This document shows positions 1 through 64,000 of a stretch of DNA of 64,000 nucleotides, piece by piece. Source of the DNA: Promethearchaeota archaeon (GTDB taxonomy: Archaea > Asgardarchaeota > Lokiarchaeia > Sigyniarchaeales > SOKP01); contig JAHLWS010000049.1 of the NCBI GenBank assembly GCA_019057795.1, forward strand, positions 64,001 to 128,000. The letters are read 5' to 3'. The number at the start of each line of letters is the position of its first letter. Position 1 is the first letter of the stretch. The notes under the pieces are model-generated. The model was not told where the DNA came from and made no database searches. It saw nothing but the letters and a program-made list of their open reading frames with translations. The translations under genes were made by a program, and so were the position numbers.

Positions 1-225
1 AGCACACCTGAATTGGTGGTCATTCGAGTTGATAAATGTATGTTTTGTTCAGAAATTGGAGTTTCTTGTGATTTATTCAAAGGTTTTATAATTCATTCGT
101 TGGAAAAAAATTTACCTTCGGGTTTTAGCGTGGTTCCATTTGGAACCATAAAAGAGAACGTAAGCGATCCTAACCATAATTCATTTATTTTGAAATTAAA
201 AATTGAGAAAACATTTATATCCTAA
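1..225 (+). CDS. C-terminal part of a V4R/MetOD-like small-ligand-binding domain protein (5' end outside window)
   Basis: Frame open from base 1; CxxC...C..xG pattern (DKCMFC...SCDLFKG). Confidence 0.4.
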   Translation, partial: STPELVVIRVDKCMFCSEIGVSCDLFKGFIIHSLEKNLPSGFSVVPFGTIKENVSDPNHNSFILKLKIEKTFIS

Positions 226-305
226 AATAACAAAAGCTTATATATAACAAAAATCAAAATAAATTTTGTTGTATTTATATCTTTATAAAAATTACAAGTC
301 ATTAA

Positions 306-878
306 TTGGTAAAATTGCCAGCAGAAGGATTATCCACAGAAACAAAGGAATATGTTTTTAAAATCACAATTCTAGGAGATTCAGCTGTTGGTAAGACGTC
401 ACTTATTAATCAATTTGTAGAAAGCTCGTTTGAAGACGACTACAAACCTACATTAGGAGCCAATATAATCAGGAAGGATGTTACTATAGACAACGTTAAC
501 GCAAAAGTGCGATTAATAATGTGGGATCTTGCTGGTCAAGAAAAGTATAACGTTATAAGGTCTATGTACTTCCAAGGATGTGTTGGTGCATTATTAGTTT
601 TTGATCTTACACGACATAACACTTTTGACAACATTAAATCAAAATGGTTAAAGGATTTTAAAAACTACGTCAAAAAAGAAGGCGCATACATATTAATCGG
701 TAACAAAGTCGATTTAAACGACCAACGAGTAGTCTCTAATGAAGAGGGTACTAACCTCGCTAAAGAGGTTAATGCTAGCGATTTTATTGAAACGAGCGCT
801 AAATACGGCGAAAATGTAGAAAAGGCCTTTAAGAATTTAGTGCATCAAATTTTAAGAAACTATGGAGAAAAAATATAA
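306..878 (+). CDS. Rab-like small GTPase
   Basis: GDSAVGKTS, WDLAGQE, GNKVD, ETSAK motifs; no C-terminal prenylation Cys. Confidence 0.95.
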   Translation: MVKLPAEGLSTETKEYVFKITILGDSAVGKTSLINQFVESSFEDDYKPTLGANIIRKDVTIDNVNAKVRLIMWDLAGQEKYNVIRSMYFQGCVGALLVFDLTRHNTFDNIKSKWLKDFKNYVKKEGAYILIGNKVDLNDQRVVSNEEGTNLAKEVNASDFIETSAKYGENVEKAFKNLVHQILRNYGEKI

Positions 879-955
879 TCATACGTTATACTTCAAATTT
901 CTCTCATTTCGTCTTCTTTAATTTTATTAACACCCTTTCATTTCTATTTAAATAA

Positions 956-2116
956 GTGGTAAATATGAAGGAATTATCAAGAAAGGTTAATTTAGCACCA
1001 AAGTCTAAAATTCGAGAACTTTTTAATCTTGCCGCAGGGCGCTCCGATGTTATAAGTTTAGGAATTGGACAGCCAGATTTTCCAACCCCTGAACCTGCAA
1101 TAAAAGGAAATGTTAAGGCTTTAAATCAGAAAATTACTTATTATGCCCCAACCAGAGGCGTTCCAGCATTATTGCAGCAACTTGAACAGAAATTGAAATC
1201 AATGAATAACATTGTAGCAAATTGGAAGGAAAATATTATTGTTACTAACGGCGGTTCACAAGCTCTTAACCTTACTTTTGCTTCGCTGTTTAACCCTGGG
1301 GACGAGCTTATTATATCATCACCAAATTTTCTCTCATATTTCTATTTAGGCGTTTTTTTTGGCGTAAAAGTAATTGAAGTTGAAAGGAAAAACGATTTCA
1401 GTCCAGATATCGAGAAAATAAATAAATTAATCACTGATAAAACTAAAGCGATTTTGATAAATTCGCCTAACAACCCTACAGGACATTCTTTAAGCAGAAA
1501 TGAATTGCTAGGAATAGTTGAAATAGTTAAGAACAACGACTTGTTTTTAATCTCCGACGAAGTTTACGAGAACTACCTTTACGATGGGACAGAACATACG
1601 AGTCCAGCTTCCTTAAAAGGTATGTTTGAAAGGACTATTACCTTAAATGCAATGTCTAAATTGTATTCCGCCACGGGATTTAGAATGGGTTATGTGGCTG
1701 CTAATAAAGAAATAATTGATTTAATGGAAAAATATCATCAATACACCGCAGCAGGCACAAATCACGCTGCTCAATATGGTTTCTTAGAGGCTTTGAAGAT
1801 GGGAAGCGGCTTTTTTGACGAGATTTTGGAGAGTTTTAATATAAGACGTTTACTAGCTTATAACCGGCTAAAGGAAATGGGTTTTGAAGTTGTTAAACCG
1901 AAAGGAGCGTTTTATGTTATGCCAAAAATTAACCAATTTGGTCTTACGGGAGCAGAATTTTCGAAAAAAATAATGGAAGATCAAGCAGTTGCAGTAGTAC
2001 CGGGTAATGTATTTGGATCCTACTCAGAATACATGTTAAGAATGTCGTACGCTACTAAATTAGAAAGACTTGAAGAAGCTATGGATAGGGTCGAAAAATT
2101 TATTAAAACTTTATAA
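956..2116 (+). CDS. PLP-dependent class I/II (aspartate-type) aminotransferase
   Basis: GQPDF, NSPNNPTG, DEVY, SKLYSATGFRMG. Confidence 0.93.
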   Translation: MVNMKELSRKVNLAPKSKIRELFNLAAGRSDVISLGIGQPDFPTPEPAIKGNVKALNQKITYYAPTRGVPALLQQLEQKLKSMNNIVANWKENIIVTNGGSQALNLTFASLFNPGDELIISSPNFLSYFYLGVFFGVKVIEVERKNDFSPDIEKINKLITDKTKAILINSPNNPTGHSLSRNELLGIVEIVKNNDLFLISDEVYENYLYDGTEHTSPASLKGMFERTITLNAMSKLYSATGFRMGYVAANKEIIDLMEKYHQYTAAGTNHAAQYGFLEALKMGSGFFDEILESFNIRRLLAYNRLKEMGFEVVKPKGAFYVMPKINQFGLTGAEFSKKIMEDQAVAVVPGNVFGSYSEYMLRMSYATKLERLEEAMDRVEKFIKTL

Positions 2117-2364
2117 TGATTAAATTATTAAACGTTATGAGTGGAAGCATGGAAATAAAATACGACGTAAAAGTAGTGACGGACTGCGAAAGTTTAAACG
2201 TGGACATGATCAACGAGGCGGAAATATTTATGCCGTTAACGACTAAAAACGAACGTTTAAACTCGGAAATAAGAAAACGAGTTTGGAACTTAGCGTTGTT
2301 AAAACGGAAGTGTTTAAGTTTGCGATTACATAATATAGTTTGGGGAATGGAGCGAGGTAAGTAA
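2116..2364 (+). pseudogene. C-terminal fragment of a QueE-like (7-carboxy-7-deazaguanine synthase) radical SAM protein
   Basis: KVV..D, IFMP and LSLRLHNIVWGMERG resemble the QueE C-terminus; no CxxxCxxC motif; CpG-rich codons unlike neighbours. Confidence 0.55.
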
Positions 2365-2365
2365 A

Positions 2366-2812
2366 ATGGATAAAAAATTTATTACGTGGAGAATTTACGA
2401 CGTTATTATCAAAAAAATCGTAAAAGAGATTAAAAAAAGCGGAGAAGAATACGATGCTATAGGCACGCTTTCGAGAGGAGGATACGTTCCCGCGGTTCAC
2501 ATAGCCAATTTGTTAGACATTCGACATATTTACGAGATAAACGCATACACAACCGCGGAAATTAAAGAAATGAAAAATCTATTGATCGTGGACGATGTTA
2601 CGGATTCCGGTGATACTTTGAGTAGGTATCGGGATCTTAATCTCGATATAGTTTGCGTTTGTTTAAAGCCAAGCACCGTAGTAAAACCTACATATCCTGC
2701 TATGGAAATTATGGACGATGAATGGGTGGTTTTCCCATGGGAATCTAAAAATTCAATAACCATGAAAGATCGGGATAAAAACAAGGAGGTTAAAAAAAAT
2801 GATATATTGTAG
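2366..2812 (+). CDS. Type I phosphoribosyltransferase (xanthine/purine PRT-like)
   Basis: LSRGG, LIVDDVTDSGDT PRPP loop, WVVFPWE. Confidence 0.88.
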   Translation: MDKKFITWRIYDVIIKKIVKEIKKSGEEYDAIGTLSRGGYVPAVHIANLLDIRHIYEINAYTTAEIKEMKNLLIVDDVTDSGDTLSRYRDLNLDIVCVCLKPSTVVKPTYPAMEIMDDEWVVFPWESKNSITMKDRDKNKEVKKNDIL

Positions 2813-2825
2813 AAATCATAAATTA

Positions 2826-3977
2826 TCAATCTTTTTCATTGCTGTAAGTTTGTAGGAGAGCGTTTGTTAAATACTCTGTGGCTTGAAAAACTTGTTCTAA
2901 TTCAATAAATTCGTCTATTTTATGAATATTGTTCGGATCCCCTGGGCCAAATATTACAAAAGGGATTGGATTATTAGCACTAATGAGATGAGCGGCATCA
3001 GTTGCATAGGATAAACCTAAAACCTCGCTTTTCGAGACCTCTTTTAGATTCTGAATGAATAGATGGTTTGAGTCTGTTTGAAGCGCAGATAGCTCATTTA
3101 TAATCTCTGTCTCGATAGAGAAGTTGTGTTTTTGAAGATTCTTTAAATTATCAATTAAAGAGTTATGATCTTGTTCGGGGATTATCCTATAGTCAAGCTC
3201 TAAGATAGCTTGATCCGGAACTATGTTAATAGCGGTACCTCCACTAATTTTTCCAATATTCAAAGTTGATTTTCCTAATATAACATTTGTATTTTCTTCT
3301 AAACAGTAGTATAATTGAGGAATAATTTTTAATGCTCCTTCAATTGCATTAATTCCTTCTTTGGGCGCTGATCCATGCGCAGATTTCCCAATTATTTTCA
3401 ATTTAACCCACAACAAACCTTTTTCACCGATCCCTATTTTTAAGTCTGTAGGTTCCGCTATTATTAGAAGGATTGAGTCGTCCATAACCCCTTGTTTTGA
3501 AAGAGTAATAGAACCTGCCATTCCTGCTTCTTCGTCAGCAGTTCCTACGAATACTAATGTATACTTCTCAAAAAAATCGGGAATTTTACTTAAGGTTTTC
3601 ATCACGCCTATTAAGGACGCAACGCCACCTTTCATATCAGCGGAACCGCGACCATATAATCTTCCATTTTTAATTTTAGCGGAAAAAGGAGGGTATTCCC
3701 ATTGAGCGGCGTCTCCTACAGGAACCACATCAAAGTGTCCAGATAATACAATTTTGTCTTTCCCATTTCCAATAGTAGATACAAGGTTATGGAGTTCTAC
3801 ACCGTTTTTTATACTTACAATAACTTGATTTTGAAAACCTTGTTCTTCTTTAAAAACATCAGCGATAAGGAAATTTACAATTTCTTTTGTTGTACCCGGT
3901 GGATTTTCTGAAGGGATTTGGACCAAATTTTTCAAGATAAAAATAATTTCGTCTCTTAAAAGTTTTGAAATTTTCAT
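2826..3977 (-). CDS. M20 family deacylase (ArgE/DapE-like)
   Basis: GHFDVVP, GRGSADMKGG, ADEE, AHGS, H..DE. Confidence 0.92.
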   Translation of the reverse strand: MKISKLLRDEIIFILKNLVQIPSENPPGTTKEIVNFLIADVFKEEQGFQNQVIVSIKNGVELHNLVSTIGNGKDKIVLSGHFDVVPVGDAAQWEYPPFSAKIKNGRLYGRGSADMKGGVASLIGVMKTLSKIPDFFEKYTLVFVGTADEEAGMAGSITLSKQGVMDDSILLIIAEPTDLKIGIGEKGLLWVKLKIIGKSAHGSAPKEGINAIEGALKIIPQLYYCLEENTNVILGKSTLNIGKISGGTAINIVPDQAILELDYRIIPEQDHNSLIDNLKNLQKHNFSIETEIINELSALQTDSNHLFIQNLKEVSKSEVLGLSYATDAAHLISANNPIPFVIFGPGDPNNIHKIDEFIELEQVFQATEYLTNALLQTYSNEKD

Positions 3978-4379
3978 TTTTAGCTATTGTGATCTTATTT
4001 CTTATCATAAATTAAATATATTTTTTCTGCTAGAAACTAACATCTGCCAAAATGGAAAGCATCTGTTTGTTGTTATACGAAAGTGTGTTTGTTTTTATTT
4101 TACATTTATCGTGATTTCTTTATGATATGTATTTATAAATTACATGGTAATTCTAAATTACTGTGGTGATATACATCATTTAAACGGAATAAAAACTTTA
4201 ATACCTTAAAAACCAAAATAGAGCTAATAAGAATACCATATCGCATTGAATGGTAAATTCAGAGTCTCTTTCCAATGAAAATTCTTTTGAAATTCAAATT
4301 TTAATTTTTACTTCAATACCGTGATATTAAAGAAAGACTAACTAAAATAAAACCATTTTATTATTATATCTATTAACTA

Positions 4380-5738
4380 CTAAAATATTTCTCTATTAAT
4401 AATGGCATTTTCAAATTCGGATCTATCCATTAAATATTCAAGAAATTCTTCTATACTTGTCATTTCACTCTTCAAATCCTTTATCTTATCTTCCTTAATT
4501 GGAACGGGAAAGCCGAATTTTAAAAACAAATTATAATAATTATAAGGTGTTATTTTTTTGATATAATTTAAAAAATCATCGAAATTATTTTTCAGTTGAA
4601 TAGCATCTTCTTTTTTTATTGGTATATTTCTATAATGAATTTTATCAGTTAAATATTCATAAGATATAGGTTTCAGACCATATAAGGGAACTGGGACTAG
4701 ATAATTAATTTCATTTAATAAACCATGACTGAGAGGATTTCTATATTTGCTCTTTATTTCCCTAAATGCATCATATAACTTCTTTATTCCTTTATCATTT
4801 TGTATAGGAAAAATATATTTAAATTTGGATTCCCAAGGTTTTGATTTAAAATCTTTTAATCCTATTGTACGGGTTTGAAATAAATAAAAAATCTCTAATA
4901 TAAATTCTAATATTGAAAAGAATATCGTAATTAATGCAAATGAAAAATTTGATATTTCTTTTTCTGCTTCTTCAATAAGAACAGCGTATCTATCATGCAT
5001 AATGAATCCTTTAAGTTTACTATCATCAATTTCGTTCTTATGGTTTTCTATCAATTTTTGAGAAAAATTAAATTCATTTAATAATTCAAATAATGGATCA
5101 CCAATATCTTTAATTACATCCCGGATTGGCGTTCCTTCTTTATGTTCAATCTTCAATTTTTTTCTAAAATTTTCAATATCTTTTTTTGCTAGCAATGAAT
5201 TATAATTTTGAAGAGCTAGCTCTAATTTAGATTTAAAAAAGAGATAAATTGACTCCAATTTCCTATAAGTATTATAGATATAATAAGTTTCTATTTTAGA
5301 ATCATCTAGATATTCCTTTTTAAAGTAAGGTATTAATTTCTTTGCTGCTTTCTTAAGTTTAGAGAGAATTAATAATGAGACCTTATATAAATCTGAATCT
5401 TCATCAATCGTCTCAAAAAATATACCCGTTTTTATTTCCTTCCTTATGATATATTTTTCCTCACAATTTACCTCTAATGTCCAAGATCCAAACTTATAAT
5501 CTCTTATCTTAAAATCATAACCTTGAAATCGAAAGTATGTATGCCACCACACTTTATCAATTTTACCATAATCTTTTAGCTTCAGAATATCTATAAAAAT
5601 TAGTCTAACGATATAAACGGGGGGATCATAGTTTTTCAATAATATATTTCTAAACCCGTATAAAGGATCTATTTCTCTAGGGTTCTGAACCTTTAAATCT
5701 TTAAAAATTAGTTTAATTTTGTCTTCAACACTACTCAT
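4380..5738 (-). CDS. Protein with C-terminal HEPN-like RNase domain
   Basis: Helix with FSILE followed by Rx4H motif (YRNPLSH). Confidence 0.6.
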   Translation of the reverse strand: MSSVEDKIKLIFKDLKVQNPREIDPLYGFRNILLKNYDPPVYIVRLIFIDILKLKDYGKIDKVWWHTYFRFQGYDFKIRDYKFGSWTLEVNCEEKYIIRKEIKTGIFFETIDEDSDLYKVSLLILSKLKKAAKKLIPYFKKEYLDDSKIETYYIYNTYRKLESIYLFFKSKLELALQNYNSLLAKKDIENFRKKLKIEHKEGTPIRDVIKDIGDPLFELLNEFNFSQKLIENHKNEIDDSKLKGFIMHDRYAVLIEEAEKEISNFSFALITIFFSILEFILEIFYLFQTRTIGLKDFKSKPWESKFKYIFPIQNDKGIKKLYDAFREIKSKYRNPLSHGLLNEINYLVPVPLYGLKPISYEYLTDKIHYRNIPIKKEDAIQLKNNFDDFLNYIKKITPYNYYNLFLKFGFPVPIKEDKIKDLKSEMTSIEEFLEYLMDRSEFENAIINREIF

Positions 5739-5739
5739 A

Positions 5740-6507
5740 TCAATCTCTTTGTTTTCGAGTTATTTCAAATTCTTCAACTATAAATTTAAATATGACATCT
5801 ATTTCTCTTAATTTCCTAATTAACTCATCAATTTTATCAAGTTCTTGAAATGTTATTTTATCTGATTTTGAATTGATCATTTGAATGAAGTTAAAGATCT
5901 CTATAAGATTTTCATTTTGAACATTTGATATTATACCTTTTGAGGCTAATTGCGATATTCGTTCTTCAATTGTAAGACCTGAACTCAGAAGACCGTCTAA
6001 TATAAATATCAGCATAGATGATTTAATTCTTTGCCATCCTTTCTCTAAAATATTAAACTTTTTAATAAAATTGAAAATTCCAACCTTATTAACCAAATTA
6101 CTTAAATCCACTTCATACAATTTTGAGATTAATGAAATTGCTTCTTCAGTATAGGATTTAACGATTTCTTTATTAACTGAAATACCAATACCTTCATGAT
6201 ATAAATTATTACGTAATTCATGATTATGTTCAATACTGCTTAATTCTTGTTCACTTACTTTATTTGGTACAACTCTTAAAATAAAACTTAAAAGCTTTGA
6301 GAAATCTCGCTTAATATTATTATAATCTTTGCGTTTAATATTTAAAACTCTTAGATTTCTTGATATGTAGGTTTTTACAGCTAATTCTAATGCATTATCA
6401 ATAGAAATCATTGCTAATCTTCTATCAAACTCAGTGTCGTTTAAAAAATGTTCTATTCCGTGTTCTAAAAGTTCATAACATCCACTTAACCAAGGATTTT
6501 GAGTCAT
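5740..6507 (-). CDS. HEPN-domain protein (N-terminal HEPN, possibly a degenerate second HEPN-like unit)
   Basis: ISIDNALELAVK helix plus LRNNLYH (Rx4H). Confidence 0.7.
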   Translation of the reverse strand: MTQNPWLSGCYELLEHGIEHFLNDTEFDRRLAMISIDNALELAVKTYISRNLRVLNIKRKDYNNIKRDFSKLLSFILRVVPNKVSEQELSSIEHNHELRNNLYHEGIGISVNKEIVKSYTEEAISLISKLYEVDLSNLVNKVGIFNFIKKFNILEKGWQRIKSSMLIFILDGLLSSGLTIEERISQLASKGIISNVQNENLIEIFNFIQMINSKSDKITFQELDKIDELIRKLREIDVIFKFIVEEFEITRKQRD

Positions 6508-6747
6508 AATTTATCCCTATTGAACTTCGTTGAAGATAATAATAATTAATAGGATATATATATTTTATAAAAAATTATTTTATTTTAGTTTAATAATTAA
6601 GAAATAATTAGATTTATTATTTTATAAGAAGTATATTATTTTTACTTGAAAAACTAATATTTGAGATTGAGTTATAGAGATCAATAATAATTTCATTGAA
6701 AAAATCTATTAGTATATATGATTACTTATTTTTTATTGTGATACATC

Positions 6748-6852
6748 ATGTCAAGAACTTCTATTATAAGAAAAGCAGATCTTTATGGACCAAGGGATTT
6801 ACTTAGAAATGCTAAATATTTACTAGATACTAGAGACCCTAAATTTCAATAA
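6748..6852 (+). pseudogene. Truncated N-terminal gene fragment (34 aa), possibly a paralogue of the 7079 gene
   Basis: GTGA RBS-like motif, ATG, MSRTSIIRKADLYGPRDLLRNAKYLLDTRDPKFQ*; stop lies in a short AATTTCAAT tandem duplication. Confidence 0.3.
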
Positions 6853-7078
6853 TTTCAATAATTCTTAAATCTTTGAATTCTTTCTCTAACGTTAACGATT
6901 GAACAAAACTTATCGTAAATGATTGTTATAATTTGCGTTTCGAAATTCGTCAAATTCAAATTCTTAAAAGATTATACATATAACAAACAGATTTAAAGGT
7001 AAAAAAGCTCAATAAAGAATCCATTGCTAAAAATAGATCAAATCTCCAAAAGCGATTTGGCGATTTAAAGGTGATTAT

Positions 7079-7957
7079 GTGACATCTATAGGTAAAATAA
7101 AAAAAACAGAACGTAAAATAATAATTAAGATGTATCAATTTGCAAAAGAATTGTCAAATTCAGATAATCCACAACTTTATGAACTTGGACACTATCTAAC
7201 GGACAACATTATTTCAAAGATTTGCATGCTCGTCGCAATAGAAAATAACAAAAAAATTACAAAAAAAACACCTAAAGGGAAGGAATATTCGTTGTCCTTT
7301 CGTAAGCTATATAATAGTGTATTAAAAGAAATATACCCGAGCGTGCCTGATTATGAAGAGATAGAAAGTCTACACGAAGAAAGAAATATATATCAACACG
7401 AAGCGCGGTCAATATCTCATCATTTCAATCGTCAGTATGCTCTAGATTATTTAGAAAAAGTAAAGGAAATAATGATAGCTACAAATATCCTCGATATACA
7501 CGGTGAAACCGAAGCAACTAAATATTTTTCAGAAGATAACAAAGCCCTACCTGATAATGAGACCAAGAAAAAAAATAAAAAAATTCAGAAAAGGTGTCTA
7601 AAATCTTTAAATACTCTTTGTTCTTATTTATATGGAATTGAAGTAGGGCATTATGACAAGGACGCCCCAAAGGTAATTTCCTCGTTAAGTTTGTTAAAAA
7701 CTTATAAAGATCTAATCTTACCGTTAGGCATTACTTACTTGGATGTATCTACGAAAATAACAACAGGAATGTTCGCATTTTTGGATGGTGTTAAAATATT
7801 CGTTAACGTAGATTGCGAAAGGAGCCTGGAAATTGTTTTAGATCTTTATCAATTTAAAATTGTTACAATTCATAAGTTCCATATTGATGGCAGGGAATTT
7901 CAAGGTTTTGAAGAGGTTTCTCAGATTTTAGAATGCATACGTAAAAGAATATTATGA
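7079..7957 (+). CDS. HEPN-like domain protein
   Basis: AGGTGA RBS; LTDNIIS helix; ERNIYQH (Rx4H). Confidence 0.6.
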   Translation: MTSIGKIKKTERKIIIKMYQFAKELSNSDNPQLYELGHYLTDNIISKICMLVAIENNKKITKKTPKGKEYSLSFRKLYNSVLKEIYPSVPDYEEIESLHEERNIYQHEARSISHHFNRQYALDYLEKVKEIMIATNILDIHGETEATKYFSEDNKALPDNETKKKNKKIQKRCLKSLNTLCSYLYGIEVGHYDKDAPKVISSLSLLKTYKDLILPLGITYLDVSTKITTGMFAFLDGVKIFVNVDCERSLEIVLDLYQFKIVTIHKFHIDGREFQGFEEVSQILECIRKRIL

Positions 7958-8057
7958 GAGACGTTTAGGAATTAACCTTTTTAATCCTTCGTGTTCTACG
8001 ACTCTATAAGTTAAAAAAGAGATATAGAAACAAAATGAACGAACTACTTCTTTTTTT

Positions 8058-8384
8058 TTATTTACCCTTAGAAAAATCTCTAAAATCCCGAAATTGATTA
8101 CCGCTTTCGACGGATGTTTCACGCTCGTCTTCAGAACCCTCAGTTCCCACTTCCCTCTCGAGTAAACTCTTTACGAACTCCTCTACGGCGACTTTGTACT
8201 CGCCAACTCTGCTTTTAGGTACTTGAAAAAACAAAAAAGCCGAATCCGCCCCCAAAGTTAACTCGATCGCGAACTTACCCTCAACGAACTCCCGAACAGC
8301 CTCTCGGTACTCCAATATCTTGCTCGAAGGAACCCTAACGCTCACCCAACCCGATGCCTCGCCAAACTTACGCTTTCTACCCAA
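8058..8384 (-). CDS. Small DNA-binding protein with two tandem ribbon-helix repeats (plasmid/virus regulator-like)
   Basis: GRKRKFGE basic N-terminus; internal repeat WVSVRVPSSKILEYREAVREFV / FLFFQVPKSRVGEYKVAVEEFV; GC-richer than flanks. Confidence 0.55.
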   Translation of the reverse strand: MGRKRKFGEASGWVSVRVPSSKILEYREAVREFVEGKFAIELTLGADSAFLFFQVPKSRVGEYKVAVEEFVKSLLEREVGTEGSEDERETSVESGNQFRDFRDFSKGK

Positions 8385-8480
8385 GAATCCAAACCAAAAC
8401 TAGTTAAAACTTTCTTAAATTATAAGTTAGAAGAAACGATTTTAAACCGCTTGAATTTTAAAATAAAAACTTTCGAAAAT

Positions 8481-8542
8481 TTCGCGACTCGAATTTACGC
8501 GTTCCGAGACTCGAAATACCCTCCCTCCTTTTCCGAGACTCG
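8481..8542. repeat. Three short direct repeats upstream of the ribbon-helix gene (operator/iteron-like)
   Basis: TTCGCGACTCG 8481-8491, TTCCGAGACTCG 8502-8513 and 8531-8542. Confidence 0.6.
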
Positions 8543-8675
8543 TAAAAACCCTATGTATCTTGATATATTATACGAAAGTATTAAAAAAATTAAAAAATAT
8601 TTCTCTCAAGTGCGGCAATCTTAATGTACTCTTCAAATTCAATTTGAAGTTAAAAATGTAATAAAAATTAGATAT

Positions 8676-10946
8676 TTACTTGTATAAGTCCGCTGTAGAG
8701 TCTTTGATATTTCTAGACACTGTAATTACTTTTGCCATATCTTCATACTTCTCAATAATATTAGCTGGTAAAGTAGATGCGATTTTAGAGAGCGCAAATT
8801 CAAAATGTTTGTATTCGATTTTATCTATATCTTCCTTTTTTTCTCTTATTGCTTGCATTCCCGCTTCTCTACAGACATTTTCTAAGTCAGCACCGCTATA
8901 ACCTTCAGTAATTTGGGCAATATGTTTCAATGAAACATCTTTGGCTAAGGGCATTTCGCTTGTATGAACTTCAAGTATCTTTATCCGTGATTCTAAATCA
9001 GGAACCGTTATATATAATAATCTATCAAAGCGACCAGGCCTTAATAGAGCAGAATCTACTAAATCTGGGCGATTGGTACTAGCAATTACTACAACTCCTT
9101 TTCTGTTCTCTAATCCGTCCATTTCTACAAGAATTTGATTTACAACTGAAGAAGTTACTCCCGATCCAGCTCCTTCATAAGAAATTCTAGCTGCCGTTAC
9201 TGCATCGATTTCGTCAAAATAAATGATCGAAGGAGACGCTTGACGCGCTTTTCTAAATATTTCTCTTACTGTTTTTTCACTTTCTCCAACCCATTTTGAA
9301 AAAATTTCGGGACCTTTCACAGTAATAAAATTAGATCGACTTTCATTTGCTATAGCTTTAGCCAAAAGAGTTTTTCCACATCCAGGGGGCCCAAAAAGTA
9401 AAATCCCATTTAATGGGCGAATTCCAGCTTTCTCAAAAAGTTTAGGATACTTTAAAGGCCATTCAACAGCTTCTCGCAACTCTTCTTTTATTTCTTCTAA
9501 GCCTCCAACATCTTCCCAACCAATATTCGGAATATCTATCATTATTTCTCGCATCGCTGAAGGCTCAACCATATTAATTGCCTGCATAAAATCTTTATCA
9601 GAAATCCTTAAATCCTGAATTATATCACTAGGTATAGGCTCATCTAAATTAATTTTAGGCAATATTCTTCTTAACGCAAATAACGCTGCTTCTCTACACA
9701 CTGCCATAATATCAGCTCCTACAAACCCATAAGTTATCTCCGAATATTGATTAAGGTCTATATCTTCCTCAAGTGGCATTCCCCTTGTATGAATTTGCAA
9801 TATTTCTTTTCGTCCTTTCACCGTAGGAACTCCAAATTCTATTTCACGATCAAATCTTCCTGGTCTTCGTAAGGCTTCGTCTAATGCATTAATTCTATTT
9901 GTAGCACCTACAACAATTATATGACCCCTACTTTGTATCCCATCCATCAATGAAAGCAACTGAGACACAACTCGTCTTTCTACTTCTCCGGATGTATCGC
10001 TTCTTTTAGGAGCGATAGAATCAATTTCATCAATAAATATTATAGAGGGTGCATTTTTTTCCGCATCGTCGAATAACTCCCGAAGCCTTCCCTCACTAGC
10101 TCCATAAAATTTGCTCATAATTTCTGGACCATTTATAGAAATAAAATAAGCGTTTGATTCTTGAGATACAGCTTTTGCCATTAAAGTTTTCCCCGTACCT
10201 GAAGGTCCATAGAAAAGTACGCCTTTTGGGGGCTCAATATTTAACCTATGAAAGAGTTCTGGGTGTTTTAGGGGTAATTCTACCATTTCTCGAATTCTCT
10301 GGATTTCGTCAGTTAAACCACCTACATCGTCATAAGTAACTATTCCTCCAGATATGTTTAGTAAAGCAACTCGTTTATTAACTTTAATTCTAGTATCACG
10401 AGTGATTTTTACAATTTTGTTAGCTGGTGATGTATTTTCAACGACCAGTCTTAATAGACCTAAAGTTGGTCTCCTCTTGGTTCTCATGAACATATTCATC
10501 ATCTGATTCATTGGATTATCCGGATCTGTCTTTTGATAAACAGCTCCTAAAACTTCGACTATATCTCCTGTAACAACGGGTTTATCAATTAGTTTTGCTA
10601 AAATAGATTCGGATTGTTTTTTTAAATCTATATTGGCTTTAGTTGGTGTTAACACAATCTCTTCGGCAGGATATATTTTCGCAAGTTTAATTGAAATAAA
10701 CTCACCAATCGTTGCCCCAGCATTAAGTCGTTGAAGTCCATCTAATCTTATTGTCCCCCTCCCTTTATCAGCAATGCTAGCTACGACTATACCCGTAGTT
10801 TTCTTTTTTCCCCTTATTTCAATTATGCTTCCCGTGCTTAAACCCATATTTTCAACAATTTCTTGGTCAAGATAACATAATGAACGGCCGCTACGAGATT
10901 TTTCTAGCTCTTCTATCCTTACTTTAATTTCTTTTATTGAAGACAT
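8676..10946 (-). CDS. cdc48: Cdc48/VCP/VAT AAA+ ATPase
   Basis: N-domain, two AAA modules ([13 protein letters not shown]; [13 protein letters not shown]), RPGRFDR twice, C-terminal LYK (HbYX). Confidence 0.97.
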
Positions 10947-11066
10947 GATGAAAATTGATTAATTATTTATAGTATTAAAATATTACAGTTTCAAATTTAT
11001 ATAGTAAATGGTAATTTATGTTTTTTTCTATTTTTTTTTATAATTGTCGAGTAAGAATTAATAAAT

Positions 11067-11867
11067 TTAATAGGAAATTTCTAAGTTTAAGTTCTTTTCT
11101 AGAAATGTTATATATTCCTTTGAAATTTTTGAGTCTTTAAGAGATAAATTTAAAGATTTTTTAATAAATAATTTTCTTAATTTTAATATTCTATTTTTAT
11201 AGATTTGCAACTCTGGATTCTTTAATAACTCTCCAACAATAAGCCTAGTTTGTTTATCTAATACCTTGTGATACCGATCAATAATTTGAACTTCGTTTCT
11301 CCTTGTTGTATCGCTTTTTCTCGCCAATTTTAAGTTAGTATTAAAAATTATAACTAAATTCGTTATTTCTATTTTTAGATTCTCAGTTTTCGATAAATCA
11401 TAACTTTTTAGTGGTTTATCCCAATTATAATTATGAAAAGAATCAAATTTTTCATTCACATTAAATATTACTTGGTTTGGAATCGTACAACCCCTTTTTT
11501 CATTCCATTTAACACATACTTCGAAGGGTGTTGCTATATAAATAAAAAAGAAGTATTTTTTTAAATTCTCAGCGATTTCTTTTAAATCATGTCTCATGCT
11601 TGTATAATAATTTAAATCGTCGCTAATAACAATAAAATTGTTCTTTAAAGAAGATTCTATTCTCTCTAAATTAGTTTTTCTTACAAAATGTTCATTTTTG
11701 GAATTAAATTTATTTGGAAAATGAATATTCCTAATTTTGTCAGGGTCTATTATTTTAACCTTATACGAAGTTATTTGCTCTATAGTTTCTTTTAGCAAGA
11801 TTGCAAATGTAGTTTTACCCGAAGCTGGTAATCCAACTAAAACTATTAAAAAGTTTTGATCAATCAC
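11067..11867 (-). CDS. pstK: O-phosphoseryl-tRNA(Sec) kinase (PSTK/KTI12 family)
   Basis: GLPASGKTT P-loop, DDLNYYTSMRHDL, NEKRG..IPNQVI, YNWDKP; matches the archaeal PSTK pattern. Confidence 0.8.
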   Translation of the reverse strand: MIDQNFLIVLVGLPASGKTTFAILLKETIEQITSYKVKIIDPDKIRNIHFPNKFNSKNEHFVRKTNLERIESSLKNNFIVISDDLNYYTSMRHDLKEIAENLKKYFFFIYIATPFEVCVKWNEKRGCTIPNQVIFNVNEKFDSFHNYNWDKPLKSYDLSKTENLKIEITNLVIIFNTNLKLARKSDTTRRNEVQIIDRYHKVLDKQTRLIVGELLKNPELQIYKNRILKLRKLFIKKSLNLSLKDSKISKEYITFLEKNLNLEISY

Positions 11868-12144
11868 TTACTTCTTCAGCTTCATCAAAGGTTTTTATTA
11901 ATTCTATTTTTTGTTTCCTAGAAAAAGTTTTAATTTCTAGTTCTCTCCTCATCGCATCCTTTCTTTCCATAAAAGATTCGAAATATTTTAATTGAATTTT
12001 CTTTTTCCCTCGACAAAATTTAGCCCCAGTTCCCTTTTTATGTTCTTGTAATCTTCTGTTAAGATTATTAGTATAACCCGTATAGAATCTTTTTTTGTTA
12101 TTTTTCGCAATCGTTTCTAATATATATACGAAATAAAGAGACAT
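11860..12144 (-). CDS. GIY-YIG nuclease family protein (YhbQ-like)
   Basis: YFVYIL...FYTGYTNNLNRRLQEH, AMRRELEIK. Confidence 0.9.
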   Translation of the reverse strand: MSLYFVYILETIAKNNKKRFYTGYTNNLNRRLQEHKKGTGAKFCRGKKKIQLKYFESFMERKDAMRRELEIKTFSRKQKIELIKTFDEAEEVSD

Positions 12145-12346
12145 GTCAGATTCACTATTTATAAAATGCTTTTTTTCCTATTTATATTTTAGGCGTATAT
12201 TTAATATTTTAATGTTGTTAAAAGAAAGTGTGCAATTCAGTATATATATGTATTATATCTTCTTAATTAAAAATTAAAAATTAAATTTATTAATAAAAAC
12301 TTATATAATTTTTAAAGGAAGCTTTTGATTTTTTAGGTGTGGTGCT

Positions 12347-12982
12347 ATTCCTCTAGGTATTTGCTTGATTAAATGGGATGAGATTCTTGGTGGAAATATA
12401 TACATGAAATATCCCAATGATGTAGCAATTCCTGATAATGTCGTACAACAGATCCAAATTTCGCACAATTTCGTTGAATCGTACATTACAATTGAAGAAA
12501 AGAATTGGAATTCAATTTCATATTATAACGAAGACAAAGAAATCATTATCGTATTAGTTTTAGATAAATACGACGACAGTTCAGATTATACCGTTATTTT
12601 AGATGAGTTCAAAAAAGAGTTAGAGTTAGAGTTAAACGAAGATAGCCTCAAAGAACATATAGAAAGAATATATAATCTTTCCTTAAAAGTTTTTAGAACT
12701 AGAGACGAAGTAATAGCGAAATTAAGCAATGAAGTAGCTCATCTTAAAACTATGGAATATGATTTTAAAAAGAAATTTGAAATGATTTTAAAATCAGATC
12801 ATCTAAAAGTAAAGAGCAAAATTCAGTTTTTATTAGCAATTAACGAAGAAATGAAATATAAGGATATTAAAAAATCTATTAATACTAGTAAAAGATGGTT
12901 AGATAGTGTCCTTGACGCTCTTTCTAAAAATAAAATTATCAAGTATGATAACGAAAAAGATACCTATTATCTTATTGTTTGA
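12347..12982 (+). CDS. uDENN/longin-like N-domain, coiled coil and C-terminal winged-helix protein (probable ATT start at 12347; ORF track starts at 12365)
   Basis: (M)PLGICLIKWDEILGG..YMKYP N-terminus; wHTH-like C-terminus ending YYL; GGTGTGGTG RBS before ATT. Confidence 0.6.
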   Translation: MPLGICLIKWDEILGGNIYMKYPNDVAIPDNVVQQIQISHNFVESYITIEEKNWNSISYYNEDKEIIIVLVLDKYDDSSDYTVILDEFKKELELELNEDSLKEHIERIYNLSLKVFRTRDEVIAKLSNEVAHLKTMEYDFKKKFEMILKSDHLKVKSKIQFLLAINEEMKYKDIKKSINTSKRWLDSVLDALSKNKIIKYDNEKDTYYLIV

Positions 12983-13090
12983 ATATATCTAAACACTCTT
13001 TAATAAAAAAATACATTATTAAAAAAGTTCTTACTTTTATTATTATAAATTCAAAATTTGAATCTTTTAAAAATAATTGGATAAAAAACC

Positions 13091-14224
13091 ATGAACCTTT
13101 CAGATGAAGAACAAAATGAAGTCCTAAAAGTAATGAAATCTCAAATGTTAACACTACTGCACGGTGAATATGTTAAAAAATTTGAGGAAGAATTCGCTCG
13201 TTACATTGGCGTAAAACACGCTATTGGTGTTAATACCGGGACTGCTGCGTTACATATGTCTATAGCCGCTTTGGATATAGGGCCCGGAGATGAGGTTATT
13301 ATCCCTCCTTTTACATTTATCGCGACTGCTAGCTCAATTCTGCATAACAATGCTATTCCTATATTTGCAGATATAGATAATAAATCCTATACTATCGATC
13401 CCGAATCCGTGAAAAAATCTATTACGGATAAAACTAAGGCAATTATTCCAGTTCATTTGGCGGGTATTTCAGCCGATATGGGTGCCCTTAAAGACATTGC
13501 AAACGATTTTAATTTATATCTGATTGAAGACGCTTGTCAATCGCATGGAACAAAATATTTGGGTAAGAAAGTTGGTTCTCTTGGAGATATTAACACTTTT
13601 AGTTTTTACCCTTCAAAAAATATGACTACTGGAGAAGGCGGTATGATAACAACAAACAACGACGAGCTAGCTGAACAATGCCGTTTACTTAGACATCACG
13701 GTGAACCAGAGTGGTACGTATACAATCGTTTAGGTTATAATTATAGGATGACTGAAATACAAGCCGCAATAGGAAGAGTTCAATTAAAGAAAATCGATAA
13801 ATTTATAGAAATAAGAAATAAAAATGCTATGTATTTAACAGAAGCAGTAAACAAAATAGACGGAATTGATCCACCTTATATCCCTGATTATTGTGAACCC
13901 GCTTTTAATTATTGGATAGGGCGTATTCATCCTAAAAAACTCGGTTTGAATAAAGCTGAATTTTTAAACAAATTTCCTAAGAGTAAAGTCCTTTACCCTA
14001 AACCCTTATACGAAACTAAATTATTCAAGGAAAAAATCGCGTATCCAAAAGGATGTCCCTGGTCGTGTCCTTATTATGGCAAAGAAATAGATTATAATAA
14101 AATAGAATTACCTATAGTTGATAAAGTTACCAAAGAGATTTTTGCTTTAGATATCCACCCAAAAACGACTAAAGAGGGTCTAGATCAGAGTATTAATTCA
14201 ATGCAGAACATAATCAAGAAATAA
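13091..14224 (+). CDS. DegT/DnrJ/EryC1/StrS aminotransferase
   Basis: NTGTAALH, EDACQSHG, SFYPSKNMTTGEGG. Confidence 0.93.
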   Translation: MNLSDEEQNEVLKVMKSQMLTLLHGEYVKKFEEEFARYIGVKHAIGVNTGTAALHMSIAALDIGPGDEVIIPPFTFIATASSILHNNAIPIFADIDNKSYTIDPESVKKSITDKTKAIIPVHLAGISADMGALKDIANDFNLYLIEDACQSHGTKYLGKKVGSLGDINTFSFYPSKNMTTGEGGMITTNNDELAEQCRLLRHHGEPEWYVYNRLGYNYRMTEIQAAIGRVQLKKIDKFIEIRNKNAMYLTEAVNKIDGIDPPYIPDYCEPAFNYWIGRIHPKKLGLNKAEFLNKFPKSKVLYPKPLYETKLFKEKIAYPKGCPWSCPYYGKEIDYNKIELPIVDKVTKEIFALDIHPKTTKEGLDQSINSMQNIIKK

Positions 14225-14249
14225 ATAGTAGGGTGAGAATCTTCTTTTT

Positions 14250-14522
14250 ATGAAAAGAATTATAATCAAAGTATATGGAAGCGTTCAAGGTGTTTTCTTT
14301 CGCTACACTACACGTAAAGTGGCACGCACAATAGGTTTAACTGGATTTGTTAAAAATCTGGCTGATGGAAGCGTTTATATCGAAGCTGAAGGAAACGAAA
14401 GCGACTTAAAGAAATTACTTGAGTTCGCAAAAAAAGGTCCGAAATATGCTAAAGTTGAAAATATAAAATATGAATTTAAAGAAGCTCAAAATAAATATAA
14501 GGGTTTCGATTACTTCGTTTAA
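14250..14522 (+). CDS. acyP: Acylphosphatase
   Basis: GSVQGVFFR, GFVKNLADGSV. Confidence 0.93.
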   Translation: MKRIIIKVYGSVQGVFFRYTTRKVARTIGLTGFVKNLADGSVYIEAEGNESDLKKLLEFAKKGPKYAKVENIKYEFKEAQNKYKGFDYFV

Positions 14523-14628
14523 TGAGGATTTTTCTCAAATAATTTCACATCTTTCTACTTTAATTTCCAAGGAATATATTACGTAGATATTATTAAAGAA
14601 AATAAATAATATTTCGATATTATTACTC

Positions 14629-14982
14629 ATGTCAGTATTATTAAAGAGAAATAAATTCCTTCAATTCTTTCAATCTATCAACCATAATAAAATCAAATAT
14701 CAAGGACCATTAATTTTAAGGATGTACGGTTTATTAAATGAATTAGAATTGCGTAATGAAAATAGATACATTCTATGTAATTTCATAGATCAAAATAGTG
14801 AATTATTCGATTTAAAAAGGGATATATACAAAAACAATCACGATGTATCCTTGAATCAATTATTTCTCTTTGCCTATCATAAAGCTAGGACAAATGATCT
14901 ATTAAACAACTTATATGGGGAATATTTTAACTGTATTGATGCAATATCGAAAAAAGTTGACACTCAGACTAATTTATCTTAA
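14629..14982 (+). CDS. Hypothetical protein
   Basis: 117-aa ORF filling the gap, host-like codon use. Confidence 0.6.
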   Translation: MSVLLKRNKFLQFFQSINHNKIKYQGPLILRMYGLLNELELRNENRYILCNFIDQNSELFDLKRDIYKNNHDVSLNQLFLFAYHKARTNDLLNNLYGEYFNCIDAISKKVDTQTNLS

Positions 14983-15110
14983 ATCCCGTTAATCGAGTTG
15001 AAATCTCATTACACCATAATTAAATACTCTTAAATATTTAGATGAAAATTATTAATAAGGATAAGTATTATTATGAAAGTAAAGAAAATCAATATTTTAT
15101 GTGAATAACT

Positions 15111-15647
15111 ATGACCACTGAACCTGAATCAAACTATATTATAAAAATTTGCTTACTCGGAGAAGCCAATGTCGGTAAAACCTCATTGGTTTATAGATTT
15201 ATCGAAAATAAATTTAAAGATAATTATAAAAGCACTCTTGGCGTAAACCTTTTAAAGAAAGATATGGAACTTAAAGGGTATGGCGATGTTTCTGCTCAGA
15301 TATGGGATCTTGGTGGTCAAGAAAGCTTTAGAAGTCTCCGGAGGTTGTATTTAGAAGGCGCAAATGGCGCTTTAGTTATATACGATTGTACTAAAAGAAA
15401 TACTTATGAAAAACTTCATGACTGGATCCAAGACTTTAAAGACGCCAGAGGAGACGAGCCTTTGATTCTAATTGGAAACAAAAACGATTTAACTGATAAA
15501 ATCAAAATTACTGAGAGCGAAGCAAGCGAATTTGCAAAGAGTTATAACATGGAATTTGTATTCACTTCTGCTAAAACAGGATCTAATGTAGAAGAAGCTT
15601 TTTTAGAAATCACAAAAAAAATTTTGGATAAAAATTTGAATAAATAG
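15111..15647 (+). CDS. Rab-like small GTPase
   Basis: GEANVGKTS, WDLGGQE, GNKND, TSAK. Confidence 0.95.
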   Translation: MTTEPESNYIIKICLLGEANVGKTSLVYRFIENKFKDNYKSTLGVNLLKKDMELKGYGDVSAQIWDLGGQESFRSLRRLYLEGANGALVIYDCTKRNTYEKLHDWIQDFKDARGDEPLILIGNKNDLTDKIKITESEASEFAKSYNMEFVFTSAKTGSNVEEAFLEITKKILDKNLNK

Positions 15648-15803
15648 AGATGTAGATTTAATCTCTACATATTTTATATCTGAATTTTTTCTCATTAATA
15701 AAGACTTTATAAACAAAAAATCATTTATAAAGAAATACCCTTTTTAGAAGAATATAATTTTTCTTAAATTAATTCAAATCATATTCATTAATATTGATGT
15801 AAG

Positions 15804-16553
15804 ATGGTAAAAGAAGTAAAAAAAGTAAAAGAAGTAAAAAAAGTAAAAGAAGTAAAAAAAGTAGAAGAAGTAGAGAAAGAAAAGGAAGAGAAGGAAGAAA
15901 AGGAAGTAAAAAAAGTAGAAGTAGAGGACGATGACGAATTCGACGATGAGGCTGATAAGGCTGAAGGTATCGATTACAAGATAGAGAATGTGGTAGCAAC
16001 TGTAGTTGTCGAGATCACAGAAAAAATCGATTTAAATATAATTGCTCGCAAACATGCTGATGTTGAATATAATCCTGAAAGATTTCCAGGATTAGTTATG
16101 AGAATTCTAAAACCGAAAGCAACTATCTTAATTTTCTCGACTGGAAAGATGGTAGTTACCGGTATGCGCAAAGCTTCGGAAGCCGATAGGGTTGTGGAGA
16201 AGGTGTTAAAGAATATAAGAAAAGCCGGAATAAAAGTATCCAATCCTGAAATTACCATTCAAAATATAGTAGCTAGTGGAGATTTGCACACTAATATAGA
16301 TTTAAATATGGCTGCAATTGTTATGGAGTTCGCTATGTACGAGCCAGAAGTCTTCCCTGGGTTAATCTATCGAATGCCAGACCCAAAAACCGTATTTTTA
16401 ATATTCAGCACTGGAAGGATTGTTTGTACAGGAGCAAAAAAAAGATCAATTGTTAGAGAAGCTGTAAAGTTGTTAAATGTACAGGTACGGGAGCTTGGTG
16501 TCGCAAAAAAGGACTTAGGCAATCCTGATTATCAAGATATAACCTTCATTTAA
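15804..16553 (+). CDS. tbp: TATA-box binding protein with charged repetitive N-terminal extension
   Basis: Two TBP repeats (IENVVAT..YNPERFPGL..IFSTGK; IQNIVAS..YEPEVFPGL..IFSTGR). Confidence 0.97.
   Translation: MVKEVKKVKEVKKVKEVKKVEEVEKEKEEKEEKEVKKVEVEDDDEFDDEADKAEGIDYKIENVVATVVVEITEKIDLNIIARKHADVEYNPERFPGLVMRILKPKATILIFSTGKMVVTGMRKASEADRVVEKVLKNIRKAGIKVSNPEITIQNIVASGDLHTNIDLNMAAIVMEFAMYEPEVFPGLIYRMPDPKTVFLIFSTGRIVCTGAKKRSIVREAVKLLNVQVRELGVAKKDLGNPDYQDITFI
15807..15878 (+). repeat. 18-bp coding tandem repeat (VKEVKK) x3 plus one degenerate unit
   Basis: GTAAAAGAAGTAAAAAAA three times, then GTAGAAGAAGTAGAGAAA. Confidence 0.9.
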
Positions 16554-16670
16554 TTTATTCATTATTTATTTTTTTATTTTAAATATTATTAAGGCTAATC
16601 TTGCTTGGTTGATCTTAAATTATTTAGTTAAATTTGCAAACTACTAATTCAGCTAAATTACTCTCAAAAA

Positions 16671-16731
16671 AAGTTGTAACTGAAATTAAAACTAGTTCGT
16701 CAAGTTTTAACTAGATTTTTAATTTCAACTT
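16671..16731. terminator. Long imperfect inverted repeat between the convergent tbp and V4R genes
   Basis: TGAAATTAAAA-CTAGTT ... AACTAG-ATTTTTAATTTCA, with outer AAGTTG/CAACTT. Confidence 0.45.
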
Positions 16732-16789
16732 TATTTTTATACCTATCACTAACAAACTCAAAATACTTGAAAGATGATGGATTTTAAAT

Positions 16790-17298
16790 TTAATCTTTTT
16801 GAAACACGATCATAAATTCACAGTATGTATTTCCTGATTGTAAACTGCAATTTACTTCTTGTGCGAAACAATGTATATTAGTCATTCTTTCAACCAAACC
16901 TGCTAATAAACCCGCTTCGAAGGAACAAAAACTTCCTTCTGTTTTAATTCCTTTATTGATAAGATCTTTAATTGAAGAATGCCCACTTAGTTTCAATTGA
17001 ACTAATTCCTCTGAACTTTCCGTAATCTCGACCTCTCCCAAATTATATTCGGTAATTTTTTTTTTAAGTGCTTCAGGTATGTTTTTAACGTCTTTAAGTT
17101 GTTTTACTTTTAGGATGGTTCCTAATTCATGATTCATGACTCATGTCATAAATTTTCATGCCCTAAATAGTAAAATATAGCCTCTAACTGATGACCTAGA
17201 GCCAACAAAGCCCCTACTTTCATATCTCCAATCTCTTTTCCATCTTCCAAATGTTTTCTCATTTGTATTAAAATTTTCGAAAGCAACGATCTATCCAT
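16790..17298 (-). CDS. V4R-domain protein (159 aa) split by a 29-nt insertion: exon 1 17298-17155, exon 2 17125-16790
   Basis: GGAG RBS plus ATG at 17298; exon 1 MDRSLL...IFYYLGHE joins LGTILK... to give the V4R-type YxxGxxxG helix; exon 2 has FCSFEAGLLAG, EVNC, CEF. Confidence 0.8.
17126..17154 (-). other. Candidate bulge-helix-bulge (tRNA-endonuclease-type) mRNA intron, 29 nt
   Basis: CAUG-AA^A-[AUUUAUGAC-AUGA-GUCAUGAAU]-CAUG-AA^U; canonical cuts restore the frame. Confidence 0.65.
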
Positions 17299-17335
17299 TT
17301 TTTAAAACTCCTTTTTTTTTAATTTTTTTTTATAT

Positions 17336-17629
17336 TTATATTTTTACGGAGGAAATAAACCCATATAATATCGCGTCAATAATATCCTCCTCTTGAATAT
17401 TTAAACTTAACCTTCTATCTGCCACAATTACCGTAGGCAAGGAGGTGATTTTATATTCGGTAGTTAATTTGTAATTTTTTTCTACATCTATTTTTTCAAT
17501 ATACAATTTCTTACCAAACATTGATATATTAATTCTCTTCAGCATTTCTTCTACTGGTTTACAAGGAGAGCAATAGGATGATGAAAAGAATAAAATCCTC
17601 GGGTAACCTTGTTGAAAATTTACTGACAT
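17336..17629 (-). CDS. Thioredoxin-like protein
   Basis: YCSPC (CxxC), KIDVE, SLPT cis-Pro motif. Confidence 0.85.
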   Translation of the reverse strand: MSVNFQQGYPRILFFSSSYCSPCKPVEEMLKRINISMFGKKLYIEKIDVEKNYKLTTEYKITSLPTVIVADRRLSLNIQEEDIIDAILYGFISSVKI

Positions 17630-17669
17630 AAATTAACCTTATGAATACCAGTAGATTATTGAATAAATT

Positions 17670-18218
17670 TTATTGATCCTTATATTTTTCATAAAGGGTT
17701 TTTATAATTGCTTGAAATGCTTCATAAACTCCAGTCCCTGTTTTTGCGCTGGTTTTGTAATATCCTAGAAAACTCTTTTCATTAGTTAGCTTTTCAACCT
17801 TGCTATCATCAAATGATTCTTTGCTCACTAAATCAATCTTGTTACCGAATAATACAATTGGAATATCTCCACAATATTTTTTAATATCATCATGCCATTC
17901 TGAGATGCTAGAAAAGCTTTTTTCTTCTTCTTCCGGCGCATGAGAAAAAACTATGATTGCGGCTTTACTTCCCTTGTAAAATGTAGGCCTCATAAAGGAA
18001 AACTCGGATTGACCTGCTATATCCCAAAAGAATAATTTAACGTGGCTATTATCAATTTTCTCGTCATATTTCGAAAATTGCGCGCCTAAAGTTTTTATAT
18101 ATTCTTTTTTAAAACTGCCTTTTGTGTATTTTTTGATTAAGGATGTTTTTCCGACAGCACCTTCACCTATCACTGTTATCTTAAACACGAAATCCTTTCT
18201 TTCATCACTTTCTTTCAT
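17670..18218 (-). CDS. Rab-like small GTPase
   Basis: GEGAVGKTS, WDIAGQ, GNKID, TSAK. Confidence 0.95.
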   Translation of the reverse strand: MKESDERKDFVFKITVIGEGAVGKTSLIKKYTKGSFKKEYIKTLGAQFSKYDEKIDNSHVKLFFWDIAGQSEFSFMRPTFYKGSKAAIIVFSHAPEEEEKSFSSISEWHDDIKKYCGDIPIVLFGNKIDLVSKESFDDSKVEKLTNEKSFLGYYKTSAKTGTGVYEAFQAIIKTLYEKYKDQ

Positions 18219-18403
18219 AGAATCACATCACAATTTTTGTTTTGTATCTCTATTTATTTCTTCTTAACTACTTTAAAATATAAATTATAAATATTGTTTT
18301 TTATTTATATTGCTTTTTATTATACAATGAATTGTTATAAATCTTCCAGTTTCTTACAATATTAACCAGAAAAAATAACTTATAAAATAGTGATAGAAAA
18401 ATA

Positions 18404-18880
18404 ATGGTAATTTTCGATATTGTCAAAGAAATTGTCGTTAAGTTTACAAAGAATAATATTAAATTAGCAATTGCTGAATCGTGTACAGGAGGGTATATTT
18501 CAAACGCAATAACTAATATTTCTGGCGCTTCTAAAGTATTTGAACGTGGAATCATCTGTTATAGCAATAATTCTAAAATTGATCTTTTAAATGTTGATCC
18601 CGGTAGGATTGATAAATTTGGAGCAGTGTCAGAAATAGTAGCAAAACAATTGGCGTATAACATTAGAGTCCTTTCAAATGTTGACATAGGAATAGGGATT
18701 ACCGGTATCGCAGGACCTACTGGCGGTACAGCTGAAAAACCTGTAGGCTTAGTTTTTATTGGTTTTTCATCTGAAAAGGACACTATTGTGGAAAAGCATC
18801 AATTTAAGGCGGAAAGAATTACATTTAAAGAAAAAGTTTTAGAAAAAGTTCTTTCTTGGCTTCAAAATTTCTCCTTATGA
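18404..18880 (+). CDS. CinA C-terminal domain / NMN deamidase (PncC-like)
   Basis: AESCTGG, GAVS, ITGIAGPTGG..KPVG. Confidence 0.92.
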   Translation: MVIFDIVKEIVVKFTKNNIKLAIAESCTGGYISNAITNISGASKVFERGIICYSNNSKIDLLNVDPGRIDKFGAVSEIVAKQLAYNIRVLSNVDIGIGITGIAGPTGGTAEKPVGLVFIGFSSEKDTIVEKHQFKAERITFKEKVLEKVLSWLQNFSL

Positions 18881-19047
18881 GACAACACTTTTTTCTCTAA
18901 TTTTCAAATTTTCATATTTTTTTATAGATTGAGTAAAAAAGAATGAGTAAGTAAAAAAAAATACTGAACTTATTTGAATGGAGTTATTAAAGAATAATAA
19001 TTAATGTCTTTGTTTTCGATAACGCCTTTATATTTTTTGAAAAAAAA

Positions 19048-20238
19048 TTAAGCACTGTTGATTAATTTGCCTTTTTCCATAATAAGTTTTTTTGTGCCAT
19101 CTTTATATTCAACTGTAATATTAGCTTGTGGAGCTGTAACAAAATCCCAGTGCATTTGAGAAACCGAGGTCCCTCCCATCATTTTATTCCCCCCAAAAGC
19201 AACATGTACGCTTCCATTTATTTTTTCATCTGTAAGAATGTACCCGATCGCCTTTGTTATTGTCGGATTGCAGCCGATCCCGAGTTCTGCAACATTGTAT
19301 GTGCGTAATTCAGCTAAATTCTTTTCCTTATCTATTTTTTCACTTTGTTTAAATGTAGCGATTAACTCATCCAAGTTCTCATCAGCAGTAACTTTATCGA
19401 TTAATAGTCTTCCATTCTTAAAAATTAGTTCGATATTTCTTATGATTTTATTACTAAACCTATCTTTAGTTAAAGGGCAAAAGATCGTTCCTTCGCCCTG
19501 TTTTTCGTGAGGTGGAAAGAAAACCTCTCCTGCAGGTAAATTCCCTCCCAAATCTCCTTTAGCAATCTGTTCGTCTGATAATAACCCATCATCGAGGACG
19601 ATTACGCGGTCTTCTATCGAAACCCAGAAGTTAGTTCCCAAATCATCAGTAACGTGAACTTTTCTCGCGTTTTTAAAGTTTTTAGATAAGTTTGAAGTGA
19701 TTTGTTGTAGATCTTTCTGAGGAACACTTATTCCACCCACGATAAATTTTTCAAGTAAATCATAACTTATATTATAAAAAGATGCTGCTTTTTGGGAAGG
19801 CCAACCAGCATAGCACCATTTTTTTCCTGGAGCAAACTCTTCTTTAGCTCCATAGAGGACATCTTTAATAGGAGCAAGAGCTTTAGCTCTAGCTAGCATT
19901 TTCTCTCTAGGTACTTCGTTTAAAATCGATGGGTCTTCGTAAGTTTCAATAACGATATAAGCGTCTATGTTTTCGATTAACTTCAAATAATGTTTGGGCG
20001 TAATTGCTAGAATTTCGCTTGAAATTTTTTTATCAAGGAAGAAAGTTTCTGTAAAACGATCGCTTGTGGACGAAATATGAGGAATTCCCCCTTTTCTATA
20101 CACATTTAACGCAATTTCCTCTAATAAATCTTGACTATAAATGCCTCCTTTGATGAAAACACATTCCCCTTTCTTTTTTATGTTAATACTATTAACAATA
20201 TTTTCTGCGCAAAGTTCTACTTTTTCTCTATCGATCAT
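19048..20238 (-). CDS. M29 (AmpS/PepS, thermophilic) aminopeptidase; true start probably 20238
   Basis: NLPAGEVF, AELGIGCN, DEK..GSVHVAFG, HWD; upstream ORF extension overlaps the divergent gene's promoter. Confidence 0.88.
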   Translation of the reverse strand: MIDREKVELCAENIVNSINIKKKGECVFIKGGIYSQDLLEEIALNVYRKGGIPHISSTSDRFTETFFLDKKISSEILAITPKHYLKLIENIDAYIVIETYEDPSILNEVPREKMLARAKALAPIKDVLYGAKEEFAPGKKWCYAGWPSQKAASFYNISYDLLEKFIVGGISVPQKDLQQITSNLSKNFKNARKVHVTDDLGTNFWVSIEDRVIVLDDGLLSDEQIAKGDLGGNLPAGEVFFPPHEKQGEGTIFCPLTKDRFSNKIIRNIELIFKNGRLLIDKVTADENLDELIATFKQSEKIDKEKNLAELRTYNVAELGIGCNPTITKAIGYILTDEKINGSVHVAFGGNKMMGGTSVSQMHWDFVTAPQANITVEYKDGTKKLIMEKGKLINSA

Positions 20239-20426
20239 ATTTGAATTAATTTTACATATATTATTAATTTTCAATTTTACACTATGTCTAATAGTAAAGC
20301 ATATAATGAGAAACTGAAAAAATAAGTTTACAATGAATTTATTATTCATAATTGTTATATTTAAAATATCGGAACAACGAATTGTTAATAAGGTCAGAGA
20401 ATAATACACATAAAATAATAAAAATA

Positions 20427-20891
20427 ATGGTTATACGGGAAGCAGGCTTGTTATTTCGTGGATTTACATTGGTGAAAAAAAGTTATCACAAAACTACTTT
20501 AGGAAAAATCGATGCCGATCTAAGAAGTGGCTTGCTTACAGCACTCTTGAATTTTGCAGAGATTGCATTTGCTACAGGTGCTGTAGAATATTTTGAAGGA
20601 AATAAATTTACTTTAGCTTTTTTTAACGAAAAAATTTTAGCAGAAGATAGTATCGAGCCCGAGCTTTTAGTTTCGTATGCAATTATTGATAAACAGAAAA
20701 AAATAGATAAATATGTTTACAAAATCGTCCACCCTCTATTGATTAAAGTTGCTAATGAATTCAAAGCTCAAAACGAGGGAAAAAATTTATCAGAAATCTC
20801 TCAATTTAAGATCTTTAAGAAGAATCTTGATGAAATTTTTGGATCTAATACGAAAAATATTGATCAAAAACTAAAAGGATTATTTTATTAA
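20427..20891 (+). CDS. Longin/roadblock-like domain protein
   Basis: MVIREAGLL..., DADLRSGLLTALLNFAE longin-type helix. Confidence 0.6.
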   Translation: MVIREAGLLFRGFTLVKKSYHKTTLGKIDADLRSGLLTALLNFAEIAFATGAVEYFEGNKFTLAFFNEKILAEDSIEPELLVSYAIIDKQKKIDKYVYKIVHPLLIKVANEFKAQNEGKNLSEISQFKIFKKNLDEIFGSNTKNIDQKLKGLFY

Positions 20892-20924
20892 AAAGTATAA
20901 TAATTCAAGTAATATTTTAAGATG

Positions 20925-21875
20925 TTAACTATTTTTCTTTGATTTTTTTAAAAACCATAATATTAATGGTAATGCAATCGTTGCATCTGAGATAACCGTT
21001 GAAAACTTCGCTTCTTGACTTACTTTTCCCCAAGATATTGCTTCTTGAAAAGTTGCTCCACTAAGACCGCCTTGTTCTGGGCGATCCATTGTTATTTGAA
21101 TTGCGTACTTCGCGGAATTAGGACAAAATTGCAATGATTGCAAAATAAAATTCTTAGGAACACCTCCACCAATAATACAAACGCCCGCTTGTTTAGCATC
21201 CCAAGCTAGATCAACCATCTTTAACATGTCTTTAAAGTGGTTAAGATTTAAATTTTGGTGATGAAATCCTAACTGTAAAGCCAAACCTGAATCCGTAAAA
21301 GCGGGACAAAATATTGGGACATTTTTTTTTGCACAGATTTTTAAAATAGAATTTTCATTATCAGGTAATTGGTCTCCAAGGAGCTTTAAAAAAGAACTAA
21401 CAGGCATATTTTCGTCAGGAATATCTAAATTTGATACGTAATCTTCAATACCTTCATAAACCTTATTCGGTAAATATACATCGTAGATTCTGTTTAAATC
21501 TTGTTTATGTAATTCATAATCATCAATCTTTACTTCCCCTTGTAAATGATGATATCCTAATGTTTCGGCAATATCATGAGTTAAAGAAGCGCCAGTAGTA
21601 ACAAGAATGTCAATAAAGCCTTCTTCAACGAAGTCGTGAATAACTCTTTGCATTCCTGCAGGAACTAAAGCCCCTGCAAGACCAAAAAATTTAATACATT
21701 TTTTATCCTCAATCATCTCCTTGTAAATTTCACAAGCTAAAGCTAAACGCTTAGCGTTAAATCCTGTATCTTTTAATGACTGAATAAGATCGACAATATC
21801 ATCATTCTCATCGATTTTGAATTGATTTACATTTTTCAACTTCTTTTTTATATTTTCATTTGGCATAATCATCAA
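20925..21875 (-). CDS. dys: Deoxyhypusine synthase
   Basis: TTGASLTHD, PAFTDS, GGGVPKNF, GGLSGAT..EAISWGK, DATIALP. Confidence 0.95.
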   Translation of the reverse strand: MMIMPNENIKKKLKNVNQFKIDENDDIVDLIQSLKDTGFNAKRLALACEIYKEMIEDKKCIKFFGLAGALVPAGMQRVIHDFVEEGFIDILVTTGASLTHDIAETLGYHHLQGEVKIDDYELHKQDLNRIYDVYLPNKVYEGIEDYVSNLDIPDENMPVSSFLKLLGDQLPDNENSILKICAKKNVPIFCPAFTDSGLALQLGFHHQNLNLNHFKDMLKMVDLAWDAKQAGVCIIGGGVPKNFILQSLQFCPNSAKYAIQITMDRPEQGGLSGATFQEAISWGKVSQEAKFSTVISDATIALPLILWFLKKSKKNS

Positions 21876-22779
21876 TTTTATGTTTGTTATGAATAAAAGA
21901 AATTAATTCTATTATTAACTTAGCCGCTAAATTAGCTGTCACATTATTTAACAAATCTAAATTTGGACAAACTTCAACTAAATCAAAGGCAATAACATCA
22001 AAGTTTTTAGCCAATTTTCTTAATATTTTCCATAGTTCTCGATAAGTAAAGCCTCCAGGAATAGCATACCCTGTTCCCGGTGCTATAGAAGGGTCTAACA
22101 CATCGATATCAATCGAAATATATATCTGTTTTATATGGGAATTTTCAAAAAAATCAATAATATTATCCGTAAATTTGTCAATACCGAAATCATGGAGTAG
22201 GTAAGCGTTAAAATGAACAAGATCTTCCTTTTTTGCAAAATCTAATTCAGGGATATCTATATCCCTCGTTCCAACAATAAGCATATTATATTTATTAATA
22301 AAAGTTAATTCGTATAAACGACGGGAGATTGTAGCGTGAGAGTACAACCTTTTATCCCATTCTTTATATAAATCGAGGTGAGCGTCAAAAATTAAAACGC
22401 CAAATTCATTCTTATTTTCAAAAGAATCTGCCAAAGCTTTTACAACAGGAAAGGTGCAAAAATGGTCACCGCCTATCATTATTGGAACGACATCCTTTTT
22501 TTGACGGAAAATCAAACCTATAAATTTTTTAATTTCCTCAAGACTTTTATTAACATTAGTAGGTTCAATCGATACATTTCCTATATCAACAACTTTTAAC
22601 TTAGGTATTTCAACGCCCATTTCGGTTGTTAATGCTAAATTTGATGTAATTTCTCGAATTTTTTGAGGGGCAATGGCAGAATTAGCAGCCTTAAGAGAAG
22701 TTAAGTAGTTCCAGGGGATTCCAAAAATTACGAATCTAGTATCATTATCAATAGTCTCACCAAAATCATAAAAAGCCAT
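21856..22779 (-). CDS. speB: Agmatinase (ureohydrolase family)
   Basis: GGDH, DAHLD, SHAT, SIDIDVLDP..APGTG, DLVEV. Confidence 0.88.
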   Translation of the reverse strand: MAFYDFGETIDNDTRFVIFGIPWNYLTSLKAANSAIAPQKIREITSNLALTTEMGVEIPKLKVVDIGNVSIEPTNVNKSLEEIKKFIGLIFRQKKDVVPIMIGGDHFCTFPVVKALADSFENKNEFGVLIFDAHLDLYKEWDKRLYSHATISRRLYELTFINKYNMLIVGTRDIDIPELDFAKKEDLVHFNAYLLHDFGIDKFTDNIIDFFENSHIKQIYISIDIDVLDPSIAPGTGYAIPGGFTYRELWKILRKLAKNFDVIAFDLVEVCPNLDLLNNVTANLAAKLIIELISFIHNKHKIDDYAK

Positions 22780-22805
22780 GATCCAATCCTTCTCGTCTTA
22801 GTTTG

Positions 22806-24527
22806 TTACATTTGATTTAACGTATCTATTCCCAATATATCTAATCCAATTTTGATGACGATTTGAACACATCTAATTAATAGTAACCTCGTTTTTTCTA
22901 AATCTTTATTATCAGATAAAACTTGGCAAGAAGTATAAAAAGAATTAAACGCTTGACATAAAGTTAAAAGGTATTGTGGGATTAAATGAATGTTATAATT
23001 TCTTGTTATGGAACCTAACATCTCTGGAAAATAAATTAATTGTTTAACTAAGGAGATTTCTTTTTCGTGTTTTATTAAGTCCCATTTTACATTTAAGTCA
23101 ATTGATTCTTTTGATTTCGTAATTATCGATTCAATTCTTGCGTAACAGTATTGAATGTAAGGTCCTGTTTCACCTTCAAACGAAATGCTTTGTTTAGGAT
23201 TAAAAATAAAATCCGATTTAGGGTTAAATTTCAAAATGAAAAAGGATAGCGCCGCCATACCAATAGATTTAGCTCTTTCTTTTTTTTTCTCTTCTGTAAG
23301 CTCTGGATATCTTTTATTTATCTCTTCATAAGCCAGTAATTGAATTTTAGCAATTATTTCATCCGCATCGACTACTGTTCCTTCCCGGCTTTTCATTTTT
23401 CCTTCTGGTAAATAAATCATTCCATACGACAAGTGAAATTTATCTTCCTTAAATCCGATCATATCCAAAACAGCAAATAACTGTTTAAAATATAAATCCT
23501 GTTCATTTCCCACTACATAAATGGATTTGTCGTAATTGAAATCTTCTTTTTTTTGGAAGGCTAAGTAAATATCTTGGGTAATGTACAAAGATGTCCCATC
23601 ATTTCTCAACAAGATTTTATCTGGCAAATTAAACTTTTTTTTTAGGTTAGCTATAATCGCTCCGTTTTCAGTTTTACTGAAAATGTCTTTATCTAAGCAT
23701 TTAAGGACTATATCTTTACCCTTCCAATAAATATCCGATTCAAAATACTCTTTATCAAACGATATATTTAATTTTTTGTAAGTTTCCTTAAAACCCTTAA
23801 TTGCCCAACTATTCATTTTTTTCCATAATGCTCTGACCTCAAGATCATTTTCTTCCCATAACCTAAGCAGGTTGTAGACTTCTTCTATTAACTTATCGTC
23901 TTCTTTTTCCATTTGATTATATTTAACGTAAAATTCTCCTACGAAGTGATCGGATTTTATGTTTGGCTCTTTTTTATTCCCCCACTTTTTGTAAGCGAAC
24001 ATAGATTTGCATATGTGGATTCCTCTATCATTATTTAGATTCACCTCGAAAACAAGTTCTCCTTTATATTTCAAAAGGTTTGAGAGAGAACGGCTTATTA
24101 ACATATTACGGATGTGTCCTAAGTGAAGTGGTTTATTTGTATTTGGTGCGGGGTATTCTATTACGATTCTCAACGGATCTGATTTACCTTTGCCCAATTT
24201 TTCATAGATTCTTCCGTAATCTTCTTGAAGTTTAAAAATTCCCTGTAAAACTACCTGTGGTCTTACTTTAAAATTTAAATAAGGTCCAGTCGCTTCTATG
24301 ATTTCTAAATAATCAGCTAATTTTATTCTCTTTTTTAACTCCTTTGCTATGATGTTGGGCGCTTTTTTTTCAAATTTTGCCAGCTGAAAACAAGGAAATG
24401 CATAGGAAAAATCAAAATCTGGAGGAGGTATCTCAATTAAATTCTCAATTTCAGTTATTGAAAGATTTGTAATATATTTAGCTAAAAATTCCGCAATTGT
24501 TTTTTTATCGACGATAATCATTTTCAA
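22806..24527 (-). CDS. argS: Arginyl-tRNA synthetase
   Basis: PNTNKPLHLGH, GKMKSREG, GETGPYIQY. Confidence 0.96.
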   Translation of the reverse strand: MKMIIVDKKTIAEFLAKYITNLSITEIENLIEIPPPDFDFSYAFPCFQLAKFEKKAPNIIAKELKKRIKLADYLEIIEATGPYLNFKVRPQVVLQGIFKLQEDYGRIYEKLGKGKSDPLRIVIEYPAPNTNKPLHLGHIRNMLISRSLSNLLKYKGELVFEVNLNNDRGIHICKSMFAYKKWGNKKEPNIKSDHFVGEFYVKYNQMEKEDDKLIEEVYNLLRLWEENDLEVRALWKKMNSWAIKGFKETYKKLNISFDKEYFESDIYWKGKDIVLKCLDKDIFSKTENGAIIANLKKKFNLPDKILLRNDGTSLYITQDIYLAFQKKEDFNYDKSIYVVGNEQDLYFKQLFAVLDMIGFKEDKFHLSYGMIYLPEGKMKSREGTVVDADEIIAKIQLLAYEEINKRYPELTEEKKKERAKSIGMAALSFFILKFNPKSDFIFNPKQSISFEGETGPYIQYCYARIESIITKSKESIDLNVKWDLIKHEKEISLVKQLIYFPEMLGSITRNYNIHLIPQYLLTLCQAFNSFYTSCQVLSDNKDLEKTRLLLIRCVQIVIKIGLDILGIDTLNQM

Positions 24528-24628
24528 TTACGTTAGAATCTCATATATTTTAATTATTTACTATTTATTTATTTATTATTAGCTCATAAAATTTTTGATA
24601 TTCTAATAATAGAAAAGTTGATTCATGT

Positions 24629-25834
24629 ATGTCATTTGAACAAGATGCTAAGAGAAATTTTCCTAAATGGCCGATATATGACGACAAAGAGATAAACGCC
24701 TTAAAGAATGTAATAAAATCTGGCGATTGGTGGTGTGGTGCTCCAGGTACCCACCAAGGTGAGAATGTTTGGGCGTTTCAAGTAGAATTTGCTAGATTTC
24801 AAGAAGCAAAGTATTGTGTAGCAGTATGTAATGGAACGGTAGCCATAGAAGCGGCACTAATGGGATTTAAAATTGGTTTAGGTGATGAAGTTATTGTTTC
24901 AGATTACACCTTTGTTGCATCAGCATCAGCAGTAATAGCTACAAACGCAGTTCCAGTATTCTGTGATATAGATCCAGAAACCCTTGTTATGGACGTGAAT
25001 AAAGTCGAGAGTCTCATCACTCAAAGAACTAAAGCAATTATAACCGTTCATTTAGGTGGTAATCCCGTCGAAATGGATAAATTAACGGAAATATCTTCAA
25101 AAAACAACCTATATGTTATTGAAGATTGCGCACACGCACACGGTTCTAGATTTAAAGGAAAAAGACTAGGTAACTGGGGAGACGCAGGAGCATTTAGTTT
25201 CCAAGCTTCGAAAGTTTTAACAAGTGGTGAAGGTGGGGCAATAATCTCTAATTCCAAGGAATTAGCAGATAATATTTATTCTTACACTGATTGTGGTAGG
25301 AAAAAGAACGCTTACTTCTACAAACATTTTAGTTATGGTACAAATTATAGGATGACTGAATATCAGGCAGCGGTGCTTAGAACCCAGTTAGAAAAATTTC
25401 CCTCTCAACATAAACTAAGAAACGAGAATGCTAATTACTTAATGAATAAGTTAAATGAGATTGATGGGATTAAAACTATGAAATTAACCCCTGGTACAAC
25501 AGAACTTGGGTGGTATGTTTTTCCAATAGTATTTGAACCAGAAAAATTTAGTGGTCTTAACAAGGTGGAATTTTATAAAAAGTTGAATAGAAATGGCATA
25601 CCTACTGATAATTGTTACCCACCATTACATAGCTTAGATTGTTTTAAAAAAGTAAATTTAAAAAAAGGAATTGACTATTCTAAAGCTAATTGGGGTGGAG
25701 AGAAAAGCGATGATAAAAATTTCCCCGTTGTTTCAAGTATTTATTCAAGAAGCATAGAATTTCCACAAGAAATGTTATTAGCTTCCAAAGAAAAGTTAGA
25801 TGGCGTAGTAGAATTTATAAAATCTTTAAAGTGA
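24629..25834 (+). CDS. DegT/DnrJ-family aminotransferase (RifK/BtrR-like subtype)
   Basis: NGTVA, EDCAHAHG, SFQASKVLTSGEGG, NYRMTEYQAA. Confidence 0.9.
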   Translation: MSFEQDAKRNFPKWPIYDDKEINALKNVIKSGDWWCGAPGTHQGENVWAFQVEFARFQEAKYCVAVCNGTVAIEAALMGFKIGLGDEVIVSDYTFVASASAVIATNAVPVFCDIDPETLVMDVNKVESLITQRTKAIITVHLGGNPVEMDKLTEISSKNNLYVIEDCAHAHGSRFKGKRLGNWGDAGAFSFQASKVLTSGEGGAIISNSKELADNIYSYTDCGRKKNAYFYKHFSYGTNYRMTEYQAAVLRTQLEKFPSQHKLRNENANYLMNKLNEIDGIKTMKLTPGTTELGWYVFPIVFEPEKFSGLNKVEFYKKLNRNGIPTDNCYPPLHSLDCFKKVNLKKGIDYSKANWGGEKSDDKNFPVVSSIYSRSIEFPQEMLLASKEKLDGVVEFIKSLK

Positions 25835-25853
25835 AGATGATAGAGTATTAAAC

Positions 25854-26897
25854 TTAACCAACTTCTTCTATTTTCCTAGACTTTGCACTTTTATACATTG
25901 TTTCGACAATTTTTAGAATTTTATAACCGTAATTGCCATCAGTCAGCGGTTTTTTATTATTTAACATGCAATCGATAAAATGCGCTATTTCTTGAGGGTA
26001 ACCAAAAGACCAAGCTTCAGCAGGAACGGGAAACGTCCAACCCTTTGTAGTTCCAGCTTTTTCTACAGCATACCCAAACCCTTTTTCGCTATAAACGCTC
26101 ATTAAATTAGAAAATGTTGGAGCAACTTTAACTTGTCCTTTAGTACCAAATAATTCAAATCTCATGTCGTAACCTCCTGGCGCGGTCCATGACTCTTCAA
26201 TTACTACTTGGGCGTCGTTTTCAAAGTATAGAACTCCTACAACGTTATCTTCGACTTCACACTTACCAAATTTACCCCGATCTGGTTGTATCGTTTTTAC
26301 TTGACAGTATACTTCTTTAACATCGCATCCAAGATACCAAACTAAACAAGCAATATCGTGTATTCCTAAATCTAATAAAGCACCGCCTCCTGAATCCTTT
26401 AACTTATAAAACCATGCAGAATGAGGTCCAGAATGTTGTTCTTTTCCACGACCCATGTAAATCTTTCCTAAAGCACCCTCCTCGACAATCTCTTTAACTT
26501 TACTAAATGAGGGGGCGTACATGTTATTTTCACAATAAAAGATTTTCCTGTTTGAAGATTTCTCGACATCTAACATCTTTTTTCCTTCATTGGTGTTTCT
26601 AGCTAAAGGTTTCTCTATAAGCGCGTGCTTTCCAGAATTTAAAATGTCAATGGCTATATCTTTATGTAAGTAGTTTGGTACACAAGCAGAAATTGCATCA
26701 CAATCGAGTTTCAATAAATTTTTGTAGTTTTTATGTGGATTACCAAGGATTCCATACCTATTCATAAGACTTTTGGCTTCATCTTCATTTATAGAAGAGA
26801 TTCCCACAATTTCTACATTTGGGAGCAATGAATAAGAATGACAATGATGTTCGGCAATAAAACCAGACCCAATGATTCCTACTTTAATTTTATCCAT
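25854..26897 (-). CDS. Gfo/Idh/MocA oxidoreductase
   Basis: GSGFIA, EKP, GGGALLDLGIH. Confidence 0.92.
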   Translation of the reverse strand: MDKIKVGIIGSGFIAEHHCHSYSLLPNVEIVGISSINEDEAKSLMNRYGILGNPHKNYKNLLKLDCDAISACVPNYLHKDIAIDILNSGKHALIEKPLARNTNEGKKMLDVEKSSNRKIFYCENNMYAPSFSKVKEIVEEGALGKIYMGRGKEQHSGPHSAWFYKLKDSGGGALLDLGIHDIACLVWYLGCDVKEVYCQVKTIQPDRGKFGKCEVEDNVVGVLYFENDAQVVIEESWTAPGGYDMRFELFGTKGQVKVAPTFSNLMSVYSEKGFGYAVEKAGTTKGWTFPVPAEAWSFGYPQEIAHFIDCMLNNKKPLTDGNYGYKILKIVETMYKSAKSRKIEEVG

Positions 26898-26967
26898 AAT
26901 TATACCATCTTGATAATTTAATCTTGATTTAATTTAACTTGTTCAAATTTAAAATTATAACTGTTTG

Positions 26968-28077
26968 TTATTCCCAAAATTCTAATGCTGAGTAGTATTT
27001 CTTAATTCCGGAAAAAGGACATGCCGCGATGCAATTTCCGCAATCTGAAGAGTTTTCGATCCAAAATTCAAAACATTTTTCCACATTTACGTAATATTTT
27101 TTAACACCTGAATTGTTTGAAATGTTTGGTGGTTCAAAACTAGGCCCTTTGTCCATTGTTATGGCATTGGTTTCACAAGCTTCAGCGCATTTATAGCAAT
27201 TTTTGCAAAATTTATCAACTTTTTTAATAAATTTTAGATTAGGTTCATCCGATATTAATGGAAGGTCTGTAAAAACTTTACAAATCCGCATTCTTGGTCC
27301 ATATTCGGGCGTAATTAATAATCCATTTCTACCTAAAGCTCCAAGCCCAGCATCGACTGCCAGTGGTATACTCAGTGCTGTATCATTACCACATTGGATT
27401 GCTCGATAACCTAAATTTCTAATAAATTCCCCGAGACACGAAATTACAAAAGCCATTTGTGAGTAAGCTATAGCAGATGCTGCGGCTGCGGGTTGAGCAG
27501 GAGAGGTAGAAACCGCGTTTTTATCCATTTCAATCCCCATGACAATAACTTTGTTTATACCTTCTGGTAAATTGATAGGGCTTTCTAATATTGAATTTTG
27601 GACATTTCCTTCTCTAATATCTTTTTTTGAGTCTGACTCGCTAGTTAATGGAGGTCGTATGAAACCTGTTTTATAAATCCATTTCTCATTAACATTAGCA
27701 ATTCCTACTAATGAAGCACCAAAAAATTTTGCAGCTTTTTTTACTTGCTGAGTAAAGTTTATAGGATTCTCTATTTTATATTTCGATTGCATCCAATTTT
27801 CTCCGTAATCTCCTCCTTCTGCTTTTTCTCGTTCCCAAGCAAAAGCAAAAGGAAACTTTTCGTATACTGTCCATCCAGCTGCAACTAACGCAAAATCAAT
27901 CCGAGAATATCCTTCCTTCTTTGAATTAATATGATGTTGTAAATTCTCATCAAACATTTTTCCGTAGGTTGTTAGTGTTTTGTCCCAAGTACGCCGGTAA
28001 AGTATATTATATTTTTCTTCAAATCTACGGTAAATGCTTTCTTTAATTTCATAAAAATTTTCTGTTCTTTTTTCCAT
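26968..28077 (-). CDS. Reductive dehalogenase (RdhA)-like cobalamin/2x[4Fe-4S] protein
   Basis: AKFFGASLVGI, PLAVDAGLG..GRNGLLITPEYGPR, CKNCYKCAEAC and C..FW...CGNCIAACPF. Confidence 0.85.
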   Translation of the reverse strand: MEKRTENFYEIKESIYRRFEEKYNILYRRTWDKTLTTYGKMFDENLQHHINSKKEGYSRIDFALVAAGWTVYEKFPFAFAWEREKAEGGDYGENWMQSKYKIENPINFTQQVKKAAKFFGASLVGIANVNEKWIYKTGFIRPPLTSESDSKKDIREGNVQNSILESPINLPEGINKVIVMGIEMDKNAVSTSPAQPAAAASAIAYSQMAFVISCLGEFIRNLGYRAIQCGNDTALSIPLAVDAGLGALGRNGLLITPEYGPRMRICKVFTDLPLISDEPNLKFIKKVDKFCKNCYKCAEACETNAITMDKGPSFEPPNISNNSGVKKYYVNVEKCFEFWIENSSDCGNCIAACPFSGIKKYYSALEFWE

Positions 28078-28225
28078 TTGAACCCTTTCTCTTCACTTAT
28101 TTTATGCCAAATTCTTTTTTCAATTATTCTCTCTTAAAAAGAAAATAGTCCTTTAAATATTAGTTTAAAGCAAGAAATAAAATTTTTAATATAAATTTAT
28201 AAGTTAAAGTATAATAATTTTCACT

Positions 28226-28519
28226 ATGCCTATATATATACTTGCTACTAAACTTCAAAATCCTGATTTAGTAGAAAAAAGGAAAAAACAGGGTGAAAAA
28301 TATCTAGAACTAGTTAAAGAGAAAGTTCCTAATATTAAATGGATCGCACATTACGCGATCTTAGGTCCTTATGACTTTCTTGATATTTTCGAAGCAAAAA
28401 ATGAACTAGAAGCCGCAAAGGTTTCGCTGCTTTCCCGTGCTGCTGGAGCTACTTTCGCTGAGAGTTGGACAGCCATTCCATACACAGACTTTCTTAAAAT
28501 AGTTGAGGACTTGAAATAA
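28226..28519 (+). CDS. GYD-domain protein
   Basis: YAILGPYDF..IFEA, ESWTA. Confidence 0.85.
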   Translation: MPIYILATKLQNPDLVEKRKKQGEKYLELVKEKVPNIKWIAHYAILGPYDFLDIFEAKNELEAAKVSLLSRAAGATFAESWTAIPYTDFLKIVEDLK

Positions 28520-28537
28520 AATAAAGAGATATAAATT

Positions 28538-28909
28538 ATGAAGCGTTTTATCGTACAACTAGGGTTTGGCATAGATCAGCACGGACACGATGATGATTGC
28601 ACTAATGCTGCTATTAAAGCTGTTAAAAATGCTATTTCAAATAACTGTCTTACGGGATTATTAGAGATTTGTGGCTTAAAAAAACCAAAAGATCTGTTAA
28701 AAATGATTGTACATGTAAAGATTGGAGCACCTTATCCCGATAATGTTAAAAAAGAAAAAGTCTTAAACGCGATTCCGTTTGGTGAAAAATCGATTGAGAT
28801 AGAGAAGGGAGGTTTGGTTGCTAAAGGAATAATGATTAAAGAACTAGGAGATACTTCTGACAAAATAATTGTTTGTAATGCAGCTGTAACTGTATCAATC
28901 ACAGCTTAA
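28538..28909 (+). CDS. Lin0512-family protein
   Basis: LGFGIDQHG, AAIKAVKNAI, IPFG, GGL, NAAVTV. Confidence 0.85.
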   Translation: MKRFIVQLGFGIDQHGHDDDCTNAAIKAVKNAISNNCLTGLLEICGLKKPKDLLKMIVHVKIGAPYPDNVKKEKVLNAIPFGEKSIEIEKGGLVAKGIMIKELGDTSDKIIVCNAAVTVSITA

Positions 28910-28940
28910 AATTCATAAAATAAATAAAGTTGATACAATT

Positions 28941-29513
28941 ATGGCGAAAAGATGCGAATGGGCAGAAAATAATGCCCTAATGGAGGAATATCACGATAAA
29001 GAATGGGGTGCCCCTGAACATGATGACAAAATTCTATTTGAACTCTTAATTTTAGAAGGTATGCAAGCCGGTTTAAGTTGGAACACTGTACTTCAAAAAA
29101 GAGATAATTTTAGGAAAGCGTTTGATAATTTTGATTATATCAGAATTTCAAATTATGCAGAACTTAAAATTGAAGAATTAATGCAAAACAAGGGAATTAT
29201 CCGAAATCGATTAAAAATCCAATCAGTAATCTCAAACGCAAAATCATTCATTAAAATACAAGAAGAATTTAGTTCTTTTGATAACTATATATGGGGTTTT
29301 GTTAATAATAAGGTATTTCATAATTCTTGGAAAGCATTAGAAGAATTACCATCCAATACAGAACTTTCTGACAGAATTAGTAAAGATTTGAAGAAAAGAG
29401 GTTTCAAATTTGTAGGGTCAACTATAATTTACTCCTTTTTACAAGCAGTCGGAATTGTAAATGACCATACAATCTATTGTTTTCGGTATAGTGAATTAAA
29501 AAATAAAGCTTAG
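28941..29513 (+). CDS. tag: DNA-3-methyladenine glycosylase I
   Basis: RCEW, YHDKEWG, LEGMQAGLSW, GFKFVG, NDH...C. Confidence 0.95.
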   Translation: MAKRCEWAENNALMEEYHDKEWGAPEHDDKILFELLILEGMQAGLSWNTVLQKRDNFRKAFDNFDYIRISNYAELKIEELMQNKGIIRNRLKIQSVISNAKSFIKIQEEFSSFDNYIWGFVNNKVFHNSWKALEELPSNTELSDRISKDLKKRGFKFVGSTIIYSFLQAVGIVNDHTIYCFRYSELKNKA

Positions 29514-30817
29514 TTTATAATTAAATTCTCTAAACCTATTTCTTTTTCAGCATATTCTTTTAAACCATGCCATTGGGCCTCAGTCGTACCAAAATACTTA
29601 AATATCGCGATACCTAAACCAAAATCAAAACCCTTCATTTGTCTTAACATTTCATAAATATTACACTCAACGGAGTTCGTGATAGCTAGAATCGGACTAT
29701 TGAATTCGTGAATTCTCTTTTTCATATTTCTCATAAAGTACCAATAAAAAAAACCACCCACCTTGCCCCAATACCATCCGTCGTCTCGTGTTCCCATTAA
29801 ATATGGGTATTCCATTGGAGATGCCACATCCAAAATTGAAGATAATTTTGCCCAATCTTGACCTAATCTTTTTTGCGTAAACATTTTCTTAGGACCAGGA
29901 AGGCAAAACCATCCTGAAATACAATTGCTATTAACGCTTTTTATTGCGTTCTGGAGCTTTTGTGCGTATTCTGCAATTGTATCTGATTTAAACCCATACC
30001 ATTCATGACTTGTTAGTAATTTTGCTTTAGGTCCATATTTAGTTCTAAATTTTTCTAAACACCGATGGCAAGCGCATAACTCCATGAAAGCTCCATCGTA
30101 TCTAATATAATCGGCAAAGAACCCTTTTATAGGATAGCTTTTTACGACTTCTTTTGTAAGCTCTAATAAATAATTAATATGCTCGCTATTAGGACACATA
30201 AAACTTGTAGAGGGTATATAACCCTTTCCTCTTGCTCCTCTTGCCTTCCCTTGCTTCTTATCTATGTTTTCTGTTAGAAAGGGAACTTTTGATTTATATT
30301 CTTTAAATGAAACATTCTCAGGTAATTCTACTCTCATTTCTCCCTCGTCGTGTGTTGAAATATCGCCTTTTCTATATTTTATACCATGCTTTTTTCCATT
30401 TTTCCCATGAACACTAACTCGTTCAGGATGTAAATTCCCTTGGTACGCGTCGTTCATGCTTGTAAAAGAAACCATTATTTTTATATTTCTATCCTTTCCA
30501 GCATCGCAAAACTCCCCCAATATATCTCTTCCAGTGGGATTCCATCCCACATCTGTATCCCACACGCATGCTCCATCAGTATCTTTGATAACAAGCCCAA
30601 AAACATTGAAGTGACACTTATCTAATTTATTAATAACTTCAATAATATTAAGTTTTTTTTCAGCAAATTCGTAATCTAACTTCCTAAAACCTTCGACTCC
30701 TCTAACTGGCATTAATCCCATAGCATATATTCTTCTCACGCCGAATGCTGATGTTACGGTTTCAAACTTCTTAGGGTCAAACTCAATATATTCTGACCAA
30801 TCAAATTTTCTTTTCAT
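29510..30817 (-). CDS. Putative glycoside-hydrolase-like TIM-barrel protein
   Basis: RDILGEF..A, CPNS, GFFADYIRY, CACHRC insert, DVASPMEY. Confidence 0.55.
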   Translation of the reverse strand: MKRKFDWSEYIEFDPKKFETVTSAFGVRRIYAMGLMPVRGVEGFRKLDYEFAEKKLNIIEVINKLDKCHFNVFGLVIKDTDGACVWDTDVGWNPTGRDILGEFCDAGKDRNIKIMVSFTSMNDAYQGNLHPERVSVHGKNGKKHGIKYRKGDISTHDEGEMRVELPENVSFKEYKSKVPFLTENIDKKQGKARGARGKGYIPSTSFMCPNSEHINYLLELTKEVVKSYPIKGFFADYIRYDGAFMELCACHRCLEKFRTKYGPKAKLLTSHEWYGFKSDTIAEYAQKLQNAIKSVNSNCISGWFCLPGPKKMFTQKRLGQDWAKLSSILDVASPMEYPYLMGTRDDGWYWGKVGGFFYWYFMRNMKKRIHEFNSPILAITNSVECNIYEMLRQMKGFDFGLGIAIFKYFGTTEAQWHGLKEYAEKEIGLENLIIN

Positions 30818-31072
30818 GTCTTCATCTCAATACACTCAAATTTTACTTTAATAAAATTAATTTAAATTTCTTAAATTTCCAAATTAGATAGTTTTTTAAC
30901 ATTGTTCTTTTAATAAATTTTTAAGACTATTTGATCTTTTAATAACAGATACACTTAAAGATTTATATTTGTAAATACGATTATTTATTATAGAAATCGA
31001 ATTAAAATATTTGTATAAATAGACGAAATATTTAAGATTTGAATTTGTGCTTGGGAGGAATACTGAACAAAA

Positions 31073-31603
31073 ATGTACGATGCAACCTTTAAGATCATTA
31101 TTTTTGGAGATGCTGGCTGTGGTAAGACCACTCTAACTCAGAGATTTTTGACTAATTTGTTTGTTTCTGATTCAAAAATGACCATTGGAGTAGATTTTGA
31201 GGTTAAGAGCTTAGAAGTTGACAAGCAGAAAGTAAAATTACAAATATGGGATTTTGGTGGAGAGGAGAGGTTTAGGTTTTTACTTCCTACATATGTTAGA
31301 GGCGCTCGGGGAGGTCTATTCTTATTTGATATAACAAATTATTCTTCCATCGCTCACATAGACGATTGGCTTAACGTTATTAGGAAAGAAATTCGAGCCG
31401 AGGATATATTTCCCATTATTGTAGTGGGCGGTAAAGCAGATTTAACAGAGAATAGGGAAGTTACAGCAGAAGACGGAATAAAAATTGCGAAATCGAGAAA
31501 TGTCGACGGTTTTATTGAAACTAGCTCTAAGACGGGAGAAAATGTTGAAAAAACGTTTGAGGCATTAACAAGGTTAATGCTTAATAATTCCAGAAGATAC
31601 TAA
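31073..31603 (+). CDS. Rab-like small GTPase with atypical G3/G4
   Basis: GDAGCGKTT, WDFGGEERF, GGKAD, TSSK. Confidence 0.93.
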   Translation: MYDATFKIIIFGDAGCGKTTLTQRFLTNLFVSDSKMTIGVDFEVKSLEVDKQKVKLQIWDFGGEERFRFLLPTYVRGARGGLFLFDITNYSSIAHIDDWLNVIRKEIRAEDIFPIIVVGGKADLTENREVTAEDGIKIAKSRNVDGFIETSSKTGENVEKTFEALTRLMLNNSRRY

Positions 31604-31690
31604 GTTAAAATAAAACTCATTTTTAAAGAATACCTTAAATCTTTTATTAAAGTATAATTTGATTACTACTATTTATTGAGAAGAATTTGG

Positions 31691-32554
31691 TTATTTATTA
31701 TTTACAGGAACCTTTTCAAGTATTCGTGTGTTAATTCTCCTATTTAAAACCATAGTCTGATATTCCATATCCTTCTTGTATAGGTTCGCAAACCTTAGAA
31801 GTTGTTCAATCATTTCGATTTCTTTATTTTCATCTCTGAAATAATATCCTCCAAAATTTGGGATTTCTGCGTACTTTTTCTTCAAACTTTCTTGTAATTC
31901 GCTAGGTAATACATCAGTTCTATCCTTTATTGCCAAATTTAAAGCTTCTGATAGTTCAATATATCTTTCTTGTTTACTAAACTGACACAAAATGCATTTT
32001 GAGCTTCTATTTTTAAGAATATATAAAATAATTATTCCAGTTAAATACCTAAAGTTATCGACTAATTCGTCGTAATTTCCTTTTTTCATGTGTTTTTTAA
32101 CTATTATTTCCGCAATTGAGTATAAACTCGAAAAATAAATCGCTCTAGAAAAGTATGCTGGATCAACACAAAACAATCTAGTAAACCAAAATGCGCTAAC
32201 ATCTTTAGGTGGATCTTCAAAAAATATGTAGTAAACTAACCTTCCTTCTCTTTCTTTATATAATGTAGATTCTTTTTTCAACATATTTAAATATGTTGAT
32301 ATGGTTGAACGCGCGATTTCTTTAAAGAATTTTTTATATTCTATTTCGACATCTCTCGTAGTTACCTTTTTTTTTCCCTCGAGATAGAATTTTAGGATTA
32401 TACCCAATATACGATTCTCGTGAAGTCTTCCTGTTTTAACTTGTGTTTCTTCCGATTCGTCTTCTCTAATGTTATAAATATCAATTAGTTCAGGAGCGAT
32501 TTCGTGAATAACTTTTTCCAAAATATAAATGTTTAATTCAGTAATTTCTAACAA
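31691..32554 (-). CDS. Winged-helix DNA-binding protein
   Basis: IARSTISTYLNML...REGRLVYY. Confidence 0.6.
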   Translation of the reverse strand: MLEITELNIYILEKVIHEIAPELIDIYNIREDESEETQVKTGRLHENRILGIILKFYLEGKKKVTTRDVEIEYKKFFKEIARSTISTYLNMLKKESTLYKEREGRLVYYIFFEDPPKDVSAFWFTRLFCVDPAYFSRAIYFSSLYSIAEIIVKKHMKKGNYDELVDNFRYLTGIIILYILKNRSSKCILCQFSKQERYIELSEALNLAIKDRTDVLPSELQESLKKKYAEIPNFGGYYFRDENKEIEMIEQLLRFANLYKKDMEYQTMVLNRRINTRILEKVPVNNK

Positions 32555-32758
32555 TCCTCAAAATTGATATTTATATTTTAATAAAAAAAATGTATACTTT
32601 TATTAATTGACTTTCTAATCAAATAGAAGATTTAATCTATTTAATGTAAGTATATTAAAAATACAATAAATAAATAGAAACAATTAATCCTTTAAAATTT
32701 AAAAAAGAAAATAAAAAAAAAAATTGAAGTTTGATTCTATTAATACTTTTATTAGGGT

Positions 32759-34588
32759 TTATTCCCCGTGTTTTTCTTTCCAGATAGGATCGTTGATTTG
32801 AAGTATCCTTCGTTGAACTTTACCAAGATTATTTTTAGGAACTTCTTGTATAAACTCGATCATCCGTGGACACTTCCATTTCGTCATGTTTTCTTGAGTC
32901 CAAGCTATTAATTCCTCTTCAGTGATCTTCCCAACATATTCGGGTTTTAATTCAACCCAAGCTTTTGTTATTTCGCCAACTTTTCCAGCAGGGTCCGGTA
33001 GACCAGAAACAGCAGCTTCTGATACGGCTTCATGCTTCATTAACATCGATTCAACTTCTTTTGGGAAAACAGAATGTCCAGCTACTTTAATTAATTGTTT
33101 TTTACGATCTCTGATTTCAATTGTGCCATCTTCGTTCATAAAACCGATGTCACCAGTTAACAACCACAGTTTACCATCGTATTTTTTGATAGTATCGTTT
33201 GTTTCTTCAGTTTGATTGAGGTATTCGTACATAACTTGGGGTCCATGGACACAAATTTCACCCGTATTTTCTTCTCCAAAATTAGTATCTTTTGGGTTTC
33301 CTAAGCATATAGGTCCTTCGTCAAAGTTTTCAGATGGCCAAATTCCCCATTCCGTACCCGGTACAGGTAGTCCAATAGTTCCGATAGGGCTTTCACCAAA
33401 TAAATTCCCTGCGCTAACAAGTGGAGTAGTTTCTGTTAATCCATAACCTTCCACAATATTTCCTCCCGTGTTTTTCACAAAAGCATCTCGAACTGGTCCA
33501 TGTAAAGGTCCAGCTCCAGACGCACATAATGTTAATTTACCCATGACTTTAGGATATTTTTCTTTTATGTTTGGAAAATCAGCTATTCGCTTAAATAAAA
33601 TCTCAGCTCCCGCATATACTAAACCTTCAGGGGCAGGTAACTCTTCAATGTGCTCTAATAATTCTTCTGTAGGTGGAGGTGTTGGAAACATCATTATCCA
33701 TCCTCCAAAAGCAATAGTAGCGTTCATAATTATTGTATGGGCAAAGCTGTGAAAGAAGGGAAGAACTCCGACATTTCCAATTCCTGGTTTCTCACCGCCT
33801 AACCAATATTTGGCCTGTTCCGCATTAGAAACCACATTAAAATGAGATAGAACAGCCGCTTTAGGTAATCCGGTTGTTCCACCCGTCATAATATATGTAG
33901 CAGGATGAGTTTTAACATCAATCTCAACTTTTGGAACGTTTGGTTCTGTTTTTAATAGATTCATAAAGCTAACAGCTCCTTGGACGTTCACTTTTCCCTT
34001 TGGGATAATTCCTAATGCCTTACCCAAAGTTCTTTTAAAGCCTAAACCGTGGGCTAAATCAGCAAGATTAGTGTAAATTACCTTCTCAACAGTACTTCTA
34101 CCTAGGATTTCACCGATATATGGTAAATTTTTCTTTATTCGAGATTTACTCTTTTCGTCAAAGAACGCATCATAAGCAATAAGAAATTTAGCTTGTGTTA
34201 CGTCTAATTGGTGTAAAATCTCTAATGGTTTGTATGTTGGATTGATTCCAGATGGAATTGCTCCAATCCTCGTTATAGCATAATATCCTATCACGTATTG
34301 AATACAATTGCCCATGAGCATCGCAACAACGTCGCCTTTTTTTACTCCGAGCTCGTGTAAAGCAGTTGCAAATCTTAACACGTAATCGTGAAATTCACTA
34401 TAAGTAACCCATGTTTCTAAAAACCAAATAAAATTTAGATCGCCATACTTTTCTACTTGCGCATCTAAAAATTGGTTTACGGTTTTTTCTTCAAATTTAA
34501 CGTTTTTTGGAACGCTATCTGGCCACCACTTTTTGAACCAGATTTTATTTTCATTTACTTGATATGTATCTTCTTTTAAAATTGGTAT
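32759..34588 (-). CDS. Long-chain acyl-CoA synthetase (probable ATA start at 34588; ORF track starts at 34381)
   Basis: TGGTTGLPK, EGYGLTE, TGDIG; in-frame upstream sequence YQVNENKIWFKKWWP aligns with the paralogue at 34803-36623. Confidence 0.92.
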   Translation of the reverse strand: MPILKEDTYQVNENKIWFKKWWPDSVPKNVKFEEKTVNQFLDAQVEKYGDLNFIWFLETWVTYSEFHDYVLRFATALHELGVKKGDVVAMLMGNCIQYVIGYYAITRIGAIPSGINPTYKPLEILHQLDVTQAKFLIAYDAFFDEKSKSRIKKNLPYIGEILGRSTVEKVIYTNLADLAHGLGFKRTLGKALGIIPKGKVNVQGAVSFMNLLKTEPNVPKVEIDVKTHPATYIMTGGTTGLPKAAVLSHFNVVSNAEQAKYWLGGEKPGIGNVGVLPFFHSFAHTIIMNATIAFGGWIMMFPTPPPTEELLEHIEELPAPEGLVYAGAEILFKRIADFPNIKEKYPKVMGKLTLCASGAGPLHGPVRDAFVKNTGGNIVEGYGLTETTPLVSAGNLFGESPIGTIGLPVPGTEWGIWPSENFDEGPICLGNPKDTNFGEENTGEICVHGPQVMYEYLNQTEETNDTIKKYDGKLWLLTGDIGFMNEDGTIEIRDRKKQLIKVAGHSVFPKEVESMLMKHEAVSEAAVSGLPDPAGKVGEITKAWVELKPEYVGKITEEELIAWTQENMTKWKCPRMIEFIQEVPKNNLGKVQRRILQINDPIWKEKHGE

Positions 34589-34802
34589 TTTTGTTCACAC
34601 ACTTTATTATGTAAAATTTTAATAGTCTAAATGTAACATATTATTATTATTTTCGTTATTCTAGATGAAAAAAATTCTCTATTAAAAAAAGATACTAATT
34701 AAATTAAAATAGAAAAATAAGACATCTATGAGTAGAGATAGTTCAAAATAAAGACACCACAACAAATCAAAATGAGTTTTTATTTAAAAAAACTTAAGAA
34801 AT

Positions 34803-36623
34803 TTATTTAGTTTCACCATACTTCTCTTTCCAGATAGGATCGTTAATTTGGAGCGCTCTTCGCTGTACTTTTCCAATTACATTTTTTGGTAAGTCTCCAA
34901 TTATAGCAATGTGTTGAGGGACCTTATAGTGAGCCATGTTTTCGTTAGCCCACTCTTTAATTGATCTAGGCGACAAATCAGAATCGTCCCTAATGGAAAC
35001 CCAAGCTTTTATTACCTCACCGTATTCATTGTGAGGTAGACCTGAAACAGCAACTTCTAATATATCGGTGTGTTTCATTAAAAGTTCTTCGACTTCTTTT
35101 GGAAAAACAGAAAACCCTTTGTACTTGATGAGTTGTTTTTTACGGTCCCTAATCTCAACGGTGCCATCTTCGTTCATAAATCCAATATCGCCAGTTAAAA
35201 GCCAAACTTTTCCGTTATATTCAATTAGCGCATCAGCAGTTTCTTCTGGTTGATTTAAATAGCCTTTCATTAGCTGAGGTCCGTAAATACATATTTCTCC
35301 GGTATTTTCAATTCCAAAATTCGCATCTTCTGGATTTCCTAAACAGATTGGACCTTTTGAAAAATCATCTGCGTGAAAAATGCCCCATTCTGTTCCTGGA
35401 AAAGGCATTCCTATGACTCCTACGGGGCTATCCCCAAATAAGTTGCCTGCACTTACCGCGGGACTGGCTTCAGATAATCCATAAGCTTCGACAATTCGAC
35501 CCCCTGTATTTTCTATAAACGCGTCTCTAACTTGTTTATGCAATGGACCAGCGCTAGATATGCACAACCTTAATTTTCCCATTACCCCAGGATACCTCCT
35601 CTTCAAATGTTTTAATTCAGCTAATTTTATAAATAAAATCTCGGCTGCTGCGTAGACCAATCCTTCCGAACACGGCAATTTTTCAATAAGTTCGCACAAC
35701 TCATCTTGGGATGGTGGTGTGGCAAAAAGCATCATCCAACCTCCGATTGCTACTGTAGTGTTCATAACAACAGTGTGGGCAAAACTATGAAATAATGGAA
35801 TTATCCCAATGTTTCCTATACCTGGCATTTCACCGCCTAACCACTGTTTACATTGCTCCGCATTTGATACGACATTAAAATGCGTCAAAACTGCAGCCTT
35901 GGGCAAGCCTGTCGTACCCCCCGTCATAATATAGGTGGCTGGGTCCTTTTTAACGTCTATCTTTACATTTATATCAGAATCTCTTGGTTCTGTTTTTAAA
36001 AGGTCTTTAAACTTAATAGCATCTTCAAAATCACATTTTCCCGTCGGGATTTTTTTCAAAAACTTTCCAAGCACTTTTTTAGTTCCAAACATCTGAGCCA
36101 AATCAGCTATATTTGTATAAATCACCATTTCAACGCTTGAATTTTCAATAATCGGATTTATACAAGGTTTGTATAACGCGTCTAATACAATAAGCATTTT
36201 TGGCTTAACAATGTCAAATTGATGTAAAATTTCAATAGGTTGATAAGTTGGATTAATTCCATTTGCGATTGCCCCTATTCTTGTAATTGCGTAATATGCT
36301 ACTACATATTGAATGCAATTTGGTAAATGAATAGCTACTACATCGCCCTTCTTTATCCCCAAATCGACTAAAGCCGTGGCAAATCTTTTTACATAATCTT
36401 GAAATTGTCTATATGTAACCCATGTATCGAGAAACCAGATTAAATTTTGATCAGGATATTTCTCAACTTGTTCGTCTAACATTTGATTTAAAGTTTTTTC
36501 TTTGAAATCTATGTTGTGTGGAACATTCGACGGCCACCACTTTTGGAACCAGCGTTTTTTCTCATCAACTTGATATGAATCGTTTAATTTTGATTCCATT
36601 TCGTAACCTTCTTTGTTTTGCAT
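34803..36623 (-). CDS. Long-chain acyl-CoA synthetase (tandem paralogue)
   Basis: TGGTTGLPK, EAYGLSE, TGDIG, PKNVIGK. Confidence 0.93.
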   Translation of the reverse strand: MQNKEGYEMESKLNDSYQVDEKKRWFQKWWPSNVPHNIDFKEKTLNQMLDEQVEKYPDQNLIWFLDTWVTYRQFQDYVKRFATALVDLGIKKGDVVAIHLPNCIQYVVAYYAITRIGAIANGINPTYQPIEILHQFDIVKPKMLIVLDALYKPCINPIIENSSVEMVIYTNIADLAQMFGTKKVLGKFLKKIPTGKCDFEDAIKFKDLLKTEPRDSDINVKIDVKKDPATYIMTGGTTGLPKAAVLTHFNVVSNAEQCKQWLGGEMPGIGNIGIIPLFHSFAHTVVMNTTVAIGGWMMLFATPPSQDELCELIEKLPCSEGLVYAAAEILFIKLAELKHLKRRYPGVMGKLRLCISSAGPLHKQVRDAFIENTGGRIVEAYGLSEASPAVSAGNLFGDSPVGVIGMPFPGTEWGIFHADDFSKGPICLGNPEDANFGIENTGEICIYGPQLMKGYLNQPEETADALIEYNGKVWLLTGDIGFMNEDGTVEIRDRKKQLIKYKGFSVFPKEVEELLMKHTDILEVAVSGLPHNEYGEVIKAWVSIRDDSDLSPRSIKEWANENMAHYKVPQHIAIIGDLPKNVIGKVQRRALQINDPIWKEKYGETK

Positions 36624-36750
36624 TATAACAATAACAATTAATTAATATCACTTTGATAACTCAGAATTTAAAATTTTCTTTAAAGTTAAAAAATTGGAAA
36701 AAAGAGAAAATAAAATAAAAAAAAAATAAAATTGTTAATTTGGTTGAGAT

Positions 36751-38847
36751 TTAAAATCTCATGTCTTTACGCCTTTTGATTAAAATGGTAGCAACACCAA
36801 CAAAACCAACGCCGGCAATTAGTAGAATTAACGCCCAGAAGCCCTTTGCTTCGAACACCATGAACACGCTGAATGTTGGATCGTGCCAAATTCCAGTTCC
36901 GTTATTAAACATTGGAAAACATACGGCATAAACTATAACATTGAAACTCACGTTCAAACTGATATCAGCAGCAAAAGTTTCTGTTTCACCAGGTGTACCT
37001 TCGTATGTTTCATGTTTATCAACTTCTGCTTCGAATAAGGCAACTGGAAGTATATTAGATTTTGCTTTGTCTTTAGTTGTTGATTCTTCAGCTCCGTAGT
37101 AATACTCGGGTCCCGCAATATCAACAAAATCTAATTTTCCTGCAATATTTTTACCAAGATAATTTCCTATTTTCAATGAATGTGTTATATTACTATAATC
37201 ATCGGTTTTATCTAATGGATCTTCTGGATCGTCACCTAAAGTATCAACTGTTAAGTGGAAATGCAATACAGTAGAGACATAAATTATGGCTAGGTCTAAA
37301 CCAGCGATTGGATTATTAGCATATGGTGCTGAAGGATCATTCCATGGAGCAAAAAATTGATCTAACTTAACTGCACCATGTAAAACAGGGATCTTTCCTC
37401 CATCCGTAGTGTCAAGTTCAATGAACTTTGGTTCGAAAGTAAATCCAAAGTGAATGTAGGCAAGAGATTCATTACGGGCTCCTAAGTACGAGTCTAAATC
37501 TACTCCAACTGGAACAGGAACAAGAGTTGCTTGATTCATAGTTAATCCCCATGAGATTTTTTTACCCTCCTTAGTAGGTAACTCAAAATCGAAATCATCA
37601 ACAGTGCCTAAAATTAATCTGTGTGTAAGTTCTGAACTATGTGGAACGTCTATTGGACTTCCATCTACTAATACTGGTATATCAGTACCAGATTGATTTA
37701 CTTGTACATAATCTGCAGAAAGCTTACCGTCTGAATTCGTATCGTTGTATAAGAAAGATCCTGCTAAATGGTGAGTGAACAAGTAAAATTCAATGTCTAA
37801 TCCCTGAAAGATTTTGGCAGGGTTAACGGGACCACTTGGCTCACTCATCATGTCCATGATTGCCCCTACATCAATATGGATTTCAAAATTTTTAACCCAA
37901 AATTGAATTAAATCAAAGGTGAACGAAGTAAAAACAGTTTCGAGAAGAGCAACATCATCAGTTTCAGTCAATAACCATTCCATGTAACTATCTTTTTTAG
38001 CTTTTGCTTTGGCATTCCATTGATCAAGTACTTCCTGTCCACCAGTTATATTTGTAATTAATCGATCGTCGTTATCAATACGCCAGTTATCTCCTGTGAC
38101 TTTCCAAGTTTTATTAATACTAAAATCACTAGAAGTAGATACTTCTAACTTTTGCCAAGTTATAGGATTTAGTACAAACAATTCTTCTCCGGTAAAGATA
38201 TCGTTGATGTGAATTAAGAACCAAGTAATTAATTCGACGCCTTCTCTGATAAGTTCTTCAGGGATTTCTTCTCCCGTTGACCCATCCATGTAAGGTCTTA
38301 CAGTTTTGAAAAAAGCGATTATTTTTTTCACTGCGTTAACAAAAGAATTATCGTTGTCCCAAATAACCAAAGTAACTCCAGCACCATAGGTTAAAGTAAA
38401 ATTGTAAGTTCCAGACTTTGTAACTTCGCAGTAGGCATAACCATGTTGACTATGATTTTCTAATCCTTCGTAATATTCGTAAGGTACCATATAATGCTCT
38501 TGTTCGTTTGTGTTAAAAACTTTAGTATCATTATAAGTATGCTCTTGTAATGCGCTTATCACGTAGACTCCAGGTAAAACTTCCTTACCGCTGAAGTTGG
38601 TTAAGACCTGCATAAATAACATATCAAAAACAGTTGCTAGTAAATTTCCTCCGTAACCTAACCCTCTAAAAATATTTCCAAAACCGCCTGAAAACCCAGA
38701 AACGACTTGGGATGGGTCTGTGATTCCGAATTGATCAAAAGTATTGTCGTTATCGTAATCGTATCCAGCTACCATCATTGGTGTGGCTGCAAAAGAAGCT
38801 ACCATTAATGTTAAAACCATTAAGGCTTTAGTGCTTACTTTTTTCAT
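36751..38847 (-). CDS. Large secreted protein with C-terminal membrane anchor (surface glycoprotein-like)
   Basis: Signal peptide, DxNxDG Ca-loop-like motif (YNDTNSDG), several N-x-S/T sequons, C-terminal TM plus KRRK. Confidence 0.75.
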   Translation of the reverse strand: MKKVSTKALMVLTLMVASFAATPMMVAGYDYDNDNTFDQFGITDPSQVVSGFSGGFGNIFRGLGYGGNLLATVFDMLFMQVLTNFSGKEVLPGVYVISALQEHTYNDTKVFNTNEQEHYMVPYEYYEGLENHSQHGYAYCEVTKSGTYNFTLTYGAGVTLVIWDNDNSFVNAVKKIIAFFKTVRPYMDGSTGEEIPEELIREGVELITWFLIHINDIFTGEELFVLNPITWQKLEVSTSSDFSINKTWKVTGDNWRIDNDDRLITNITGGQEVLDQWNAKAKAKKDSYMEWLLTETDDVALLETVFTSFTFDLIQFWVKNFEIHIDVGAIMDMMSEPSGPVNPAKIFQGLDIEFYLFTHHLAGSFLYNDTNSDGKLSADYVQVNQSGTDIPVLVDGSPIDVPHSSELTHRLILGTVDDFDFELPTKEGKKISWGLTMNQATLVPVPVGVDLDSYLGARNESLAYIHFGFTFEPKFIELDTTDGGKIPVLHGAVKLDQFFAPWNDPSAPYANNPIAGLDLAIIYVSTVLHFHLTVDTLGDDPEDPLDKTDDYSNITHSLKIGNYLGKNIAGKLDFVDIAGPEYYYGAEESTTKDKAKSNILPVALFEAEVDKHETYEGTPGETETFAADISLNVSFNVIVYAVCFPMFNNGTGIWHDPTFSVFMVFEAKGFWALILLIAGVGFVGVATILIKRRKDMRF

Positions 38848-39163
38848 TATTTATGATCACATTAATTTTTTTTTAGAATATTAATTTCTTAAAATAATAA
38901 TTAAAATCTATATTTTTAATATTTGATATTCTAGGCAATTAGAAACTTCAAAATCAAGAGTTTCAGTAGCAATATGTTTCACTCTTTTTATCCTACCCAT
39001 CGCTATTGTCTAGGTATTCACTTATATTGACATTAATTTTCCTTAAAAACGCATGTTATGCAAATTCAAAAAATCTTATATCTGATTTAACTTAATTTCT
39101 TTCATAAAATAGACTAAACATAGATATATTAAGTTATCCTTAAAATTAAAAATAAAAAGAAAG

Positions 39164-40174
39164 TTAATCTTCAATAGTTAAAAATGTGTAAATTAGAACA
39201 AAAATATATAATATTGCTGAAATCAACAAGCTCCAAATTCTTAAAAATATTGAAATTTCTTCGCTAGATAATATTACATTTGAACCAATGAATATTGCTG
39301 CGATAAGGTAACCAACAAAATAGCTTTTAAAATTTCCGTATTTGGACTTACCTCTAATTAAATTAACAAAAGAAATGAAAATTATAATTATAAGACCAGC
39401 TGCATAGAATAAATCAATAATAGGATACTTATATAAATCTAAGAATAGAAAAAATCCAAATAAGAATAACTCTAATGCTTTCACATTCCAATAACTCTTC
39501 TGTTTAGGAGAATCATCATATAATTGTTCATATTCGCTTATACCAGCATTAGAAAACAGAATTATTAATGAACCAATCGCTAATGCTGTAAATAATGCAT
39601 ATGAAATCTTAAATAGATAATTTTCAATTAATGGAAGCCAAATTTTATCCAATAAGAATAAGGGTAGAATTAGATATTCTGGAATAATACTCACCGTACA
39701 GAAAATCGGGACTGATGATGCTAAAACCATAACAAACTTTGTTAAAAATGAGGTTTTCGAATCGTCTTCCCAACTCTCTTTTCTAAAAGTGGTTAAATGC
39801 CATGCAAAAGACGCAAAACTTAAAACAGCGATTACGGGTGTTATTAGTGGAAAGACAAAAATAAAAAGGATATAAACGGCATTAATCCCATAAAAAAACT
39901 TTAATCTAGAGGGAACTACGCTAACTTTTTCGTCGAATGAATCCATCGTATTGGCAAATCGATTTGCAAATAGAATTATAAAATATAACCAAGAGATGCT
40001 AAACACAATCGGACTTAAAATCTTAATTATCCAAAAATTTAAATTTGGGTCGTTTGAATACCATAAATTAAAATCCACAAAAGAAAATATCAAAAAAATG
40101 CTTATTGGTACCAAAATTGCTGCAAGCAAAACAATTAAGCGCGAGAATATTATTCCCTTTACAGTTTTTGACAT
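39164..40174 (-). CDS. Polytopic membrane protein
   Basis: Multiple hydrophobic segments. Confidence 0.7.
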   Translation of the reverse strand: MSKTVKGIIFSRLIVLLAAILVPISIFLIFSFVDFNLWYSNDPNLNFWIIKILSPIVFSISWLYFIILFANRFANTMDSFDEKVSVVPSRLKFFYGINAVYILFIFVFPLITPVIAVLSFASFAWHLTTFRKESWEDDSKTSFLTKFVMVLASSVPIFCTVSIIPEYLILPLFLLDKIWLPLIENYLFKISYALFTALAIGSLIILFSNAGISEYEQLYDDSPKQKSYWNVKALELFLFGFFLFLDLYKYPIIDLFYAAGLIIIIFISFVNLIRGKSKYGNFKSYFVGYLIAAIFIGSNVILSSEEISIFLRIWSLLISAILYIFVLIYTFLTIED

Positions 40175-40343
40175 CTATTAATTTCACTATAGGTTTTTTT
40201 CAATTATGCATATAATGATAATAAAACATTTTAAAATCTCTGTTTTATCACAATATTTAATTAATTTTAAAATTACGATTTATTTTCGAAAGAAAGAAGA
40301 TACCTAAAAATAAAAAAATAATAAAAAATGTATATAAATTTAT

Positions 40344-41090
40344 TTATTTCGCTATTATAGCTGAACCACAATTGGTGCAGAACTCGTTTCCAGGGACCAA
40401 TTTGGCTTTACAATTAGGGCATAGCTCTGAACTATCTAAAGATGGCTCTTGCTCCTCTTTTGTTTTACCTTTTGATTTTTTCACTTTAGGTTGAGCCGTA
40501 CCTTCTGTTGGTTTGTATTTTAAACTTCCAATAAAACCTCCAAACACAGCCCCCACAAGACACCCTTCTAAAATCGCCGTAAAAACCGCCAGTAAGTAGG
40601 GTAAATCTGTTAGACCCAATACTGCTCCATCCACTACTCCTGCGATAATCGGACCAACCATGGGAATTACAGGTATTACTAAATATATAACCATGGCAGG
40701 AATTAAATAACCTATACCAATCGCAAGACTAGTGTGAATCCCACCTCGAGGAGAGTGCGCAGAAATTGCGCTAGTAATCGTGCAGCATAAAATCCAAGGA
40801 AGAACGACAGCAACTATAAGTAATACGTCGTCAGGTCTATAAAAGATACACCAATGAATAGGAAATAGTAAGATTAAAATTAGGCCAAGAAAGGCGCTTG
40901 CAACGAAACCGAGAATACCTGCCATAGGACCTAAAAAAGTTCCCAGAGAAGCTATAGCGTCGTCTAAATTTTTGATTAAACCACCAGTAACTCCGCCCGT
41001 TAAATCTAAAAATTGAAAACTAATCCATGCCATAGGAATCAAACACAGCATCCCAACACACCCAGACCAAATCACGCGACCCCAACCCAT
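40344..41090 (-). CDS. Membrane protein with C-terminal double zinc ribbon
   Basis: TM helices, basic linker, CPNC...FCTNCG. Confidence 0.75.
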   Translation of the reverse strand: MGWGRVIWSGCVGMLCLIPMAWISFQFLDLTGGVTGGLIKNLDDAIASLGTFLGPMAGILGFVASAFLGLILILLFPIHWCIFYRPDDVLLIVAVVLPWILCCTITSAISAHSPRGGIHTSLAIGIGYLIPAMVIYLVIPVIPMVGPIIAGVVDGAVLGLTDLPYLLAVFTAILEGCLVGAVFGGFIGSLKYKPTEGTAQPKVKKSKGKTKEEQEPSLDSSELCPNCKAKLVPGNEFCTNCGSAIIAK

Positions 41091-41334
41091 ATAATTATCC
41101 CCACATCGAATTTTCAAATAATTTTTTTCAAATTAATATTTTTATTACTAATTCAAACACGATTCGTATATTTAAAATTTTGTTTTTGTTGATACTATCT
41201 TGTTAGAAATCCTAATAGAATAATTTGTAATTTTTCTTTAAAAACAACTTAGATTTACTGAATAATTAAGCTATCTTAGAGTTATTATGCGATATAAAAA
41301 AAATTTAAAGAAAAAAGTTTTAAATAAAAAATTT

Positions 41335-42027
41335 TTATTTAATGCTGATAATTGCTCCTTTATCCATTTTAACGATTTTATTAGCATAAGAAGCTAAAGA
41401 ACCTCTGTGGGTTACTACTATTATTGTAGTTTCCATATCTTTGTTAATTTGTTTTAAGAGGTCCATTACTTGCTTCTCAGATTCAGGATCAAGATTACCC
41501 GTTGGTTCATCGGCTAAAATTACCCTTGGACGATGGATAATAGCCCTTGCGAGACCGCATCTCTGTTTTTCACCACCAGACAATTCTACGGGATAATGAT
41601 CTTTTCTTTCAAGTAAATTGACGTCTCTTAGCGCTGCAATTGCTCGGTTTTCGATTTCTTTCTCTCTTAAAACTGTGGGCCACAATAAAGCCGCCACATT
41701 TTCAATAGCAGTTAAAGTAGGAATTAAGTTGAAATCTTGAAAGACAAAACCAATTTTTTGTCTTCTTAGTTTACTAAGTCTTGCTTCTTGCGCTCTAGCA
41801 ATATTTTCCCCATCAAATATAATTTTTCCCGAATCTGGTAAGTCAATACCGCTTAAAACGTTAAGGAGCGTACTTTTACCGCAACCCGTTGGGCCTTGAA
41901 CTAAAATAAATTCTCCTGATTTAATTGTAAGGTTAATATCAACTAAAGCGCGAATAATCGCACCAGCTCGCCGATATTCTTTATTTACATCAATAGCTTC
42001 GATCATAGTATCTTTATCTACAGGCAT
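41335..42027 (-). CDS. ABC transporter ATP-binding protein (LolD/MacB-type)
   Basis: GPTGCGKST, LSGGEKQR, LADEPTGNLD. Confidence 0.93.
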   Translation of the reverse strand: MPVDKDTMIEAIDVNKEYRRAGAIIRALVDINLTIKSGEFILVQGPTGCGKSTLLNVLSGIDLPDSGKIIFDGENIARAQEARLSKLRRQKIGFVFQDFNLIPTLTAIENVAALLWPTVLREKEIENRAIAALRDVNLLERKDHYPVELSGGEKQRCGLARAIIHRPRVILADEPTGNLDPESEKQVMDLLKQINKDMETTIIVVTHRGSLASYANKIVKMDKGAIISIK

Positions 42028-42039
42028 TTTTTTCCCTCC

Positions 42040-42603
42040 TTATACACCTACCCTCTTTAATGCGATAATTGGTCTTACTCTCAAGATTTTTCTATTAGCT
42101 AAAAGAATCGCTAAAATTTGGAAAAATAGAAAAATTATGAAAGTTACAAAAACCGGTAAAAGGCTCACTAAAGGCAAATTCTCGATATAATACGGCGTTC
42201 CAAATACCGCTGGGTTTGTTGCGTAAATGTACCCAAAAAAAGCTGCGTAATGAAATAATACCTCAATAACGATAAAAAAGCCAATAAATGTTGTGAATAG
42301 AATAAATCCCGAAATTAACGTGTTAATATCTTTATTCGTCCATCCAATGCATTTCAAAGTAGCAATAGTTTTCGAATTACGTCTCACTATTATCCAAGAA
42401 TATAGTAAGGATAAAAATATTCCTACGGCTAAAGCCATGAAGAAACTTGTGCTCGCGAGACCTAAATCTGATGTCTTTAGTACCAATTCGATTGAATAAC
42501 TTGTCCAAAATATTAAAATGGTATACATAAGACAGAAAACTGTAAATTGCTTTTTCTCCCGTAAAACCATCATAATAGATTTTTTTAATAATCTAAAAGC
42601 CAA
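42040..42603 (-). CDS. FtsX-like permease domain protein
   Basis: RRNSKTIATLKCIGW, ILRVRPIIALK. Confidence 0.8.
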   Translation of the reverse strand: MAFRLLKKSIMMVLREKKQFTVFCLMYTILIFWTSYSIELVLKTSDLGLASTSFFMALAVGIFLSLLYSWIIVRRNSKTIATLKCIGWTNKDINTLISGFILFTTFIGFFIVIEVLFHYAAFFGYIYATNPAVFGTPYYIENLPLVSLLPVFVTFIIFLFFQILAILLANRKILRVRPIIALKRVGV

Positions 42604-42698
42604 TTATTTCACCGTTTAGTAAAAATTAATTTTTTATATAAATTGTTTGTATTAGTTATATAATAAAATCATAATAAAAATTTTGGGAATATTGAATA

Positions 42699-43103
42699 AT
42701 GTCAACAGAAATTGAAAAAATTATAGATGAACTTCTAAATACAGAGCAGAATATTTTTGGAGTAGCTATTATTAATAAATCTGGATCTTTAATTACTCAA
42801 ACTCAGAATTGGGATATCTCCAGCAATTTAGACAAGGTTAATGAATTATTAAAAGCAAAAATTGAACTTGGGAAAAGGGGAATACCAAATATTTCGCTCC
42901 AAGGAATTAAATACATGATCGTTGAAAATACTGAAGAAAGAAAGATTGGTACGAATATCACGGGCAAAGGACACATTATTATTGCTCCAATTCCAATTGG
43001 TGGAACGGGCGCGCTTATTTGCTACATTAACCCTCAAGCTGGACCTAGAGACGCCTTATTTACAGTTCAATCTTTCGCGCTAAAATTAGCGAATTTTGTA
43101 TAA
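42699..43103 (+). CDS. Profilin (Lokiarchaeal type)
   Basis: QGIKYMIVENTEERKIGTNITGKGH...PIPIGG..GALI.Y.NP.AGPRD, closely resembling Loki profilin. Confidence 0.9.
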   Translation: MSTEIEKIIDELLNTEQNIFGVAIINKSGSLITQTQNWDISSNLDKVNELLKAKIELGKRGIPNISLQGIKYMIVENTEERKIGTNITGKGHIIIAPIPIGGTGALICYINPQAGPRDALFTVQSFALKLANFV

Positions 43104-43149
43104 AATTCTTTTTATTTATTTTAAATTTTTTTTAACGGTTTATCACTTT

Positions 43150-44477
43150 CACAAAAGAAAACACACACCTTCAGGGTTGTGATGAATTTTGCATTAATCA
43201 TTAATAATTATACCCCTATTTCTTTAAATACTAAATTCTCCACGTTACAATTAATGCAACTCGTTCAACAAGTTCAATTCAAACGATCAAATCTCTTGGA
43301 TGAGATAACTTTTCTTTCAAAAAACCTGTTTAATGTGGCGACATATACCGTGCGACAACGCTTTTTCAAGGATCGTCATTGGATTCGATATAACGAGTTG
43401 TGGAAATTGCTAAAAACTCACGAATCGTATAGAAAATTACAAGGATCGTGCGGGTCTCATCCGCCACAACAAGTCCTAAAACAAGTAGATAGAAATTTCA
43501 AGAGTTTCATTAAAGCAATCAAAGTTTGGAAAAGCGAACGGTCTAAATTTAAGGGGATGCCAAAACTTCCTCGCTACAAGCGTAAGAACGGCCATAATTT
43601 AGTCTATTTCACTTCCCTACAATGTAGGCTAAAGGATGGACATGTACTACTCACGCAAAAGATGGAGAACTTAGGTTTTCCTAAAATAAAAACCGCGCTA
43701 AAAAGCGTGAAAGGCGTTCGCATCGTTCCATTCGGAGATCGATACAATATTGAATTAATCTACGATTACGAGCCAAAAGACTTGCACTTGAACGAGAATA
43801 ACGTATTAGGAATCGATTTAGGACTTAATAACATCGTAACTGCGTCAGATAACATTGGAAACAAGCCACTGATTATCAAGGGCGGTGTTGTAAAGTCAAT
43901 CAATCAATTCTACAACAAACAACTGTCGAAATACAGGTCCATGGCGAAAAAGTGCAACGGCACGGAAGTCACGGGACGCATCTTGAAGTTTCATCGAAAG
44001 CGCAACAATAAAATAAGAGATTTCTTTCACAAAACTTCCAGAAAAATAGTCAATCACTGCATCTCTAACGATATCGGGACCATCGTTATCGGATATAACG
44101 AGGGCTGGAAGCAGAGAATCACGATAGGGAAAATAAACAACCAGAACTTTGTCTCCGCGCCGTTTTTAAAACTTGTCCAACAAATTGAATATAAATCTGA
44201 GATGGTCGGAATTCAAGTAATTAGAACCGGCGAAGAGTACACTTCGCAAACGTGCTCTTCGTGTGGAGTCGTACGCAAGTCAAATCGCAAGTATCGTGGA
44301 CTATACATTTGTAAAGATTGCGGGGTTGTCCTAAACGCTGATGTGAACGCTTCAAGAAACATTCTACAAAAAGGAGTCCCTAAATCCAAGTGGATAGGGG
44401 ATAGAGGGTGCTTGAGCCATCCAGTAGTGTTGAAAGTCTAACCTACGAATCCATAACCTTTAGGTTAAGGTTGTTCA
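43150..44477 (+). mobile_element. IS200/IS605-family non-autonomous (IS1341-like) element
   Basis: Left hairpin CACACACCTTCAGGGTTGTG (~43162-43181); right end GAATCCATAACCTTTAGGTTAAGGTTGTTCA (44447-44477); no tnpA; left boundary approximate. Confidence 0.75.
43254..44441 (+). CDS. tnpB: TnpB RNA-guided endonuclease
   Basis: GIDLG (RuvC-I), EEYTSQTCSSCG..CKDCG zinc finger, NADVNASRNI (RuvC-III); likely start MQLVQQ at 43254. Confidence 0.93.
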   Translation: MQLVQQVQFKRSNLLDEITFLSKNLFNVATYTVRQRFFKDRHWIRYNELWKLLKTHESYRKLQGSCGSHPPQQVLKQVDRNFKSFIKAIKVWKSERSKFKGMPKLPRYKRKNGHNLVYFTSLQCRLKDGHVLLTQKMENLGFPKIKTALKSVKGVRIVPFGDRYNIELIYDYEPKDLHLNENNVLGIDLGLNNIVTASDNIGNKPLIIKGGVVKSINQFYNKQLSKYRSMAKKCNGTEVTGRILKFHRKRNNKIRDFFHKTSRKIVNHCISNDIGTIVIGYNEGWKQRITIGKINNQNFVSAPFLKLVQQIEYKSEMVGIQVIRTGEEYTSQTCSSCGVVRKSNRKYRGLYICKDCGVVLNADVNASRNILQKGVPKSKWIGDRGCLSHPVVLKV

Positions 44478-45569
44478 ATGGTCCCAAAGAGTTTGCAATA
44501 AATCTGTGAGAAAAGTTTTAATTTTTTCTAATTCCTCTCTTTTAGATTCGCCCGATAATGAGAACTTTTTCTCAAATTCTGGAGGTTCGTACTTTTCATT
44601 TAATAGAGCTTTGATAACGGCGTAAACACAGTAAGGTAATCCTATTATATTGTATCCTCCTTCTAGAATAAAAGATATTTTTCCTTTACATACTTCTTCT
44701 GCAATTTTTAATAATCTTTCAGTAAATTTATTGTATGCAATACTAGTCAATAAACAGTTTCCAATAGGATCTGCGAAATACATATCAAAGCCTGCAGCAA
44801 CAATGATAAGTTCTGGCTTGAATTCTTTAATTATTGGGTCGAGCAATTCAAGACAATAAAAAAAATCGTTATTTGTTATGCCTGCTGGCACGGGAAAATT
44901 AATGTTTTTACCAATTCCCTCGTCTATTCCAAGTTCGTCAACCATACCTAAATCGCCTCCGGTAAAATCAAATTCATGGATAGAAAAGTAAAGAATTGAA
45001 GGATCATCGTAGAAAAATTGCGCAAGACCATCTCCGAAATGATTGTCAATATCGATTATTGCAATTTTCTGACTAAATTTCAATTGCTTTCGTAGATAAA
45101 GGATAGAGTTTGCGATATTGTTGAATATGCAGAGTCCTGACGCCTTCTCTCTGAACGCGTGGTGTCCTGGAGGTCTTATTAAGGCAAATGACTGGTTAAA
45201 CCTACCATTTATTACGCCTTCAATTGCTTCTATAGCTCCACCAACAGCTTTTTTAGCTAAAGCATAAGTATCATTTGATACAAAAACCTCTTCGTCAAGA
45301 AAACCCCCTCCTATGTTAGAGATGCGCTTAATTGCCTCAATATGATATTTCGAATGGGCTAGCTCTAGAATAGATTCTGTAACAATTTTAGGATCAACCT
45401 TAATTATACGATTATTTTTAAATATATTGTTCCGTTCTAAATGGTTTAGAATAGATCTTATCCTAATGGGATGTTCAAAAGAAATAAAAGACGGTTTTGG
45501 ATATGGGGGAATGTGCATGGAAGCAAAATCATCGTCGACTATAATACCTATTGTATTTTCTGTCATCAT
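44475..45569 (-). CDS. Zn-dependent histone deacetylase family protein
   Basis: RPPGHH, GLCIFNN, DIDNHFGDG, GFD...DP, LEGGY. Confidence 0.93.
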   Translation of the reverse strand: MMTENTIGIIVDDDFASMHIPPYPKPSFISFEHPIRIRSILNHLERNNIFKNNRIIKVDPKIVTESILELAHSKYHIEAIKRISNIGGGFLDEEVFVSNDTYALAKKAVGGAIEAIEGVINGRFNQSFALIRPPGHHAFREKASGLCIFNNIANSILYLRKQLKFSQKIAIIDIDNHFGDGLAQFFYDDPSILYFSIHEFDFTGGDLGMVDELGIDEGIGKNINFPVPAGITNNDFFYCLELLDPIIKEFKPELIIVAAGFDMYFADPIGNCLLTSIAYNKFTERLLKIAEEVCKGKISFILEGGYNIIGLPYCVYAVIKALLNEKYEPPEFEKKFSLSGESKREELEKIKTFLTDLLQTLWDH

Positions 45570-45672
45570 ATCAAAAATAAAAAATATTAGAATAACTAAA
45601 CTCTTATAATAATATTTGCATACTAATATTAAAAAATAATTTCAATTTACTCAAAAAGGTTAGAGAATAAAA

Positions 45673-47898
45673 ATGAATGTTATCGAAATAGTCGCTTTGT
45701 TCTTGCTTAACGCAATTCCAATTGTTATAATAGTGATACCATACTTTTTCATACGTAAAAAATTTGCTGGCAAAGTGTATTTTAGAGTAATGCTAGGAAT
45801 CATGGTTTTCTATTTGATATATTGGGTACTTCCTATGATCTTTCAATTGGGAACAGCTCCAATCGAACTAGAATTACAACCTGGCGAGGAAGGCAATCTA
45901 GGTTTGGGGATTGGTTATATAATAACTCATATCGGGTCTCTCATTGCTTTATTTGCTTATTACCCTCTCGTTACGCTACCGTTTATCTTTTTCGTGTCGC
46001 CATTTATTTCTTTTGTTTTTGTATGGAATCGACTAAGAAAAGATAAAGGCTCAAAAGAAGAAAAATTACAGGGATTGACGTATAACATTATCGATAGTCC
46101 GTACAAACAAATTAGAAATGATTTATTTAAAAACGATTGGTCGAGAGAAAAAGATATTTTAAAGTTGCTTGTCGTACTTTTACCAATTTCGCTGTATTTA
46201 CTACAAGTTTTACTCAAAATTACAGGCTTGAAATCTGTGTCAATTACAACTGGAGAAACTGCTTTAGGTTGGTTCATAGAAATCTTATTTGTATACCTTG
46301 CAGTATTTATATTTAGTTTAGAACTCCTTTTTAGCTCTAAAATTGCATTGCGAGGAAGATATTTCGGAGAGAATATCAGACAACAGACCTACAAAAGCTT
46401 ATACACCGTTGGAGCGCCAATATCCATTTTATCTATTATTTTATTCATTGTTGAGGATATCAATTCTTTTGGAATAATCATATATTTTTTTGCTTATTTC
46501 ATCATGGCTTCATTTATCTTTATCTTGTTTCTTAAAATCTTCGAACCCATTTCTTTACTGATCTTCATCAAAATAATTGACTGGTGGAAAAATAGAAAGG
46601 AAAAAAGAAAGAAGATGAGCTTTACGAATTTGTACTACGGAATTGTATTTAGCTTCCTGGCGTATTTTGTATTTTTTGTCTTAAACTATCTTGTTTTTGG
46701 CTCTTTATATGCCCTTATCTTTCAAGATCCTACAAGCATAATTGACTCTGCTAATTTCGCAACAAGCGGGTCGGTCTATTTATACCAAAGTCTAGGATTT
46801 GACCTTATGAATCTTTTCAATTTCATAGCATTAGTCGCAGTTTCATTAGTTATTGCCTCAATCTTCTTAAACCTCAGCTTGAAATATATGAACAGCATGT
46901 TTCTGGGTTTTGTAACGTTTATACCTATTTTAATCGCTCTATCTGTGCTATTTATATTTCTAGGAGGTAATGGAATAATAAATTTCGCACCAGATATGTA
47001 TTGGATAACGGGACAGTCAAGTTTTACAACTATTTTTGGCTTTAACTTCTACACTTTAAGAACTGCTGGATTTAATGCGGATTTAATTGGAATATTATCT
47101 ATACTCGCGATTCCTTACCAAACTACTCAATATATCTTCAATATTATTTTCTGGAGCCTAATAGTTTTTTACATGCAAAAAAGTTTTAGAGCAAAAAATA
47201 TTAGTATTGACGAACGCCATTTAGAGAAAGTAATTTTCTCTACTATAACTGAATTCCTATCATACGACGAATATATGAAAGGGAAAGCGCGATATTTAAT
47301 TATAAAGAGAGAAGATGTTGATTTAGATATTTTGAGTGACGAACGAGAGGAAATAAAATCCATTTTGGCTTCTTTAGAGACTGGAAAAATTCTGGATGAA
47401 ATTAAACCTACAGATGAAAAAGAGATACAAAGATTTTACTTTACTCTTAAATACCTATATAACAACAACCTAATTGATGTATTAAAACAAGAATTTAGTT
47501 ATATTTTTGAAAAAGTAGTAAAACAAGGACTATACATTATTTACGACGACGGCCGAGGTATTTTCGATTATAACTTCGCCGAAGAATACAATCAAGACCC
47601 AGGTATAGTTTCTGGTATGTTTTCGGCAATCACATCTTTTATTAAAGAAACCACCAAATCACAAGAACTACTAAAAACAATAGATCATGGCGACATAACT
47701 ATCCTTCTCGAATATGGTAAGCGAATATTTGGGGCGTTATTTATTAAGGGAAAGCAAGCTTCTGAAGTGCGGTCAAATCTAAGAGAATTCGTCAATCAAT
47801 TTGAAGCTAAGTACGCTGATGCTCTAGCAGACTGGAGCGGAGCCTTAATATATTTCAAAGACGATCACAAACTAGTCGAGAACATATTTAAAGAATAG
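45673..47898 (+). CDS. Polytopic membrane protein with C-terminal longin-like domain
   Basis: Many TM segments; C-terminal GLYIIYDDGR...DPGIVSGMFSAITSFIKE...IDHGD..ILLEYG. Confidence 0.7.
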   Translation: MNVIEIVALFLLNAIPIVIIVIPYFFIRKKFAGKVYFRVMLGIMVFYLIYWVLPMIFQLGTAPIELELQPGEEGNLGLGIGYIITHIGSLIALFAYYPLVTLPFIFFVSPFISFVFVWNRLRKDKGSKEEKLQGLTYNIIDSPYKQIRNDLFKNDWSREKDILKLLVVLLPISLYLLQVLLKITGLKSVSITTGETALGWFIEILFVYLAVFIFSLELLFSSKIALRGRYFGENIRQQTYKSLYTVGAPISILSIILFIVEDINSFGIIIYFFAYFIMASFIFILFLKIFEPISLLIFIKIIDWWKNRKEKRKKMSFTNLYYGIVFSFLAYFVFFVLNYLVFGSLYALIFQDPTSIIDSANFATSGSVYLYQSLGFDLMNLFNFIALVAVSLVIASIFLNLSLKYMNSMFLGFVTFIPILIALSVLFIFLGGNGIINFAPDMYWITGQSSFTTIFGFNFYTLRTAGFNADLIGILSILAIPYQTTQYIFNIIFWSLIVFYMQKSFRAKNISIDERHLEKVIFSTITEFLSYDEYMKGKARYLIIKREDVDLDILSDEREEIKSILASLETGKILDEIKPTDEKEIQRFYFTLKYLYNNNLIDVLKQEFSYIFEKVVKQGLYIIYDDGRGIFDYNFAEEYNQDPGIVSGMFSAITSFIKETTKSQELLKTIDHGDITILLEYGKRIFGALFIKGKQASEVRSNLREFVNQFEAKYADALADWSGALIYFKDDHKLVENIFKE

Positions 47899-47941
47899 TA
47901 AAATAAAATAAAAAATTAAATTTCAATTTTTTCTCATTTAT

Positions 47942-48742
47942 TTATTCCGGAATAGTAGCGACAGCCCTAACCCAACCAGCACTCGCTCTAGCTATTTTAA
48001 CTGGAAAACAATAAATTGTGGCTCCAACAGGAGGAACTTTATCTAAATTCATCATTTTTTCCATTTGAAAATAGCCTAATTCTATTCCCGCGAAATGACC
48101 TTCCCAAATAATTGATGTATCAGGCTTTTTCTCTCTTATTGATTTTTTCCATTTTTTTGCAGTTAGAGTAAATGGAGCGTCCCAAGACCAAGCATCGATT
48201 CCAACCACATGAACGCCTTGACGAATAATGTGTAGCGTTGCTTCCTTACCAACTCCAACGCCATGATTTATGTATTCTTTTGTACCATAGTGCTTGGGAG
48301 CATTCGTATGAACGCATAGAATATCACCTTCTTTTAAATTATGGTTTATATCTTCTAATTTTTTATCTATATTTTCGGGCATCATTATGTATCCTTCTTC
48401 GTAATCCGTACAATCTAAGACAATTAACGGGCCAATACCCCATTCTAATGGAAAATCGTCAATTGTCATAGCCTTTTTTTCCCCAATTTCTTTGTCTTGA
48501 ACGGGAGCAAAATGCCAAGGAGCATCCATATGAGTCCCTGAATGCGTGCCCAATGTAATTGATTCTACAGCCCAACCCTTTCCAACAGGTAAGTGCTCTG
48601 GTTTTAATCTTGAAAAAAGAAACCCCATTTGCTCCACACCCGCATCATGGTCTGAATATACAATGCGGGGCTGTGTTAACGGCGGATCAAATAACGCCTC
48701 TTCGGGATTAATTATTGGAATTGACAAGTCTATAAATTTCAT
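47942..48742 (-). CDS. Cyclase / kynurenine formamidase (KynB-like) family protein
   Basis: IDLS, HSGTHMDAPWH, GIDAWSWD, WVRAVA. Confidence 0.9.
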   Translation of the reverse strand: MKFIDLSIPIINPEEALFDPPLTQPRIVYSDHDAGVEQMGFLFSRLKPEHLPVGKGWAVESITLGTHSGTHMDAPWHFAPVQDKEIGEKKAMTIDDFPLEWGIGPLIVLDCTDYEEGYIMMPENIDKKLEDINHNLKEGDILCVHTNAPKHYGTKEYINHGVGVGKEATLHIIRQGVHVVGIDAWSWDAPFTLTAKKWKKSIREKKPDTSIIWEGHFAGIELGYFQMEKMMNLDKVPPVGATIYCFPVKIARASAGWVRAVATIPE

Positions 48743-48902
48743 TCTTAACACAATACATTTTTTAGCTTTTATTTTGATTTTATGATTTAAAATTAATTAA
48801 TTTAAAGTATTTTTAGAACTACTTTTAGTTAAAATTCTATACTATAATCTACAATCTATAAGTTTTAATAATAATAATAAAAAAAAGATTTCACTTGATT
48901 TC

Positions 48903-49790
48903 CTAATTATTTACTTTATTAGCGTTTTTAGCAATTGCATCTACAATTTGAGGCCAAGCTTCAGGCGGTAAACTATGTCCCATGCCCTTAATGATTATCA
49001 ATTCCGCTCCAGGGATATTTTCTGCTGTTTCTTTACCACCTTCAACTGGAACTAAAGGATCATCGCCTCCATGAATTACAAGTGTAGGAACTTTTATTGA
49101 TCCAAGTTTTGGTTTACGGTTTCCATTAGCTAATATTGCAACTAGTTGTCGCGCCATTCCTTGTGGATAAAATGAACGGTCATATGTGGCTGCTGCAAGT
49201 TCATGTGCTTTATCTTCATGATAGGGAAAGCCAGATCCATAAAGAATACGCCGACGTTTCACTGATTCCTCAATATAAGCTTCACGCTCTGTGGGCGCAG
49301 GTGCTAATAATACTTGCATAGCTTCTGGCTTAGGTTGAGGAAGATTTGGATTTCCTGTTGTACTCATTATTGAAGTTAGGCTCAGAACGCGGGTTGGATG
49401 GCGGAATGCAATTGTCTGAACTATCATTCCTCCCATCGATGCACCGCAAATATGAGCTTTCTCTATGTTAAGGGCATCTAAAAGACCAACTGCATCATCA
49501 GACATATCTTCTATAGTATAAGGCGGTGATATCGTTTCTCCTCGCTGGAATGCCATAATTTCATTCATAATATTTGGTACACCAGCTTCTTCAAATTTAG
49601 TAGATAAACCTACATCTCGATTATCGAATCTAATTACATAAAATCCCTTATCTACTAGCATCATACATAACTCCTCAAGATAAGCAATCATCTGAGCGCC
49701 TAACCCCATTACCAAAAGTAAAGGTTTTGATGATGGATCTCCAAATGTATCATACTCTATTTCAATATTGTTAGCTTTCGCTTTAGGCAT
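48903..49790 (-). CDS. Alpha/beta-fold hydrolase
   Basis: FDNRDVGLS, GASMGG, HGGDDP, GMGH. Confidence 0.93.
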   Translation of the reverse strand: MPKAKANNIEIEYDTFGDPSSKPLLLVMGLGAQMIAYLEELCMMLVDKGFYVIRFDNRDVGLSTKFEEAGVPNIMNEIMAFQRGETISPPYTIEDMSDDAVGLLDALNIEKAHICGASMGGMIVQTIAFRHPTRVLSLTSIMSTTGNPNLPQPKPEAMQVLLAPAPTEREAYIEESVKRRRILYGSGFPYHEDKAHELAAATYDRSFYPQGMARQLVAILANGNRKPKLGSIKVPTLVIHGGDDPLVPVEGGKETAENIPGAELIIIKGMGHSLPPEAWPQIVDAIAKNANKVNN

Positions 49791-50009
49791 TATTAAAAAC
49801 TTAATTGTTTTATTTCTGTTTCTATTAAATTATTCTTAATAGATCCTTATTGCTTTTATAATTAACTACCCATTCTGTATAAAGGAACTAAGTAGCGATA
49901 TGGTTTTCTGTTTAAGATACGGGAAAAATATAAATAAATAAAACTCAAAATCTTTAAAATTCTTTCTTTCGAATTCATTTTACAATCGCTTTAGTGAAGA
50001 TATAATTTT

Positions 50010-50045
50010 AACTTTAAATGGGCAATCAACGGAATTGATATTGTT
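50010..50045 (+). repeat. Copy 1 (core only) of the small-gene 3'-end repeat
   Basis: TTAAATGGGCAATCAACGGAATTGATAT identical to copy 2. Confidence 0.85.
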
Positions 50046-50075
50046 ACAAAGTTGTAAATGCCTCTGAAATTAAAG

Positions 50076-50098
50076 AAGACTAAACGAGGTTTAGTCTT
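50076..50098. terminator. Perfect 10-bp hairpin downstream of the amidohydrolase gene
   Basis: AAGACTAAAC-GAG-GTTTAGTCTT. Confidence 0.5.
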
Positions 50099-50101
50099 TT
50101 T

Positions 50102-50965
50102 CTATTCAATATTTAACAATCTTTGAGCATTTAATCCCATAATTTTATCAATTTCATCCTTAGTTAGAAAATTAGCAGTTTTAAAATAATTTGCAGCAAT
50201 TTCAATCATTTCTGGGATAAACCCATCCGATCCAAATAATATTTTATCCAATCCAATAAGTTCTTTAGCATATAGCAGAAAGTCCTTTAAACGATTTGGC
50301 ATCATATAGGTCATATTGCTAATATCTAAATATATATTGGGATATTGAACCGCTAAGGCAAGAGCATTATCAACCCAAGGATATCCCATATGCGCTATGA
50401 TAATTTTAGCATCCGAAAATGAATTAATATACTCATCAATAACAATAGGATTAGAAAAAGTTAATACGCTTTTCTGAGTTCCAGGTGGAGGATAACCCGT
50501 ATGGAATAGGACAGGTAATTTATGTTCATGCGCCATTTCTAAAACAGGATATAAGATTTTGTCATTCAATTTCTTTTTCCTAAAAGATACCATTATTTTA
50601 AATCCTTTATAATTGTCCTCTAAAATTGCCTTTTCTATAATGTCTTTTATACTTTTACTATCATCCAGCCTTTCCGGTGGATTGAAGAAAGGGATTATGA
50701 TATCAGGTGCGTTCCTTGCCCACTCCCTTACAACCACATTTTCCTTTTCACTTACTGGGAGCATAACTGCCTTATCTATTTTTACTCTTTCTAAATGATA
50801 TAATGTTTTCTCTATGATATCATCTGTGTTGATAGTATTAATCCCTTCCAGCATTTTAAGAACTCTTTTGTAGAACCCGTAGCCGCTAAACTTTTGATTA
50901 TATAACTTAAATGCCTGAAATGCGTTAACATTAAGAAAAATATGACAGTGGAAATCTATCCTCAA
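50102..50965 (-). CDS. Amidohydrolase_2 family metal-dependent hydrolase
   Basis: DFHCH, LFHTG, AHMGYPW, ILFGSD. Confidence 0.9.
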   Translation of the reverse strand: MRIDFHCHIFLNVNAFQAFKLYNQKFSGYGFYKRVLKMLEGINTINTDDIIEKTLYHLERVKIDKAVMLPVSEKENVVVREWARNAPDIIIPFFNPPERLDDSKSIKDIIEKAILEDNYKGFKIMVSFRKKKLNDKILYPVLEMAHEHKLPVLFHTGYPPPGTQKSVLTFSNPIVIDEYINSFSDAKIIIAHMGYPWVDNALALAVQYPNIYLDISNMTYMMPNRLKDFLLYAKELIGLDKILFGSDGFIPEMIEIAANYFKTANFLTKDEIDKIMGLNAQRLLNIE

Positions 50966-51322
50966 GTTAAATCAACTTTATTATACATTATTATAGAAAT
51001 AATAACAATATAGATTTGAAAAATCTTAGCAATATTATCAATATTATATTTAACCGCTTAAAAAATAGTTATAGAAATAAAGGAAGGCATGTAGTAAACC
51101 CTACCATGATCTCCCCTCCAATCAGCATAATAGGCGGTAATTTGGATAAAATTGGATTTAGGGAAAGTAAGAATAATCCAAATCTATTTTACAAGCAGAT
51201 AAATGATAGTGAATAAAAAAGAGTAATGTTTGCTGATTTAAGAGGTACTTATATTATATAGAAAAAATAGAATTAAAGAATAAAATGAATAAAAAGAAAA
51301 AATAAATTTAATTATTTTTGAT

Positions 51323-51649
51323 CTATAATTCAGGCATTTTAAGTCCTACAAGTGGTAATGCCTCTACTCCTGACAAGTAAAATTCCATTTCAATTTTATA
51401 TCCCTCAATTTCAGAGTAAATGAGTATTTGCTTGTAAGCTAGATCCATGAATTCCTTTAATTTCCCTTCTTTTATTTCAGAAATCGTAAAGGATTTCATT
51501 CCTTCTGTTGTTGTTCTTACGCCTACGCGTACAATAACTTTTGATATACTTTTATCCGGAGGAAATTGTTTCAAGACTTCAAGATATTTTTTCCCTACTT
51601 CAGCGGCTTTACTTGTTGGAAACCAAGATGTAGATACAACCATAACCAT
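51323..51649 (-). CDS. Small hypothetical protein (ferredoxin-like alpha/beta pattern)
   Basis: GGTGA RBS; MVMVVSTSWFPTSKAAEVGKKYLE. Confidence 0.65.
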   Translation of the reverse strand: MVMVVSTSWFPTSKAAEVGKKYLEVLKQFPPDKSISKVIVRVGVRTTTEGMKSFTISEIKEGKLKEFMDLAYKQILIYSEIEGYKIEMEFYLSGVEALPLVGLKMPEL

Positions 51650-51936
51650 AATTCTCACCTTTGGGTAATTTTAATTTGATTGATAATTAGATTTTGTATT
51701 AATAATTAAACTTGATAATAATTTAAATCTTACTATTTTGTCAAATTATTCAGTTCAAAAAGAAGTAAAAAAGAATCTGAACCTCTAAAAAATTATATAG
51801 CGCCTCTACATCCTTTACAGTTAGTTCAAAATGTACTAATCTTGGCATTCATTACACAATATAAATTGTTAAGTTATGGTTCTCCAGTTAATTTAAAAAA
51901 CTTTTCATTATAAGTAATTTTAAAAAATTTTATAAC

Positions 51937-52025
51937 AACTTAAATGGGCAATCAACGGAATTGATATAGTCGGGTGTGGACTCTCTCAAAATATCAGTAA
52001 AAAATTAAAAGAAAAATAGAAAGAA
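51937..52025 (+). repeat. Copy 2: 3' end (27 codons including stop, plus tail) of the 56580 gene, without its 5' part
   Basis: Aligns to 56722-56810; all coding differences are synonymous. Confidence 0.9.
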
Positions 52026-52149
52026 AAACTAAACCATAGAAAAAATGCAGAATATTTATTAAAAAACTTTGAACCGAAGCGCTAACAGGACTTAACATTG
52101 AGAGTTTTTTTCACGAGATCGCACACAATTTAATGTAATGAAAAATTGA

Positions 52150-53679
52150 TTATTTTCTCCCCAATTTTTTTGCTGATTCTGTGATCGCGATTCCTCCTAA
52201 TGAAGTACAACGTAATTGAGAGGGTAACATCTTACCGCTCTCAAACGATGCTTGGATTGAATCATCAAGATTTATTGGATTATTATAACCACCTATAATA
52301 AGATCAGCACAAATAAACGCATTTGACGCTGCCACTGCATTTCTAGTATGACAAGGGATTTCACAGAATCCCGCAACAAGATCGCATACAGATCCCATTG
52401 TGTTTTGCAATGCAATCGCTGCCGCTTCTGTGGCTGCTGTAGGACTACCATTAGCAGCTTCGATCACTGATGCCGCTGCCATTGCTCCAGCCATTCCTAT
52501 CTCAACTTGACATCCCGCTATTTCAGCAGCAAAAGTTGAATTCATGCCGTTTATTAAACCAATCACTCCTGCTGCAAGTGCACATTTAATAATCTTATTC
52601 ATATTAATATTACAATCGTAATGGAGTGTATAAAGAACAGAAGCAATAACACCACAAGAAGCGCCTGTAGGGGCCGCACAGATCAGCCCCCCTGAAGAAG
52701 CTGTATCCATAGCTGCCATAGCCCTATAAGCACTTCTTAAATTAATTCCAGAACTGAAAAGCAGATTCTCTTTTTTTTGGATATTACTTGCAGAATGCTC
52801 CAATAATTTCATACGCGAATTTTTCTTTTCCAAACCCTTTTCAATAGAAGAAAACATTACTAAAATCCTTTTTTCCATTTCTTCTAAAATGGATTTTTCA
52901 TCTACGTTCAATAAATCTGATTCGTACATAAGCCCAAGCTCTCCGAGAGAATACTTATTCTCAACTGCAAGCTTTAGCATCTCAAAGCTATTTTTAAACA
53001 ACGGAGTCCCATGAATCGGAAAAAGTATAGGTTGAGTAGTCCAGATATTAGAAATATAATCTAGAGATTTTAATTTATTAACAAATTCATCTTTAAACTT
53101 ATTTGGATTCTTTAGTTGAATAAAAGAATACCTCTCATCATCTTGGATATGTATTTTTTCTGGAGAATTAGAAAATGATTGAATTAAATTCAGTAGTTCT
53201 TCCTTGGAATTCGTAAGAAATTCGATTAATATATTATAATTACTTCCTTTAAGCTTAACTTTCCACCTATTAATCTTTTCTATCAGAATCATGCCTCCTC
53301 CTATGGATTTCGCTACTATTGTTAATTTCTTAGCAGGAATATTAATTGACATATAGTTTGGATGATCTGCTTCAGGAATATCTTTAGAATCGAAGATACT
53401 TCTAATTCCTTCTTCACTGGCTACATTTTTAGAATTAAAAAAGTCAGGATCATCAACAGCTAAATTAAGTATCCCTGATAAGAACGCAACATCTCCATTT
53501 TGAGATTTATATGTCTTATCAAAAGAACCCTTTGAATCAAATGTAATATGAATTTCCTTTATTTCGTTCTCACATAATATACGGGTCAACCGACCAATAC
53601 TATAGGAAGCAGCGGTATGAGAACTACTAGGCCCACGCAGAATTGGCCCTAATACATCGTTTAATATACTTATCTTCAT
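52150..53679 (-). CDS. Fe-S-dependent L-serine ammonia-lyase, fused beta+alpha
   Basis: GPSSSHTA, SIGGG, AAPTGASCG, AGCQVE, CDLVAGFCEIPC..RN, RCTSLGG. Confidence 0.88.
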   Translation of the reverse strand: MKISILNDVLGPILRGPSSSHTAASYSIGRLTRILCENEIKEIHITFDSKGSFDKTYKSQNGDVAFLSGILNLAVDDPDFFNSKNVASEEGIRSIFDSKDIPEADHPNYMSINIPAKKLTIVAKSIGGGMILIEKINRWKVKLKGSNYNILIEFLTNSKEELLNLIQSFSNSPEKIHIQDDERYSFIQLKNPNKFKDEFVNKLKSLDYISNIWTTQPILFPIHGTPLFKNSFEMLKLAVENKYSLGELGLMYESDLLNVDEKSILEEMEKRILVMFSSIEKGLEKKNSRMKLLEHSASNIQKKENLLFSSGINLRSAYRAMAAMDTASSGGLICAAPTGASCGVIASVLYTLHYDCNINMNKIIKCALAAGVIGLINGMNSTFAAEIAGCQVEIGMAGAMAAASVIEAANGSPTAATEAAAIALQNTMGSVCDLVAGFCEIPCHTRNAVAASNAFICADLIIGGYNNPINLDDSIQASFESGKMLPSQLRCTSLGGIAITESAKKLGRK

Positions 53680-54028
53680 AAATCTTACTCCTTCCGTGTT
53701 TTATAAATAAATTGTGATCGTCTGAAAATCACAGATTAAAGAAAAAAATGGAACAACTAAAAAAAAGAGGTAGAACTTAAAAACGAATAGATTATTAAAA
53801 TTATAAAAATTTTTCAAACTGATCTTAACAGTTCTGAGGCCTTAAGAAACAACTTACAGAGTTTTATTGCAATTCACAGCCGCTTAACCAAAGACACATG
53901 GGGGTAAAATAATGTGAAGGATTCTCAAACGATTGCAGCAGGGCAGATAGATGAAATAGGAGGATACAACGACTTTAGCAGATTGACATCAATCGTGCTA
54001 GGGGGATATCGTGAATTGTATAGAACAA

Positions 54029-54655
54029 TCAGCGCCCAACCAGTTCCTTGATTTTTTTAACCCCTTCCACGGCATCAGATGCATAAGCGTCTGCGCCAAT
54101 CTGTTCGGCAAAACGTTTAGAAACCGGTCCACCGCCAATTATCAGTTTGGTTTTCTCGCGCAATCCTTCTTCATCCATGGTTTTGATGACATCTCCCATC
54201 CCCAACATGGTGGTGGTCAGTAATGCGGACATGCCTAAGACATCAGGTTGATGTTCTTTAACTGCCTGCACAAAACTTTCGGTGTCGTTATCCCTCCCAA
54301 TGTCGATGACTTCGAATCCGGCACTTTTCAGCAGAAAACCGACTAGGTTTTTACCAATATCATGCACGTCACCGGCAACTGTGCCTAAAAGTACCTTACC
54401 CGCCAGTCCTGTTGAGACATCTGCCAGATGCGGTTCCAGCACTTTCATACCTTTGGTAAAGGCCTCACCGGCCATTATCAAATCGCAGAGGAAGAACTCC
54501 CCCTCCTCGAACCGTTCTCCACATCCTTTAAGCCCGGCGTTCATGGCGTTGAACACTTCGTGAGGATTATTGCCAGAATCTAGACTGGATTGAACCAGTT
54601 CTGCAATATCGTATAAATTGCCATCGAGAATGGCTTCTGTAATTGAAGTATACAT
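54029..54655 (-). CDS. Methyltransferase cognate corrinoid protein (MtbC/MttC-like)
   Basis: GDVHDIGKNLV (DxHxxG), MSALLTTTM, GGGP, IGADAY; GGAG RBS before ATG 54655. Confidence 0.92.
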   Translation of the reverse strand: MYTSITEAILDGNLYDIAELVQSSLDSGNNPHEVFNAMNAGLKGCGERFEEGEFFLCDLIMAGEAFTKGMKVLEPHLADVSTGLAGKVLLGTVAGDVHDIGKNLVGFLLKSAGFEVIDIGRDNDTESFVQAVKEHQPDVLGMSALLTTTMLGMGDVIKTMDEEGLREKTKLIIGGGPVSKRFAEQIGADAYASDAVEGVKKIKELVGR

Positions 54656-54656
54656 C

Positions 54657-55853
54657 TTAGTATCTCCCATATTCTTGAACCATTTTAAATAGGTAGTTAA
54701 TGTTCTCCAAATCCGTGCCTGGCGGTACAGCGCTAATCGCAATTAAAAGGGACGTTCGCATTTCTGTAGCCAATGTGCATACCCGCTTGACTAGGGCTTC
54801 GATTTCCTGTTTGGTGGCATCTCTCAGGAACTTGCCATGAATAATATACGCAAAATTCTTCTTGTACTCTTTGGCAAGCTCAAATGCCGGGTGGTCATAC
54901 TCTGGCAAAGTAATACCTTCTGGTGTGGTCGGGAAAATATAGTTTGACCATAAAATCTGATGATTGATCCCAGCCGGTTCGGTCTCGAGGATTTTCCGCA
55001 TTTCCATAGGAGAAGTGCAAGGAGCCACAATTGTTAGTTTCTTCTTGTGATGCAGCCAGACTCTTTCTATATAGGGCAACACATATTTGACATAATCCTG
55101 GCGGCTCATAATCGGGCTGGCAGCATATTGATCCGTCAATGACGCACCGAGGAGTGACAATCCGTATTTGACTGCTAAGTCAAACATCCGGATCGCTGCC
55201 TGGGTGGTCAATTCCATAATTGCAGGGTAAATCTCTGGATCGCCGCGTTTTCTAATTTTCTCTTTCCGAATCGGATCGTCCGTTTCATAATAGTCCTTGT
55301 GAATACGCATATCTAGGGGGAGTTTGTCGTCTCCTCTCAGCAACATTGCCAGATCCCAAGGGCCATCTAGAGTTAGCGTTAGAAATAATTCGGGATGGCG
55401 TCTTTGTATCTCCGAAATCGTATCAAAATACATTTTGAGATGACCCGTAGCTTCCTCTGGAATTTTAATCTTTTGTATGTCTTCTTTACTCTTAATCGGA
55501 TACCCAACTGGGTAAGGCACCCGTTCTTCGGAGATTTTGAATTCCGTACCCATTTCACACGCACCGACTATCATCACACCTTGCCATATCGGCACCATAA
55601 TCATATCGCAATCAAACCGTTCACAAACCAGGTCAGCCAATGCAACATTTGCTTCAGGGCTTTCTACTGTTAATTTCCAGTTATATTTCGGGTCCAACAT
55701 GGATGGTTCGATATTTGTGGCCGCCAGCATTGTCGGTATTCGGTCTGGGAGACCGAATTGGGCTAGCATGAAGCGCTCCAGCCCGTTAAGCTTACCGATA
55801 TGTAATTTGCCCTTAATTAAGGCTTTCAGCATGGTCACTATTAGATTTGGCAT
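54657..55853 (-). CDS. Uroporphyrinogen-decarboxylase-fold (MtaA/MT2-like) protein
   Basis: PDRIP, GPWDLA..LRG, YVLPY, VPPGT..ENI; directly upstream of the corrinoid gene. Confidence 0.75.
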   Translation of the reverse strand: MPNLIVTMLKALIKGKLHIGKLNGLERFMLAQFGLPDRIPTMLAATNIEPSMLDPKYNWKLTVESPEANVALADLVCERFDCDMIMVPIWQGVMIVGACEMGTEFKISEERVPYPVGYPIKSKEDIQKIKIPEEATGHLKMYFDTISEIQRRHPELFLTLTLDGPWDLAMLLRGDDKLPLDMRIHKDYYETDDPIRKEKIRKRGDPEIYPAIMELTTQAAIRMFDLAVKYGLSLLGASLTDQYAASPIMSRQDYVKYVLPYIERVWLHHKKKLTIVAPCTSPMEMRKILETEPAGINHQILWSNYIFPTTPEGITLPEYDHPAFELAKEYKKNFAYIIHGKFLRDATKQEIEALVKRVCTLATEMRTSLLIAISAVPPGTDLENINYLFKMVQEYGRY

Positions 55854-56039
55854 GAAACTACTCCTTTCAACGGAATTATATAATCACCCATTATATTTAA
55901 ATCTATTCAATATTATCAAGTTGAGCAAATAAAGTGGATTATACCCTTGCATACGGGAATGAATCTCTTATAGTAATATAAACAATATTTCAAACTCCAT
56001 TTCTTCCTGAGTTATAAGTTCAATCTCGTCAGATTATTT

Positions 56040-56267
56040 TTATATCTTTTTTAAAAGGGTATGATATTTTTCCAATTCGATATAACAATCACTTACCTTT
56101 TTAAGAACCTCGACAGTTATGTTTTCATTATTTCTTTCCTTATAAAAATCATATGTTTGAAGATATGCTCTTATCGCTTTTTCGAACTTCCTTTCATTAA
56201 ATAATTTATCTCCTTTAAGTAATAACCTAACATAATTCTTTTCTACATTCGTTTCGAATTTCGCCAT
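56040..56267 (-). CDS. Short TPR-like protein, possibly truncated
   Basis: KGDKLF..KFEKAIRAY...VSDCYIELEKY helical-repeat pattern. Confidence 0.45.
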   Translation of the reverse strand: MAKFETNVEKNYVRLLLKGDKLFNERKFEKAIRAYLQTYDFYKERNNENITVEVLKKVSDCYIELEKYHTLLKKI

Positions 56268-56579
56268 GGGAGATTCTAAGGGATTATTTTATATTTAGAC
56301 ACAATGTTTTAATTTGAACTATATAATAAATACATTGTTAAAACTATAACTGAAATCTCATTCATAGAGGTAAACTTATAACAATTTTTTACAGTAAAAG
56401 GGGAAGAAAAGTTGTAAATCCTACTAAAAATCCTATAAAAATCCACGTAAAAAGGTTTCAATATCTTTTGAAACCTAATGATTTTAATTCTTTTACTAAA
56501 CCAAATTTCCAACTCCCTTTACTATCATATATGTACTTATAAAGATAGTAAAAACACAAAAATTTGGAGCTGAGATAAA

Positions 56580-56804
56580 ATAACCGAAAATCACATAAAA
56601 AATGATAAAGAAGAAGTCCCAAAATATGAAACTCTCGATGAACTTATCGCGTTATTACTTGAAGTAAGAGTGGATTTAGCAGTTTTACAGGAATCTGTTA
56701 ATTCGGAATATATAAAAGAAGAACTTAAATGGGCAATTAACGGAATTGATATAGTTGGCTGTGGATTATCTCAAAATATTAGCAAAAAATTAAAAGAAAA
56801 ATAG
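56580..56804 (+). CDS. Unannotated 74-aa helical protein (probable ATA start)
   Basis: GGAG RBS, open frame (I/M)TENHIK...ELKWAINGIDIVGCGLSQNISKKLKEK*; synonymous-only divergence from its duplicated 3' end supports coding. Confidence 0.65.
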   Translation: MTENHIKNDKEEVPKYETLDELIALLLEVRVDLAVLQESVNSEYIKEELKWAINGIDIVGCGLSQNISKKLKEK

Positions 56805-56843
56805 AAAGAATAAAAAAATTAAAGTTAAGTAGATTTACTGAAA

Positions 56844-58529
56844 CTACATCATTGGTGGCATGCCGCCCCCCATTCCCATCCCTGGAGGCATCCCCATCCC
56901 TGGAGGTCCGCCCATCCCCGGAGGCATCCCTGGAGGGCCGCCAGCCGATTTGGTTGCTGCGATAACATCGTCGATGCGTAAAATCATTGAGGCAGCTTCG
57001 GTAGCGCTTTTTATTGCTTGTATTTTTACTATAGTAGGTTCTACAACGCCTATAGCCATCATGTCATCGATTATATCACCAGTTTCTAAATCGTGAGCTG
57101 CAAACTTTTTACCCGCTTGATGAGCAGCTCTCAATTTCATTAACACGTCAATTTGGTCTAATCCCGCGTTTTCTGCTAGCGTTTTCGGGACAATATCTAA
57201 TGCATCGGCAAAAACTTCGACTGCTAGTTGTTCGCGCCCTCCTAGTGTTTGCGCGTATTTTCTTAATTGGATTGCGGCTTCAACTTCCGGAGCTCCACCG
57301 CCGCCAACAATCTTTTGATCTTCGACAACATCTCTTGTTACGCATAAAGCGTCGTGAATAGCCCTCTCAACTTCGTCAATAATAAGTTCAGTTCCACCCC
57401 GTATTAAAATTACAACGGATTTAGGATCTTTACATTCTTCGATGAAAATCCAACTATCGTTCATAATTTTGCGTTCTTCCACTAAGCCAGCGAATCCCAA
57501 TTTGTCTTGAGTTATATCGTTGAGGTTAGTATAAATCATTCCACCAGTAGCTTTAGAGAGTTTTTCTAAATCAGACTTTTTAACGCGTCTTATGGCCATA
57601 ATACCTGCTTTCGAGATGAAGTGTTGAGCCATATCATCGATTCCCTTCTGGCAAATTACTACATTTGCTCCTGAATTCACGATTTTCTCAACCATGGTTC
57701 TGAGCATGCGTTCTTCTTCGTCAAGGAATTGTTGAATTTGTTCTGGGCTCGTTATTTGGAGCTTAGCATCAAATTCTGTTTTTTCAATTTCTATAGCGCT
57801 CTGTAACAAAAGTATCTTTGCATCTTTAGCGATTTTAGGCATTCCTGGGCTAACAACTTCTTTATCCAAGATAATACCTTTAATAAGGGAAGTATCGTCA
57901 ATTGACTCTCCCTCCTTTTTTTGGATTTGAACTTTGTCGATATCAGCGACCCAATCACCATTTGCGCTTTTTTCTGCTATTGATATAATTGCCTCGATAC
58001 AAATTTCGGCTAGCATCTCTTTTGATTCAGAAACAAGTTTAGAAGACATACAAGTCATTGCAGAGTTCTTTAATCCTACCTTATCGTCAATTCCGCTTTT
58101 TATTGACATTTCTTCTAAGACTTCAATCGCTTTTTCAGCAGCTTTTCGGAATCCCTCAGTAATAACTGTTGGGTGAATTTTTTGTTCTATAAGTTTTTCT
58201 GCGCGCTTTAATAGTTCACCAGCAAGGATCACAGAAGTAGTTGTACCATCGCCTACTTCTGAATCTTGAGTTTTAGCAACTTCGACCATCATTTTAGCTG
58301 CAGGATGTTGTACATCGATTTCTTTTAGAATTGTTGCTCCGTCGTTTGTGATAACTACGTCACCAAACTGATCAACAAGCATTTTGTCCATTCCACGTGG
58401 TCCTAACGAGGTTCGCACTGCTTCAGCTATAACTTTTGCTGCTGCGATGTTGTTATGCATTGCGTCTCTTCCACGAGTTCTCTCAGTACCTTCCCGCATT
58501 ATAAAAATAGGTTGTCCGCTTAATCCCAT
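56844..58529 (-). CDS. ths: Thermosome (group II chaperonin) subunit
   Basis: [24 protein letters not shown]-terminal GPPGM/GGM tail. Confidence 0.97.
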
Positions 58530-58723
58530 ATTTAATTCACACTATATTGATTTTTTTATAATATTTTTATTTATTTATATATAATGATCTCTAAGTCATA
58601 AAATTAAAAAAGTTTACGAAAATATGATAAAATAATATTTTTTCTAATTTAAGACAAAAAACAATAATAATTTCATTAGCAAAATTGCATAAATAGATTT
58701 AAAATTTTAAAGTTATTAGAAAA

Positions 58724-58885
58724 TTATTTAGTTAACTCTCTTTTCTTTGGCCGCAAATCTTTAGACCTGCATCTGCGACACTTTTTTGCTTTGATAGGAT
58801 TCAGAGCCCCGCATTTACGGCACACGCTTTTCATTAATAAATGATATCTGGCAATCTTTCTTTTATATAGGTCATCAATGGGCAA
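58724..58885 (-). CDS. rpl40e: 50S ribosomal protein L40e (53 aa, TTG start; below ORF-track cutoff)
   Basis: MPIDD...VCRKCGALNPIKAKKCRRCRSKDLRPKK; GAGGAG RBS. Confidence 0.93.
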   Translation of the reverse strand: MPIDDLYKRKIARYHLLMKSVCRKCGALNPIKAKKCRRCRSKDLRPKKRELTK

Positions 58886-58907
58886 ACTTTAATCTCCTCG
58901 ATTTTTT

Positions 58908-59047
58908 ACTCGTTTTAGTTAATTTACTAATTACTTTAGTACATTACTATTCAAAATTTTTTCTTTTATTGATTAATCACGTATCGATAAAAGAACATTT
59001 TGGAAAACATTCTAAAGCTAAAAAATTTTTAGTTTTTGCTTTCGAGT
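58908..59047 (+). ncRNA. Candidate structured RNA / ribosomal-protein leader (three hairpins closed by ACTCG/CGAGT)
   Basis: Hairpins at 58925-58941, 58950-59004 and 59014-59036; G-U wobbles favour the plus strand. Confidence 0.3.
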
Positions 59048-59135
59048 TATTTTTCAAATGAAAAAATTAAAATTTTATAATTAATAATTCAAAATATAAT
59101 AAAATATTATAAATTTCAAAGCTAGATGAATTAAG

Positions 59136-59330
59136 TTGCCAAAAGAGATATTTGACGAAGCGAGGTTTTTAGAGTTATCAGAGCGAGCTTTTCACTGTAG
59201 GGTTAAAAGGTCGAAAGATGTGGTGAAGTTAAAGCTTAGGACAAAACGACATCTTTTCACTTTTAAAACTGATCCAGCTACTGCTGATAGACTTGTAAAA
59301 AGCATTGGTTGTGATATCATCGAGCTATAA
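59136..59330 (+). CDS. rpl38e: Ribosomal protein L38e
   Basis: MPKEI....FLE....A...RVK.....KLKLRTKRHLFT. Confidence 0.9.
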   Translation: MPKEIFDEARFLELSERAFHCRVKRSKDVVKLKLRTKRHLFTFKTDPATADRLVKSIGCDIIEL

Positions 59331-59365
59331 ATAGATGATATATTAATTTTTATGGTTCAAAGTTA

Positions 59366-59875
59366 ATGAAAAAACTTCCAGCGTGTAAAACATGTGTTAG
59401 TTCCGGATTTTATTGCACTAGTTGTCAAGATAAACTAGATGCGGGAGTACTTACTCAGTTTGAGTTAGATTTAGCGAAGGATTTACTTAAATTGGAAGAA
59501 AGCGAAAATTTTGGGTTTTTAAGCGACATTTCTTTCTATAACGCTATTGATTTTGAGGATGTAGTAATCTTAGTGGTTGGTAGGAGAGATAAGATCAAAA
59601 TTAAACAAAATTTGGTTGATTGGATAAAGGAAACTTACGAAATAGACGAATTAATCTTAATTGAGCAAACTAAAAGCCCAAGGCCCGCTTTAGAAAGTTT
59701 AATTTCTCCTTATAAATTATTTTCATTAAACGAGATTTTTTTAGCTACTGGGGATATTGAATTTAAAGGCGTTCTTAATAAAACCGATCAAGACGTAATA
59801 TTATTTACCCAAGAAGAGCTTGAAGAGTTAGTTTTAGAACTTACTGGTAATGTAATTCGCATTGAATTTATATAA
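59366..59875 (+). CDS. Archaeal NusA-like transcription factor with N-terminal Zn motif
   Basis: LPACKTC...YCTSCQDKL..G; usual position before pth2-truD. Confidence 0.65.
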   Translation: MKKLPACKTCVSSGFYCTSCQDKLDAGVLTQFELDLAKDLLKLEESENFGFLSDISFYNAIDFEDVVILVVGRRDKIKIKQNLVDWIKETYEIDELILIEQTKSPRPALESLISPYKLFSLNEIFLATGDIEFKGVLNKTDQDVILFTQEELEELVLELTGNVIRIEFI

Positions 59876-59927
59876 TTCTAAAGAATTTATTTCTTAATTT
59901 CTTAATACTAAGTAGGTTTAAATTATT

Positions 59928-60284
59928 ATGGATGAATATAAACAAGTTATCTTAATTAGGACAGATTTAAAAATGGGTACTGGTAAAAAGTGCGCTCAAT
60001 CGTGTCATGCTTCAATATCGGCTTCAGATTTAGTTAGAACGAAAAATAAAGCAGTTTGGAAAAATTGGAAGAATACAGGCCAAAAGAAAGTAGTTCTAAG
60101 AGTGAGTGGCATGGAGGATTTGAGAGATATAGTTATTCAATTAGAAAAAAATAACATAATGTACTTTTTAGTGAAGGACGCTGGATTAACGCAACTGACT
60201 CCTGGAACCACAACAGCTCTTGGTATCGGACCTACACTATCAAAATCTATAGATAAAATAACTGGAGATTTAAAGTTATTGTAA
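59928..60284 (+). CDS. pth2: Peptidyl-tRNA hydrolase 2
   Basis: [30 protein letters not shown]. Confidence 0.95.
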
Positions 60285-60308
60285 TTTAACACTTTCAGGC
60301 TAAATAAA

Positions 60309-61694
60309 TTGGAAAGAAGTAACAATAATAATCATATTTTTCAAAATAAAAACGAGAGAGAACTTGAAAAAGGCGTAGGAATTGAAATTTATTCCACACC
60401 AGGTTTTAGCGGTATTAGTGCTATTTATAAAAAAAGGTATAAAGACTTTATTGTTAAAGAGATAACCCGTACAGGGCAGACTCTCGAGATCAGCGGGTAT
60501 GATACCACTATTAGTTTTTCTGAAGATTCAAAAGATAAGTATACGACATTTAATTTAGTGAAAATCAACATAGATACATTTGGAGCGATAAGAATGATTA
60601 GTAGAGCATTGAATATACATCCTAATTTAATAGAAGTAGCAGGGTTAAAAGATAAGCGTTCTATTAGCGTCCAAAAAGCTTCAATTAAAGGAAATCATGT
60701 CGAAAAACTAAAAAAATTAAAGTTAAAAGATATTTTTTTTAGAGGCATAACGCCTACAAGGAAGCCCGTTAAATTGGGAAGTAATAGGGGTAATCATTTT
60801 ATAATTACTCTTAGAAATATCGAAAAAGAAGTAAATGAAGAAAAAAGAATTAAGGCGTTATTCAACGAGTTACACACTCGTGGTTTTCCTAATTACTACG
60901 GACTTCAAAGATTTGGTACTTTTAGGCCAAATTCACATATAATAGGGCGATTTATAATAGAAGGCGAATATCAAAAGGCATATGAAGAGTTTGTTTTAGC
61001 AACTTATTCAACAGAATTACCTCAATCCCAACTAGTTCGTGAGAAATTAAAAAAATCTGGTGACCTTGAAAAAGCTTACAATTCATTCCCTGAAAGTTTA
61101 AATTATGAAAGGGATATGATTAAATACTTATTAGATAATCCAAGAGATTACGAGGGAGCGATTAATCATTTACCTAATTATCTTATTAAAATCTTGATTA
61201 GCTCTTTTCAGTCTTATCTGTTTAATAAAATGCTATCGTTAAGACATAAATATGGAAAATCTTTATGTAAACCAATTAAGGGCGATGTTTTTGTTATCTT
61301 AGATGATGTTAATGGGAACATCACTCAAATAAAATATACATACGGTGGGTTGTACGATAAATTTTTGCGAGAAGCAAATAATTTAAATCGGGCAAGAATA
61401 GTAATACCACTAATAGGGTATAATACAAACTTAGACGATTTCCCCTTAATGAAATCTCTACTTTTAGAAATTCTCGATAAGGAGCAAATTACTGCAGAAA
61501 TATTTAATAATAAATTACTATACACTTATGAATTTAAAGGTTCTTTTAGGCCGATAATCGTTAAACCGCTTGGTTTAAAAATATTAGAATATACTGAAGA
61601 CGACATCTACCAAAATAAGAATAAATTAAAAATCGAATTTTCTCTCCAGAAAGGTTCTTACGCAACAATGTTATTACGTGAAATAATAAAATAA
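60309..61694 (+). CDS. truD: tRNA pseudouridine(13) synthase
   Basis: DFIVKE, AGLKDKR, GNHF, PNYYGLQRFG, KGSYAT..LRE. Confidence 0.95.
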   Translation: MERSNNNNHIFQNKNERELEKGVGIEIYSTPGFSGISAIYKKRYKDFIVKEITRTGQTLEISGYDTTISFSEDSKDKYTTFNLVKINIDTFGAIRMISRALNIHPNLIEVAGLKDKRSISVQKASIKGNHVEKLKKLKLKDIFFRGITPTRKPVKLGSNRGNHFIITLRNIEKEVNEEKRIKALFNELHTRGFPNYYGLQRFGTFRPNSHIIGRFIIEGEYQKAYEEFVLATYSTELPQSQLVREKLKKSGDLEKAYNSFPESLNYERDMIKYLLDNPRDYEGAINHLPNYLIKILISSFQSYLFNKMLSLRHKYGKSLCKPIKGDVFVILDDVNGNITQIKYTYGGLYDKFLREANNLNRARIVIPLIGYNTNLDDFPLMKSLLLEILDKEQITAEIFNNKLLYTYEFKGSFRPIIVKPLGLKILEYTEDDIYQNKNKLKIEFSLQKGSYATMLLREIIK

Positions 61695-61698
61695 AGAA

Positions 61699-63246
61699 CT
61701 AATTAATGCTTATTTCATATTCTTGAGAGGTCTCATTTCCAAGAATATCAATTACCTTTACTGATATTTGATATTTACCTGATTTTTCATAGTAATATCG
61801 ATATGAGGTTAAATCTAGTTTACGGTTTTTTGGCGTTCTGTATGAAATCCACATCACATTGAAATAACTATTTTGACTATTAAAATCAATAGTCCAACTA
61901 TCTATCCAATCAGAAAAAGAATTTATCTTTTTTTTAAGTTTATTCTCAATTAAATCTAAATTTGGAACAAAATAGTCTATTAATTCAATTGATACCTTAT
62001 TATTGTCTTTTAGTATCTTAATTTCAAATTTTACATCTTGAAATAGATTTTTTTTTTTTGTCTTTTGAATGTTATTCACTAAAAATTCATCATAAGCGTT
62101 AATATCTTGGAGATTTTTGTTAACACTTAAAATTTTGAATGGATAAGGATTTTTTTTATATTTTTTTTCCCAATTAATAAGATCGTTACTATTATAAATG
62201 TCAAGGATTCTCTTGCGGCTTATGTTTATCGCGTGTTTTGCCATATCTGAACCAATCCATCGCCTCCCAAGTTTTTCTGCTACTGCTAATGTTGTGCCCG
62301 AGCCACAGAAAAAATCTGCTACTATGTCTGTTTCGTTAGAAGATGCAAGGATAATTCTTTTCAACAATCTTTCTGGCTTTTGAGTTGAAAAAGCTTGATA
62401 TTCTAAAGTATTTGCTCTAATGTATGGAACATCGTTCCATAAATCTCGAGGAAAAATACCATTTTCTCGGATATATACTTTTCGCGATAATTTTTTACCA
62501 TTATGACTTCCTCCTCTGTAATAATACGTCCCGATTTCGTCTTTTTTAAGAGCATTTTTAACCCGGTTTGAATATTCCATGTAAATCTTTGGATCGTCGT
62601 TAAATACGTAATCATTCGATTTTGTATAAAATAATAACACATCATAAGAACGAATAAAAAATCGTCTCGTTTTCGCCGATGCAGCTGGATAAGCCCATAT
62701 TATCTCATTTTTAAAATTTTCTATACCAAAGATTTCGTCCATAATTATTTTTATGTAATGAGAAACGTGCCAATCTAAATGCACGTAAATGCTTCCGTCT
62801 TCAGCAAGTAGCTCTTTCATTAATACTAATCTTTCGTATAAAAAATCGATATATGCATCTATTCCTCCACTCCATGTGTCTGAGTAAGCCTTAGTAACCT
62901 CAAAAGCGTTATTTTCACCTATTAACGTTTTGAATTTGAAATCACCTCCAGTTGCGAAAGGAGGATCGATGTATATTATTCTTATCTTCTTTGAAAACTT
63001 TTTTATCAGCGAATTTATAACATTTCTATTATCGCCCCAAATTAAGAGATTGTCCCAATCATTGACTTTAAGTTGGTTTTTTTGGTCATTCTCAGTATTT
63101 TTTTGAATTAATTCATTATAAGATGTGAATTTATTGATTGTGGGGCTTTTTATTGATTCCAATATTTGGAAAGGATAAGATATTTGAGTTTTAAATGTTT
63201 TAGACTTTTCAAATTTATCTTTATTTTTCCAATATAGATTTGGCAT
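61699..63246 (-). CDS. Beta-class N6-adenine DNA methyltransferase (Type III Mod-like), no adjacent nuclease
   Basis: IYIDPPF before TQKPE..DFFCGSGTT; C-terminal KVIDILGNE. Confidence 0.9.
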   Translation of the reverse strand: MPNLYWKNKDKFEKSKTFKTQISYPFQILESIKSPTINKFTSYNELIQKNTENDQKNQLKVNDWDNLLIWGDNRNVINSLIKKFSKKIRIIYIDPPFATGGDFKFKTLIGENNAFEVTKAYSDTWSGGIDAYIDFLYERLVLMKELLAEDGSIYVHLDWHVSHYIKIIMDEIFGIENFKNEIIWAYPAASAKTRRFFIRSYDVLLFYTKSNDYVFNDDPKIYMEYSNRVKNALKKDEIGTYYYRGGSHNGKKLSRKVYIRENGIFPRDLWNDVPYIRANTLEYQAFSTQKPERLLKRIILASSNETDIVADFFCGSGTTLAVAEKLGRRWIGSDMAKHAINISRKRILDIYNSNDLINWEKKYKKNPYPFKILSVNKNLQDINAYDEFLVNNIQKTKKKNLFQDVKFEIKILKDNNKVSIELIDYFVPNLDLIENKLKKKINSFSDWIDSWTIDFNSQNSYFNVMWISYRTPKNRKLDLTSYRYYYEKSGKYQISVKVIDILGNETSQEYEISIN

Positions 63247-63330
63247 TTTTAATTATAAGATAACAAAAAATTTATTGTTAATTTCCTTTTCAAATTTAAT
63301 TTTAATAAAACTTGAGATTTTATGGTTAAT

Positions 63331-64000
63331 ATGTCTATTGATGAAATGAATGGTTGGAGAAAAACTCACTATACAAGAGATGTTACGCCTGAATTAGCCG
63401 GTCAAGAGGTAATCCTTGCTGGATGGGTAAGAAATTATCGAGATCTTGGAGGTCTGAAGTTTATAAACTTCCAAGATAAATATGGCGAACGACAGATTAC
63501 TTTAAAAAAAGGGGTCGTTTCTGATGAGTTATTTGAAAAAGCAAAAGTTGGTTATCAATACTGTCTTATGATAAAAGGAAAAGTGAAAAAATTTGAAAAA
63601 GCACCAGGTGGGATTGAAATTATTCCAACTGAAATTAAAATTTTAAATAGGACTCCCGATAAACTTCCAATTGATATGACAGGAGAAACAATTTCAGACC
63701 TTGATCTTAGACTTAATAATAGAGCGTTAGATTTGAGATCTTTAAGAAATCAAGCAATTTTTGAAATTCGTGGACAGGTGTTAATGTCAATTAGGAACTT
63801 TCTACTCAAACGAGATTTTACAGAAATAACTACCCCTAAGATAATAGGTTCCGCGACTGAAGGGGGTACAGAGTTATTTCCAATTATGTATTTCGATAAA
63901 GAGGCGTTTTTAATACAATCTGCTCAATTATACAAAGAACAGTTAGGTGGAGTATATGAAAGGGTCTTTGAAATTAGCCCCGCCTTTAGAGCTGAGAAAA
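63331..64000 (+). CDS. aspS: Aspartyl-tRNA synthetase (archaeal type), 3' end outside window
   Basis: WRKTHYT, AGWV...RDLGGLKF, RLNNRALDLR, ATEGG.ELF, QSAQLYK, FRAE. Confidence 0.93.
   Translation, partial: MSIDEMNGWRKTHYTRDVTPELAGQEVILAGWVRNYRDLGGLKFINFQDKYGERQITLKKGVVSDELFEKAKVGYQYCLMIKGKVKKFEKAPGGIEIIPTEIKILNRTPDKLPIDMTGETISDLDLRLNNRALDLRSLRNQAIFEIRGQVLMSIRNFLLKRDFTEITTPKIIGSATEGGTELFPIMYFDKEAFLIQSAQLYKEQLGGVYERVFEISPAFRAEK

What the first reader, a model, noticed from the sequence alone, without database searches (positions are those of the whole stretch)
17109..17167. Candidate bulge-helix-bulge intron in an Asgard protein-coding mRNA (V4R gene)
Seen: a 48-codon frame with a GGAG RBS (ATG 17298) reads ...IFYYLGHE and then hits stops. 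The rest of the V4R domain (LGTILK...CEF) lies 29 nt downstream in another frame. The minus-strand RNA reads GGG-CAUG-AAA-[AUUUAUGAC-AUGA-GUCAUGAAU]-CAUG-AAU-UAGG. This gives a 4-bp CAUG/CAUG helix (17160-17157 with 17131-17128), a 3-nt segment after each strand of it, and a 9-bp inner stem (one G-U) with a tetraloop. Established: archaeal tRNA splicing endonuclease (EndA) cuts after the second nucleotide of each 3-nt bulge in this geometry and RtcB ligates the exons; the well-documented archaeal mRNA case is cbf5 in Crenarchaeota. Applying that rule removes 17154-17126 (29 nt) and gives CAU-GAA-UUA-GGA (H-E-L-G), rebuilding the YxxGxxxG helix and a 159-aa protein. The outer exon helix is relaxed: one adjacent G-U pair, or UUUAGGG 17167-17161 pairing with UCCUAAA 17115-17109 (a bulge-helix-loop form). 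Inference: non-spliceosomal mRNA splicing in a close archaeal relative of eukaryotes. I know of no description of this but cannot check the literature. Caveat: CATGAA is repeated at both ends, so a templated duplication that inactivated the gene, or an assembly artefact, would look similar.
Basis: partly seen in the sequence, partly recalled or inferred. Interest (0 to 1): 0.95.

Follow-up and report, generated by a model that had tools for sequence, protein, structure and literature searches.

The report
New tRNA-type mini-intron in Asgard gene
A small ligand-binding (V4R-like) gene of a Loki-type Asgard archaeon is broken by a 29-base insert shaped like a tRNA intron; it is probably cut out of the mRNA by the tRNA-splicing enzymes, like at least eight similar inserts in other conserved genes of this genome, but no RNA data could be read to prove it.

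Summary
A 29-nt insert (window 17126-17154, minus strand) splits a 159-codon V4R/DUF2507-like gene. It folds with 4-bp helix CAUG/CAUG, a 3-nt bulge and a 9-bp hairpin. The second cut site lies in a loop, so this is a relaxed bulge-helix-bulge (BHB).

The insert is absent from all 25 same-genus orthologues I read, so it is a terminal-branch gain. An independent Logan assembly reproduces it, so it is not an assembler artefact.

The support is indirect:
- A motif-free comparison with a relative found six 29-36-nt inserts in conserved genes of this genome (radA-like, cdhD, hppA twice, an epimerase, this gene). Each has BHB geometry where the frame is restored.
- nadE and the only rpl11 gene are interrupted likewise.
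- The genome has two EndA paralogues and RtcB.
- Other lineages carry older introns in this gene at two other sites. One shows purifying selection on the exons and compensatory stem changes.

Best reading: an EndA/RtcB-spliced mRNA intron, very recently gained (about 0.7). Main rival: a fresh inactivating insertion (about 0.17).

Searchable papers describe only the cbf5 intron and one Haloferax 5'-UTR intron. Earlier notes of this scan report similar Asgard introns on other DNA, some claiming RNA support.

The parts
17155..17298 (-). Exon 1 of the V4R/DUF2507-like gene (codons 1-48, MDRS...IFYYLGHE)
   Evidence: 98% identical to the N-terminal 48 residues of the intact same-genus orthologues
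17308..17311 (-). GGAG ribosome-binding site about 10 nt upstream of the ATG at 17298
   Evidence: read from the sequence
17126..17154 (-). 29-nt insert, the candidate BHB-type mini-intron; it begins with A and ends with AA
   Evidence: absent from all 25 same-genus orthologues read; present in an independent Logan assembly; no other copy in the genome.
17157..17160 (-). Central helix H, exon strand (CAUG)
   Evidence: pairs with 17128-17131, pair probability 0.98
17128..17131 (-). Central helix H, intron strand (CAUG)
17154..17156 (-). 5' three-nucleotide bulge AA|A; predicted cut between 17155 and 17154
   Evidence: The cut rule (after the second bulge nucleotide) is established knowledge for archaeal EndA.
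17132..17153 (-). Intron hairpin h': 9-bp stem (17153-17145 with 17140-17132, one G-U pair) and tetraloop AUGA (17144-17141)
17125..17127 (-). 3' cut-site segment AA|U; predicted cut between 17126 and 17125. It is closed directly only by G17161-U17124 and lies in a 12-nt loop in the minimum-energy fold.
17161..17175 (-). Exon-1 strand of the distal exon-exon helix (17167-17161 and 17175-17169)
   Evidence: minimum-energy and centroid structure
17102..17115 (-). Exon-2 strand of the distal exon-exon helix (17115-17109 and 17108-17102)
16790..17125 (-). Exon 2 (codons 49-159, LGTILK...CEFMIVFQKD, plus the stop codon)
   Evidence: V4R PF02830 29.5 bits (cut-off 31); 95% identical to the closest orthologues
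17135..17148 (-). Stop codon of the unspliced exon-1 frame (TGA 17148-17146), and 8 nt further an ATG (17137-17135) inside the insert. The ATG is in frame with exon 2 and opens a 115-aa ORF, MNHELGT...
   Evidence: no GGAG-like site lies upstream of this ATG

Best explanation
The 29-nt insert is a tRNA-type (bulge-helix-bulge class) mini-intron in the pre-mRNA of a V4R/DUF2507-like gene. It was gained on the terminal branch that leads to this genome.

Proposed mechanism:
- The transcript folds so that exon nucleotides CAUG pair with the intron's last CAUG, forming the 4-bp helix H.
- On the 5' side a 3-nt bulge (AA|A) sits between H and the intron's own 9-bp hairpin.
- On the 3' side the cut site (AA|U) lies two nucleotides past H, in a loop held by a distal exon-exon helix.
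- The heterotetramer-type splicing endonuclease (EndA) cuts after the second nucleotide at both sites, and RtcB joins the exons.
- The product reads ...GGG CAU GAA UUA GGA..., which encodes the full 159-aa protein.

Shown here: the structure, the exact restoration of the orthologous frame, the presence of the enzymes, and the existence of sibling introns in this genome and in this gene family.

Inferred, not shown: cleavage and ligation of this RNA.
For: 1. Geometry. H is 4 bp, the 5' bulge 3 nt and h' 9 bp. The pair probability of H is 0.98, and the fold has z = -3.9 against shuffles.

2. Correct product. Cutting by the BHB rule removes exactly 29 nt. The product aligns without a gap to the intact orthologues.

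3. Motif-free census. I searched ORFs from 1.09 Mb of a same-genus relative (G008) against this genome; 818 had an orthologue-like match.
- Six inserts of 29-36 nt interrupt conserved genes: a Rad51/RadA-like gene (31 nt), an epimerase (31), cdhD (36), hppA (30 and 34) and this gene (29). Five break the reading frame. The 30-nt hppA insert is in frame without a stop and would add 10 residues inside an invariant motif.
- All six have H plus 3-nt bulges at the frame-restoring register.
- Their splice products align gaplessly to the relative, and Pfam profile coordinates run on across the inserts.
- The two hppA splices restore the invariant motifs NAGGAWDNAKK and GDPFKDTAGPS. Both inserts are absent from four closer relatives.
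- As a control, only 1 of 26 ordinary in-frame indels had H = 4 with h' of 3 bp or more.

4. Essential gene interrupted. The only rpl11 locus carries two such inserts. Its second insert folds with the same architecture as the V4R insert. nadE carries a 30-nt insert with a TAG stop and full hBHBh' geometry.

5. Shared end signature. Eight of 9 inserts in this genome start with A and 7 of 9 end with AA, as this one does.

6. Enzymes. There are two EndA paralogues; one matches the A. pernix catalytic subunit 3p1z_B at E = 4e-34. RtcB is present. Asgard EndA is reported as (alpha-beta)2 with the L1 loop that confers broad specificity, and HBh' is reported as the most permissive substrate class (PMC5829648).

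7. Older introns in the same gene family.
- Site 1 (after codon 32, 38-39 nt, with an in-frame stop) occurs in at least 15 distinct sequences. Exons evolve with dN/dS 0.09 between two carriers at dS 0.59. The intron differs at only 2 of 39 positions between them. In the BHB fold 87.7% of cells are paired and 3 pairs show compensatory changes, with 0 of 500 shuffles as good.
- Site 3 (in codon 42, 32-35 nt) holds a homologous intron copy.

8. Not an assembler artefact. An independent assembly carries the identical insert.

9. The gene is otherwise intact. On this genome's own branch there are 14 synonymous against about 5 non-synonymous changes.
Against: - No RNA evidence.
- The insert is unique to one genome. 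It is absent from all 25 same-genus orthologues read, including those 96-97% identical over exon 2. There is therefore no conservation or covariation for this intron, and no time for decay to show if it were a pseudogene.
- The 3' cut site lacks a proper closing helix (one G-U pair). Cleavage would depend on a broad-specificity EndA, which I inferred from the literature. I did not test for the L1 loop.
- CATGAA is repeated at both boundaries and CATGA occurs four times within 40 nt. That also fits a duplication or template-switch mutation. A longest-shared-word test against flanks drawn at random from the genome was not significant (p = 0.37), so this reading is neither supported nor excluded.
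- The gene is not obviously essential, and an earlier unchecked note reports a second V4R-like gene in the window.
- An isoenergetic alternative register (A-U pair shifted by three) would predict a 27-nt excision that does not restore the frame.
Confidence: 0.7

Rival explanations
1. A very recent inactivating insertion has made this V4R copy a fresh pseudogene. A replication slippage or template-switch event at the CATG palindrome would have copied local sequence in direct and inverted orientation. It looks like a BHB only because a duplicated palindromic tetranucleotide pairs with itself.
For: - CATGAA flanks both ends, and CATGAAT/CATGAGT units are repeated within the insert.
- The insert is unique to this genome.
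- No RNA evidence exists.
- The outer helix at the 3' site is essentially missing.
- The gene is dispensable in principle.
Against: - The hairpin abuts H with exactly a 3-nt bulge on one strand and none on the other. The 2-nt offset at the 3' end is exactly what gives the in-frame join.
- The same exact geometry recurs at the other inserts found without using the motif. These include hppA motifs and the only rpl11 gene, which cannot all be pseudogenes.
- Ordinary indels lack the geometry.
- The length, 29 nt, falls within the 28-36 nt range of the other eight inserts read in this genome.
- The test for local sequence reuse was not significant.
Confidence: 0.17
2. The gene now works as two separately translated pieces. 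A 50-aa N-terminal peptide ends at TGA 17148-17146. A 115-aa C-terminal protein is re-initiated at ATG 17137, 8 nt downstream. The duplicated CATGAA supplies His-Glu to both pieces.
For: - The ATG inside the insert is in frame with exon 2, and the stop-to-start spacing is short.
- Gene callers annotate the two ORFs in an independent assembly.
Against: - No GGAG-like site precedes the internal ATG, unlike the true start.
- The break falls inside the region matched by DUF2507 (residues 34-139 of the intact orthologue).
- Most of the family proteins listed are single 159-aa chains. The shorter calls I checked came from site-1 introns, not from natural fission.
Confidence: 0.06
3. Assembly or sequencing artefact: the hairpin insert is not in the organism's DNA.
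For: It is a quasi-palindromic insert in a metagenome-assembled genome, and raw reads could not be inspected.
Against: - An independent Logan assembly of SRR14803104 contains the identical insert within a 24.9-kb contig, identical over all 1138 compared bases. A second contig carries the same 115-aa product.
- Sibling inserts of the same class sit in several other genes of the genome.
Confidence: 0.02

Closest known systems
BHB intron in the cbf5 (pseudouridine synthase) pre-mRNA of Crenarchaeota (Watanabe 2002; Yoshinari 2006; Yokobori 2009, PMC2738675)
   Same: It is a short intron inside a protein-coding sequence with BHB-class structure at the exon-intron boundaries. It is removed by the tRNA splicing endonuclease of a hetero-oligomeric type and an RNA ligase, and it is present or absent among related species.
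   Different: - The lineage is different (a Loki-type Asgard archaeon) and so is the gene.
- Here the motif is relaxed on the 3' side.
- The intron is confined to one genome rather than conserved across orders.
- It is one of at least nine such inserts in this genome, not a lone case.
- Splicing of cbf5 was shown experimentally; this one was not.
BHB intron in the 5' UTR of HVO_1309 mRNA, Haloferax volcanii (PMC7714728)
   Same: An mRNA substrate of the archaeal splicing endonuclease outside tRNA and rRNA.
   Different: That intron lies in an untranslated leader, so it does not restore a reading frame. Haloferax has a homodimeric EndA that needs a strict BHB.
Non-canonical tRNA introns with relaxed HBh'/hBH/BHL motifs in Crenarchaeota and Asgard archaea (Marck and Grosjean 2003; PMC5829648; bioRxiv 10.64898/2026.10.13.758758)
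   Same: - The architecture matches: H plus one well-formed bulge and an intron hairpin, with the second cut site in a loop.
- Sizes of a few tens of nucleotides.
- Repeated recent gains on terminal branches.
- The same enzyme type, (alpha-beta)2 EndA with the L1 loop.
   Different: The host RNA is an mRNA. The exon half of the motif is therefore built from coding sequence, not from a tRNA stem, and excision must be exact to the nucleotide to keep the frame.
Unconventional HAC1/XBP1 mRNA splicing in eukaryotes (IRE1 cleavage, RtcB or Trl1 ligation)
   Same: Non-spliceosomal removal of a short (26-nt in XBP1) frame-shifting intron from a cytoplasmic mRNA. Cut sites lie in small stem-loops and ligation is by the tRNA ligase.
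   Different: The nuclease is IRE1, not the tRNA endonuclease. The cut sites lie in two 7-nt loops, not a BHB. Splicing is stress-regulated; no regulation is shown here.

Membership tests
Archaeal BHB-class intron (EndA/RtcB-spliced) | Central 4-bp helix flanked by two 3-nt bulges on opposite strands, or an accepted relaxed form (HBh', hBH, BHL) | tested here: met
   - H is CAUG/CAUG (4 bp), the 5' bulge AAA, and h' 9 bp.
- The 3' site AAU is closed only by one G-U pair, or lies in a 12-nt loop under a 14-bp distal helix. This is the relaxed HBh'/BHL form, not the strict hBHBh'.
Archaeal BHB-class intron (EndA/RtcB-spliced) | Cuts after the second nucleotide of each bulge give a functional, homology-consistent join | tested here: met
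   Removing 17154-17126 gives a 477-nt CDS that is collinear and gapless with the same-genus orthologues.
Archaeal BHB-class intron (EndA/RtcB-spliced) | The host encodes a splicing endonuclease able to cut relaxed motifs, and an RtcB ligase | tested here: inconclusive
   - Two PF01974 paralogues are present.
- One matches crenarchaeal catalytic subunits over its full length (3p1z_B, E = 4e-34); the other is more divergent.
- RtcB is intact.
- The broad-specificity L1 loop was not examined here; it is reported for Asgard EndA in PMC5829648.
Archaeal BHB-class intron (EndA/RtcB-spliced) | The intron is actually excised from the RNA (spliced junction, or free or circular intron) | not testable with these tools
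A scan of metagenome contigs for the spliced or unspliced junction found nothing.
Archaeal BHB-class intron (EndA/RtcB-spliced) | Maintenance by selection: the intron is kept in related genomes with structure-preserving changes while the exons stay under purifying selection | tested here: not met
   - For the 29-nt insert: it is absent from all 25 same-genus orthologues read, so the feature cannot be shown.
- For the sister intron at site 1 of the same gene it is met: dN/dS 0.09, 3 compensatory pairs, 0 of 500 shuffles.
V4R / DUF2507 small-molecule-binding domain family | Match to the family profile above the curated threshold | tested here: inconclusive
   - Exon 2: PF02830 29.5 bits against a cut-off of 31.
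- Intact orthologue: PF10702 32.6 against 35, and PF02830 28.5 against 31.
- PDB 2osd (MJ1460): E = 0.0026 over residues 39-153.
- Precomputed Pfam labels for the relatives list both families.
- Assessment: a likely member, with sub-threshold scores.

The most novel reading that the evidence does not exclude
BHB mini-introns in these Loki-type Asgard archaea may be a proliferating, semi-mobile class of element. They would enter protein-coding genes wherever four exon nucleotides can pair with the intron's own 3' end.

Observations that allow this reading:
- In this one 159-codon gene, three positions are occupied in different lineages.
- Two of those positions (exon CUAG|CA and CUAU|AU) hold homologous copies of one intron whose 3' end reads (A/G)UAG-AA, and the two copies can occur together in one gene.
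- This genome gained at least six introns that a same-genus relative lacks, while none was found the other way round.

The window's 29-nt insert would then be a just-arrived member. It would offer a view of how non-spliceosomal introns are born in the archaeal lineage closest to eukaryotes, a question a 2026 preprint on Asgard tRNA introns leaves open.
Probability: 0.3. Interest if true: 0.9.

Novelty: new member of a known kind. Interest (0 to 1): 0.78.

Why it matters
In the papers I could search, protein-coding BHB introns in archaea amount to one gene (cbf5 in Crenarchaeota) plus one untranslated-leader case in Haloferax.

Here a Loki-type Asgard genome carries such inserts in at least eight conserved genes: rpl11, a radA-like gene, hppA, cdhD, nadE, an epimerase and this V4R-like gene. 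One small gene family shows three separate intron positions.

If these are spliced, several things follow:
- Cutting and rejoining of messenger RNA by the tRNA-splicing machinery is routine in the closest archaeal relatives of eukaryotes.
- Genome annotation of these organisms systematically miscalls such genes as split genes or pseudogenes.
- Intron gain can be studied on very short time scales. This insert arose after the split from relatives that are 96-97% identical over exon 2.

It also offers a comparison point for RtcB-dependent HAC1/XBP1 splicing.

Tried and rejected
- **Motif-only genome scan.** I required H of 4 bp, 3-nt bulges, h' and fusion of two ORFs. In this 31% G+C genome it gave 36,897 hits with a flat length distribution, mostly junctions between neighbouring genes. 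It was useless as a catalogue, although it did surface nadE.
- **Scan hit in this window at 59315-59344 (+).** It is the junction between an eL38-like gene and the next gene, not an intron.
- **Census candidate on contig C20 (29 nt).** It was the shadow of an antisense ORF; the real gene is uninterrupted.
- **Census hits of 12-24 and 75 nt at gene ends (C52, C62, C65, C67).** They had no convincing geometry.
- **Nucleotide comparison with 246 kb of relative G005.** It gave too few coding indels to be informative.
- **Apparent -1 frame breaks in the census.** They are not in homopolymers, and several sit at gene boundaries. I drew no conclusion about genome decay from them.
- **Test for local sequence reuse as the origin of the inserts.** It was not significant for any of nine inserts.
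- **Similarity of the 29-nt insert to the site-1 and site-3 introns.** Borderline only (p about 0.05-0.06), so I do not claim homology.
- **Search for other copies of the insert in the genome.** None found.
- **Metagenome-contig scan for the junction, with or without the insert.** No match.
- **ARAGORN on the genome.** It found only 29 tRNA genes, several of them dubious, so it could not give a reference set of this organism's tRNA introns.
- **Pfam scan of hppA alone.** It reported no stops and hid both inserts; they appeared only in the comparison with relatives.
- **rpl11 first insert.** By hand I found only 3 of 4 H pairs, with a 5-bp outer helix. I did not resolve it further.
Full report
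**Observation.**
On the minus strand, an ATG at 17298 lies behind GGAG (17311-17308). It opens a frame of 48 codons that ends ...IFYYLGHE, then reads N-L-stop. The rest of the protein (LGTILK...CEFMIVFQKD) begins at 17125 in another frame.

The 29 nt between them (17154-17126) read A-AUUUAUGAC-AUGA-GUCAUGAAU-CAUG-AA.
- Exon CAUG (17160-17157) pairs with intron CAUG (17131-17128).
- AAA (17156-17154) is a 3-nt bulge.
- A 9-bp hairpin follows directly.
- RNAfold gives this fold: dG -20.3 kcal/mol, z = -3.9, and 1 of 200 shuffles as good.
- The four pairs of the central helix have probability 0.98.

On the 3' side the segment AA|U is closed only by a G-U pair. In the minimum-energy fold it lies in a 12-nt loop under a 14-bp distal exon-exon helix (17175-17161 with 17115-17102).

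**The insert is real but unique.**
The window is contig C49:64001-128000 of a 4.95-Mb assembly with 31% G+C. Its same-genus relatives are MAGs labelled Promethearchaeota archaeon, that is, Loki-type Asgard archaea.
- I read 25 same-genus orthologues of the gene. None has anything at this site.
- After removing the inserts, all 23 genes aligned (this one and 22 orthologues) give exactly 477 nt with no gap.
- The closest relatives are 96-97% identical over exon 2 and read GGGCATGAATT(G/A)GGAACC at the site.
- On a gene tree the insert is a gain on the terminal branch.
- It has no other copy in the genome.
- An independent Logan assembly of run SRR14803104 carries the identical insert on a 24.9-kb contig, with 1138 of 1138 compared bases identical. 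An assembler artefact is therefore unlikely.
- A scan of metagenome contigs for the junction, with or without the insert, found nothing.

**Does this organism have BHB introns in mRNAs? An independent, motif-free test.**
A scan based on the motif alone was hopelessly noisy in this AT-rich genome. I therefore fetched 1.09 Mb of a same-genus relative, G008, and searched its ORFs of 90 aa or more against this genome. Of these, 818 had an orthologue-like match.

Six inserts in this genome interrupted those orthologues:

| Gene | Contig | Insert |
|---|---|---|
| Rad51/RadA-like | C32 | 31 nt |
| NAD-dependent epimerase | C31 | 31 nt |
| cdhD | C85 | 36 nt, in frame, two stops |
| H+-pyrophosphatase hppA | C56 | 30 nt and 34 nt |
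| V4R-like (this finding) | C49 | 29 nt |

The 30-nt hppA insert is in frame without a stop. It would add 10 residues inside the motif NAGGAWDNAKK. The other five inserts break the reading frame.

- In every case a 4-bp helix (3 of 4 pairs in the epimerase) with two 3-nt segments sits at the register that restores the frame. An intron hairpin follows directly.
- The outer exon helix is often 0-2 bp, as in the V4R case.
- Splicing by the BHB rule gives peptides that align without a gap to the relative's proteins.
- The hppA splices restore the invariant motifs NAGGAWDNAKK and GDPFKDTAGPS.
- Pfam profile coordinates run on across the inserts: Epimerase 1-130 then 135-240, and CdhD 7-180 then 181-227.
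- Both hppA inserts are missing from four closer relatives.
- The reverse comparison found no frame-breaking insert in the relative's 1.09 Mb. Its 26 ordinary in-frame indels almost never showed the geometry, only 1 of 26.

Beyond the census, nadE has an in-frame 30-nt insert with a TAG stop and a full hBHBh' fold. The only rpl11 locus is also interrupted twice. Removing 30 and 28 nt restores GGPPIGPAVGPTGINIKDVVDAVN. Its second insert folds with the same architecture as the V4R insert: helix, 3-nt bulge, 8-bp hairpin and a loop on the 3' side.

Eight of the nine inserts begin with A and seven end with AA, as the V4R insert does.

**Enzymes.**
The genome encodes two EndA paralogues.
- One aligns over its full length to the catalytic subunit of the Aeropyrum pernix heterotetramer (3p1z_B, E = 4e-34).
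- The other is more divergent.
- RtcB is intact.

The literature reports that Asgard archaea have the (alpha-beta)2 EndA with the L1 loop that gives broad substrate range. It also reports that HBh' is the most permissive relaxed substrate (PMC5829648). I did not check the loop myself.

**The same gene family is an intron hot spot.**
*Site 1.* Three same-genus species carry a different, 39-nt insert with an in-frame stop after codon 32.
- It forms an hBHBh' fold: outer helix CCUA/UAGG, H of CUA/UAG plus a G.A mismatch, bulges CA|A and AA|U, GG/CC, then a hairpin.
- Between two carriers the exons differ with dS 0.59 and dN 0.052, a ratio of 0.09. The intron differs at only 2 of 39 positions.
- A deeper carrier, AMARA_5S, has a 38-nt version, with synonymous sites saturated and pN/pS 0.2.
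- A protein search and a pattern scan of metagenome contigs brought the set to 15 distinct sequences.
- On their alignment 87.7% of cells pair, against 24-48% when the partners are slid. Three pairs show compensatory changes, and no shuffle out of 500 reaches the covariation score.
- A gene that keeps a stop-bearing insert under strong purifying selection must remove it from the message.

*Site 3.* A third position lies inside codon 42 (exon ...GCUAUAU|). It carries a 32-35-nt insert on three contigs, two of which also have the site-1 intron.
- The site-1 and site-3 introns are homologous, with 26-27 of 38 positions identical and 0 of 2000 shuffles as good.
- Their 3' end, (A/G)UAG-AA, pairs with exon CUAG or CUAU at the respective site.

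The 29-nt insert of this window is not significantly similar to either (p about 0.05).

**Weighing the readings.**
For the intron reading:
- The geometry is exact.
- The product is exact.
- The length and end signature are those of the sibling inserts.
- Some of those siblings sit in genes that cannot all be dead, such as the single rpl11.
- The gene is intact apart from the insert. Its own branch shows 14 synonymous against about 5 non-synonymous changes.

Against it:
- There is no RNA evidence.
- There is no conservation.
- The 3' site is relaxed.
- CATGAA is directly repeated at both ends, which would also fit a duplication-type mutation.

The repeat is largely explained by a palindromic H helix plus A-rich bulges. 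A test for reuse of local sequence was not significant (p = 0.37), so it decides nothing.

A split-gene reading is possible but weak: a stop at 17148-17146 with re-initiation at ATG 17137. No ribosome-binding site precedes that ATG, and the break lies inside the domain.

My estimates are: spliced intron about 0.70, fresh pseudogene about 0.17, split gene about 0.06, artefact about 0.02.

**What is known.**
In the library I could search, protein-coding BHB introns are described for cbf5 of Crenarchaeota only (PMC2738675; restated in PMC7714728 and PMC5829648), plus a 5'-UTR intron in Haloferax (PMC7714728). A 2026 preprint documents heavy, repeatedly gained tRNA introns in Asgard archaea and leaves their origin open (10.64898/2026.10.13.758758). 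It does not treat mRNAs. Searches combining Asgard, Lokiarchaeota or Promethearchaeota with mRNA introns found nothing else. Coverage of subscription journals is incomplete.

Earlier notes of this scan report similar inserts in this genome (rpl11, hppA and others) and in other Asgard genomes, some with claimed RNA support. I re-tested rpl11 and hppA myself and did not test the rest.

**Verdict.**
This is a new member of the known class of EndA-type mRNA introns. It is relaxed in form and very recently gained, and it sits in a genome and a gene family where such introns are demonstrably common. Proof for this particular insert needs RNA.

Noticed in passing
Contigs C31 (~7166-7198), C32 (~7500-7532), C56 (~31573-31605 and ~31729-31759), C85 (~12178-12214), C69 (within 3368-4102) and C73 (~108825-108980) of the same genome; loci L140, L141, L044, L142, L045, L117: Eight further 28-36-nt BHB-type inserts interrupt conserved genes of this genome: an epimerase, a Rad51/RadA-like gene, hppA (twice), cdhD, nadE and rpl11 (twice). 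The six found by comparison with G008, counting the V4R insert, are absent from that relative. The two hppA inserts are also absent from four closer relatives, which suggests a lineage-specific burst of gains.
   Followed up: yes
L147:8540-8900 (+), L160:100-460 (+), L145:500-700 (+), all metagenome or Logan contigs: Orthologues of the V4R-like gene carry introns at two other sites: after codon 32 and inside codon 42. Two contigs carry both. The two introns are homologous in sequence, which suggests that an intron was copied to a second site within the same gene.
   Followed up: partly
L167:690-960 (-), contig SDBV01478302.1: In this 1-kb contig the V4R-like gene, which has a site-1 intron, runs into unrelated sequence right after ...LEAIFY. 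This could be a larger insertion or a chimeric contig.
   Followed up: no
Whole genome (G000); window 12197-12361: ARAGORN with introns allowed finds only 29 tRNA genes in a genome scored 100% complete, and several calls are dubious. One is a 'tRNA-Tyr(ata)' with a 71-nt intron at C49:76197-76361, which is window 12197-12361. The plain tRNA scan found none in the window. This fits tRNA genes that are heavily interrupted at non-canonical positions.
   Followed up: no
Window 16790-18218 (-), with L143, L144 and L139: The gene order small Arf/Rab-like GTPase, thioredoxin-fold protein, V4R-like gene is conserved on distant metagenome contigs, often with a second GTPase gene downstream. This suggests a functional link between the V4R-like protein and the GTPases.
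   Followed up: no
Window 15804-16553 (+): An ORF reading like a TATA-box-binding protein carries an N-terminal extension of about 50 residues made of VKE/KEE repeats and acidic residues.
   Followed up: no
Genome contigs C71:120014, C46:13691, C49:145586 (outside this window), C60:5810: Several orthologues that are intact in G008 appear split by a -1 frame change in this genome. The sites are not in homopolymer runs, and some sit at gene boundaries. They could be real frameshifts, overlapping genes or sequencing errors.
   Followed up: partly
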